Translations under genes and position numbers: made by a program | Virus record (IMG/VR): IMGVR_UViG_2778261274_000003 | Source of the DNA: a virus | Taxonomy: Duplodnaviria > Heunggongvirae > Uroviricota > Caudoviricetes | Strand: one strand, 5' to 3' | Length of the DNA: 4,539 bases | Shown here: piece after piece, positions 1 to 4,539 of the stretch | How the letters are laid out: each line of letters starts with the position of its first letter | Position numbering within the stretch: position 1 is the first letter of the stretch | The notes under the pieces: generated by a model | Told to the model about the DNA's origin: nothing | Databases searched by the model: none | Seen by the model: only the letters and a program-made list of their open reading frames with translations

Positions 1-56
1 ACACTGAATCTCCCGTCCAAAAGCGCAAATCATGCCATGCAGGCCAGAAACGGCCA

Positions 57-82
57 TTATTTAAAACCTCGGTTTACAGGAA
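57..82. repeat. 26-bp serine-invertase crossover site (gix/cix/hix-like), left boundary of the invertible segment
   Basis: Sequence TTATTTAAAACC-TC-GGTTTACAGGAA is two imperfect inverted 12-bp half-sites around a 2-bp core (69-70). Its reverse-complement partner is at about 2736-2761, sharing the 12-bp block ACCTCGGTTTAC. It closely matches the Gin/Hin-family crossover-site consensus as I recall it. Confidence 0.8.
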
Positions 83-943
83 ACGGTAAACAGGGCTGGT
101 AACGCCGTGCAAAAAAATGGCGATACCTTGTCCGGTGGGCTTACTTTTGAAAATGACTCAATCCTTGCCTGGATTCGAAATACTGACTGGGCGAAGATTG
201 GATTTAAAAATGATGCCGATGGTGACACTGATTCATACATGTGGTTTGAAACAGGCGACAACGGCAATGAATATTTCAAATGGAGAAGCCGCCAGAGCAC
301 CACAACAAAAGACCTGATGACGCTGAAATGGGATGCACTAAATATTCTTGTTAATGCTGTCATTAATGGCAGTCTTGGAGTTGGTTCGACGAATGCGTTA
401 GGTGGTAGCTCTATTGTTCTTGGTGATAATGACACCGGATTTAAACAGAATGGAGACGGTATTCTGGATGTTTATGCTAATAGTCAGCGTGTATTCCGCT
501 TTCAGAATGGAGTGGCTATTGCTTTTAAAAATATTCAGGCCGGGGATGGTAAAAAATTCACGCTATCCAGCTCCAACAACTCCACAAAGAATGCAACGTT
601 TAATTTATGGGGTGCTTCAACCCGTCCAGTAGTTGCAGAGTTAGGCGATGAGGCAGGATGGCATTTCTATAGCCAGCGAAATACAGATAACTCGGTAATA
701 TTTTCTGTTAACGGTCAGATACAGCCCAGCAACTGGGGGAATTTTGATTCACGCTATGTAAAAGATGTTCGCCTGGGTACGCGTGTTGTTCAATTGATGG
801 CGCGTGGTGGTCGTTATGAAAAAGCCGGACACGCAATTACCGGATTAAGAATCATTGGTGAAGTAGATGGCGATGATGAAGCCATCTTCAGACCAATACA
901 AAAATACATCAATGGCACATGGTATAACGTCGCACAGGTGTAA
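71..943 (+). CDS. Silent alternative tail-fibre C-terminal cassette (receptor-binding region, P2 gpH-like); no start codon of its own
   Basis: Open frame from the crossover site to TAA at 941-943. An in-frame TAA at 62-64, inside the outer half-site, closes it upstream. It ends ...RPIQKYINGTWYNVAQV and is followed 3 nt later by a cognate Tfa gene. The ORF-track start at 107 is a GTG inside this frame and is probably not a real start. Confidence 0.8.
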   Translation, partial: GLQETVNRAGNAVQKNGDTLSGGLTFENDSILAWIRNTDWAKIGFKNDADGDTDSYMWFETGDNGNEYFKWRSRQSTTTKDLMTLKWDALNILVNAVINGSLGVGSTNALGGSSIVLGDNDTGFKQNGDGILDVYANSQRVFRFQNGVAIAFKNIQAGDGKKFTLSSSNNSTKNATFNLWGASTRPVVAELGDEAGWHFYSQRNTDNSVIFSVNGQIQPSNWGNFDSRYVKDVRLGTRVVQLMARGGRYEKAGHAITGLRIIGEVDGDDEAIFRPIQKYINGTWYNVAQV

Positions 944-946
944 ATT

Positions 947-1474
947 ATGCAGCATTTAAAAAATATTAAGTCCGGAAATCCAAAAACAAAAGAACAATAT
1001 CAGCTAACAAAGAATTTTGATGTTATCTGGTTATGGTCCGAAGACGGTAAAAACTGGTATGAGGAAGTAAATAACTTTCAGGACGACACCATAAAGATTG
1101 TATACGACGAAAATAATATTATTGTTGCCATAACCAAAGATGCCTCAACGCTTAATCCCGAAGGCTTTAGTGTCGTTGAGATTCCAGATATAACAGCCAA
1201 TCGTCGTGCCGATGATTCAGGGAAGTGGATGTTTAAGGACGGAACTGTGGTTAAGCGGATTTATACAGCAGACGAACAGCAACAACAGGCCGAATCACAA
1301 AAGGTCGCGTTGCTTTCTGAAGCTGAAAGCGTTATTCAGCCACTGGAACGCGCTGTCAGGCTGAATATGGCGACGGATGAGGAACGCACACGACTGGAGT
1401 CATGGGAACGCTACAGCGTTCTGGTCAGCCGTGTGGATACAGCAAATCCCGAATGGCCACAAAAGCCTGAGTAA
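947..1474 (+). CDS. Tail-fibre assembly chaperone (Tfa), 175 aa, P2 gpG / Mu U-like
   Basis: ATG at 947 with AGGTG about 8 nt upstream. The N-terminus [22 protein letters not shown]...DGKNWYEE is the conserved Tfa N-domain. The 175-aa length matches P2 gpG as I recall it. It sits directly after the fibre cassette stop. Confidence 0.85.
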
Positions 1475-1479
1475 AAATT

Positions 1480-1499
1480 AAGGCCCGATATCGGGCCTT
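1480..1499. terminator. Bidirectional intrinsic terminator (20-bp perfect palindrome) between the convergent Tfa genes
   Basis: AAGGCCCGATATCGGGCCTT is a perfect palindrome with a GC-rich 6-bp stem. T-rich tracts follow on both strands (TTCTCTCATTC on plus, TTAATTTTTAC on minus). It lies in the 28-bp gap between the stops at 1474 and 1503. Confidence 0.6.
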
Positions 1500-1502
1500 C
1501 TC

Positions 1503-2036
1503 TCATTCTGGTTGTTCGGGAAACGTTACTGGCAGGCTGGAGGTGTCTGTAGATTCGACTTTCTGCGCAAAGAGCATCCACTCGGTTAATTTCTGCTTAT
1601 TCTCGTCGGAAATGATGCCCAGCCGTAGCTGTGAGTCCCATAGCTGGGTTTTATCCCTGACAAGTTGCAACAGGCTTTGCTTTTCATTTTCCGCTTGTTG
1701 TCTCTGCTCTTCCTCGGTATAAGTTCGCTTTATCACTACGCCATCTTTGAACATCCATTTCCCCGAAATATCAGCCCGGCGATTTGCTGTAATATCAGGT
1801 AATTCAACGACGCTTGCGCCTTCCGGATTAATTGCTGAAACATCCTTTTCAATACAAATAATAACGCCGTTATGGTCATAGACCATTTTCAAAGTGTCTG
1901 GCTGGAAATTCTTTTGTTCCTCATACCAGTTTTTTCCATCATCTGAATAAAGCCATTTGATGTTAAATTGCTTTGTTAGCTGGTATTGCTCTTTTGTTTT
2001 AGGGTTGCCAGCAGTAATGTTTTTTAAGTGCATCAT
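1503..2036 (-). CDS. Tail-fibre assembly chaperone (Tfa), 176-177 aa, cognate to the currently expressed fibre C-terminus
   Basis: ATG-ATG start at 2036/2033 with GGGGAG about 10 nt upstream, 2 nt after the fibre stop. The N-terminus [22 protein letters not shown]...DGKNWYEE is paralogous to the plus-strand Tfa, and the C-terminal third diverges. Confidence 0.85.
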   Translation of the reverse strand: MMHLKNITAGNPKTKEQYQLTKQFNIKWLYSDDGKNWYEEQKNFQPDTLKMVYDHNGVIICIEKDVSAINPEGASVVELPDITANRRADISGKWMFKDGVVIKRTYTEEEQRQQAENEKQSLLQLVRDKTQLWDSQLRLGIISDENKQKLTEWMLFAQKVESTDTSSLPVTFPEQPE

Positions 2037-2038
2037 CG

Positions 2039-3877
2039 TTAAATACTCCCCGCGTTATACCACGTCCCATTAATGCAATACTGAATTGGCCTTGCCTGTG
2101 TTGTATCAATTAATTCATCACGGTTTCCGTTAACTGAACCCGTAACGACATAACCTGACCTGTCAGACCAGCCGGGACCATTCCATGTCTGAACAGATGA
2201 CAGACCGCCAAGGCGAATACCTGTAATAAACCTTGAGTTACATTCTGCCTGCGTATATGCACCAACATCTCCCGCTGAAGGTTTTCGTGTCGTGGTATAG
2301 AAATCTGACCAACCTAATTCAAACCCATAACCATCACGAGCCGACCTGTAGGAAATGCCACCATTTTTATAATTCACACGGAATTGTACGGCAGGACAGC
2401 TACCAGCATTTATATTAAAGTGAAGAATTAATACAGATGCACCACCAATCAGGGCGTTATATGCACCACTATCCCAATTCCATCCAACGGATGTATCACC
2501 ATTAACAGTATTACCTGTTTGTCGGAGTGCAAATGCATTGACATTTTTGGCACTAATTGAAATATCGCTAGAACCATCAAAACCAACTCCAGCAATTTTT
2601 CGTGCTGTTTTCAGCTTTGTTGCAGTAGCGGCATTGCCGGACAGTTCCCCAGAAAGGCCACCGCTGAATGTTTGTCGATTGGTCCAGGTATTCGCTGTAC
2701 TGAGTAACGGTATTTTCTCCCCGCTTGTGCCGAGTTCTCGTAAACCGAGGTATTCGATAACGGCGGCAACGGTCGATTTCGCAAGAATATCCCGCCCGAC
2801 TTTTGTCAGAGTTGCCAGGCTGGCGACATCATTCCCCGTAAAATACGGAAACCTGTCTGCCGCAGTAGCAAGCCCGGCCAGCGCCGTCAGGGTGGCATCT
2901 TTCGGTTGCTTACCCGCAAGCGCGTTAGTCATGGTGGTCGCAAAATTCGGGTCGTTGCCCAGCGCCGCAGCCAGCTCGTTCAGCGTGTTCAGTGCATCAG
3001 GTGACGAATCTACAAGGGCGGCAATCGCAGCCATAACGAAAGCCGTGCTTGCGATTTGGGTATTATTCGTTCCCTGTCGCGCAGTTGGTGTTGTTGGCGT
3101 TCCGGTCAGCGCCGGGCTGTTTAATGGGGCTTTCTTATTTGTTTCATCCATTACTGCCTTAACCGCTTTCGATGTCGCGGCCAGTGTTTCAGACGTGCTG
3201 TTGGTGGCACTACTGAGCTGGACAATCCCTTTTTGTGCCGTCGTGGCGTCCTGAGCGGTATATTTTGCGTTAGCAAGATCATACGCGGCCTTTACCGCTT
3301 TTGGTGTTGCGGCGAGCGTTTCAGAGGTGCTGTTGGTGGCACTACTGAGCTGGACAAGACCTTTTCGCGCTGTAGTGGCGTCCTGTGCGGTATATTTCCC
3401 GTTAGCAAGGTCATAGGCTGCCTTGACCGCTTTCGGCGTTGCGGCCAGTGCTTCAGACGTGCTGTTGGTGGCGCTACTGAGTTGAACAAAGCCTTTTGCG
3501 GTCAGCGAGGCGTCCGGGTGACGTCGTGACTGTTCATGTTCTTTCAGTTTGTCATTCACGTAATCCACTGTGGCCATAACCATGGTGTTATCCACGGTAA
3601 GCGCCACGGTGGCAGTGCTGGATACGGTCAGAATGGTGCGAAATGTTTGTGCACGTCCGGATCCTTCGGCAACGGCTGGCTTGTAACTTTCGGCAGTATT
3701 GCCCACCGCGATCAAATCGCCGTGCTCATCAAATACACCAATTTCCCGGATCCAGAATCCGCCCGTTTCAGGAGGAATAACCAGCTCCGCAATAATGCGG
3801 TTCTGATGTGTTGCGTCCAGGATGACGCGATTAACAGTATGTCGCCACACCTCATGCACCAGACGGGTCTGCTTCAC
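2039..3877 (-). CDS. Tail-fibre protein, 612 aa as currently assembled (constant N-terminal shaft plus invertible C-terminal receptor-binding domain); apparently 5'-truncated
   Basis: Long ORF with a 132-bp tandem repeat region in the shaft. The crossover site is embedded in frame (…AAVIEYLGLRELGTSGEK…). The C-terminal domain contains GELSGNAATATKLKTARK and ends RPIQYCINGTWYNAGSI, typical of lambda Stf / Mu S / P2 H fibres. The start is GTG with no recognisable Shine-Dalgarno, and an in-frame stop lies 5 codons upstream. Confidence 0.85.
   Translation of the reverse strand: MKQTRLVHEVWRHTVNRVILDATHQNRIIAELVIPPETGGFWIREIGVFDEHGDLIAVGNTAESYKPAVAEGSGRAQTFRTILTVSSTATVALTVDNTMVMATVDYVNDKLKEHEQSRRHPDASLTAKGFVQLSSATNSTSEALAATPKAVKAAYDLANGKYTAQDATTARKGLVQLSSATNSTSETLAATPKAVKAAYDLANAKYTAQDATTAQKGIVQLSSATNSTSETLAATSKAVKAVMDETNKKAPLNSPALTGTPTTPTARQGTNNTQIASTAFVMAAIAALVDSSPDALNTLNELAAALGNDPNFATTMTNALAGKQPKDATLTALAGLATAADRFPYFTGNDVASLATLTKVGRDILAKSTVAAVIEYLGLRELGTSGEKIPLLSTANTWTNRQTFSGGLSGELSGNAATATKLKTARKIAGVGFDGSSDISISAKNVNAFALRQTGNTVNGDTSVGWNWDSGAYNALIGGASVLILHFNINAGSCPAVQFRVNYKNGGISYRSARDGYGFELGWSDFYTTTRKPSAGDVGAYTQAECNSRFITGIRLGGLSSVQTWNGPGWSDRSGYVVTGSVNGNRDELIDTTQARPIQYCINGTWYNAGSI
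2736..2761. repeat. 26-bp serine-invertase crossover site (gix/cix/hix-like), right boundary, embedded in the fibre coding sequence
   Basis: Plus strand TTCTCGTAAACC-GA-GGTATTCGATAA; its reverse complement TTATCGAATACC-TC-GGTTTACGAGAA is the inverted partner of 57-82 with the same TC core. It encodes VIEYLGLRE. Coordinates are +/-1 bp because of the frame discrepancy at line boundary 2700/2701. Confidence 0.8.
3152..3496 (-). repeat. In-frame tandem array (about 2.6 copies) of a 132-bp / 44-aa repeat in the fibre shaft
   Basis: Protein repeats KG[FLI]VQLSSATNSTSE[AT]LAATPKAVKAAYDLAN[GA]KYTAQDATTA[RQ]. The DNA block TCAGA(C/G)GTGCTGTTGGTGGC(A/G)CTACTGAG recurs at plus-strand 3189, 3321 and 3453, exactly 132 bp apart. 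Confidence 0.85.
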
Positions 3878-3885
3878 GCAGGGAA

Positions 3886-4206
3886 TCAGTTTTCAGCATG
3901 GCTGTTGTCCTCGTTGTTCAGTCGTTGCAGTCTGCGCTGCTCCAGTAATTCAATGGCCCGTTTATCCGCGTTACAGGTTTCCAGTGCATCCAGAAGGCGG
4001 TCGCCCCATATACCGAGATTTCCCCATGTGGGAGTATCAGGGAAGGGGGGAGGCATTACCGGTATGGTCAGCGTCTGCGGTATAAGCCGGACTGACGGCG
4101 CTGGCCGTGGCGCGTTCTGCGTGCCTGCGCAACCTGTCAGTAAAACGAGCGTCAGGCAAAGCGTGGGCGCATTCATCTTTTGCAATATCGTTGCGTAGCT
4201 GTTCAC
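3886..4206 (-). CDS. o-spanin (Rz1-like outer-membrane lipoprotein), overlapping the i-spanin gene
   Basis: Lipobox L-T-G-C after a hydrophobic stretch (…TLCLTLVLLTGCAG), then a proline-rich segment (APRPAPSVRLIPQTLTIPVMPPPFPDTPT). It starts inside the i-spanin gene in another frame and runs 150 nt past its stop. The GTG at 4206 has GGAGAG upstream; an alternative ATG is at 4176. Confidence 0.65.
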   Translation of the reverse strand: MNSYATILQKMNAPTLCLTLVLLTGCAGTQNAPRPAPSVRLIPQTLTIPVMPPPFPDTPTWGNLGIWGDRLLDALETCNADKRAIELLEQRRLQRLNNEDNSHAEN

Positions 4207-4444
4207 GTCTGGCCTCTCCGTCCTGATTGCGTTGCTGATTTTCCGCGCGGAGTTGTGCCAGCACCTGCTGCATATCCTGTACCCCGGCGCTGATGATATT
4301 CAGGGTGTCGACGGTACTTTTCAGGGTGCTGGCCTGCGCTTCGTTTCTGGCGTTCTCCCGGCCCAGTGACCACGACAGACGCATGGATGCTCCCCAGGCG
4401 GCAATCAGAAGAAAAGCGACGCCCAGCGTGGGCCAGAGCTTCAT
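4037..4444 (-). CDS. i-spanin (Rz-like inner-membrane spanin), about 135 aa
   Basis: Start at ATG 4444 gives an N-terminal transmembrane segment MKLWPTLGVAFLLIAAWGASM followed by charged, coiled-coil-like sequence. The ATG overlaps the upstream gene stop (ATGA), with GGAG about 11 nt upstream. The ORF-track extension to 4513 overlaps the upstream gene frame and reads as non-protein-like. Confidence 0.6.
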   Translation of the reverse strand: MKLWPTLGVAFLLIAAWGASMRLSWSLGRENARNEAQASTLKSTVDTLNIISAGVQDMQQVLAQLRAENQQRNQDGEARREQLRNDIAKDECAHALPDARFTDRLRRHAERATASAVSPAYTADADHTGNASPLP

Positions 4445-4539
4445 GCCGGATAAACTCCGTGCGGTAACTGAAAATGCGGTCCGTCTTTCAGGGTCTTCCA
4501 GTCGCCGCCCCATTCCACCGGAATATTCAGTTCCCGGCT
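4441..4539 (-). CDS. 3' end of the upstream lysis gene, probably an endolysin (partial; continues beyond the right edge)
   Basis: Open frame ending …SRELNIPVEWGGDWKTLKDGPHFQLPHGVYPA* with its TGA overlapping the i-spanin ATG. Its position immediately before the spanin pair is where endolysins sit. The WGGDW…D.PHFQ tail recalls LAS/M15-type peptidase endolysins, but that is from memory only. Confidence 0.4.
   Translation of the reverse strand, partial: SRELNIPVEWGGDWKTLKDGPHFQLPHGVYPA

Follow-up and report, generated by a model that had tools for sequence, protein, structure and literature searches.

The DNA analysed here (the window) is a stretch of 4,539 nucleotides from a Caudoviricetes record of IMG/VR (IMGVR_UViG_2778261274_000003), and it holds tail-fibre, fibre-chaperone and lysis genes of a P2-like prophage together with the two crossover sites of a DNA inversion switch. 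The late genes occupy the minus strand and follow, from right to left, the order lysA (3' end), lysB, lysC, fibre and chaperone. The features encountered are listed below by position, strand and identity.

1-2, minus strand: first two bases (GT) of a predicted GTG start codon of an invertase gene, the rest of which (about 600 nt) would continue leftwards beyond the window in the source genome, judging from relatives
3-56, minus strand: invertase leader, from the crossover site to the start codon, with the Shine-Dalgarno sequence GGGAGA at 14-9; homologous by alignment to the Mu gixR-gin spacer
57-82, unstranded: left (invertase-proximal) crossover site, 26 bp and gix-like, core dinucleotide at 69-70; identified as an inverted repeat and by alignment with Mu
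70-2747, unstranded: invertible segment, 2678 bp between the two core dinucleotides; delimited by in-silico inversion, and present in inverted form in 102 complete E. coli genomes
107-943, plus strand: alternative fibre C-terminal module (S'v-like), silent in the present orientation; identified from the list of open reading frames (ORFs), the Pfam family Gp34_trimer and in-frame fusion after the flip
947-1474, plus strand: alternative tail-fibre assembly chaperone (U'-like), silent in the present orientation; Pfam Caudo_TAP, E = 2.5e-36
1480-1499, unstranded: G+C-rich, terminator-like hairpin between the convergent chaperone genes, an 8-pair stem followed by a T run (minus strand)
1503-2036, minus strand: tail-fibre assembly chaperone of the orientation now joined to the fibre gene; Pfam Caudo_TAP, E = 4.8e-36
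2039-3877, minus strand: 5'-truncated P2 gpH-type tail-fibre gene, with its variable C-terminal part at 2039-2747 and its constant part from 2748 to the deletion junction
2735-2760, unstranded: right crossover site, within the fibre gene, core dinucleotide at 2747-2748
3863-3874 (context 3848-3901), unstranded: junction of a 3.56-kb deletion, with the imperfect microhomology ACGGGTC..GCTT
3886-4083, minus strand: lysC (Rz1-like o-spanin); Pfam LysC and annotation in relatives
4037-4444, minus strand: lysB (Rz-like, DUF2570); the exact protein occurs in P2-like prophages
4441-4539, minus strand: 3' end of lysA (Peptidase_M15_4 endolysin), running past the right edge; coordinates mapped from a related locus (L012)

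Between the crossover sites, two sets of a fibre C-terminal part and its chaperone face each other. The set that is silent at present begins with the module at 107-943, an ORF of 278 amino acids whose true frame runs in from the crossover site. The hairpin that separates the two sets has the sequence AAGGCCCGATATCGGGCCTT and is terminator-like on the minus strand. The fibre gene joined to the other set lacks its first 50 codons and its native start (the H protein of a relative has 661 amino acids, and homology to its gene stops 150 nt before the start), and the Pfam profile Phage_tail_fib is matched over positions 47-149 of 150 only. The GTG at 3877 that opens the resulting ORF of 612 amino acids has no obvious ribosome-binding site. 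Within the constant part of the fibre, positions 3156-3551 are made up of three tandem repeats of 132 nt (44 amino acids), which correspond to the repeats of Pfam Phage_fiber_2; compared with the first copy, they are 100%, 86% and 64% identical.

The left crossover site reads TTATTTAAAACCTCGGTTTACAGGAA and the right site reads TTCTCGTAAACCGAGGTATTCGATAA, the second being inverted relative to the first. Their cores, TC at 69-70 and GA at 2747-2748, represent the same dinucleotide on opposite strands, and two inverted 26-bp sites sharing a central dinucleotide are what is expected for inversion by Din-family enzymes. The sites agree with each other at 21 of 26 positions, and a copy of the Mu gix site, whose core dinucleotide is the same, matches the left one at 24 and the right one at 22 of 26 positions. 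When the segment is inverted in silico between the cores, the constant part of the fibre joins the ORF at 107-943 in frame to give a continuous product of 667 amino acids, compared with 612 in the present orientation, which is likewise in frame. With the constant N-terminal part of the fibre outside the segment and two opposed C-terminal parts with their chaperones inside it, the window has the anatomy of a tail-fibre host-range switch of the Mu G-segment type, located in a P2-like (Peduovirus-type) prophage.

Both forms of the segment occur in natural genomes. In 102 complete E. coli genomes, a 1402-nt query that stands for the right junction after a flip is covered over its whole length, and the orientation of the window is found in 43. 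Three farm or calf isolates named 33E, 33F4 and 32F4, with chromosomes of 5,288,964, 5,288,976 and 5,288,962 bp, respectively, show 99.8-99.9% identity to the window. Strain 33E (NZ_CM147847.1) carries the flipped form at 99.9% identity, and strains 33F4 (NZ_CM147849.1) and 32F4 (NZ_CM147846.1) carry the orientation of the window, which suggests that the segment has inverted within one clone. Because opposite orientations are present in near-clonal isolates, inversion must occur on short timescales and the switch is active in the family; both orientations have been found for this family, not for the source strain. The three isolates have the same invertase protein (WP_000905061.1), which 33E shares with the O145:H28 and UTI89 relatives described below.

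The first crossover site has just 56 bases on its left, which an earlier note on this DNA, made from the letters alone, had described as devoid of a serine-recombinase N-terminus. This description holds: six-frame translation of positions 1-110 yielded no match to the pattern M-x-IGY-RVST-DQ in any frame. What these bases do appear to carry is the leader of the invertase gene. The minus-strand end of the window reads ...GGGAGATTCAGTGT, in which the Shine-Dalgarno sequence at 14-9 is followed by start-codon bases at 2-1, and a longer reading of the same end, ...GGACGGGAGATTCAGTGT, places G(2) and T(1) at the beginning of a GTG start codon. The leader at 3-56 is identical in nine relatives. In addition, the crossover point and the invertase start are 67-68 bp apart here and 67 bp apart in Mu (G boundary at 35025, gin start at 35092). 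An in-frame TTG farther upstream (21-19) was considered as a start codon and rejected, as it adds only six residues and the annotated start differs. A scan of window positions 1-200 revealed no sigma-70 consensus promoter. By comparison with relatives, the translation-initiation region of the invertase is thus predicted to be present in the window, and the gene itself to be absent save for two bases.

The window was compared by megablast with 5426 complete E. coli genomes, 43 of which cover positions 1-3874 in one place, with a maximum coverage of 85%. The best matches over positions 1-3874 are E. coli O145:H28 strains, with 99.9% identity, and the intact O145:H28 prophage differs from the window at only two positions in this interval; the UTI89 prophage has 98.1% identity to it. 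Both O145:H28 strain 16003 (locus L001) and UTI89 (locus L002) possess a minus-strand gene of 200 codons annotated as 'recombinase family protein', whose start at position 4002 of locus L001 corresponds to window position 2. The encoded protein opens with VLIGYVRVSTNDQ... (the CDS translation at both loci is VLIGYVRVSTNDQNTDLQRNAL...), has Resolvase and HTH_7 domains and shows 85% identity to Mu Gin in an alignment of 181 residues. There are two substitutions in the first 120 residues, and the divergence from Gin lies past approximately residue 120, in the C-terminal DNA-binding region, with a total length of 199 amino acids versus 193 for Gin. Near-identity to Gin in the first part, followed by divergence, makes the invertase look mosaic.

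The earlier note had envisaged a resolvase/invertase ORF of roughly 180-190 amino acids, to be sought in the 0.6-1 kb upstream of position 1. Such an ORF does lie beyond position 1 in relatives (199 amino acids, with a range of 193-199). It is not 0.6-1 kb away, since the gene appears to start inside the window, at base 2.

Other loci give a consistent picture. An exact look-up of the 278-amino-acid ORF returned ten distinct contexts, and all ten have a gene with Resolvase and HTH_7 domains, of 193-199 amino acids, at the same offset; six of these contexts are P2-like, with gpU and a tape-measure gene beyond the invertase, and four are Mu-like, with com and mom. Among 15 fetched loci that carry the 82-nt site plus leader of the window with no more than 10 mismatches, an intact invertase ORF (193-199 amino acids) is found at the equivalent of window position 2 in 14. 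Where the 82 nt are the same as those of the window, the intact ORF of 199 amino acids is present in every case (nine of nine). In a spread sample of 60 E. coli matches to window positions 1-260, a recombinase is annotated in all matches that reach query base 1, and two matches that start at query base 4 were inspected and have the invertase gene at the same place. A Resolvase plus HTH_7 gene is thus seen to adjoin the crossover site in relatives, and in the source it would lie outside the window. These relatives, the loci with similar leaders and a layout equal to that of Mu lend support to the proposal that a Gin/Pin/Cin-type invertase would be encoded directly past the left edge.

Some of the loci inspected show further variation. 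Mu-like prophages (L016, L018, L020 and L022) share with P2-like prophages the identical 278-amino-acid module as well as the invertible segment and the invertase gene's 5' half; the P2-like set with the identical module comprises L013-L015, L017, L019 and L021. In five P2-like loci with the same LysB (L004, L005, L006, L008 and L011), the stretch that separates the fibre gene from the invertase contains three to five short ORFs with Collar domains, which occur in both orientations and look like a multi-cassette, shufflon-like version of the switch. The exception among the 15 loci is strain S3 (L026, NZ_CP107142.1 25697-28804), in which the locus is degraded and exemplifies a switch that has been orphaned. 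Its invertase gene is annotated as a pseudogene without the C-terminal part and breaks off at 60 codons; chaperone-gene fragments and a class I SAM-dependent methyltransferase come next. The leader of S3 differs from that of the window by 3-4 mismatches.

The inversion system of Mu depends on a Fis-bound enhancer, and the earlier note placed this element within the 5' coding region of the invertase gene. In the first 100 nt, which cover part of the Mu Fis-enhancer region, the gene of the relatives and Mu gin are identical, and in the first 200 nt there are three mismatches. A scan with a degenerate Fis consensus gave the same candidate matches in the relatives' gene and in Mu gin, and in the relatives' gene it gave no candidate pair at a spacing of 48 bp, which is the spacing of the Fis sites in the Hin enhancer. 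A passage of PMC3798978 that cites Kahmann (1985) locates the Mu stimulating site 'within the invertase gene'. The same paper describes the Hin system as a pair of 26-bp sites with an enhancer of 65 bp, which contains two Fis sites and is located about 100 bp away from a hix site (PMC3798978). The placement made in the earlier note agrees with the passage on Mu. Going by the sequence identity to Mu gin, the enhancer region of Mu is likely to be essentially retained in the invertase gene of the relatives, outside the window, and would be expected to work as it does in Mu.

The right part of the window is altered by a deletion. The window is colinear with locus L001 over positions 1-3874 and consists of L001 positions 4001-7874 joined to L001 position 11432 onward. 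The genes S, V, W, J and I are lost entirely, R is lost for the most part and H is without its first 50 codons, such that lysC and the first codons of R are fused to codon 51 of the fibre gene H. From the stub of R, an ATG at 3899 leads into an out-of-frame peptide of 15 amino acids. The window accordingly does not hold the complete P2-like late gene set (lysis, R, S, V, W, J, I, H, G). The lysis genes were recognized by annotation and homology, and the match of LysB to Pfam DUF2570 scores 20.7 bits, which is below the curated cut-off of 26.6 bits. Having lost genes for tail completion and the baseplate as well as the 5' part of its fibre gene, the prophage is defective. Whether or not its invertase is intact, flipping of the segment probably has no effect any more on the host range of viable virions produced by the element on its own. 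The finding of only two differences from the intact O145:H28 prophage in 3874 positions argues for a recent deletion rather than long decay.

No other copy of the deleted arrangement was encountered. A 45-nt query across the junction has no exact match in genome, metagenome or viral contig collections, and the junction is spanned by no record among phages, plasmids and the 5426 complete E. coli genomes. The truncated fibre likewise has no exact-protein match for any of the starts that would give 612, 606, 603, 555 or 512 amino acids. A fibre match of 514 amino acids was rejected as the source, since the draft contig it derives from starts within the gene and departs from the window sequence past position 3694. 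The exact 65-amino-acid variant of LysC is rare and was found in one metagenome contig of 618 bp only, where gene R adjoins it and there is no deletion; the LysB that adjoins this rare variant is listed in 5458 blocks and is too common to be informative.

We consider it very probable that the window presents a Mu-type switch in a defective P2-like prophage, with a Gin-type invertase gene that starts at window position 2 and is 'missing' through the cut of the window alone. Because the window is cut at the start codon of the invertase, the gene appears to be absent, and no biological oddity needs to be explained. In the predicted mechanism, two gix-like sites flank 2.7 kb that contain two opposed sets of a fibre C-terminus and its chaperone, and a Gin-type serine invertase, encoded by a minus-strand gene immediately outside the segment, would act on both sites. 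The remaining part of this gene, about 600 nt past the left edge, would include the 5' coding region that in Mu holds the Fis-bound enhancer. From the identical leader, the two bases of the start codon and a difference of two positions in 3874 from the intact prophage, we infer that the source genome has the same intact invertase. To the left of position 1, the sequence would then be expected to continue with G-CTGATTGGCTATGTAAGGGTATCAACAAATGACCAG... into an ORF of about 195-200 codons. Some points count against this explanation: the large deletion makes further decay plausible, the invertase of S3 is truncated and the leader has no recognizable sigma-70 promoter.

The alternative that survives best, although we judge it unlikely, is that the switch is frozen or orphaned. 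The invertase gene of the source would be truncated, disrupted or deleted past position 1, and the segment would either be fixed or be flipped in trans by another invertase of the Din family. The prophage is already defective, and strain S3 demonstrates that an orphan state does arise, with a similar leader followed by an invertase stub of 60 codons annotated as a pseudogene. Gin, Cin, Pin and Hin complement one another, and among E. coli genomes with a match to the window the median number of matching places is two, a figure that refers to matches to the whole window and so does not prove a second invertase gene. However, the 82-nt site plus leader is 100% identical to that of nine relatives, each of which has an intact gene for a protein of 199 amino acids, whereas the degraded copy of S3 has a leader that has diverged. 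The near-identity of positions 1-3874 to an intact prophage also argues against a long period of decay.

A related proposal, which we regard as rather improbable, concerns the remnant as a whole. Either the source invertase is lost or truncated and the orphan switch resides in a baseplate-less P2 remnant, where it would be flipped only by a trans-acting Din invertase, or the remnant is kept for a host function, a notion that derives from the direct fusion of the lysis cassette to the truncated fibre, the chaperones and the switch. If true, either version would depart only modestly from what is known of prophage decay. Finally, one could hold that there is no switch, that the repeats at 57-82 and 2735-2760 arose by chance or are remnants, and that there is no reason to expect an invertase. 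This view can draw on the agreement of the sites at only 21 of 26 positions, yet it is exceedingly improbable given their matches to Mu gix with identical core dinucleotides and the presence of both orientations in nature at 99.9% identity, and chance inverted repeats are ruled out by the in-frame fibre of 667 amino acids and the 102 flipped genomes.

Under the preferred reading, in which the invertase gene is intact and merely cut from view, the locus has little significance beyond its correct annotation, with the start of the invertase at base 2 and bases 3-56 as its leader. The switch probably has no phenotypic output in the source strain, as the prophage that carries it is defective. The case does illustrate that a Mu-type switch can be recognized, and its absent enzyme correctly placed, from sequence alone.

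The biology is that of the well-known Gin/gix system in a P2-like prophage. The order of elements in the Mu G segment is the same, with the constant part of the fibre, a site, Sv-U, U'-S'v, a second site and an invertase transcribed away from the segment. Mu also shares the distance of 67 bp from crossover to invertase, and the 85% identity of the relatives' invertase to Gin has been noted above. In the Mu-like phage D108, the segment is about 91% identical over 74% of window positions 1-2800. Unlike in Mu, however, the cassette of the window resides in a P2-like prophage and its constant part is of the gpH type, with Phage_tail_fib and Phage_fiber_2 repeats. Likewise, gpU and a tape-measure gene lie past the invertase in the relatives, whereas com and mom occupy this place in Mu.

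The C segment of P1 and P7 (cin) and the P segment of e14 (pin) belong to the same family of invertible fibre segments, although the host phage differs. In P1/P7 and e14, too, the invertase gene abuts one crossover site, and the P1 and P7 segments show about 91-92% identity to that of the window over roughly 70% of positions 1-2800. Closer in context are the P2-like Escherichia phages 503458 and 520873 and also Xuanwuvirus P884B11 and P88, which have the same invertible fibre cassette; for 503458 and 520873, the region that matches window positions 1-2800, at 94-95% identity, includes an annotated 'DNA invertase'. These are complete phages, whereas the prophage of the window has no S, V, W, J or I, has lost most of R and has an H that lacks its 5' end.

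The Hin/hix flagellar switch of Salmonella provides a more distant parallel, since its enzyme belongs to the same subclass as the invertase of the relatives. The motif by which Hin contacts Fis, Q-x-x-R-L (residues 151, 154 and 155; PMC3798978), is present in the relatives' invertase as EQIARL. The two switches nevertheless differ in design: the hin gene is located inside its invertible segment and a promoter is flipped, whereas at the locus described here the invertase would lie outside the segment and coding sequences for alternative C-termini are exchanged.

Follow-up and report, generated by a model that had tools for sequence, protein, structure and literature searches.

The window, by which we mean the whole stretch of 4,539 nucleotides analysed here, carries two inverted crossover sites around a pair of convergent fibre modules, followed by the constant part of a P2 H-like tail-fibre gene and the end of a lysis cassette. 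At its left edge is a spacer between the left crossover site and an invertase gene (1..56, minus strand), in which positions 1-2 supply the initial two bases of the invertase GTG start and the rest is the 5' leader of that gene.

An inverted-repeat search of the window paired arms at 53-82 and 2735-2764, and the sequences at 57-82 and 2735-2760 form an inverted pair of 26-bp sites of the Gin/Din type. The left, gix/bix-like site (57..82, minus strand) reads TTCCTGTAAACC GA GGTTTTAAATAA with its core at 69-70, and the right site (2735..2760, plus strand) reads TTCTCGTAAACC GA GGTATTCGATAA with its core at 2747-2748. Read in the same direction (the left one as the reverse complement of 57-82), the two sites are identical at 21 of 26 positions. 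Religation after a 180-degree rotation requires an identical asymmetric core dinucleotide in both sites. On the plus strand the cores appear as TC at 69-70 and GA at 2747-2748, which is the same dinucleotide in inverted orientation, and this GA/TC core is also that of gix and bix. A degenerate consensus of the two sites, with up to three mismatches allowed, matched the window twice, both times at these sites, and had 0 matches on 200 shuffles. Furthermore, the right site falls within the fibre ORF and contributes the residues ..IEYLGL.. to it. We compared both sites with a published table of Din-family sites and with the Mu and P1 sites taken from their records. Among the Din-family sites in that table, bixL/bixR of the Shigella B segment, which share the GA core, and gix were nearest: bixR differs from the left site at 1 nt and Mu gix at 2 nt, and the outer half-site of the right site, GGTATTCGATAA, is the outer half-site of bixL. 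The inner half of the right site reads TTCTCG, compared to TTCCTG in the Shigella B segment. The two inverted 26-bp sites with TC cores described in the initial annotation were thus recovered, although the right one had been placed at 2736-2761, 1 nt out of register.

Between the sites lie two convergent modules, each consisting of a fibre tip and a Tfa chaperone; their frames are open, and both chaperones match PF02413. This arrangement, with one module in frame with the constant part and the other start-less and closed by an in-frame TAA at 62-64, agrees with the initial description. The silent alternative C-terminal module (Sv type; 65..943, plus strand) has an open frame of 292 codons after this TAA and matches PF21446 at 1.8e-11. 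It has no start of its own, and the GTG at 107 marks only where the ORF was mechanically called. The similarity of the silent tip is mosaic, with 46% identity to Mu Sv and 55% to its P1 counterpart, and this tip is joined to the constant part in the 63 genomes with inverted orientation described below. Its chaperone gene (Mu U type; 947..1474, plus strand; PF02413 at 2.5e-36) encodes a protein with 97% identity to Mu U and 96% to P1 U. On the opposite strand, the module in the expressed orientation comprises an S'-type tip of 235 aa in frame with the constant part (2039..2746, minus strand) and a chaperone of the Mu U' type (1503..2036, minus strand; PF02413 at 4.8e-36), whose identity is 97% with Mu U' and 96% with P1 U'. 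Over its last 165 aa this tip shares 89% identity with the tip of Mu S' and 88% with its P1 equivalent, and its first 64 aa show 80% identity to the start of P1 Sv. A G+C-rich hairpin with a T-run on the minus strand (1480..1499) separates the convergent chaperone genes; it is terminator-like by consensus match and may function as a terminator.

The window has the layout of a switch of tail-fibre C-termini, with the constant 5' part outside the segment and two 3' parts in the same phase, each with its own Caudo_TAP chaperone, inside it. The equal codon phase that had been proposed for both junctions was borne out on the exact sequence: in silico inversion of 69..2748 gave an in-frame fusion and an ORF of 667 aa compared to 612 aa at present (open from the GTG at 3877), with a common prefix of 379 aa. 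The proposed lengths of 612 and approximately 666 aa are thereby sustained for ORFs but not for fibres, as the gene is 5'-truncated. Intact homologues of the two fibre forms have 661 and 716 aa, and the 612- and 667-aa ORFs are truncated versions of these.

Inversion is evident in relatives of the window. Two near-isogenic E. coli genomes (L014 and L015) showed 0 mismatches over 19,874 bp once the equivalent of window 69..2748 was inverted, and the half-sites at the crossover sites are exchanged in L015 compared to L014. Over these 3,874 nt, the present orientation occurs in 69 complete genomes and its inverse in 63, which makes the two about equally frequent. The evidence for both orientations, with the exchange inside the sites, comes from relatives rather than from the source. 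The near-isogenic pair, the 69 versus 63 genomes and the Gin-like invertase of relatives (see below) directly back the assignment to DNA inversion of the Gin/Cin/Pin/Hin type, which is right. In EPEC P2-like prophages, inversion has been shown by sequencing and PCR (PMC4272514), and an invertase plus inversion have been noted at the P2-like fibre hotspot (bioRxiv 10.1101/2024.10.15.618418). The locus is annotated in more than 100 genomes. The pairing with a P2 H/G-like cassette, initially considered worth documenting, is therefore common and already documented.

The constant part (2761..3874, minus strand) belongs to a P2 H-like tail-fibre gene truncated at its 5' end, and its counterpart in the intact 661-aa protein spans residues 51-422. 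The match to the N-terminal fibre domain PF12571 covers that profile only from position 47 of 150 onwards and begins at ORF residue 2. PF03406 has three matches in the constant part, and three 132-nt (44-aa) tandem shaft repeats lie at 3156-3551. Homology of the window to Mu-like prophages stops at 2767, and window 1-3874 differs from the intact relative L001 by 2 mismatches in 3,874 nt. The fibre N-terminus is intact in L014 and L015, and intact homologues start with MSTTTRKF.., 50 codons further upstream. The window has no complete, translatable fibre gene with its own start and a baseplate-binding N-terminus. The initial annotation, which referred to a constant N-terminal region, had not spotted this 5' truncation.

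The 5' truncation of the fibre gene lies at a deletion junction (3863..3874), at which 3,571 bp of the intact relatives are missing and which contains a perfect 4-bp microhomology, GCTT, within an imperfect match of 12/14. The missing stretch comprises fibre codons 1-50, the genes I, J, W, V and S, and R except for 10 codons. The remnant of this tail-completion gene R (3852..3899, minus strand) consists of 10 native codons (MLKTDSLREA), 5 out-of-frame codons and a stop, and because 3,571 is not a multiple of 3 it is not in frame with the fibre ORF. Beyond the junction lie the P2-type spanin genes lysC (3886-4083, minus strand) and lysB (4037-4444, minus strand), which overlap and show PF23793 LysC / PF10828 DUF2570 matches across them, and the end of an M15 endolysin gene, which runs off the window (4441-4539, minus strand); the annotation of relatives also served for these assignments. 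The late genes of P2-like phages (Peduoviridae, P88-like) follow the order holin, endolysin, lysB/lysC, R, S, V, W, J, I, H and tfa, followed by the sheath and tube operon. Intact relatives of the window have the corresponding order lysB-lysC-R-S-V-W-J-I-H-tfa. In the window this synteny is broken by the 3,571-bp deletion: S, V, W, J and I are absent, R retains 10 codons and H has lost codons 1-50. Both flanks of the window show 97.8-100% identity to P2-like prophages, and the window is a deleted derivative of a P2-like (Peduoviridae, P88-like) prophage and no intact member of this group. The lysis-cassette-adjacent fibre emphasised initially is a scar of the 3,571-bp deletion and not an architecture. 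In every relative, baseplate genes separate lysC from H.

The invertible segment is of a type shared with the Mu G, P1 C and Shigella B segments. Window 1-3874 is 98-99.9% identical, in either orientation, to invertible fibre loci of E. coli P2-like prophages and phages (P88/Xuanwuvirus, phage 503458, prophages of EPEC E2348/69, UTI89 and O145:H28). The window cassette is the same element as these loci, but the junction of lysC/R' with fibre codon 51, left by the loss of 3,571 bp, occurs in the window copy only. The Mu G segment with Gin has the same layout, with a constant part followed by Sv-U and U'-S'v between inverted 26-bp sites with GA cores, and its DNA shows approximately 91% identity to the window over most of the segment. 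Its invertase is encoded directly outside the segment and transcribed away from it, as in the relatives of the window. In contrast to Mu, the constant part of the window is a P2 H-type fibre (PF12571, PF03406 repeats) and not Mu Sc, its sites are not identical to each other as the two Mu sites are, and its host element is a P2-like prophage rather than a transposable phage.

The constant region outside the Shigella B segment reportedly differs from that of Mu. The B segment with pinB is represented here by GenBank D00660, as cited in PMC3241671, and by the annotation of the P1 record. By its sites and descriptions it resembles the window cassette, with a G-like organisation and S/U/U'/S'-type genes; in the window, however, the constant fibre part is truncated by the deletion. 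The C segment of P1/P7 with Cin shares the switch logic, and the 132-nt shaft repeats of the window resemble 'element a1' of P1, but the cix core is AA/TT instead of GA/TC and the C segment is 4.2 kb long with 0.6-kb inverted repeats, unlike the window. The P segment of e14 with pinE, in a defective prophage of E. coli K-12, is a fibre inversion switch that still flips (PMC4272514); it differs from the window in its pix sites with an AA core, its smaller segment and another fibre.

The invertase gene itself lies outside the window, which holds 2 nt of its start codon, and reads leftward off the window edge. Window 1-56 is 100% identical to positions 6001-6056 of L001, in which a 'recombinase family protein' CDS is annotated at 5403-6002 (minus strand). 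In all relatives examined, a Gin-like protein of 199 aa (Resolvase + HTH_7) adjoins the left site and starts at window position 2; it shows 85% identity to Gin and 71.5% to Cin. In Mu and P1, a Fis-dependent recombinational enhancer is located in cis, near the beginning of the invertase coding sequence. Of the initial 150 nt of the L001 invertase gene, 148 are identical to Mu gin, and the P1 record annotates the enhancer at the equivalent position.

Taken together, the window very probably derives from an E. coli-type P2-like (P88/Xuanwuvirus-like) prophage, of which it is a fragment with a Gin/PinB-type invertible fibre segment, and the switch in this copy is now a deletion relic. In intact relatives, the serine invertase encoded just left of the window would pair the two 26-bp sites, assisted by Fis bound at the enhancer in the 5' end of the invertase's own gene, and would cut at the central GA/TC dinucleotide, rotate the DNA and religate it. 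The flip turns around approximately 2.68 kb and exchanges the C-terminus after ..VIEYLGL of the constant H-like fibre, i.e. an S'-type tip of 235 aa for an S-type tip of 290 aa, together with the cognate chaperone behind it (U' or U). The resulting fibres of 661 and 716 aa would presumably differ in receptor specificity, and by analogy with Mu and P1 the two tips may confer different host ranges. In the window copy, an illegitimate deletion of 3,571 bp has fused R codon 10, just after lysC, out of frame to fibre codon 51 and removed S, V, W, J, I, the start of the P_V operon and the baseplate-binding N-terminus of the fibre.

Alternatively, the repeats could be a fossil in which the invertase is lost or inactive and the orientation frozen, comparable to the defective pinF in Shigella flexneri. 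This appears possible though unlikely. The deletion already marks the prophage as decaying, IS insertions occur in the fibre of relatives as well (H1, H23, L025), and the window ends at the invertase start codon; on the other hand, both sites are intact with identical cores, and the 56-nt leader shows no difference from the leader in relatives whose invertase is full-length. Because the fibre region shares 99.9% identity with these relatives, the decay is recent.

It seems improbable that the junction is artificial, that is, a chimeric assembly or another join of two P2-like prophages, in which case the cassette would reside in an ordinary intact prophage. The best matches on the two sides of the junction belong to different prophage lineages, which makes a recombinant or artefactual join conceivable: the fibre side is close to the O145:H28 lineage with its 2 mismatches, and the lineage changes at the junction to one with 0 mismatches in 677 nt to L016 and 13 to L001. 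No junction-spanning record was found in E. coli complete genomes, phages, plasmids, genome_contigs, metagenome_contigs or viral_contigs, and the deletion therefore rests on one sequence. Two P2-like prophages per genome are also common (L004/L005, L008/L009). However, assemblers join at long shared k-mers and not at non-homologous spots with 4 perfect (12/14 imperfect) bases, and the short microhomology is typical of a real illegitimate deletion. As P2-like prophages are mosaic, a lineage switch hidden in the deleted 3.6 kb is equally possible. That the window instead holds an intact, working host-range switch of novel architecture, with the fibre gene genuinely behind the lysis cassette and fibres of 612/667 aa, is scarcely credible and already largely refuted: the ORF is open in both orientations and the fibre region otherwise undamaged, but the GTG at 3877 consists of gene-R sequence at the junction, homologues begin upstream of it, the PF12571 match is partial, R is reduced and out of frame, the baseplate genes that every relative has between lysC and H are all missing, and the adjacency is found in no phage, plasmid or genome record.

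The window thus represents a real but ordinary finding, since the cassette is of the already known Mu G/Shigella B type, resides in a common E. coli P2-like prophage and has suffered a 3.6-kb deletion in this copy. The prophage carrying it is decaying. Judging from its sequence, the window copy cannot make a working fibre or virion; its 612- and 667-aa products are not fibres that could be made, because their own start and first 50 codons are missing, the fusion to R is out of frame and the baseplate genes have been lost. Provided that the adjoining invertase is intact, inversion of the DNA may still occur. The best precedent for such inversion in a decayed prophage is e14. It is very improbable that the remnant, a start-less, still-invertible tip/chaperone cassette that the deletion has brought to lie immediately after the lysis genes of the P_O late operon, is kept for a purpose. 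If it were, one option would be a two-module reservoir of receptor-binding tips, which incoming P2-, Mu- or P1-like phages could pick up via recombination; P2-like and Mu-like prophages share the identical cassette, and their homology stops at the crossover sites. The other would be a ΔN50 fibre, reinitiated after the 15-codon R' peptide and released at lysis.

The window contains a single long-range inverted repeat of a fitting type, with arms at 53-82 and 2735-2764. Within it, the left crossover site (57-82, read as its reverse complement) is the 26-mer TTCCTGTAAACC GA GGTTTTAAATAA and the right site (2735-2760) the 26-mer TTCTCGTAAACC GA GGTATTCGATAA. The two sites are alike at 21 of 26 positions and share their central dinucleotide (plus strand: TC at 69-70, GA at 2747-2748). 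The inverted 26-bp sites with identical TC cores described in the initial annotation therefore stand, while its coordinates for the right site (2736-2761) were one base out. A degenerate two-site consensus identified just these two places in the window, even at up to three mismatches, and had no match in 200 shuffles. A multi-site shufflon reading of the segment was discarded, since the window holds two sites only. Based on the Din-family site table (PMC3241671) and the notes of the P1 record, the sites are nearest to bixL/bixR (Shigella B segment/pinB) and then to gix. The core is GA in bixL, bixR and gix and AA in hix, cix and pix (PMC3241671).

Two modules, each consisting of a fibre tip and its cognate chaperone, lie between the sites. 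The silent module comprises a tip without a start codon (PF21446; frame open at 65-943, plus strand) and a Caudo_TAP chaperone (947-1474, plus strand), and is closed by a TAA at 62-64 within the outer half of the left site. The other module comprises a second Caudo_TAP chaperone (1503-2036) and a second tip (2039-2746), both on the minus strand, the tip being in frame with the constant part of the fibre on its right. Reverse-complementing 69..2748 in silico lengthened the 612-aa fibre ORF to 667 aa, kept its first 379 aa and changed the junction from ..VIEYLGL/RELGTSGEK.. to ..VIEYLGL/QETVNRAGN.., with equal codon phase at both junctions. Together, the sites, the four features and the in silico inversion indicate that the anatomy initially proposed, two tip-plus-chaperone modules of which one lacks a start and ends in a stop, with an alternative fibre of approximately 666 aa, was correct.

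Several further properties of the window were observed. The G+C content of the invertible segment (57-2760) is 43.5%, whereas the constant fibre part reaches 54.8% and the lysis genes 57.6% (both within 2761-4539); in composition, the cassette is foreign to its host prophage. The constant part contains three tandem 132-nt (44-aa) PF03406 shaft repeats (3156-3551), the later copies being 86% and 64% identical to the first; the P1 fibre likewise has an annotated 132-nt 'repeated element a1'. Relatives diverge most in this stretch, with 92% identity to L016, the intact locus of strain 2017-19-1CC, compared to 98-99% in other parts, a pattern suggestive of recombination driven by the repeats. A perfect 16-nt inverted repeat at 2875-2890 and 4092-4107 (CGGCCAGCGCCGTCAG and CTGACGGCGCTGGCCG) has one arm in the constant fibre region and the other in lysB, and both arms also occur in intact relatives, approximately 4.8 kb apart. 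By a rough estimate, about 0.002 repeats of this kind would be expected by chance in a 4.5-kb window; this one has no evident function and may have arisen fortuitously in coding sequence rich in Ala/Leu and G+C. An Rfam search of the window gave no matches, and a promoter scan of the window revealed nothing exceeding shuffle expectation.

A locus found in many complete E. coli chromosomes, among them those of O145:H28, UTI89 and SE11, matches positions 1-3874 at 98-99.9% identity. Its genes are annotated there as recombinase, fibre tip, two fibre assembly proteins and tail fibre protein, and over 100 complete E. coli genomes contain this very locus in annotated form. In the relatives it is flanked on one side by holin, M15 endolysin, lysB/lysC, R, S, V, W, J, I, H and tfa and on the other by invertase, gpU, tape measure, tube and sheath, which is the arrangement of a P2-like prophage. 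The nearest sequenced phages are the P2-like Escherichia phages 503458 and 520873, the P88/Xuanwuvirus group and Citrobacter phage Shae_phiSM. The fibre loci of the K-12 prophages e14, Rac and Qin were rejected as its identity because the DNA matches P2-like prophages. The invertible part shows approximately 91% DNA identity to the G segment of Mu and the C segment of P1/P7. Its left and right chaperones are each 97% identical to Mu U and U', respectively, and the last 165 aa of the expressed-orientation tip share 89% identity with Mu S'. For the silent tip, which is mosaic, identity with Mu Sv is 46% and with P1 Sv 55%. Judged by these chaperone and tip matches, the present orientation is the counterpart of Mu G(-).

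The serine invertase that was to be sought in flanking sequence is indeed present beside the segment in the relatives, as a 199-aa Resolvase+HTH_7 protein with 85% identity to Gin and 71.5% to Cin. The first 150 nt of its gene, the region that in Gin contains the Fis-dependent enhancer, are identical to Mu gin at 148 of 150 positions, and the P1 record annotates the enhancer position. The GTG start codon of the invertase, at window position 2, faces leftward, and the window therefore holds a 56-nt leader and not the invertase gene. The locus is a Gin/PinB-type fibre switch in a P2-like setting, without departure from the known family in mechanism, sites or proteins. This class of switch has been known since the 1980s. 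The pairing with a P2 H/G-like cassette, initially considered worth documenting, is already described and widely annotated.

Inversion has occurred naturally in the relatives. The near-isogenic E. coli strains 32F4 and 33E (L014 and L015; chromosomes of 5,288,962 and 5,288,964 bp; Swiss calf and farm samples) show 1,968 differences in a direct alignment of 19,874 bp spanning the locus, and none over the same 19,874 bp after the equivalent of 69..2748 is inverted in one of them. Their inner half-sites are swapped as a crossover within the shared GTAAACCGAGGT predicts. These public assemblies cleanly document natural inversion to the exact base pair. Over the 3,874-nt span, complete genomes contained the present orientation in one place in 69 cases and the in silico inverted construct in 63. 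Opposite orientations were also found among close relatives, namely UTI89 versus NU14 and IHE3034, and O145:H28 RM12581 versus O145 RM11626-C1. Site-specific fibre inversion, as first proposed, is thus borne out in the relatives, in which the intact fibres measure 661 and 716 aa. For P2-like prophages of EPEC E2348/69, inversion has been demonstrated via sequencing and PCR (PMC4272514); the P88 paper does not mention it (PMC5285337). By analogy with Gin, Hin and Cin, a Fis-bound enhancer on supercoiled DNA would unite with invertase dimers at both sites, followed by double-strand cuts with a 2-nt stagger at the core, 180-degree rotation and religation. The two tips would recognise different receptors, as with Mu G(+) and G(-).

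The architecture of a fibre adjacent to the lysis cassette, in contrast, is a deletion scar. All matches to 1-3874 end at 3874 and all matches to the lysis end begin at 3863, and these two points lie 3,571 bp apart in two independent intact references, L001 (O145:H28) and L016. Fibre codons 1-50, the genes I, J, W, V and S, and R beyond its first 10 codons are absent. The junction ends share a perfect GCTT within an imperfect ACGGGTC..GCTT (12/14), and such short shared ends are the usual signature of illegitimate deletion. The R remnant reads MLKTDSLREA followed by DPSGA and a stop. As 3,571 is no multiple of three and the remnant stops early, its frame differs from that of the fibre ORF, which excludes an in-frame R-H fusion protein. 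Furthermore, the GTG 'start' of the fibre ORF at 3877 consists of R sequence, and the match to the N-terminal fibre domain PF12571 starts at ORF residue 2 and covers the 150-position profile only from position 47. Both the 612-aa and the alternative 667-aa fibre are hence products of a truncated pseudogene in a prophage without baseplate genes, and the fibre ORFs should be annotated accordingly; an ORF-level reading ("612-aa fibre next to lysis cassette") can mask the scar. The deletion is recent, since the remaining fibre region, with 2 mismatches to L001 in 3,874 nt, is otherwise intact. Ordinary prophage decay is the sole feature particular to the window sequence. In some relatives, an IS3- or IS5-family element interrupts the same fibre gene (H1, H23; L025 8612-9592), which independently supports frequent decay of this locus in E. 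coli chromosomes. If its invertase is intact, the DNA of the window copy may still flip, for which e14 of K-12 is the cited precedent (PMC4272514), but flipping would have no consequence for a virion. It is highly improbable that the remnant serves as a retained reservoir of receptor-binding modules for recombination or makes a ΔN fibre.

The two sides of the junction are nearest to different prophage lineages: 1-3874 has 2 mismatches to L001 and 70 to L016, while 3863-4539 (677 nt) has 13 and 0, respectively. The simplest reading is a mosaic prophage in which the lineage switch formerly lay inside the deleted DNA, and recombination between two co-resident prophages could be another explanation. 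An artificial join would also account for the differing best matches and for a junction sequence found in none of the collections scanned. The junction 30-mer was absent from genome_contigs and metagenome_contigs and the 22-mer from viral_contigs, and neither the 612-aa ORF, with V- or M-start, nor a 606-aa version from an alternative start had an exact protein match. LysB and the silent Sv protein led to intact P2-like or Mu-like loci only, and every megablast alignment of the junction region to complete genomes of E. coli, plasmids or phages was interrupted at 3863-3874. We nevertheless regard an artefact as unlikely, because assemblers do not yield 4-bp microhomology between non-homologous positions.

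Beyond its correct annotation, the importance of the locus is small. Other P2-like prophages with the same LysB (L003, L004, L005, L007, L010) have multi-cassette fibre loci, in which a Resolvase gene adjoins three to five short tip ORFs (PF07484, Collar) that lie in both orientations. From this arrangement, they are putative shufflon-like multiple-inversion systems; two prophage copies in one genome can differ in arrangement (L004 versus L005). Mu-like prophages (Com/Mom, Mu baseplate genes; L020, L022, L024, L026) encode an identical 278-aa silent tip protein and contain the invertase leader and the whole segment at approximately 94-97% DNA identity to the window, with homology running as far as the outer edge of the right site (2767). 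In phages P884B11 and Shae_phiSM, the match is exactly 53-2764. The unit of invertase plus segment acts as a module exchanged across phage types and bounded by the crossover sites. Horizontal exchange of fibre cassettes is a long-standing view, and a module common to P2-like and Mu-like prophages fits it.

Follow-up and report, generated by a model that had tools for sequence, protein, structure and literature searches.

At its left edge the window, by which we mean the whole 4,539-nt stretch of DNA analysed, begins with the first two bases of the GTG start codon of a Gin-like serine invertase gene (1..2, minus strand), the rest of which lies beyond that edge. Over positions 1-3874 the window matched P2-like prophages, from E. 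coli O145:H28 among other strains, at 99.9% identity, and in one of these relatives (L001, 99.9% identical over the same positions) a minus-strand CDS annotated as "recombinase family protein" (L001 3403-4002) has its start at window 2..0. The invertase of these relatives is a 199-aa minus-strand product annotated as recombinase family protein or DNA invertase. The L001 protein, encoded off-window, combines the Pfam domains Resolvase (E = 1.4e-50) and HTH_7, a C-terminal HTH, retains the Ser9 nucleophile and an intact MLIGYVRVSTNDQ motif, and aligned over residues 1-183 to structures of Mu Gin (4m6f, E = 3e-100; also 3uj3), as befits a serine invertase. Between the 3' end of this gene and the end of the upstream tail gene, a hairpin with a 12-bp stem and A and T runs was observed (L001 3384-3413); it looks terminator-like in both directions and sets the invertase gene apart from the upstream tail operon.

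The invertase start is separated by a 54-nt leader (3..56, minus strand), with a Shine-Dalgarno-like GGGAGAT at 8-14 and the motif TGGCATGAT at 29-37, from an invertase-proximal 26-bp crossover site of the gixR/bixR type (57..82; outer half 57-68, core TC 69-70, inner half 71-82). Site positions 6-8 form a TAA codon (62..64, plus strand) in the frame of the cassette that follows. That cassette, of the Mu S / P1 S type (65..943, plus strand; Pfam Gp34_trimer), is open from just after the TAA to a stop codon at 941-943 and is the silent C-terminal fibre cassette; its identity is 46% to Mu S and 84-88% to parts of P1 S, and in genomes carrying the inverted form it constitutes the C-terminus of a 716-aa annotated tail fibre. 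Behind it lies a silent tail-fibre assembly chaperone gene of the Mu U type (947..1474, plus strand; Pfam Caudo_TAP), 97% identical to Mu U.

A second cassette-chaperone pair faces the first from the minus strand. It comprises a chaperone gene of the Mu U' type (1503..2036; Pfam Caudo_TAP), 97% identical to Mu U', and the joined variable C-terminal cassette of the Mu S' type (2039..2746), which is part of an ORF at 2039..3877 and shares 89% identity with Mu S'v over its C-terminal 165 aa. Mid-segment, between the convergent chaperone genes, a GC-rich hairpin (1480..1499; -18.6 kcal/mol, z-score -4.1) has a perfect 8-bp stem, AAGGCCCG ATAT CGGGCCTT, and probably terminates transcription in both directions. 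The distal 26-bp site (2735..2760; core GA 2747-2748), whose outer half is that of Shigella boydii bixL, lies within the fibre ORF, and beyond it follows the constant part of a P2 H-like fibre (2749..3877, minus strand), truncated at its 5' end. This part matched Pfam Phage_tail_fib, at profile positions 47-149 of 150 only, and three copies of Phage_fiber_2, which coincide with three tandem 132-nt repeats at 3156-3551, two of them 86% and 64% identical to the first copy. The intact fibre homologue in L001 measures 661 aa.

The truncation marks a deletion between 3874 and 3875, with GCTT microhomology at the junction (3871..3874), by which 3,567 nt present in L001 (7875-11441) are missing. Lost with them are the tail and baseplate genes R, S, V, W, J and I, together with about 49 first codons of the fibre, which now abuts, out of frame, the first codons of gene R, near lysC and lysB. 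The flank outside the switch (3875..4539, minus strand) holds the gene R remnant (ATG 3899-3897), a LysC/Rz1-like gene (3886-4083), a LysB/DUF2570 gene (4037-4444) and the 3' end of an M15 endolysin gene, all on the minus strand. The deletion junction was absent from complete E. coli RefSeq genomes, an exact 41-nt search for it in IMG/VR returned no match, and no called gene on record corresponded to the 612-aa truncated fibre, with either a V or an M start. Because of the 3,567-nt deletion, this copy has no native fibre start and the prophage cannot assemble a tail; intact members of the family are found in L001 to L005. Since the prophage is without its baseplate genes and the 5' end of its fibre gene, the switch in this genome appears, on the sequence, to be a relic, that is, a decayed member of the family.

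Crossover sites, reading frames and natural isomers

Exact re-reading of the window gave TTATTTAAAACC TC GGTTTACAGGAA for the left site (57-82) and, as the reverse complement, TTATCGAATACC TC GGTTTACGAGAA for the right site (2735-2760). The two are in inverted orientation and identical at 21 of 26 positions, and they have in common a 12-bp block, ACCTCGGTTTAC, at 66-77 and 2740-2751, the second copy being inverted and no third one present. With TC at 69-70 and GA at 2747-2748, the core dinucleotide reads TC in both sites in the same sense, as the preliminary description had stated. Such an identical, non-palindromic core is a property of the Din family; in the Hin system, a core mismatch blocks ligation, and the cores must pair after strand exchange (PMC4513852). 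A scan of the window with the palindromic Din consensus TTCNNNNAAACNNANGTTTNNNNGAA, allowing up to 3 mismatches, returned two matches, which are the two sites, against 0.14 expected by chance from 200 shuffles; relative to TTC-N4-AAAC..GTTT-N4-GAA, each site has 1-3 mismatches.

We then aligned both sites with published gix, bix, hix, cix, pix and mix sequences, taken from Table 3 of PMC3241671. Read from the inner to the outer half, the left site is TTCCTGTAAACC GA GGTTTTAAATAA and the right site TTCTCGTAAACC GA GGTATTCGATAA. In the same table, gix is TTCCTGTAAACC GA GGTTTTGGATAA, and the sites of S. boydii PinB are TTCCTGTAAACC GA GGTATTCGATAA (bixL) and TTCCTGTAAACC GA GGTTTTAGATAA (bixR), and the core of hix, cix, pix and mix is AA (PMC3241671). 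The left site differs from bixR by 1 nt and from gix by 2 nt. The alignment with gix, cix, pix and hix proposed in the preliminary description therefore places the window sites in the gix/bix type, with core GA and not AA, and both can be classed from their sequence as Din-family invertase sites in inverted orientation.

The two sites differ in their relation to coding sequence. The right one is translated as part of the fibre, as had been described, with VIEYLGLRE read from minus-strand positions 2761-2735 of the 612-aa fibre ORF (3877..2039). The same description had placed both sites inside coding sequence, and this holds for the right site, in the expressed fibre ORF, but not for the left, which falls within the leader separating the silent cassette from the invertase start. 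The TAA at 62-64, within the outer half-site, shares its frame with the silent cassette 65..943, the frame continuing as N-L-G-L-Q-E-T-V... for 291 codons to its end at 943; both the position and the frame assigned to this stop proved exact, and it does close the frame in front of the parked cassette.

Inverting positions 69..2748 in silico gave one and the same product whether or not the core was flipped along. The inverted fibre is a 667-aa ORF reading ...VIEYLGLQETVNRAGNAVQKNGD..., and the translation across the fibre junction, which had been put forward as a means of refutation, contained neither a frameshift nor a stop. At the left junction the TAA now stands before the other cassette (*NLGLRELGTSGEK...), and it is likewise kept in both natural orientations, so the earlier statement that whichever cassette is parked is closed upstream was borne out for this locus. 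With the crossover inside a Leu codon (CTC), the fibre is in frame in both orientations, giving products of 612 and 667 aa here and of 661 and 716 aa in intact relatives, with no stop at the junction. The locus thereby has the makings of a Mu-type G segment, namely a constant N-terminal part, two opposed cassette-chaperone pairs and in-frame fusion both ways.

Both orientations occur in nature. The orientation of the window (1-3874) was found in 43 complete E. coli genomes, and the form inverted in silico was matched in 63, at 100% cover and up to 99.9% identity. Once strain 32F4 is flipped at 69..2748, no mismatch to strain 33E remains in the 5,874 nt compared, the two chromosomes measuring 5,288,962 and 5,288,964 bp, respectively. 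The hybrid sites in inverted genomes are exactly those predicted, TTATTTAAAACCTCGGTTTACGAGAA and TTATCGAATACCTCGGTTTACAGGAA, and L003 and L004 provide natural examples of these recombinant sites. Breakpoints in the natural isomers are confined to the 12-bp block 66-77, as in inversion of the Din family; they place the exchange within this block and are consistent with cleavage at the TC, which we infer. For e14, Mu and the P2-like prophages of EPEC, sequencing has revealed inversion directly (PMC4272514).

Imperfect inverted repeats were also observed inside the segment, at 947-1303 versus 1680-2036 (70% complementary) and at 890-929 versus 2053-2092 (78%). One could suppose that the matching crossover sites arose by chance, or that the flips stem from homologous recombination between the opposed chaperone genes, which do form a 357-nt inverted repeat of 70% complementarity. 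The natural isomers rule this out as the cause of inversion, with a residual probability that is practically negligible: their breakpoints fall within a 12-bp block of the 26-bp sites, outside the chaperone genes, the match of the sites to the Din consensus is far above chance, and a Gin orthologue adjoins the segment. Site-specific inversion at 57-82 and 2735-2760 is accordingly the reading we retain, and the inverted-repeat chaperone genes, together with the extreme C-termini of the cassettes, are paralogous modules rather than crossover sites.

RefSeq annotation follows the state of the switch. In either state the joined fibre is called at full length, as a CDS of 661 or 716 aa, and the parked cassette appears as "hypothetical protein" or "phage tail fiber protein" from a GTG at 107 (window 107-943) in one orientation and as a pseudogene "missing N-terminus" in the other. 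Calling a "hypothetical protein" from this GTG treats the parked C-terminal cassette as an independent gene, which is an artefact of ORF calling.

By the mechanism we propose, dimers of the Gin-like invertase would bind the two 26-bp sites at 57-82 and 2735-2760 and, with Fis occupying an enhancer within the 5' portion of the invertase gene, would make staggered cuts at the central dinucleotide. One pair of half-sites would then rotate by 180 degrees, and religation would leave the 2.68-kb segment flipped. The cut is predicted to fall within the Leu codon (C|TC) of the shared N/Y-L-G-L motif, and because it lies inside a codon common to both cassettes, the constant fibre part could join either C-terminal receptor-binding cassette in frame, each cassette being followed by its own chaperone. 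A Fis-dependent enhancer outside the window is suggested by analogy, because the 5' part of the invertase gene is 97-100% identical to that of Mu gin (nt 1-100 of the L001 gene 100%, nt 101-200 97%) and because the P1 annotation places an enhancer at nt 19-90 of cin.

The in-frame stop and the silence of the parked cassette

The preliminary description had gone further and ascribed the silence of the spare cassette to the stop in the outer half-site. We collected 164 loci with relatives of the invertase, plus Mu (L165) and P1 (L166). A Din-type site lay 45-116 nt upstream of the invertase start in 120 loci, mostly at 53-55 nt, and in 111 of the 120 proximal sites the frame N-[L/V]-G-L through the core ran on into the segment for at least 80 codons without a stop. 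Given these 111 surveyed sites, the reading frame through the crossover is universal.

The stop in front of that frame is a different matter. Of 29 distinct proximal outer half-sites, types that are phylogenetically not fully independent, 5 had an in-frame TAA at site positions 6-8. Half-sites with NAA at this codon (n = 20) had A in 9, T in 5, G in 4 and C in 2 as their first base, with no excess of T over an equal share. Stops inside the site were found in 8 of 36 cases in each of the other two frames versus 5 of 36 in the cassette frame, and the median distance to the first in-frame stop was 17 codons versus 10.5 and 19 in the other frames. A stop conserved or enriched in the proximal outer half-site was thus not found across the family. 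Within the close clade (invertase 96-99% identical) the TAA occurred in all but one of the surveyed loci. The phage contig L087, with a 99%-identical invertase, has CAA instead; the TAA is absent from the proximal sites of Mu, e14 and L087. In Mu the codon is CAA, and the cassette frame is open for 107 codons upstream, an in-frame ATG included; in e14 the first in-frame stop lies 21 codons upstream, with none in the proximal site.

Expressed sites behave otherwise. Across the distal sites (n = 53), the codon equivalent to TAA was never a stop but GAA, GAT, AAT, AAA, GCA, ACA or CAA, and it is GAA in the expressed site of the window. Site positions 6-7 fall in the degenerate NNNN of the Din half-site consensus (table of PMC3241671). 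The TAA at 62-64 sits in the degenerate part of a non-coding proximal half-site, where a stop is tolerated; at the coding site it is forbidden.

With the TAA in 5 of 29 half-site types, and with CAA and 107 open codons in Mu, the claim that the outer half-site stop silences the spare cassette found no support. Silencing would have to be independent of a stop codon, since the frame is closed in some lineages and open for more than 100 codons in Mu. The simplest reading is disconnection: facing away from the promoter, and without a start codon or the constant N-terminal part of the fibre, the other cassette-chaperone pair would for that reason be silent. For Mu, expression of S/U versus S'/U' depends on orientation, according to the passage of PMC3575834 that cites Grundy & Howe 1984. 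Two further observations concern the same region of Mu. The parked S' frame (L165 4441-4860, minus strand) continues upstream of gix, antisense to both the gin leader and the 5' coding region, and the GeneMark CDS Mup52 (MPCVPKSTIIQNLGLQE...) starts outside the G segment, at an in-frame ATG.

The TAA might nevertheless be a selected translational insulator that stops ribosomes started in the leader, for example at ATG 32-34, and so keeps the spare cassette silent. In either orientation it keeps its place and its frame; the in-frame ATG lies 10 codons upstream of it (MPCRPETAII*); the equivalent ORF of Mu, uninterrupted, is called as a gene by GeneMark; and five distinct half-site types share the TAA, among them some from Min-type and from distant Citrobacter and Rosenbergiella loci. 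The survey speaks against selection, however, from the share of T among NAA half-sites, through the stops in the other two frames and the similar median distances, to Mu, e14, L087 and the many other loci without the in-site stop. ATG 32-34, moreover, is preceded by no Shine-Dalgarno sequence, and no promoter-like site faces the cassette. We regard an insulator of this kind as distinctly improbable. The TAA is better judged, on the comparative evidence, an incidental and at most mildly useful feature than a silencing mechanism, although a small selective or weakly insulating benefit is conceivable.

Another possibility is that the proximal outer half-site has been shaped by expression or autoregulation of the invertase, with a promoter whose -35 element abuts the site and with the TAA as a by-product. 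The leader offers some grounds for it. A spacing of 53-55 nt between site and invertase start occurs in 70 distinct contexts from L001-L165, of Gin, Pin and Min type and with 72-99% invertase identity, beside a second class at 63-65 nt; the conserved spacing may reflect promoter layout or the geometry of site and enhancer. In most of these 70 contexts, across Gin-, Pin- and Min-type loci, the motif TGGCAT[GCT]AT is conserved, a candidate extended -10 element of the invertase promoter (TGn + CATGAT); at 21-29 nt from the site, it would put the -35 element at the boundary of site and leader. Yet site positions 6-7 vary among relatives with the same leader (TAA, CAA, AAA), and a sigma-70 consensus scan called no promoter within the leader of the invertase and none directed at the parked cassette. 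A by-product of promoter architecture is, in our estimate, an unlikely origin of the TAA.

Three smaller results concern invertase leaders. The complement of the motif gives ATG 32-34 in the frame of the parked cassette in the window, Mu and e14. A sigma-54 reading of TGGCAT...GC was rejected, its GG-GC spacing being 8 nt and not 10. The P1 cin leader, checked for the TGGCAT motif, proved not to be homologous, P1 having a different architecture.

Very unlikely, too, is the remaining proposal, by which either the TAA is a selected insulator that kills the ORF starting in the leader motif, or the relic is kept by the host for a cellular role of the fibre fragment. For e14, a StfE2 chimera that arises by PinQ inversion of the P segment blocks T2 adsorption (PMC12529663).

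Interpretation and comparison with known systems

We therefore consider it very probable that the window represents the invertible tail-fibre segment of a P2-like E. coli prophage (Peduoviridae, Xuanwuvirus-type) with a Gin-like switch, in which the TAA of the proximal site is incidental, and that this copy is a relic. By gene order and sites, the locus is identifiable as a homologue of the Mu G segment and of the Shigella boydii B segment. The system as such is already known, being an invertible tail-fibre switch of the Gin/PinB type, and the comparative stop survey is a small clarification of a textbook system. For annotation, the region should be described as one invertible tail-fibre locus with two sites, two cassette-chaperone pairs and an adjoining Gin-like invertase, and in genome comparisons either orientation is to be expected.

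The P1 Cin/cix system resembles the locus in its crossover within an L-G-L codon frame (the expressed site reads IQYLGLRE), in U and U' chaperones that are 96% identical and in common parts of S. It differs in its AA/TT core and its non-homologous leader. In P1, cin is transcribed into cixL, so that the cin TAA lies in the outer half of cixL, in a frame other than that of Sv' (L166 3690-3760); the first in-frame stop before Sv' is 12 codons upstream. The e14 Pin/pix and p15B Min/mix systems likewise have Din-family sites, an N-V-G-L frame through the core and a 54-nt spacing to the invertase. Their core is AA, in contrast to the window, and the proximal site of e14 has no in-frame stop, whereas some Min-type sites carry a TAA (GAC TAA) as the window does.

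The closest known site sequences are those of the Shigella boydii B segment (PinB, D00660), which was compared by its sites alone. The outer half of bixL, GGTATTCGATAA, is that of the right site, with an inner half of TTCCTG... in bixL versus TTCTCG... here, and bixR, read from outer to inner as TTATCTAAAACC, has a TAA at the same in-frame position as the window (PMC3241671).

Mu shares an invertase about 99% identical over the catalytic domain, with a C-terminus that diverges after about residue 120, the GA/TC core, the inner half-site TTCCTGTAAACC, the order cassette, chaperone, inverted chaperone, inverted cassette, with U and U' 97% identical, and a leader of 54 nt between site and invertase. 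The G segment of D108 is 91% identical in DNA to window 57-2498. The sites of Mu are perfectly identical, whereas those of the window differ at 5 of 26 positions, and Mu has CAA where the window has TAA, leaving its cassette frame open for 107 codons upstream. The constant part is a P2 H-type fibre of about 425 aa in the window and the Sc part of about 170 aa in Mu, and the host element is a P2-like prophage here but a transposable phage in the case of Mu.

The Escherichia phages 503458, P88 and P884B11 (Xuanwuvirus, Peduoviridae) are 94.5-98.7% identical to the window. Although they are intact and the window copy has a 3.6-kb deletion, they share with it the phage type, the gene order, the DNA invertase and the two fibre-chaperone pairs.

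Follow-up and report, generated by a model that had tools for sequence, protein, structure and literature searches.

Inversion of the Mu G, P1 C and e14 P segments, and the mosaic make-up of the fibre genes of P2, Mu, P1 and lambda, have been textbook knowledge since the 1980s–1990s. The Mu G segment consists of a constant fibre part, a crossover site, Sv-U, a convergent U'-Sv' pair, a second site and an invertase gene, with TC as the central dinucleotide of the sites, and the C segment of P1 and P7 (S, U, U', Sv', Cin) has the same architecture. In the G(+) orientation Mu expresses S and U and infects E. coli K-12; in G(-), S' and U' are expressed and the hosts are E. coli C, Citrobacter freundii, Shigella sonnei, Enterobacter, Serratia and Erwinia (PMC4406740; PMC11915804). 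ORF49 of SfMu is >95% identical to Mu S', yet the host range differs (PMC4406740), so small differences between fibres can matter. Phage P2 carries the fibre gene H and the chaperone gene G without U', S' or an invertase. Invertible fibres are nevertheless found among P2-like phages, namely P88_4B11 (NC_049391), P88 and Escherichia phage 503458, and these are the family to which the DNA described here belongs.

The window is the whole stretch of 4,539 nucleotides that was analysed, from a virus of the Caudoviricetes. Positions 69-2748 are almost certainly an invertible segment of the Gin/Cin/Pin family in a P2-like (Peduoviridae) prophage, with two convergent cassettes that each comprise the C-terminal part of a fibre followed by a tail-fibre assembly (Tfa) gene. 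Its features are the following.

1-56, minus strand: spacer beside the invertase gene (in the O145:H28 locus, L001, the recombinase coding sequence is at 3403-4002, and L001 position 4001 is window position 1)
57-82: left crossover site, gix-like, TTATTTAAAACC TC GGTTTACAGGAA, 12-2-12, central dinucleotide at 69-70
69-943, plus strand: off-line variable fibre part, P2 gpH type, stop codon at 941-943
947-1474, plus strand: off-line tail-fibre assembly protein, U/G type, 175 aa (PF02413 Caudo_TAP, E 2.5e-36)
1480-1499: GC-rich hairpin AAGGCCCGATATCGGGCCTT between the convergent tfa genes, terminator-like, with a T-run on the minus strand
1503-2036, minus strand: in-line tail-fibre assembly protein, U' type, 177 aa (PF02413, E 4.8e-36)
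2039-2748, minus strand: in-line variable fibre part, Mu S'/P1 S' type; contains an internal StfR-like block
2735-2760: right crossover site, reverse complement TTATCGAATACC TC GGTTTACGAGAA, central dinucleotide at 2747-2748
2749-3877, minus strand: constant fibre shaft (Sc), P2 gpH type, truncated at its 5' end, with three Phage_fiber_2 repeats
3863-3874: deletion junction with imperfect microhomology (ACGGGTC..GCTT), ∼3.56 kb absent relative to the intact prophage
3886-4206 and 4037-4513, minus strand: P2-type spanin genes lysC and lysB (PF23793 LysC, E 1.8e-13; phrog_214 and phrog_3001, Rz-like)

The two 26-bp sites are inverted with respect to each other, share the 12-2-12 layout and carry TC at the centre in the same sense, as in Mu gix, and their half-sites closely match those of Mu gix. 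The right site lies inside the fibre gene, such that inversion would fuse the constant part in frame to either tip. When the segment was flipped in silico at the central dinucleotide, the fibre reading frame changed from 612 to 667 aa and remained in frame, and the resulting protein is 85% identical to P2 gpH 48-669. The off-line frame is likewise open from the crossover site onwards (...EYLGL followed by QETVNRAGNAVQKNGDTL...), and the 'hypothetical protein' encoded at 107-943 represents the alternative tip of the fibre. At the position in D108 equivalent to the hairpin between the tfa genes, rho-independent terminators are annotated on both strands.

Both orientations occur in nature. Among complete E. 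coli genomes, 216 carry the junction of the window state and 148 the flipped one, the latter at a coverage of at least 80%, with the predicted flipped junction reaching 100% identity over 600 nt. Two near-identical farm isolates differ in this respect, the segment being flipped in 33E and unflipped in 33F4. The segment of P88_4B11 is 98.7% identical to that of the window and lies in the opposite orientation, and its sites are exact reciprocal hybrids of the window's two sites. The P88_4B11 shaft is also similar (96%), and a DNA invertase is annotated beside its segment; it differs from the window in having a full-length fibre gene and intact baseplate genes upstream, where the window has the 3.56-kb deletion.

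The gene for the recombinase lies just beyond the left edge, with at most 2 nt inside the window. At the O145:H28 locus, which is 99.9% identical, the coding sequence of the invertase opens with a GTG at window position 2 and extends to the left, beyond the window, on the minus strand, and on the strength of this relative the gene is presumably present and intact in the source genome as well. The O145:H28 invertase shares 81% identity with Mu Gin, 77% with e14 PinE and 72% with P1 Cin. Switches of this family normally have a Fis-dependent recombinational enhancer within the 5' part of the invertase gene, a position outside the window.

Taken together, these data identify the segment as an unremarkable example of the Mu G / P1 C type of invertible DNA described in textbooks, a system already known. 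The sequence-only reading of this DNA had not identified it as such. Over shared blocks the DNA is up to 90–91% identical to Mu/D108 and P1 (for Mu, 90–91% over 57-370 and 908-2537; for P1, 88.5–89% over 75-370 and 737-2537). The resemblance to Mu extends to the chaperones, the Tfa pair being 97% identical to Mu U and U'. In contrast to Mu G, the constant part is of the P2 gpH rather than the Mu S type, the tip linked to U is of the P2 gpH type (46% to Mu S) with block 371-907 replaced, and the S'-type part has no DNA match in Mu over its proximal 200 nt (2538-2735). P1 shares U and U' (96% each) and the tip of Sv' (88.5%), and the first ∼64 aa past the crossover site (aa 4-67 of the in-line part) are 80% identical to the N-terminus of P1 Sv'; unlike the window, its cix sites have TT at the centre, its variable parts span 518–534 aa against 235–290, and its host replicon is a different one. 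Relative to P1, block 371-736 is replaced.

In essence the off-line cassette amounts to P2 H (380-669) followed by G, with 92% DNA identity over 53-1467. Its fibre part is 96.6% identical to P2 gpH 380-669 over all 290 aa, and it matches the structure of Mu S (PDB 5YVQ, E 2.6e-75). The proposal that this cassette, there called silent, is P2 gpH/gpG-like was therefore borne out, with the qualification that its Tfa, although 92.6% identical to P2 G, is still closer to Mu U (97.1%) and P1 U (96%). The neighbouring lysB and lysC genes and the baseplate gene order of the intact relative are also P2-like. Gene H of P2 itself retains just one site, a hybrid relic with one mismatch in the core, TTATCGAATATC TC GGTTTACAGGAA, and thus resembles a flipped segment that has become fixed.

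The in-line cassette is of a different kind. Its Tfa is 97.2% identical to Mu U', 96% to P1 U' and 56% to the U type, and the last 165 aa of its fibre part are 89% identical to Mu S' and P1 S', rising to 100% over the last 60 aa; the fibre part matches PDB 8JU3 (E 4e-97). This cassette had been assigned to the lambda Stf / Rac StfR type from short strings in its translation. Those strings do align to Rac StfR, at residues 775-900 of 1120 (aa 34-159 of the in-line part, 49% over 126 aa, E 2e-38), but the similarity is internal and the nearest relatives are Mu S' and P1 S'; lambda orf401 and orf314 gave no match to the in-line variable part (E > 3). An StfR or lambda identity for the tip was accordingly rejected, as only the internal block aligns and the tips of those fibres (...NIAFNYIVRLA) are unrelated to both tips in the window. 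Lambda is represented elsewhere: the C-terminal ∼60 aa of its Tfa are 43–48% identical to the U-type Tfa, and window positions 2745-3233 in the shaft are 78% identical to lambda stf DNA.

A rival origin for the two convergent cassettes would be a simple inverted duplication of one tip and chaperone unit that then diverged in place. An inverted block of ∼410 nt (890-1303 vs 1680-2092), 70–78% complementary, is indeed common to the cassettes and spans the last motif of the fibre and the first 119 tfa codons, and the tips align weakly over their last ∼110 aa (32% identity over about 117 aa). This origin is nonetheless scarcely credible. The two Tfa proteins break sharply from 71% identity (aa 1-120) to 26% (aa 121-177), and their C-terminal domains each resemble lambda Tfa (48% and 31%) more than one another. 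The fibre parts belong to different families and differ in length, in internal modules (PF21446, Gp34_trimer, in one and the StfR-like block in the other) and in their identity to known fibres (96.6% to P2 gpH vs 89% to Mu S'/P1 S'); in addition, the middle of the off-line fibre part has been replaced relative to Mu (371-907) or P1 (371-736). The cassettes, as judged by these alignments, are mosaic modules of different lineages.

This outcome agrees with the sequence-only reading, which had proposed a mosaic, had noted that the Tfa proteins are alike over their N-terminal two-thirds and then diverge, and had named a single fibre family hit with equal identity by both cassettes as the result that would speak for plain duplication; two families at unequal identity were found instead. 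Its final fibre motif is shared as RPIQKYINGTWYN and RPIQYCINGTWYN, with two variable positions rather than the three it gave. The silent cassette is more AT-rich than the shaft, as it had suggested, but the in-line cassette is equally so: GC is 43.7% in the segment vs 55.6% outside, with the step falling at the crossover site (variable fibre parts, 43.6% and 44.6%; tfa genes, 43.6% and 42.3%; shaft, 54.6%). The step has counterparts in Mu, where GC goes from 52% to 45%, and in P2 H, where it goes from 55.9% to 43.6%. The AT-richness, the 89–98% identity with P2, Mu and P1, and the breakpoints inside both fibre and Tfa point to old, horizontally exchanged cassettes.

The location of the breakpoint within the chaperones may bear on their function. 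The Tfa of Mu remains attached to the fibre tip and promotes trimer folding (PMC9608196). Given that U and U' differ almost only in their C-terminal ∼55 aa, it is possible that this domain, rather than the fibre-bound N-terminal domain, sets the specificity of the chaperone for its fibre.

Outside the segment the fibre gene is incomplete. The shaft is 75% identical to P2 gpH 49-376 and 100% identical to O145 H 51-423, and contains a tandem repeat of 3 x 132 nt (3156-3551) that is matched three times by PF03406. The PF12571 match in the fibre frame begins only at profile position 47 of 150. Window positions 1-3874 correspond to L001 4001-7874 and positions 3863-4303 to L001 11432-11874, such that the junction lacks the first 50 codons of H, the whole of genes I, J, W, V and S and all of R past codon 9. 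The deletion has thereby taken away the N-terminus of the fibre and the baseplate genes, and lysB and lysC adjoin the fibre remnant because of it. The shaft and repeats of a gpH/gpG module are thus present without its complete N-terminal tail-collar domain (PF12571) or its V-W-J-I-H-G context, and the locus is, on its gene content, a truncated remnant of a P2-like fibre module rather than an intact member. The truncation of the in-line fibre was absent from the sequence-only reading. The label 'expressed' that had been given to the in-line cassette holds for its position, but its fibre frame lacks the first ∼50 codons, and when a prophage carries a deletion, orientation by itself does not reveal which cassette is 'expressed' and which 'silent'.

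Across 5,426 complete E. coli genomes the junction between lysC and the fibre gene was not found once, nor did any GTDB species representative contain it, and this absence could mean that it is an assembly or chimera artefact, in which case the source prophage would be intact and its fibre full-length and truly expressed. Such an artefact is unlikely: the two sides of the junction keep the order and orientation of the intact prophage, they are joined at a short imperfect microhomology of the kind typical of spontaneous deletion, and defective P2-like prophages are common. With a genuine deletion of ∼3.56 kb having truncated the fibre gene at its 5' end, the prophage is probably defective.

The four cassette open reading frames and both sites are intact beside the deletion, and the late lysis genes, which point the same way, lie upstream of the remnant. 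These properties have led us to consider whether an invertible remnant has been kept for a function in the host, for example as an inversion-dependent fibre or Tfa fragment, co-transcribed with those lysis genes, that binds LPS or masks a surface receptor. There is a precedent, in that PinQ inversion of the e14 P segment is reported to yield StfE2, an inversion-activated phage defence in a cryptic prophage (PMC12529663). We regard retention of this kind as very improbable here, as the GTG at 3877 has no evident Shine-Dalgarno sequence in front of it, a recent deletion explains the intactness equally well (the flanks are 98–99.9% identical to the intact prophage), and a unique junction argues against a conserved, selected state.

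An otherwise ordinary fibre switch beside a deletion best accounts for the locus. In the proposed mechanism, the serine invertase encoded just left of the window would recombine the 26-bp sites at the central TC, and inversion would replace the final ∼235–290 fibre residues, along with the chaperone encoded downstream, by the alternative pair. The window state would join the shaft to the Mu S'/U'-type tip and the inverted state would join it to the P2 gpH/G-type (Mu U-type) tip. By homology (89–97% identity to P2 and Mu proteins), the two orientations would confer two LPS-dependent host ranges. Because the fibre frame is truncated, this host-range function cannot operate in the window copy; following the 3.56-kb deletion the switch appears structurally intact, with probably no virion to act on.

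The discovery value of the segment is small, as the sequenced phage P88_4B11 already carries it. It does provide a clean case for annotation, in which the hypothetical protein is identified as an alternative tip, and the comparison suggests that the H/G pair of P2 is equivalent to such a switch fixed in one of its states.

The window contains a copy of the host-range switch of the Mu G and P1 C type, carried in a P2-like prophage. Its gene layout, taken from an ORF listing together with Pfam and PHROG scans of the window, sets two convergent pairs of fibre tip and tail-fibre assembly chaperone (Tfa, Caudo_TAP) between two crossover sites, one pair in line with the constant fibre shaft and the other off line.

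Features of the window
57-82: left crossover site, TTATTTAAAACC TC GGTTTACAGGAA (repeat search)
71/107-943, + strand: off-line fibre C-terminal fragment, 278-290 aa, convergent with the - strand pair
947-1474, + strand: off-line Caudo_TAP chaperone, 175 aa, after the off-line fibre fragment
1306-1471, + strand: C-terminal ~55 aa of the off-line, U-type Tfa
1503-2036, - strand: in-line Caudo_TAP chaperone, 177 aa, after the in-line fibre ORF
1506-1670, - strand: C-terminal ~55 aa of the in-line, U'-type Tfa
2039-3877, - strand: in-line tail-fibre ORF, 612 aa (ORF listing, Pfam/PHROG)
2735-2760: right crossover site, on the opposite strand TTATCGAATACC TC GGTTTACGAGAA (repeat search)
3863-3874 (context 3800-3960): probable deletion junction, imperfect microhomology (alignment to O145:H28)
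3886-4206: lysC, P2-type spanin gene, right of the fibre ORF
4037-4513: lysB, P2-type spanin gene, right of the fibre ORF

A repeat search of the window recovers inverted copies of a 30-nt stretch at 53-82 and 2735-2764, and within these lie the two 26-bp sites, arranged as 12-2-12. Annotated sites extracted from Mu, P1 and e14 have the same architecture, and the central TC is that of Mu gix. Given this shared architecture, the stretch 83-2735 that the sequence-only reading had singled out as mosaic cassettes is the interior of an invertible segment, with exchange points at 69/70 and 2747/2748. Inversion of 69-2748 in silico, symmetric about the central dinucleotides, yields an in-frame fibre of 667 aa that is 85% identical to P2 gpH 48-669.

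Both orientations occur in nature. The predicted flipped junction (600 nt comprising the invertase side and the S'-type part, built from an intact O145:H28 prophage locus 99.9% identical to the window) matches many complete E. coli genomes at 100% identity, 148 genomes being counted at a coverage of at least 80%; the unflipped junction is present in 216. Near-identical isolates differ in state (for example 33E versus 33F4, and O145 RM11626-C1 versus RM12522-C8). In the Peduoviridae phage P88_4B11 the same segment (98.7% identity) lies the other way round, adjoining an annotated DNA invertase, and the phage's two sites are exact reciprocal hybrids of those in the window. The O145:H28 locus has an invertase CDS that heads leftwards from the point corresponding to window nt 2; identity of its product to Gin is 81%, to PinE 77% and to Cin 72%.

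A lone relic of such a site survives in phage P2: TTATCGAATATC TC GGTTTACAGGAA, a gix-like hybrid inside gene H (13853-13878) whose core has one mismatch, a C-to-T change. It lies at exactly the position where the crossover site cuts the window's fibre. P2 is without U', S' and the invertase, and its H and G genes look like the flipped state of the switch, fixed in place after these three were lost.

The block-wise identities rule out a simple duplication of the cassettes, the alternative that the sequence-only reading had itself set against its proposal, and bear out a mosaic of two different tips with co-varying chaperones. What the cassettes have in common is a single contiguous inverted block of ~410 nt (890-1303 versus 1680-2092, 70-78% in the repeat search) that takes in the fibre terminal motif and tfa as far as codon 119, and the sequence flanking it on both sides is unrelated between them. 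Relative to Mu and P1, a middle block is replaced in the off-line fibre (371-907 or 371-736) and a proximal block in the in-line fibre (2538-2735).

Each cassette protein was compared by BLASTP with reference proteins from the annotated P2, lambda, Mu, P1, K-12 e14 and Rac records. The off-line fibre part is 96.6% identical to P2 gpH 380-669 across all 290 aa (46% to Mu S), and its Tfa is 92.6% identical to P2 G, 96% to P1 U and 97.1% to Mu U; the silent cassette is gpH/gpG-like as proposed, with a chaperone closer to that of Mu. Over its last 165 aa the in-line fibre part has 89% identity to Mu S' and P1 Sv', rising to 100% over the last 60. Its residues 4-67 match the first part of P1 Sv' at 80% identity, and Rac StfR 775-900 matches its residues 34-159 at 49%. 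The strings from which the expressed tip had been assigned to a lambda Stf/Rac StfR type are exactly this StfR-like block, but the block is internal in StfR (1120 aa) and is not its tip. The StfR and lambda tips are unrelated to the in-line tip, and lambda Stf is rejected as its relative, with BLASTP matches to orf401 and orf314 only at E > 3; the similarity to lambda stf lies in the constant shaft, at 2745-3233 (78% nt). The family label given to this one cassette was therefore wrong in an observation that was otherwise largely correct. Both fibres do end in the shared motif RPIQ-xx-INGTWYN, where xx is KY or YC, although it had been written with one variable position too many. Solved structures cover relatives of both tips and of the chaperone: 5YVQ, which is Mu S with U, and 8JU3, an S/S' chimera.

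Several RefSeq E. coli genomes label the off-line tip (window 107-943, + strand; 4107-4943 in the O145:H28 locus) as a 'hypothetical protein' that starts at an internal GTG. It is an alternative C-terminal tail-fibre part, without a start of its own.

The in-line Tfa is 97.2% identical to Mu U' and 96% to P1 U' (BLASTP). The two chaperones share their N-terminal two-thirds and diverge C-terminally, as had been noticed, with 71% identity over residues 1-120 and 26% beyond. Between U and U' the C-terminal 55 aa match at 26%, and both stand closer to lambda Tfa (48% for U, 31% for U'), so that neither C-domain is just a diverged copy of the other. In the N-domains identity is 71% between the two chaperones and ~21% to lambda Tfa, and the U/U' pattern reverses the family-wide arrangement of variable N-domain and conserved C-domain. 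According to the summary in PMC9608196, the N-domain of Mu Tfa remains attached to the fibre tip, and trimerisation is proposed to be driven by the C-domain, which is conserved across the family. The concentration of the U/U' difference in the C-domain is the one slightly unexpected pattern here. A GC-rich hairpin at 1480-1499 (AAGGCCCGATATCGGGCCTT) separates the convergent tfa genes. It resembles a terminator, its T-run being on the - strand, and D108 has a bidirectional pair of rho-independent terminators annotated at the homologous place.

The silent cassette (GC 43.6% in both Sv, the fibre tip, and Tfa) is more AT-rich than the shaft (54.6%), as had been read, but the in-line cassette is about equal to it (Sv 44.6%, Tfa 42.3%) and the whole invertible segment is AT-rich, so that low GC does not single out the silent cassette. 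The spanin genes stand at 56-59%. The same GC step is found in P2 H (55.9% to 43.6%) and Mu (52% to 45%), and its recurrence in all three fits a module moving between phages.

Over window 1-3874 the intact O145:H28 prophage matches at 99.9% identity, and the match to 3863-4303 comes 3.56 kb further along it; flanking identity is otherwise 98-99.9%. On one side of the junction is tail-fibre codon 51, and fused to it on the other are lysC and gene R as far as codon 9. Relative to O145:H28, ~3.56 kb of baseplate and tail-completion genes is absent; the loss takes in H codons 1-50, genes I, J, W, V and S, and most of R. The Pfam tail-collar N-terminal domain matches from profile position 47 of 150, the sole in-frame start of the in-line fibre is a GTG lacking any evident Shine-Dalgarno sequence, and on this alignment the 'expressed' in-line gene is evidently truncated. 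None of 5,426 complete E. coli genomes carries the junction (451-nt spanning query, at least 80% coverage), nor does any GTDB representative genome (exact 30-mer scan). It is quite improbable that the join at 3863-3874 is an artefact of assembly; the alignment break, missing genes, partial domain and unique junction together most likely mark a strain-specific deletion that left a defective prophage. A speculative and very unlikely reading is that the host has co-opted the remnant, for which the PinQ/StfE2 system is a precedent (PMC12529663).

The constant shaft carries at 3156-3551 a tandem repeat of three 132-nt units (later copies 86% and 64% identical to the first), which encode three 44-aa Phage_fiber_2 repeats; the fibres of P2, P1, lambda and Rac have similar repeats. 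A perfect 16-nt inverted repeat (CGGCCAGCGCCGTCAG), with arms at 2875-2890 in the shaft and 4092-4107 in lysB/lysC, exceeds the longest found in 100 block-shuffled controls (maximum 15), and both arms are present in the O145:H28 prophage and neither in P2. A scan for sigma-70-like promoters gave four matches, fewer than the mean of 6.2 in shuffled sequence, and is uninformative, as expected for Ogr-dependent late genes.

From what is established for Mu and P1, the invertase would act together with Fis and an enhancer to turn the segment round in lysogens, and lysates obtained by induction would then contain two fibre types. Mu G(+) phage (S/U) have E. coli K-12 as host, and G(-) phage (S'/U') infect E. 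coli C, Citrobacter freundii, Shigella sonnei, Enterobacter, Serratia and Erwinia (PMC4406740; PMC11915804). ORF49 of SfMu is >95% identical to Mu S', yet the phage has a host range of its own (PMC4406740). From homology, the in-line state of the window would be expected to confer G(-)-like specificity and the flipped state P2-like specificity, in a system that is already well known and is represented in sequenced phages.

Follow-up and report, generated by a model that had tools for sequence, protein, structure and literature searches.

The 4,539-nt window, by which we mean the whole stretch of DNA analysed, very probably comes from an E. coli-type prophage of the Xuanwuvirus type (P88-like, P2 family) that has suffered one recent 3571-bp deletion and is now defective, its tail-fibre gene being reduced to a pseudogene. 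A preliminary description of the sequence had proposed that a deletion junction truncates the fibre gene immediately behind a spanin gene. This was borne out, and the junction could be mapped to the nucleotide by comparison with intact prophages. The genes around the junction are all encoded on the minus strand of the window, and the coordinates of the features discussed below are reported in Table 1.

Both DNA identity and a collinear gene order place the window among the Xuanwuvirus-type members of the P2 family. A single point divides it into two blocks, each of them collinear with E. coli prophages of the Xuanwuvirus type (P88-like, Peduoviridae) that are intact: positions 1-3874 correspond to positions 6302-10175 of the O145:H28 prophage (L003) with 2 mismatches (99.95% identity), and positions 3871-4539 to positions 9011-9679 of the UTAK-3 lysis region (L001) with 0 mismatches (100% identity). 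Among the other relatives, Xuanwuvirus xv503458 (NC_049341) covers 77% of the window with 94.5% identity and Xuanwuvirus P884B11 60% of it with 98.7% identity. The best reference differs by side, O145:H28 for the fibre and UTAK-3 for the lysis genes, and none is best for both, so that the exact parent is not on record. For the constant part of the fibre, identity is 99.9% to L003 against 96.5% to L001; for the lysis side it is 100% to L001 against 98.1% to L003; and the invertible segment matches a third strain, L022, at 100%. Alleles are mosaic among the intact prophages of this group, and such mixtures are normal. Moreover, E. coli genomes with a prophage of this kind often hold more than one related copy (median of 2 matching places per genome), as in the genome shared by L010 and L011 and in that shared by L014 and L015.

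The blocks flanking the junction lie 3571 bp apart in both L001 and L003. This interval comprises gpR from codon 11 to its end, the five complete genes S, V, W, J and I, and H as far as codon 50. The window has no complete R, S, V, W, J, I module between its lysis and fibre genes, all six being absent, while they are found at this position in the three reference prophages and in 15 of 16 further contexts of the same prophage type. It had been noted that the tail and baseplate genes normally separating the lysis cassette from the fibre are missing, and the comparison with relatives agrees, as S, V, W, J, I and most of R are absent; the sheath and tube genes of the relatives are found on the far side of the invertase and do not belong to this lysis-to-fibre interval. 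The further genomic contexts fetched (n = 20) comprised 16 Xuanwuvirus-type prophages and 4 Mu-like ones with only the invertible segment in common. The order spanins, R, S, V, W, J, I, fibre was present in 15 of these 16 prophages, the sixteenth, L027, having decayed differently. Other forms of decay were also observed in this prophage type: L027 displays an IS insertion and a truncation, P0157 is a fibre-capsid fusion protein, and P0151 and P0170 are frameshifted fibres.

At the nucleotide level, the fibre-side and lysis-side reference matches overlap in a 4-nt microhomology, GCTT on the plus strand and AAGC on the minus strand, which is common to codons 9-10 of gpR and codons 51-52 of H. 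It is enclosed by an imperfect 12/14-nt direct repeat (3863-3874), of which the copy at the gpR 5' end is ACGGGTCATGGCTT and that in H, at codons 51-54, is ACGGGTCTGCTT. The resulting fusion of R to H is out of frame, 3571 not being divisible by 3. When a 1140-bp query spanning the junction was searched against 5426 complete E. coli genomes, 0 places covered at least 80% of the query, and none was found among the PLSDB plasmids. The exact junction 37-mer and 26-mer (CCAGACGGGTCTGCTTCACGCAGGGA) are absent from the GTDB species representatives, IMG/VR and the JGI metagenomes, the exact 612-amino-acid product (with V or M as first residue) is not in the gene collection, and the junction occurs in 0 of the 20 further contexts, which had been found via the i-spanin and silent cassette proteins. 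A junction 21-mer matched two Phenylobacterium contigs only, and these were taken as chance matches, about 0.3 being expected in 596 Gb.

Table 1. Features of the window, with the observations on which each assignment is based.
Feature	Position	Strand	Basis and remarks
Left crossover site	53..82	.	Inverted repeat I3, 30 nt, 80% complementary to 2735-2764
Alternative fibre C-terminal cassette, P2 gpH-type tip, promoterless	83..943	+	ORF open from crossover site; PF21446 match
Alternative tail fibre assembly gene, silent orientation	947..1474	+	PF02413, E = 2.5e-36
GC-rich hairpin and T-run between convergent tfa genes, likely terminator	1480..1499	-	8-bp stem, 6 G-C pairs
Tail fibre assembly (chaperone) gene of the currently expressed tip	1503..2036	-	PF02413 Caudo_TAP, E = 4.8e-36
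Truncated tail-fibre ORF (H')	2039..3877	-	612 codons, GTG start; 3874-2039 = codons 51-661 of the parental gpH-type fibre
Right crossover site, inside the fibre gene	2735..2764	.	Inverted repeat I3
Three tandem 132-nt repeats, fibre shaft (Phage_fiber_2)	3156..3551	-	Direct-repeat family D1; PF03406 x3, E = 9.8e-61
gpR stub	3852..3899	-	Native ATG 3899, SD GAGG; alignment with intact gpR 5' ends, translation, SD energy
Deletion junction	3871..3874	.	Fibre-side reference match ends at 3874, lysis-side exact match starts at 3871
o-spanin LysC, Rz1-like lipoprotein	3886..4176	-	Lipobox LLTGC; PF23793 LysC, E = 1.8e-13; lysC annotated in relatives
i-spanin, LysB-like, DUF2570, 135 aa, intact	4037..4444	-	DNA 100% identical to UTAK-3 prophage
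Endolysin 3' end (M15 family metallopeptidase), cut by window end	4441..4539	-	PF13539 Peptidase_M15_4 positions 53-70 of 70; collinear with annotated genes

The consequence for the fibre protein is the loss of its N-terminus. The preliminary description had estimated that about 45-55 residues are lacking, and the alignment with the nearest relatives, whose full-length fibres have 661 amino acids, sets the number at exactly 50 codons. H' does not hold a complete PF12571 N-terminal tail-collar fibre baseplate-attachment domain: its match spans profile positions 47-149 of 150, compared with 3-149 in a full-length 661-amino-acid relative, and H' is thus devoid of about a third of this domain. Full-length homologues starting at the same position, named beforehand as the observation that would speak against a truncation, were looked for among the 150 best homologues drawn from 1.84 billion representatives and none was genuine: 146 have N-termini longer by 44-50 residues, and the other 4 are fragments, cut at a contig edge or contaminated with adapter. 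The idea of a shorter isoform occurring naturally, or of an alternative fibre start, was rejected because these homologues do not start there. The 50 deleted residues are conserved across the family, including the motif MAVGDGGG, and an AlphaFold model folds them as strand, helix and strand, the block-mean pLDDT being 63-92 overall and 88-92 in the blocks holding these elements. Searching the PDB by sequence with the full N-terminal domain gave no match, and a Foldseek search with the AlphaFold model found baseplate and tail proteins at weak similarity only (TM about 0.4), namely the HFTV1 tail, the phi812 baseplate and A511 gp105, which would be consistent with, rather than strongly indicative of, a baseplate-associated role. 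As for the proposed likeness of the N-terminus to P2 H and Mu S, it held for P2 gpH, residue 3 of H' aligning with gpH residue 49, and failed for Mu S, which has only the fibre repeats and the tip in common with H' and was rejected as a comparator for the N-terminus on this account. By these alignments, the missing N-terminal domain is of the P2 gpH type and not of the Mu S type.

The remaining ORF is open for 612 codons from GTG 3877 to position 2039 on the minus strand, as had been described. According to the junction alignment, this GTG (3877-3875) is a fortuitous start, lying in gpR-derived sequence read in another frame, and is not a fibre codon. Its adjacency to the TGA of the o-spanin gene was also correctly seen, although the two are separated by 8 nt (3885-3878) and not by 9, as was the in-frame stop five codons upstream (TGA 3895-3893, followed by the sense codons K L I P C and then GTG). 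Nor is there a Shine-Dalgarno (SD) sequence, again in agreement with the preliminary description: the 17 nt upstream of GTG 3877 have no anti-SD complementarity (+0.4 kcal/mol), compared with -5.9 kcal/mol for the gpR start and -7.6 kcal/mol for the tfa start. The stub that follows the gpR start holds native codons 1-10, of which 9 are gpR sequence alone, and continues into fibre sequence out of frame, making a 15-codon dead-end (MLKTDSLREADPSGA followed by a stop). The stop codon of the stub (3854-3852) falls within a few nucleotides of in-frame GTGs of H' at 3859 and 3850. None of the three candidate starts of H' has a usable SD (+0.4, -1.9 and -2.8 kcal/mol), and the native translation start coupled to gene I is lost, the native ATG and gene I both being deleted. 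A promoter-like site between the spanins and H', a terminator-like site between the lysis genes and H', and, using Rfam, an RNA family in the window were sought and none was found. A programmed frameshift leading from the gpR stub into H' was considered and rejected, as no slippery heptamer was seen on reading the sequence of the stub. Judged from its sequence context, H' is probably not translated.

Beyond the junction, the modules on both sides keep their usual form. The lysis side encodes a two-component overlapped spanin of the LysB/LysC kind, the o-spanin gene overlapping that of the i-spanin and ending in NSHAEN with the TGA at 3888-3886. The DUF2570 match of the i-spanin is weak (PF10828, 20.7 bits, below the 26.6 cut-off), and its exact protein is recorded in 5458 blocks of the collection; the o-spanin start, ATG 4176, was read from the ORF together with the lipobox, and RefSeq annotations start elsewhere. 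On the other side, the fibre shaft and tip are followed by tfa (three PF03406 repeats, a weak gp37_C tip match and PF02413 immediately 3'). The inversion switch downstream had been described as fully intact, and indeed a segment of the Gin/Cin/Pin type is present, with both inverted crossover sites, two fibre C-termini and two chaperone genes intact and in frame. Segment 53-2764 is oppositely oriented in UTAK-3, with exactly these boundaries, and after inversion the silent cassette, whose exact 278-amino-acid product is recorded in 506 collection blocks, would join the constant part in frame (3877 - 2710 is divisible by 3). In the relatives, the recombinase gene begins directly beyond the left end of the window (position 1), and the invertase is thus outside the window.

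We propose illegitimate recombination between the imperfect direct repeats as the origin of the deletion, through replication slippage or microhomology-mediated end joining, with the crossover in GCTT. Such an event would have cost the prophage gpR from codon 11, the tail completion gene gpS, four baseplate genes (V, W, J and I) and H as far as codon 50. Ribosomes starting at the surviving gpR site would make a 15-residue peptide and then stop, H' would be left with neither its native start nor a ribosome-binding site, and hence as a pseudogene, and neither baseplate nor tail could be formed by the prophage. Decay would not yet have reached the lysis cassette, the shaft and tips of the fibre, the chaperones or the inversion sites. 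As the flanks are 99.95-100% identical to intact prophages, the deletion is probably recent, and the lysis, fibre, chaperone and inversion parts probably look intact because too little time has elapsed for further decay, so that the intact switch is no paradox. We conclude that the deletion is recent and strain-specific.

The same product might have been reached by another route, namely illegitimate recombination between two co-resident prophages, one providing an O145:H28-like fibre region and the other a UTAK-3-like lysis region. The unequal identities of the two sides (fibre constant part 99.9% to L003 against 96.5% to L001, lysis side 100% to L001 against 98.1% to L003) and the frequent presence of several related prophages in one genome (L010 with L011, L014 with L015) are in its favour. 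However, an exchange between chromosomal sites would yield a large deletion or inversion, which is less parsimonious than an internal deletion of 3.6 kb, and the allele mosaicism among intact prophages, exemplified by the segment 100% identical to L022, already explains the pattern; we regard this route as unlikely. Still less probable is a junction of non-biological origin, in which assembly, a chimeric read or cloning would have united parts of an intact prophage. Such an artefact would explain why the junction is in no other public sequence searched, why the exact 612-amino-acid product is absent from the gene collection and why the closest reference strain differs between the sides. Nevertheless, the 4 nt shared (12/14 in the imperfect repeat) are far too short to mislead an assembler and are typical of deletions by illegitimate recombination, the flanks keep the orientation and order of the intact prophage, as a simple deletion predicts, and mosaic alleles, such as the invertible segment identical to a third strain, are normal in these prophages.

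We consider it just as improbable that the truncated fibre is expressed and functional, starting at GTG 3877 or through reinitiation at GTG 3859 or 3850 after the gpR stub, and is either donated to the tails of a co-resident P2-like prophage or set free by the neighbouring lysis cassette as a phase-variable receptor-binding protein. An ORF open for 612 codons with intact tips, chaperones and inversion sites could be expected of such a protein, H' is co-oriented with the late lysis genes and lies directly downstream of them with no terminator-like site between, the stop of the stub is near two in-frame GTGs, and related prophage copies are often multiple in an E. coli genome (median of 2 matching places). 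These features are outweighed by the lack of a usable SD at every candidate start, the loss of the conserved third of the baseplate-attachment domain, an architecture that is unique (0 of 5426 complete E. coli genomes, 0 of 20 further contexts) and a fusion that is out of frame, as an accident would give; moreover, the recency implied by the 99.95-100% identity to intact prophages accounts for the intact look. Marginally less credible again is the idea that the deletion created a working lysis-plus-fibre module, in which a headless fibre would still be produced, for instance through reinitiation once the 15-codon stub has been translated, and would act without a baseplate of its own. If this were true, a P2-like phage resident in the same host could use H' as a spare fibre, or the neighbouring lysis cassette would release it as a phase-variable receptor-binding protein. 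A minimal lysis-plus-fibre module had been offered as an alternative in the preliminary description and found no support: the reading frame is broken at the fusion, a ribosome-binding site is lacking, and no other genome searched has this arrangement.

With a single internal deletion as the preferred explanation, the event is ordinary prophage decay and has little significance beyond annotation. The 612-codon ORF would best be annotated as a 5'-truncated pseudogene instead of a new module or a short fibre of a novel kind; the prophage would be entered as defective, without baseplate or tail-completion genes. The window would provide a nucleotide-resolved example of prophage inactivation by microhomology-mediated deletion, and illustrates that a junction can create a deceptive start codon out of the other parent gene. 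Being strain-specific, the junction is also a possible lineage marker if the source strain is epidemiologically relevant.

The closest known systems are the Xuanwuvirus (P88-like Peduoviridae) prophages 503458 (NC_049341), O145:H28 strain 16003 and UTAK-3, which have the same genes in the same order with 94.5-100% DNA identity. They share with the window the M15 endolysin, the DUF2570 i-spanin, the LysC o-spanin, the gpH-type fibre, the two tfa genes, the alternative tip and the Gin/Pin-type crossover sites, but all three hold the 3571 bp that the window lacks. In this loss the window resembles defective or cryptic E. coli prophages with internal deletions, which likewise lose essential morphogenesis genes and keep neighbouring modules, with the junction at short homology; compared with these, its junction is very young, judging by flanks that match intact phages at 99.95-100% identity, and is in no other genome searched. 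In P2, where the lysis-tail order is lysB-lysC-R-S-(orf30)-V-W-J-I-H-G, the fibre gpH (NP_046775) aligns with that of the window from gpH residue 49, with about 66% identity in the shared part of the N-terminal domain and near-identity in the shaft; relative to gpH, 46-47 residues are missing from the window fibre, and the gpH tip resembles the silent cassette. P2 differs from the window in its endolysin (K), in having a separate promoter region for the V operon and in the absence of an invertible segment. The switch itself is homologous to the Mu G, P1 C and e14 P segments, inverted by Gin, Cin and Pin, respectively, in which two tips and two chaperones lie between inverted crossover sites, and the invertible segment has about 90-94% DNA identity to those of Mu, D108, P1, P7 and D6. 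Unlike in Mu, however, the constant part of the fibre that it serves is of the P2 gpH type and not of the Mu S type.

Megablast against phage genomes assigned the window to the Xuanwuvirus group of the Peduoviridae, which comprises P88-like phages of the P2 family, with 94.5% identity to Escherichia phage 503458 and 98.7% identity, over the invertible segment, to Xuanwuvirus P884B11. The same gene order was found in the prophage of E. coli UTAK-3 (L001), phage 503458 (L002) and the prophage of O145:H28 strain 16003 (L003): holin, M15 endolysin, DUF2570, LysC, gpR-like, gpS-like, V, W, J, I and fibre, followed by tfa, tfa', alternative tip, invertase, gpU and tape measure. Twenty further contexts were obtained via exact-protein look-ups; 16 are prophages of Xuanwuvirus type, 15 of them with identical gene order and the sixteenth (L027) decayed differently, and the remaining four are Mu-like prophages whose similarity is confined to the invertible segment. 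Among 5426 complete E. coli genomes, close matches to the fibre side and to the lysis side number in the hundreds each, but the two sides are adjacent in none of them, and a 1140-bp query across the junction gave 0 places with coverage of at least 80%.

Features of the window, with coordinates and strand
Feature	Position	Strand	Remark
M15-family endolysin, 3' end	4539-4441	minus	
i-spanin, DUF2570 (LysB-like)	4444-4037	minus	
o-spanin LysC (Rz1-like)	TGA stop 3888-3886	minus	overlaps i-spanin
Fibre ORF	3877-2039	minus	612 codons; GTG first codon
Tail-fibre assembly gene (tfa)	2036-1503	minus	
Likely terminator	1480-1499		GC-rich hairpin AAGGCCCGATATCGGGCCTT then T-run, between convergent tfa genes
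Second tfa gene	947-1474	plus	
Alternative fibre tip	open ~83 to 943	plus	promoterless
Inverted 30-nt sites	53-82 and 2735-2764		bound the invertible segment

Window positions 1-3874 correspond to L003 6302-10175 with two mismatches (positions 597 and 3326), and positions 3871-4539 to L001 9011-9679 with none; the gap between both blocks is 3571 bp in L001 and L003 alike. The parental sequences, given for the minus strand, are CTGCGTGAAGCCATGACCCGT for gpR codons 7-13 and GACAGTAAGCAGACCCGTCTG for H codons 49-55, and the window junction reads CTGCGTGAAGCAGACCCGTCTG. Comparison of the three places the crossover in the AAGC common to both parents (plus-strand GCTT, 3871-3874), inside an imperfect direct repeat of 12 of 14 nt, ACGGGTC[AT]G/TGCTT on the plus strand. 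This signature, as read from the junction, points to a microhomology-mediated (illegitimate) deletion. An exact match to a 21-nt pattern across the junction in two Phenylobacterium contigs (L004, 394-414; L005, 5335-5355) was judged to be due to chance, being a GC-rich 21-mer in 596 Gb.

The deletion removed gpR from codon 11, the genes S, V, W, J and I in full, and the first 50 codons of H. The gpR start (ATG 3899, preceded by GAGG) is retained and its product is now MLKTDSLREADPSGA, with the stop at 3854-3852; since 3571 is not divisible by three, R and H are fused out of frame. What the preliminary description states on the sequence itself holds, its spacing of 9 nt to within one base: the fibre ORF opens with GTG at 3877, 8 nt lie between the o-spanin TGA and this codon, an in-frame TGA is found five sense codons upstream, and there is no Shine-Dalgarno sequence, the anti-SD pairing energy being +0.4 kcal/mol as compared with -5.9 kcal/mol for the gpR start and -7.6 kcal/mol for the tfa start. 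The GTG lies in gpR-derived sequence (C-GTG-AAG inside the gpR codons CGT GAA) and takes the place of H codon 50 (AGT), so that the apparent start is a by-product of the junction. Full-length relatives have 661 aa, and 661 - 50 + 1 gives exactly the 612 codons of the ORF.

The loss is also visible at the protein level. The window protein matches positions 47-149 of the 150 of PF12571 (Phage tail-collar fibre protein, N-terminal; formerly DUF3751), and a 661-aa relative matches positions 3-149. With the first 126 residues as query, HMMER retrieved 4737 homologues from 1.84 billion cluster representatives; in 146 of the top 150, residue 2-3 of the query aligns with hit residue 45-51. Of the four exceptions, two are contig-edge fragments that lack a start codon, one is a short fragment whose C-terminus is scrambled, and one is a read-level fragment carrying translated Nextera adapter. 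The alignment with P2 gpH begins at gpH residue 49. The N-terminal resemblance proposed earlier thus holds for P2 gpH and not for Mu S, which does not share the domain at all and was discarded as a comparator. The deleted 50 residues are conserved in the family (K-x-x-T-x-x-T-x-x-G-x-x-K-L-A ... MAVGDGGG ... P-x-P-D), and an AlphaFold2 model of the whole domain (mean pLDDT 72) predicts for them a strand at 10-12, a helix at 14-23 and a second strand at 33-39. Mean pLDDT in 10-residue blocks over residues 1-50 ranges from 63 to 92, with 88-92 in the blocks containing these elements; Foldseek with this model found only weak similarity, to other phages' baseplate and tail proteins.

Further along the fibre, the shaft contains three tandem 132-nt repeats (3156-3551; 100%, 86% and 64% identity to the first) that encode Phage_fiber_2 repeats, whereas P2 gpH has one such repeat fewer, seen as a 44-residue alignment gap. 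Relatives are 422 to 729 aa long, suggesting variation in both repeat number and tips. A perfect 16-nt inverted repeat, CGGCCAGCGCCGTCAG, pairs 2875-2890 in the fibre gene with 4092-4107 in the region of spanin overlap, against an expectation of none from 200 shuffles. It must occur in intact prophages too, with arms 3.6 kb further apart, and could have arisen by chance in GC-rich coding sequence. The lysC starts in RefSeq differ among near-identical prophages, giving 89 aa in one and 65 aa in another, with no call in several genomes (compared over window 3886-4206, L001 9026-9295 and L003 13758-13955); the lipobox LLTGC together with ATG 4176 suggests a product of ~96 aa.

The remainder looks intact, probably because there was no time for further decay, as the flanks share 99.95-100% identity with functional-looking prophages. 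The invertible segment (53-2764) recurs at 100% identity in another strain (L022, GCA_051663225.1) and is reversed in UTAK-3 (L001 1622-4333), ending exactly at the 30-nt inverted sites, which shows directly that the switch operates in this prophage group. By coordinate arithmetic, the silent tip would be in frame with the constant part after inversion, the frame being open from the crossover site. In relatives the invertase gene is found just to the left of window position 1. In the present orientation the hairpin between the tfa genes is likely to serve as terminator for the fibre operon. The segment also occurs, at 94% identity, in the Mu-like prophages L021, L023, L024 and L026, and is thus a cassette common to P2-like and Mu-like phages.

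A functional short fibre, or 'lysis-plus-fibre module', is disfavoured by the missing ribosome-binding site, the out-of-frame R-H fusion, the loss of a conserved part of the attachment domain and an architecture unique among the genomes searched. An assembly artefact is improbable: a shared 4 nt is too short to lead an assembler astray, and the arrangement of the flanks is what a simple deletion would leave. Two co-resident prophages could possibly have recombined to give the same junction, as the best-matching references differ on the two sides: no single one is best throughout, the closest being strain 16003 for the fibre constant part (99.9%), GCA_051663225.1 for the invertible segment (100%) and UTAK-3 for the lysis genes (100%). 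However, such allele mosaicism is normal in this group, and this route is less parsimonious than an internal deletion.

Other forms of decay are found in the same family. In L027 (12612-15527; GCA_964199995.1), where a prophage of this type has decayed independently, the fibre gene carries an inserted DDE transposase, gene I has been cut down to 135 aa with an integrase and host genes directly after, and the lysis-to-J region is entirely gone. P0157, a 203-aa E. coli protein, joins fibre residues 1 to ~155 to a fragment of a P2-type major capsid protein (PF12571 plus PF05125) and so marks another deletion junction in this family; the fibre also occurs in frameshifted form, as P0151 and as P0170 (the latter named 'Bcv gene product').

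Taken together, our results support the 5' truncation and deletion junction of the preliminary description, with P2 gpH as the comparator and the GTG derived from gpR: the missing domain is of the P2 gpH type and not that of Mu S, and the sheath, tube and invertase genes lie outside the window's reach. The junction itself was absent from all collections searched (the 5426 complete E. coli genomes, PLSDB plasmids, GTDB representatives, IMG/VR and JGI metagenomes) and is mechanistically nothing new; the window belongs to a P2-family prophage that an internal deletion has made defective, a familiar outcome.

Follow-up and report, generated by a model that had tools for sequence, protein, structure and literature searches.

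The tail-fibre gene in the window (the whole stretch of DNA that was analysed, 4,539 nt of the IMG/VR virus record IMGVR_UViG_2778261274_000003) contains three tandem copies of a 44-amino-acid PF03406 (Phage_fiber_2) unit. We consider it probable that this array is an optional spacer module, the copy number of which is altered by in-register recombination, and that the allele in the window is an old and diverged one, which resides in a broken gene. The initial annotation of this DNA had interpreted the array as near-identical repeats, whose gain or loss would change the length of the fibre shaft. This interpretation is partly supported: it holds at the level of the fibre family, but it is overstated for the locus in the window.

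A search of the window with TRF detected a single tandem array at positions 3156-3497 (period 132, 2.6 copies, 85% matches, 0% indels, score 495). This agrees well with the 132-bp array that had been placed at 3152-3496. An ungapped repeat search gave a matching register, with copies at 3156-3287, 3288-3419 (86%) and 3420-3551 (64%). When 132-nt segments of the window were compared with one another, the highest identity was 86%, at a shift of 132. Outside the array the maximum was 45%, and 20 shuffled sequences gave 42-47%. The 132-nt repeat signal is far above chance. The array is encoded by the minus strand and is in frame with the fibre ORF (2039-3877), 132 nt corresponding to 44 codons.

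In the protein register, every unit is composed of a conserved core of 30 amino acids, which carries GxVQLSSATNSTSETLAATPKAVK, and a tail of 14 amino acids. The tails of unit 1 (u1) and unit 2 (u2) are the linker AAYDLANxKYTAQD, and the tail of unit 3 (u3) is a distinct exit tail. TRF counts 2.6 copies because the array comprises three cores and two linkers and the tail of the last unit differs. The earlier description as about 2.6 copies of a 44-amino-acid unit was right about the size of the unit; the number of units is three. In the codon register, the identity is 79.5% between u1 and u2, 69.7% between u2 and u3 and 68.2% between u1 and u3. Most of the differences are synonymous changes at third codon positions (13 synonymous and 7 non-synonymous codons between u1 and u2), and the longest exact in-register runs between the units are 14, 31 and 21 nt. 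The copies are not near-identical in DNA: they share 68-80% identity, and no exact in-register run between them exceeds 31 nt. Moreover, about 80% identity and exact runs of 31 nt or less make poor substrates for slippage or RecA, and the idea that the repeats are good substrates for slippage or recombination does not apply to this locus. Three other ORFs lie across the array (3233-3529 and 2538-3254 on the plus strand and 3292-3489 on the minus strand). They have no Pfam match and are unannotated in relatives, and we rejected them as genes.

Table 1. Features of the fibre locus in the window
Feature	Position	Strand	Remarks
Left 26-bp crossover site, TTATTTAAAACCTCGGTTTACAGGAA	57..82	.	
Alternative fibre C-terminal segment	107..943	+	joins constant part after inversion; PF21446
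Tail-fibre assembly chaperone, alternative orientation	947..1474	+	PF02413, E = 2.5e-36
Tail-fibre assembly chaperone, current orientation (gpG / Tfa)	1503..2036	-	PF02413, E = 4.8e-36
5′-truncated P2/P88-type tail-fibre gene	2039..3877	-	612 codons from fortuitous GTG; intact homologues 661 aa
Right 26-bp crossover site of invertible fibre segment	2735..2760	.	end of repeat-bearing constant part
Whole array, three in-frame 44-aa PF03406 (Phage_fiber_2) units	3116..3511	-	aa 123-254 of window ORF; TRF, Pfam, unit parsing
Unit 3 (u3), terminal unit	3116..3247	-	conserved core + distinct exit tail AVMDETNKKAPLNS
Unit 2 (u2), chimeric middle unit	3248..3379	-	head like terminal unit, tail like first unit
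Unit 1 (u1), ASLTAKGFVQLSSATNSTSEALAATPKAVK + linker AAYDLANGKYTAQD	3380..3511	-	aa 123-166
Deletion joint, 4-bp GCTT microhomology	3871..3874	.	fibre codon ~50 fused to start of gpR-like gene

PF03406 (Pf2) is a curated family that was first noted in lambda Stf. In the Pfam search, this family ("Phage tail fibre repeat") matched three stretches of the fibre ORF (E = 9.8e-61, 201.5 bits against a cut-off of 22), and the proposal that the array is a module of the fibre shaft is thus supported. The three units have an exact 44-amino-acid spacing and lie between the N-terminal tail-collar fibre domain PF12571 and the chaperone-dependent C-terminus. The PF12571 match (E = 3.2e-36) covers only positions 47-149 of the 150 positions of the profile. 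The closest sequences are annotated fibres of E. coli prophages, which are 99.9% identical; in the matching strains, the intact gene encodes a 661-amino-acid tail fibre and is located between the baseplate gene I and a recombinase gene. Among sequenced phages, P88 and other members of Xuanwuvirus are the closest to the window. The P88 / Xuanwuvirus (Peduoviridae) fibre and E. coli prophages (O145:H28, UTI89) share 96-99.9% DNA identity with the window, and the P88-type gene order (fibre, two assembly chaperones, alternative C-terminal segment, invertase) is common to both. Furthermore, P88 has three PF03406 units, which are orthologous to those of the window position by position. In contrast to P88, the fibre in the window is without its first 49 codons and is fused to lysis genes by a 3.6-kb deletion.

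The C-terminal part of the fibre is encoded by an invertible segment. The two 26-bp crossover sites, which presumably resemble the gix consensus, are inverted and share 21 of 26 positions. They flank two C-terminal segments and two chaperone genes, and this is the layout of the Gin/Cin/Pin/Hin-type systems (Mu G, P1 C, e14 P). When the segment between 57-82 and 2735-2760 was inverted in silico, the alternative fibre form of 716 amino acids that is present in the database (P0048) was reproduced. A recombinase or DNA invertase gene abuts the equivalent of window position 1 in the related locus L001 and in P88; in the present case it would lie just beyond the window. The repeat array is upstream of the crossover site, within the constant part of the fibre. 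Therefore, a change in the length of the array would affect both alternative receptor-binding ends.

Compared with the intact prophage, 3571 bp are absent, namely R, S, V, W, J, I and the 5′ end of H (the first 49 codons). Positions 3875-4539 of the window consist of lysC, lysB and the start of a gpR-like gene, which are not next to the fibre gene in intact prophages, and the reading frame that begins at the gpR′ start differs from that of the fibre. A complete fibre gene with its own start beside the baseplate genes I and J is not found in the window. Because of the 3571-bp deletion, the array now belongs to what is left of a defective prophage, and because the fibre gene is 5′-truncated in this deleted prophage, a change of length here would have no direct phenotype. 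The deletion joint was absent from 5,426 complete E. coli genomes and from the GTDB species representatives (the latter by exact search). An exact look-up of the truncated 612-amino-acid product found no record. For the genome from which the window derives, the defectiveness of the prophage is more informative than the repeat.

We compared the number of units among related fibres. One shared copy number is excluded by this comparison, because 0, 1, 2, 3, 4, 5, 6 and 7 units were found, in steps of exactly 44 amino acids. For example, the fibre locus of strain YC21-F17 is 97.5% identical overall, is exactly 132 bp shorter and has 2 units. The 120 nearest protein clusters, all in the 44-amino-acid phase, comprise 77 clusters with 3 units, 32 with 4, eight with 6, two with 2 and one with 5. 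Roughly 430 complete E. coli genomes contain both flanks; when these were sampled with a query consisting only of the flanks, 3 units were found in 13 loci, 2 in four and 1 in one. In 80 IMG/VR loci, 2 units were the most frequent (45 loci), followed by 3 (21), 4 (8) and 1 (4), with single loci having 5 and 7 units; every spacing was 44 amino acids. The count is three in P88-type phages and two in Citrobacter phage Shae_phiSM. An allele with six units is present at unchanged length in at least 16 complete genomes among the matches listed, and in other records, which the six-unit query matches from end to end, the count is 4, 3 or 2. Some of the high-copy alleles are from short-read drafts; the 4- and 6-unit alleles were confirmed in complete genomes. 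At the other extreme, fibres from Escherichia sp., Yersinia aleksiciae and Pantoea stewartii possess a full PF12571 domain and 0 PF03406 units. The HMM built from the three units of the window is narrow, and the count of 0 units in distant genomes was rechecked with Pfam on three proteins. Because PF12571 fibres with 0 units exist, the module is optional. Between the 2-, 3- and 4-unit alleles, the N-terminal and receptor-binding parts are 98-99% identical. Thus, the change in length spares the binding domain, and the prediction that the shaft would be altered in steps of 44 residues with the receptor-binding domain untouched is in line with these alleles.

P2 gpH has two units, and the initial annotation was correct in that P2 H has fewer copies. 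The canonical P2 gpH (AF063097, 669 amino acids) shares with the window the PF12571 N-terminal domain, the repeat and a conserved region downstream, and the flanks have about 78% DNA identity. Units 1 and 2 of P2 correspond to units 1 and 3 of the window. Another P2 record (NC_070904) has 1 unit; its flanks are about 97% identical to those of AF063097, and the two records differ by exactly 132 bp. In the annotated P2 stretch examined, no invertible segment was seen, and H is directly followed by G.

The expanded and the chimeric alleles suggest how the copy number changes. In four expanded alleles (L005, L006, L007 and L008), adjacent internal units are 97-100% identical in DNA, and L008, which is from a complete chromosome, contains an exact in-register run of 191 nt. 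This identity between neighbours indicates recent tandem duplications. In the window, u1 shares 88.6% identity with P2 unit 1. The middle unit, u2, is chimeric, with a head that shares 92.2% identity with that of P2 unit 2 and a tail that shares 88.1% identity with that of P2 unit 1. Unequal crossing-over within an array of two units would be expected to give such a unit. The P2 allele with a single unit is of the reciprocal type, having the head of a first unit and the tail of a terminal unit. The joints of both the chimeric u2 and the one-unit P2 allele fall in the conserved core.

We propose the following explanation. The array consists of three tandem Pf2 copies in the proximal, constant part of a P2/P88-type fibre (gpH), placed between the domain for attachment to the baseplate and the invertible segment that supplies two alternative receptor-binding ends. 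The 44-residue module may act as an optional spacer of a presumably trimeric shaft, related fibres probably being functional with any number of copies from 0 to 7. Unequal homologous recombination in register, or misalignment during replication, within the conserved core would add or remove exactly 132 bp, and this would alter both alternative fibres while leaving the receptor-binding domain intact. The allele in the window would be an old product of such an event, which has since diverged to about 80% identity and is now probably fairly stable; at most, the array may serve as a recombination reservoir for incoming phages. Recombination or misalignment as the probable cause agrees with the published instability of tandem repeats in E. 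coli. The proposed role as a spacer of a trimeric shaft comes from knowledge of the family. An AlphaFold2 monomer model of amino acids 106-296 was unusable (pLDDT 38.8, pTM 0.22).

Similar units are found in other phages. Lambda Stf, K-12 StfR and the collagen-like EPclB of EHEC prophages contain, as does the window, a tandem PF03406 motif of roughly 40 amino acids (PMC3368898). In lambda-Stf-like proteins, the copy number is variable (up to 12 units). However, proteins of the lambda Stf type differ from the fibre in the window in that they have the N-terminal anchor PF08400 and are siphovirus side fibres. Their units often alternate with a 59-amino-acid unit to form super-repeats of 103 amino acids (11-12 units). 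In the fibre S of Mu (gp49; PDB 5yvq / 8ju3 / 9ki1), the motif occurs once, at residues ~99-154. The Mu fibre, like that in the window, is divided into a constant and an invertible, variable part, but its N-terminal attachment differs. In the portions of the Mu fibre papers and PDB entries examined, the fold of the repeat motif is not described. A paper published in 2012 stated that the structure and function of Pf2 were little known (PMC3368898). Our search of the literature on P2 gene H repeats, PF03406, shaft copy number and the structure of the Mu fibre found descriptions of Pfam/Pf2, but neither a study of copy-number variation nor an account of the fold.

This wide distribution raises the possibility that the repeat is a patch of homology, through which unrelated phages (P2-like, lambda-like, Mu and P1) swap fibre modules, and that the variation in copy number is a by-product of the swapping. 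An exhaustive profile search found a PF03406-type unit in 4,548 protein clusters (50% identity), and these have differing N-terminal anchors and C-terminal ends; the best-scoring 150 carry 2-21 units per protein. At the DNA level, the repeat and the region downstream of it have 70-80% matches to stf of lambda-like phages, P1 and Gifsy-2. Moreover, the 2-unit allele of YC21-F17 is of another allele type within surroundings that are otherwise 97.5% identical. As several of the alleles that differ in copy number differ in the sequence of their units too, some of the differences in copy number may be due to replacement of alleles between phages rather than to local, intramolecular slippage. In one publication (PMC3945230), defective prophages are reported as donors for temperate phages. 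However, identical adjacent units inside one allele are more simply explained by local duplication. We regard the exchange of modules as a possible, although not a probable, account of the variation; it is not exclusive with the in-register recombination proposed above.

A more doubtful idea is that the number of units is an adaptive setting of the reach of the fibre, the length being selected to match the depth of the O-antigen or capsule of the host. In this case, repeated unequal crossovers would lengthen or shorten P2-like fibres, the setting would be common to both invertible ends, and decayed prophage copies such as that in the window would donate alternative lengths. This idea is compatible with the data because identical binding domains are found with 0-7 units, and recent duplications have occurred repeatedly.

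Next, we considered whether the array is an old, fixed structural repeat, the units of which are ancient, are under purifying selection at the level of the protein and undergo no meaningful change in copy number at present. The allele in the window taken by itself has this appearance. The identity among its units is only 68-80%, most of the differences being synonymous, and each unit is nearer to the unit at the same position in P88 (u1, 87.9%; u2, 89%; u3, 93.9%) than to its neighbours. All but one of the 30 nearest E. coli loci are of equal length, and the exception, YC21-F17, bears a different allele type. Furthermore, among the closest relatives no other number of units is as frequent as 3. 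From the unit-for-unit match to P88 and the constant length in 29 of 30 loci, the three-unit allele is old and stable, and it is probably not changing in length at present. However, relatives with 97-99% identical flanks have 1, 2, 4, 5 or 6 units, and the 97-100% identical neighbours and the 191-nt exact run in the expanded alleles must be recent. Thus, a fixed repeat suits the allele in the window on a short timescale and is refuted for the family by the alleles with 4-6 units. As a general explanation it is improbable.

It is very improbable that the array is a programmed, high-frequency contingency locus, which would switch the fibre phenotype within a population in the manner of simple sequence repeats: the tandem arrangement and the position beside a genuine programmed switch (the invertible segment) are the only features that suit such a locus, whereas a unit of 44 codons makes frame switching impossible, identical units are not found (68-80% identity, exact runs of no more than 31 nt), the length hardly varies among the nearest 30 loci and the fibre gene in the window is truncated. 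Finally, several of the 5- and 6-unit proteins are encoded on short draft contigs whose ends lie within the fibre gene, and the differences in copy number might be artefacts of assembly, in which repeats were collapsed or expanded in short-read drafts; this is hardly credible, because 1, 2, 3, 4 and 6 units occur in complete chromosomes or finished phage genomes (AF063097, P88, OZ038821 and at least 16 genomes with six units) and collapse lowers counts and never raises them. We rejected such artefacts for 1-4 and 6 units on the basis of the complete genomes; 5 and 7 units are single, provisional cases.

The repeat family is already known, and dozens of E. coli genomes carry an annotation of this exact fibre sequence. 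Because the unit belongs to a curated Pfam family within a well-known and already annotated family of fibres, the importance of the array is small. A study that relates fibre length to adsorption by means of a series of units was not found in the literature searched and may not exist. The P2-like fibres described here, which have 0-7 units of identical phase on the same receptor-binding domain and include recent duplications, form a natural series. This series could be used to ask whether the length of the fibre affects adsorption, and it could guide the engineering of P2/P4 delivery particles.

Two genome records are both named phage P2 (NC_070904 and AF063097). When their gene H sequences, which encode the homologous tail fibre, were compared, they differed by exactly one repeat unit, and past about nt 1440 the receptor-binding halves were unrelated.

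In the fibres of Escherichia sp., Yersinia aleksiciae and Pantoea stewartii (loci L092, L109 and L115), which are anchored by the N-terminal collar domain PF12571, no PF03406 units were found. In place of PF03406, the downstream module SPxLTGTPxAPT...TAFV...LDTLxELAxALxxDPxF is duplicated in these fibres. This duplicated module is a second shaft repeat, distinct from PF03406. The profile search with the 44-aa unit also gave four representative proteins with other N-terminal anchors (P0121-P0124). In these proteins, copies of the 44-aa unit take turns with copies of a 59-aa unit (..AAGKAPSSHTHPWNQITGVPT..), which gives super-repeats of 103 aa; there are up to 11-12 units, with almost no difference in protein sequence between them.

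Features of the window outside the repeat array
Feature	Position (nt)	Strand	Remark
Inverted crossover sites, 26-bp	57-82 and 2735-2760		Bound the invertible segment 83-2734
Stretch encoding DSSPDALNTLNELAAALGNDPNFATT	~2934-3022	-	DNA match to mycobacteriophage minor-tail genes
Deletion joint	3871-3874		4-bp GCTT microhomology
Overlapping lysis-gene pair	3886-4206 and 4037-4513	both -	Rz1-like LysC (PF23793) and LysB-like (DUF2570)

The DSSPDALNTLNELAAALGNDPNFATT stretch, downstream of the repeat array, shares 78-86% DNA identity with minor-tail genes of about 240 mycobacteriophages and also matches PDB 9d93, a solved chain described as "tail collar fibers gp4". DSSPDALNTLNELAAALGNDPNFATT is thus a fibre motif with a strikingly wide spread among very distant hosts.

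Within the invertible segment lie two chaperone genes in convergent orientation and a pair of alternative C-terminal segments for the fibre; inverting this segment in silico regenerated the 716-aa fibre form found in the database. In relatives, the invertase gene sits just past the position equivalent to window position 1. The segment also contains a 357-nt inverted repeat with 70% complementarity (947-1303 and 1680-2036), which is merely the paralogous chaperone genes in facing orientation.

At the deletion joint, 3571 bp have been deleted, and the start of a gpR-like gene is now fused to about codon 50 of the fibre gene. The prophage in the window has lost R, S, V, W, J and I, its genes for tail completion and the baseplate, and is therefore defective. 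The joint turned up in neither the 5,426 complete E. coli genomes nor the GTDB representatives searched. The lysC and lysB genes lie beside this fusion, within 3875-4539, a stretch that also includes the start of the gpR-like gene: one encodes an Rz1-like LysC lipoprotein and the other a LysB-like protein, and the two reading frames share 4037-4206, read in different frames.

Follow-up and report, generated by a model that had tools for sequence, protein, structure and literature searches.

The window (the whole stretch of DNA analysed, 4,539 nt) very probably holds the distal lysis cassette of a P88-like prophage, together with a tail-fibre gene that adjoins the cassette through a deletion of 3571 bp. 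The lysis genes in view include two overlapping genes whose sequences and modelled structure support their reading as a spanin pair, that is, an i-spanin and an o-spanin. The pair is a known system, a routine member of its family, and it lies in a defective prophage. In RefSeq the two proteins already have names: 'DUF2570 protein' for the i-spanin and 'LysC' for the o-spanin.

Source element

DNA identity places the element among the P88-like prophages of E. coli (Xuanwuvirus, P2-like Peduoviridae). Its lysis block was matched by megablast in 1070 of 5426 complete E. coli genomes. Positions 3863-4539 are 96-98% identical to phage records (P88, 503458, 520873 and others), and E. coli prophages reach up to 99.7-100% DNA identity on the lysis side. 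On the fibre side, identity to the fibre region of an E. coli O145:H28 prophage is 99.95%; on the lysis side that prophage reaches only 97.8%. Both sides of the window are 96-100% identical to P88-like prophages, yet late-gene collinearity is broken: the collinear order lysC-R-S-V-W-J-I-H-tfa-invertible segment-invertase does not appear. The window has lost S, V, W, J and I, all of R past codon 9 and the first 50 codons of H; it is thus a deletion derivative rather than an intact member of the group. The spanins, the endolysin end and the fibre and assembly genes all lie on the minus strand (Table 1).

Table 1. Features of the window, with positions counted from its first base
Feature	Position	Strand	Remarks
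Endolysin 3' end, M15 metallopeptidase	4441..4539	-	last 32 codons and stop; gene leaves the window
ATGA start/stop overlap	4441..4444	-	endolysin TGA 4443..4441; i-spanin ATG 4444..4442
i-spanin gene	4037..4444	-	135 aa; ATG 4444..4442, stop 4039..4037
o-spanin gene, predicted LysC-type outer-membrane lipoprotein	3886..4206	-	+1 frame relative to i-spanin; stop 3888..3886
Lipobox L-T-G-C	4129..4140	-	Cys codon 4131..4129
Gene R remnant (tail completion)	3852..3899	-	ATG 3899..3897 overlaps the lysC end
Deletion junction	3871..3874	-	4-bp microhomology AAGC
5'-truncated tail-fibre gene (P2 gpH type)	2039..3877	-	H codons 51-661 at 3874..2039
Tail-fibre assembly (chaperone) gene	1503..2036	-	expressed orientation; Pfam Caudo_TAP 4.8e-36; phrog_136 4.7e-74
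Alternative assembly gene	947-1474	+	within invertible segment
Alternative fibre C-terminus	107-943	+	within invertible segment
Invertible fibre-tip segment	53..2764		Din-type crossover sites, arms 53-82 and 2735-2764 (inverted repeat)

The spanin pair

Membership was judged against the two-component spanins of overlapped architecture (Summer 2007; Kongari 2018). In the i-spanin, residues 3-21 (4438..4382, LWPTLGVAFLLIAAWGASM) form an uncharged hydrophobic stretch between K2 and R22, a candidate N-terminal anchor whose maximum 19-aa Kyte-Doolittle mean of 1.58 lies just below the classical threshold of 1.6. An AF2 single-sequence model gives a helix at residues 4-94, a break at 95-98, a helix at 99-116 and a disordered tail, with block pLDDT values of 88-98 across residues 11-90. 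The hydropathy rule and the AF2 helix point to type II topology with one N-terminal anchor, and the same model predicts a mainly helical periplasmic domain of two segments and a linker. The protein has a single Cys (residue 92) and is found in identical form in 5458 blocks of a public assembly collection. It matches phrog_214 ('Rz-like spanin') at 4e-41; its Pfam score for DUF2570, 20.7 bits, is under the 26.6 cut-off.

The second gene is, by rule, a predicted lipoprotein: its lipobox fits the consensus [LVI][ASTVI][GAS]C (PMC6139136), with the Cys at residue 16 counted from ATG 4176 or 26 counted from GTG 4206. Because residue +2 is Ala and not Asp, sorting to the outer membrane would be expected. 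The mature protein opens with a Pro-rich linker (10 Pro in the first 40 residues); unlike P2 LysC, both candidate N-termini are free of K and R over their first seven residues. The protein matches Pfam LysC (PF23793; 1.4e-13, 51 bits against a cut-off of 27) and also phrog_3001 and phrog_456 (Rz-like spanin). NCBIfam NF038368 (P2_Rz1) had no match among the window proteins at E<=0.01, and these profiles assign the o-spanin to the broad LysC family rather than to the P2 equivalog. By an earlier note on this DNA, the spanin reading would fall if the o-spanin frame had no predicted lipoprotein signal or the i-spanin no transmembrane segment; the consensus lipobox and the rule-based and AF2 reading of residues 3-21 speak for both features.

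The o-spanin begins within the i-spanin gene, in another frame, and ends beyond its stop, which is the overlapped architecture. The overlap is 140 nt from ATG 4176 or 170 nt from GTG 4206, and the o-spanin runs 151 nt past the i-spanin stop with its own stop codon counted. The earlier note had likewise seen an o-spanin that starts inside the i-spanin gene in a different frame, and had compared the layout to P2 lysB/lysC rather than to the embedded genes of lambda. This comparison holds; only the overhang it gave, 150 nt, becomes 151 nt with the stop codon. A layout of the P2 lysB/lysC type follows from the element itself being a P2-like (Peduoviridae) prophage. Among two-component spanins the overlapped layout is the commonest, and P2 LysB/LysC is its paradigm (Kongari et al. 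2018, PMC6139136).

The +1 ORF, the invariant LLTGC and the 151-nt overhang are kept in 86 of 86 close copies. The overlapped layout is also present in Klebsiella and Enterobacter P2-like phages, where the o-spanins are only ~45% identical, and the overlap has about half the nucleotide diversity of the single-coding flanks. Because it is kept in all close copies and in distant peduoviruses, and because diversity is halved in the overlap, the +1 ORF is more than chance. A hairpin scan of positions 3500-4539 returned two overlapping weak hairpins at the i-spanin 5' end, no more than shuffled sequence gives, and none matching the attenuator/terminator annotated within lysC of P2. An Rfam search of the window found nothing.

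Two in-frame starts are available to the o-spanin, GTG 4206 (106 aa) and ATG 4176 (96 aa). The GTG is preceded by the Shine-Dalgarno (SD) sequence GGAGAGG at 4219..4213 with a 6-nt spacer, whereas ATG 4176 has no SD. Between the two codons 1 of 30 sites is variable, compared with 50 of 238 upstream, and GTG 4206 is invariant across 59 distinct relatives, one of which has ACG in place of ATG 4176. Translation thus probably begins at GTG 4206. If so, none of the database forms (65, 89 and 96 aa) has the right N-terminus, and 170 nt are dual-coding. RefSeq calls the protein inconsistently, at 65 aa or 89 aa, and P88 and similar phage records leave the ORF unannotated; that overlapped o-spanins go unannotated is a documented bias of gene callers (PMC6139136).

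The lysis cassette upstream

The 3' end of the endolysin gene, directly upstream of the i-spanin, places the pair in a lysis cassette. Its fragment (translation ...ELNIPVEWGGDWKTLKDGPHFQLPHGVYPA, then the stop) matches Pfam Peptidase_M15_4 at 29.3 bits (cut-off 25) and phrog_465 endolysin at 6.9e-15, and the equivalent gene in P88 and E. coli relatives is annotated as an endolysin / M15 metallopeptidase. In relatives the cassette consists of holin, M15 endolysin and overlapping two-component spanin genes, and the intact order continues from i-spanin and LysC to R, S, V, W, J, I and H.

That the i-spanin ATG overlaps the upstream stop as ATGA, another point of the earlier note, can be read directly from the minus strand (GCATGAAG at 4446..4439). 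An SD, GGAG, lies at 4458..4455, 10 nt upstream of this ATG. The same 4-nt overlap of endolysin and i-spanin is annotated in P88 and strain 2017-19-1CC, and ATGA overlaps recur in relatives at the holin/endolysin and endolysin/i-spanin junctions. Such overlaps probably couple the translation of successive genes in the operon. The visible part of the lysis cassette reads as intact.

The junction between lysC and the fibre gene

Beyond lysC, nine codons of gene R run into out-of-frame fibre sequence and leave a 15-aa stub (MLKTDSLREADPSGA, then a stop). At the junction site, 86 relatives all have the intact R 5' end, ATGCTGAAAACTGATTCCCTGCGTGAAGCCATGACCCGT..., without variation; the window reads ...CTGCGTGAAGCAGACCCGTCTGGTGCATGA. 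R codon 9 is joined to codon 51 of fibre gene H, and compared with intact relatives ~3571 bp are missing (R codons 10-155, S, V, W, J, I and H codons 1-50). Homology of the lysis block extends to 3863 and that of the fibre block to 3874. Relatives show no variation in the R and H alleles at this point, and both intact parental sequences could be read. The shared AAGC sits within an imperfect short direct repeat, AAGC(CAT/A)GACCCGT (12/14 nt). BLAST overlaps had suggested a 12-bp microhomology; this was rejected on the parental sequences, which give 4 bp and, close by, a 7-bp match shifted by 2 nt. The fibre invertase was also considered as the maker of the junction and dismissed, the R/H junction sequences being unlike the crossover sites at 53-82 and 2735-2764.

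The intact H homologue has 661 aa. In the window, the Pfam Phage_tail_fib N-terminal domain is matched from profile position 47 of 150, and Phage_fiber_2 repeats are found at 9.8e-61. The sole in-frame start upstream of the truncated fibre is GTG 3877, which is formed from R-derived bases and has no SD. P88 has the invertible fibre-tip segment in the opposite orientation, and in relatives an invertase gene is found immediately to the left of window base 1.

The order R-S-V-W-J-I-H after lysC holds in each of the 93 relatives examined, as far as their sequence reaches. Measured from the i-spanin start, R lies at +545 in relatives and H between about +3990 and +4160; in the window H stands at +561, a spacing that none of the relatives share. 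The fibre gene adjoins the lysis cassette because the 3571-bp deletion removed the tail-completion and baseplate genes. The earlier note was therefore right to call a lysis cassette beside a fibre gene unusual, since GTG 3877 lies 8 nt past the o-spanin stop where relatives have R-S-V-W-J-I in between; the sequence comparison identifies this neighbourhood as a deletion scar, not a natural gene order.

Junction patterns of 36 nt and 26 nt were absent from GTDB representative genomes, and a junction-spanning pattern was absent from IMG/VR and, in a separate scan, from JGI metagenomes (one pattern each). Megablast against 5426 complete E. coli genomes and 50,697 phage records gave no match beyond 81-85% of the query. 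Exact look-up found no record of truncated-fibre products of 612, 606 or 603 aa. A 514-aa form is on record only on a draft O145:H28 contig; this contig starts 39 nt short of the junction, so the match is uninformative. As the junction occurs in no searched collection, it is private to its source or, less likely, an artefact. Two modest readings, an o-spanin start at GTG 4206 and a 3.57-kb deletion that is a real private event, are together given even odds.

Alternative explanations

The junction of spanin and fibre genes could be non-biological, i.e. a chimera of assembly, clone or read, or else two P88-like prophage fragments joined in an engineered or edited sequence. Its absence from the complete E. 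coli genomes, GTDB representatives, IMG/VR and JGI metagenomes would fit such an origin, as would the missing records for three of the four truncated-fibre products (the fourth being on the contig that stops short of the junction) and the different nearest relatives of the two sides. Moreover, matching E. coli genomes have a median of two matching places, which offers an opportunity for mis-joins. However, graph assemblers join at long shared k-mers and the parents share only AAGC, itself part of an imperfect repeat (12/14 nt) between two unrelated genes. The breakpoints have the same orientation and the gene order is right for a simple intra-prophage deletion, while differing relatives are normal where neighbouring modules are mosaic, as in P88-like prophages. 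Absence from a collection with one genome per species says little, given how poorly it covers E. coli and Shigella. We therefore think an artefact unlikely and retain a deletion within the prophage as the origin of the junction.

Far less probable is that a distinct phage or tailocin-like lineage has the order of lysis cassette and fibre as its natural, functional arrangement. The frames are intact on both sides up to the junction, and the fibre frame has a GTG at 3877. Yet this codon has no SD and consists of R-derived bases, the fibre gene is missing 50 codons at the start of a conserved N-terminal domain, and a 9-codon stump of R persists. All 93 relatives keep R-S-V-W-J-I between lysC and H where their sequence extends, and no searched collection holds a second example of a lysC-H junction. 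We give just as little credence to the +1-frame ORF being an unexpressed chance frame, with the outer membrane disrupted by the i-spanin-like protein alone or not disrupted at all. P88 and like phage records do lack an o-spanin annotation, RefSeq lengths are inconsistent (65 or 89 aa) and ATG 4176 has no SD, but the missing annotation fits the gene-caller bias (PMC6139136) and a good SD precedes GTG 4206. The ORF is also well above the Pfam LysC threshold and homologous to P2 LysC and the APSE-1 o-spanin, its lipobox is invariant and its frame open in 86 of 86 copies and in distant peduoviruses, and diversity in the overlap is reduced. An expressed o-spanin remains the preferred reading of this frame.

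Expected function and significance

To our knowledge, experiments on spanin mechanism have been made on a single pair, lambda Rz/Rz1, and what follows is the expectation by analogy with that work. The N-terminal helix would hold the i-spanin in the inner membrane, with the protein's long helical domain reaching into the periplasm. The o-spanin, translated from the +1 frame, would have its signal peptide cut at the lipobox Cys, which would be lipidated, and the protein would be sorted to the outer membrane. The two would bind each other across the periplasm, through their C-terminal regions as in the definition of two-component spanins, and, after the endolysin has removed the peptidoglycan, the complex would fuse both membranes and complete lysis (for background on spanin mechanism and architecture, see PMC6139136).

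The deletion itself very probably arose between the short imperfect direct repeats, by a crossover in the 4-bp AAGC that fused R codon 9 to H codon 51. Prophage decay by microhomology deletion is commonplace. With most of R, S, V, W, J, I and the H 5' end lost, the prophage should be unable to build tails. If the deletion is real and private, the result would be a tail-less yet lysis-competent prophage, with read-through from the head/lysis operon into the truncated fibre gene and the chaperone gene.

Neither the GTG start nor a private deletion alters the kind of system, and a routine spanin family, which over a thousand E. coli genomes already have annotated, carries little biological weight. 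For annotation, three points matter: a lysis cassette beside a fibre gene should be taken for the sign of a defective prophage, not for a new gene order; phage records omit this family's o-spanin, or it is given N-termini without a signal peptide; and the comparative data favour the upstream GTG as its start.

Comparison with known systems

The closest systems are those of P88 and other Xuanwuvirus relatives, which have equal gene lengths, the ATGA overlaps and the 151-nt o-spanin overhang. They differ from the window in that the end of lysC runs into the start of R, with S, V, W, J, I and H behind it, as in all other relatives examined; the window has lost 3.57 kb of this stretch.

P2 LysB/LysC belongs to the same family of phages, and its spanins are likewise placed between the endolysin and gene R. 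The P2 genes are overlapped as well, with an overlap of 146 nt, an overhang of 145 nt and a lysC that overlaps the R start. Both o-spanins have 96 aa when counted from ATG, are 32% identical (E 4e-6) and match Pfam LysC. P2 differs in its endolysin type (K) and its extra gene lysA. The i-spanins also diverge: BLASTP found no significant match between the window i-spanin and LysB, TIGR03495 (LysB) matched none of the window proteins, and the two belong to different PHROGs (phrog_214 and phrog_89). At the level of sequence, then, the i-spanin is not LysB; weak reciprocal PHROG cross-matches near 2e-4 hint at a remote relatedness.

The o-spanin also has a homologue in a curated family. In Kongari et al. 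(PMC6139136), the APSE-1 o-spanin stands in the 'Mu' o-spanin family; this one member, the only one compared, is 39% identical to the window o-spanin over 69 aa (E 1e-11). The two share the LLTGC lipobox and a TWG...L.AL..CN.DK.AI motif with a conserved Cys. By eye, the C-terminal ERCAHLPVP...RLRAHA of the APSE-1 i-spanin resembles DECAHALPDA...RLRRHA in the window. The phages of the 'Mu' family are not peduoviruses, and P88 does not appear in the searched part of the curated spanin table (PMC6139136 supplement).

With lambda Rz/Rz1, the window pair shares a predicted topology, i.e. a type II inner-membrane protein with two helical segments and a Pro-rich outer-membrane lipoprotein, as well as the position of the genes at the end of the lysis cassette (PMC6139136). 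The window proteins match other Rz-like PHROGs and the Pfam LysC model, and the mature o-spanin has 81 aa compared with 40 aa for Rz1. Finally, Rz1 is wholly embedded in Rz, whereas the o-spanin of the window runs past the i-spanin stop.

Gene layout of the lysis region

All genes of the lysis/fibre region, read directly from the window, lie on the minus strand. The earlier note had described an o-spanin gene that starts inside the i-spanin gene in a different frame, and an i-spanin ATG that overlaps the stop of the upstream gene as ATGA. Both descriptions are accurate, and the upstream gene is the endolysin. The o-spanin ORF overlaps the i-spanin ORF by 140 nt (counted from the ATG start) or 170 nt (from the GTG) and extends 151 nt beyond its stop. 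From the ATGA overlap and a Shine-Dalgarno (SD) sequence at 4458..4455, we infer that i-spanin translation is coupled to endolysin termination.

Coordinates of features in the window and of the o-spanin gene in related loci
Feature	Coordinates	Strand	Remarks
Endolysin 3' end, last 32 residues, ending ...GGDWKTLKDGPHFQLPHGVYPA and stop	4539..4441	-	matches Peptidase_M15_4 and PHROG endolysin families
Endolysin TGA overlapping i-spanin ATG	TGA 4443..4441, ATG 4444..4442	-	direct reading
i-spanin ORF, 135 codons	ATG 4444..4442, end 4037	-	direct reading
o-spanin ORF, +1 frame	start ATG 4176 (96 aa) or GTG 4206 (106 aa), end 3886	-	
R stub, 15 aa	3899..3852	-	left after deletion
Fibre ORF, 612 codons	first possible start GTG 3877	-	start 8 nt past o-spanin stop
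Din-type inverted crossover sites, core AAACCTCGGTTTAC	53-82 and 2735-2764		
Invertible-segment ORFs	107-943, 947-1474	+	
Invertible-segment ORFs	1503-2036, 2039-2764	-	
Perfect 16-nt inverted repeat, CGGCCAGCGCCGTCAG / CTGACGGCGCTGGCCG	2875-2890 and 4092-4107		fibre gene and spanin overlap region
Three tandem 132-nt repeats	3156-3551		fibre shaft
o-spanin gene in related loci	L002 9797-10066; L003 6362-6559; L013 14457-14654		

Identity of the two spanins

The interpretation as a spanin pair is supported by family matches, topology signals and the conservation of both frames. The 135-aa protein has the predicted features of an i-spanin. It matches phrog_214 ('Rz-like spanin', 4e-41), its residues 3-21 are uncharged (Kyte-Doolittle mean 1.58) and flanked by K2 and R22, and a single-sequence AlphaFold2 model places one helix at 4-94 (block pLDDT 88-98, residues 11-90) and another at 99-116, followed by a disordered tail. 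It thus shares the layout given for i-spanins in PMC6139136, that is, a membrane anchor followed by two helical segments with a linker between them. At the sequence level this i-spanin is not a LysB: neither P2 LysB (BLASTP) nor the TIGR03495 profile matched it, its DUF2570 score falls below the family threshold, and the relation to LysB consists of weak reciprocal PHROG cross-hits (near 2e-4). A public assembly collection contains 5458 blocks that list the identical protein.

Judged from its sequence, the +1-frame protein has o-spanin features. Its score against Pfam LysC ('Rz1-like lysis system protein') is 51 bits (cut-off 27), and 10 prolines fall within the first 40 residues of the mature form. 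The lipoprotein reading of the earlier note is supported by a consensus lipobox (L-T-G-C) directly followed by Ala. The comparison with curated spanin families that it had proposed gave a match to the APSE-1 o-spanin (39% identity, E 1e-11), which Kongari et al. (PMC6139136) assign to their 'Mu' o-spanin family. Identity to P2 LysC is 32% (E 4e-6).

With moderate confidence, we favour GTG 4206 over ATG 4176 as the o-spanin start, because the GTG is preceded by an SD (GGAGAGG, 6-nt spacer) and is invariant among relatives, the 30 nt between the two codons contain one variable site (vs 50/238 just upstream), and the ATG is replaced by ACG in one relative. The ATG has no SD; it aligns with the ATG starts of Klebsiella and Enterobacter homologues. 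Database forms (RefSeq and other gene calls) are inconsistent: a 65-aa form starts MPPPFP, downstream of the signal peptide, and an 89-aa form uses a CTG start and so retains 8 residues of signal. In phage records (P88, for example) the gene is mostly left unannotated. Such missed or misannotated o-spanins are a gene-caller bias documented in PMC6139136.

Conservation and selection

We gathered 93 related loci from NCBI genomes, IMG/VR and phage records, and counted conservation over the 86 copies from which both spanin genes could be extracted. Every one of these has a 135-aa i-spanin, an open +1 frame, the same LLTGC and an o-spanin that ends 151 nt beyond the i-spanin stop. Across the 59 distinct sequences, the share of variable sites is 14% in the overlap, against 21% where only the i-spanin is encoded and 38% where only the o-spanin is; the overlap has about half the mean diversity of each flank. 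The o-spanins of P2-like phages of Klebsiella (Reipivirus) and Enterobacter (Novemvirus) are just ~45% identical to that of the window and keep the overlapped layout, the lipobox-type Cys and a TWG...CNADK motif. These comparisons indicate that the spanin pair is real and selected in both frames.

A probable deletion beside the lysis cassette

The abutting fibre gene, noted earlier as an unusual neighbourhood, is indeed the only unusual point of the system, and is explained by an ordinary prophage-inactivating deletion. In P88, E. coli 2017-19-1CC, O145:H28 strain 16003 and every relative extending far enough, the tail-completion genes R and S come after lysC, then the baseplate genes V, W, J and I, and finally the fibre gene H. 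Counted from the start of the i-spanin, relatives have R at +545 and H at ~+3990 to +4160; the window has H at +561, with a match that starts at residue 48, and its match to the N-terminal fibre domain of Pfam starts at profile position 47 of 150. The junction was fixed by comparing the window with intact R (ATGCTGAAAACTGATTCCCTGCGTGAAGCcatgACCCGT...) and intact H (...gacagtAAGCagACCCGTctggtg...), the window reading ...CTGCGTG-AAGC-AGACCCGTCTGGTG... across it. The crossover falls within the 4-bp AAGC (3874..3871, minus strand), inside the imperfect repeat AAGC(CAT/A)GACCCGT, and the junction-site sequences are invariant in R (86 relatives) and H (37 relatives). Such a pattern points to a RecA-independent deletion, with short direct repeats as its end points. 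Relative to 2017-19-1CC, 3571 bp are missing, comprising R codons 10-155, S, V, W, J, I and H codons 1-50.

As far as the window shows it, the lysis cassette is intact. The fibre ORF has lost its native start (GTG 3877 consists of R-derived bases and has no SD), and tail production by the prophage should fail. To judge from the P2 operon map, the terminator that follows S and the V promoter would also have been lost, which would place the truncated fibre gene, together with its chaperone, downstream of the head/lysis operon.

No standard R start follows lysC in seven related prophages (L045, L066, L080, L082, L085, L086, L094). In L045, the one examined, lysC and R are separated by a gene for a 626-aa NanS-p-like sialate O-acetylesterase (5547-7427; DUF1737, SASA and DUF6645 domains), and LysC has a replaced C-terminus. 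This phage group thus varies at the lysC/R boundary, the point at which the window deletion starts.

It is improbable that the spanin/fibre junction is an artefact. Non-homologous genes are joined at a 4-bp microhomology in correct order and orientation, which has the look of a genuine deletion, unlike an assembler product. The junction is, admittedly, without independent confirmation: it is absent from every collection searched (complete E. coli genomes, phage records, GTDB representatives, IMG/VR and JGI metagenomes), although E. coli/Shigella diversity is thinly sampled in a one-genome-per-species collection. Look-ups of the truncated fibre product found solely a draft O145:H28 contig (L097, BJPG01000047.1, 1-1794) that starts inside the fibre gene at the equivalent of window 3832, 39 nt short of the junction. 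This contig end is probably a repeat-induced break, so L097 does not confirm the junction.

An artefact would also fit the nearest relatives, which differ between the two sides. The fibre block (1-3874) differs at 2/3874 nt (99.95% identity) from an E. coli O145:H28 prophage to which the lysis block (3875-4539) is 97.8% identical; the lysis block is identical in 2017-19-1CC, UTAK-3 and others, and the 2017-19-1CC fibre block is 98.2% identical. The window is a mosaic whose fibre/invertible and lysis blocks differ in closest relatives.

The fibre region

A Mu G / P1 C-type invertible tail-fibre segment occupies the left 2.7 kb of the window and encodes two alternative fibre C-termini, with one assembly chaperone each. 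It has the opposite orientation in the P88 record, and the invertase gene of relatives begins immediately to the left of window base 1. The tandem repeats (copies 86% and 64% identical to the first) encode 44-residue Phage_fiber_2 repeats. Both arms of the 16-nt inverted repeat are coding, with no apparent function; by a rough estimate, chance alone would give ~0.003 pairs of this kind in 4.5 kb.

Comparison with known spanin systems

Escherichia phages P88, 503458, 520873, 500465-2 and others (Xuanwuvirus, Peduoviridae) share 96-98% identity with window 3863-4539, and 1070 of 5426 complete E. coli genomes match this region at up to 99.7% identity. The spanin system is already known and widely annotated, and overlapped genes are the commonest two-component architecture (228/528 systems; PMC6139136). 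Sequence analysis supplied the gene structure, the topology signals, the homology, the conservation and the deletion; for the membrane-fusion steps we draw on studies of lambda Rz/Rz1 (summarised in PMC6139136). By that analogy, an i-spanin anchored in the inner membrane and an o-spanin lipidated in the outer membrane would form a periplasm-spanning complex, which would fuse both membranes once the endolysin has degraded the peptidoglycan. The likeness to P2 lysB/lysC proposed earlier is borne out and comes from the P2-like nature of the phage: in P2 the spanin genes sit at the equivalent place in the same layout, overlapping by 146 nt, and lysC overlaps the start of R.
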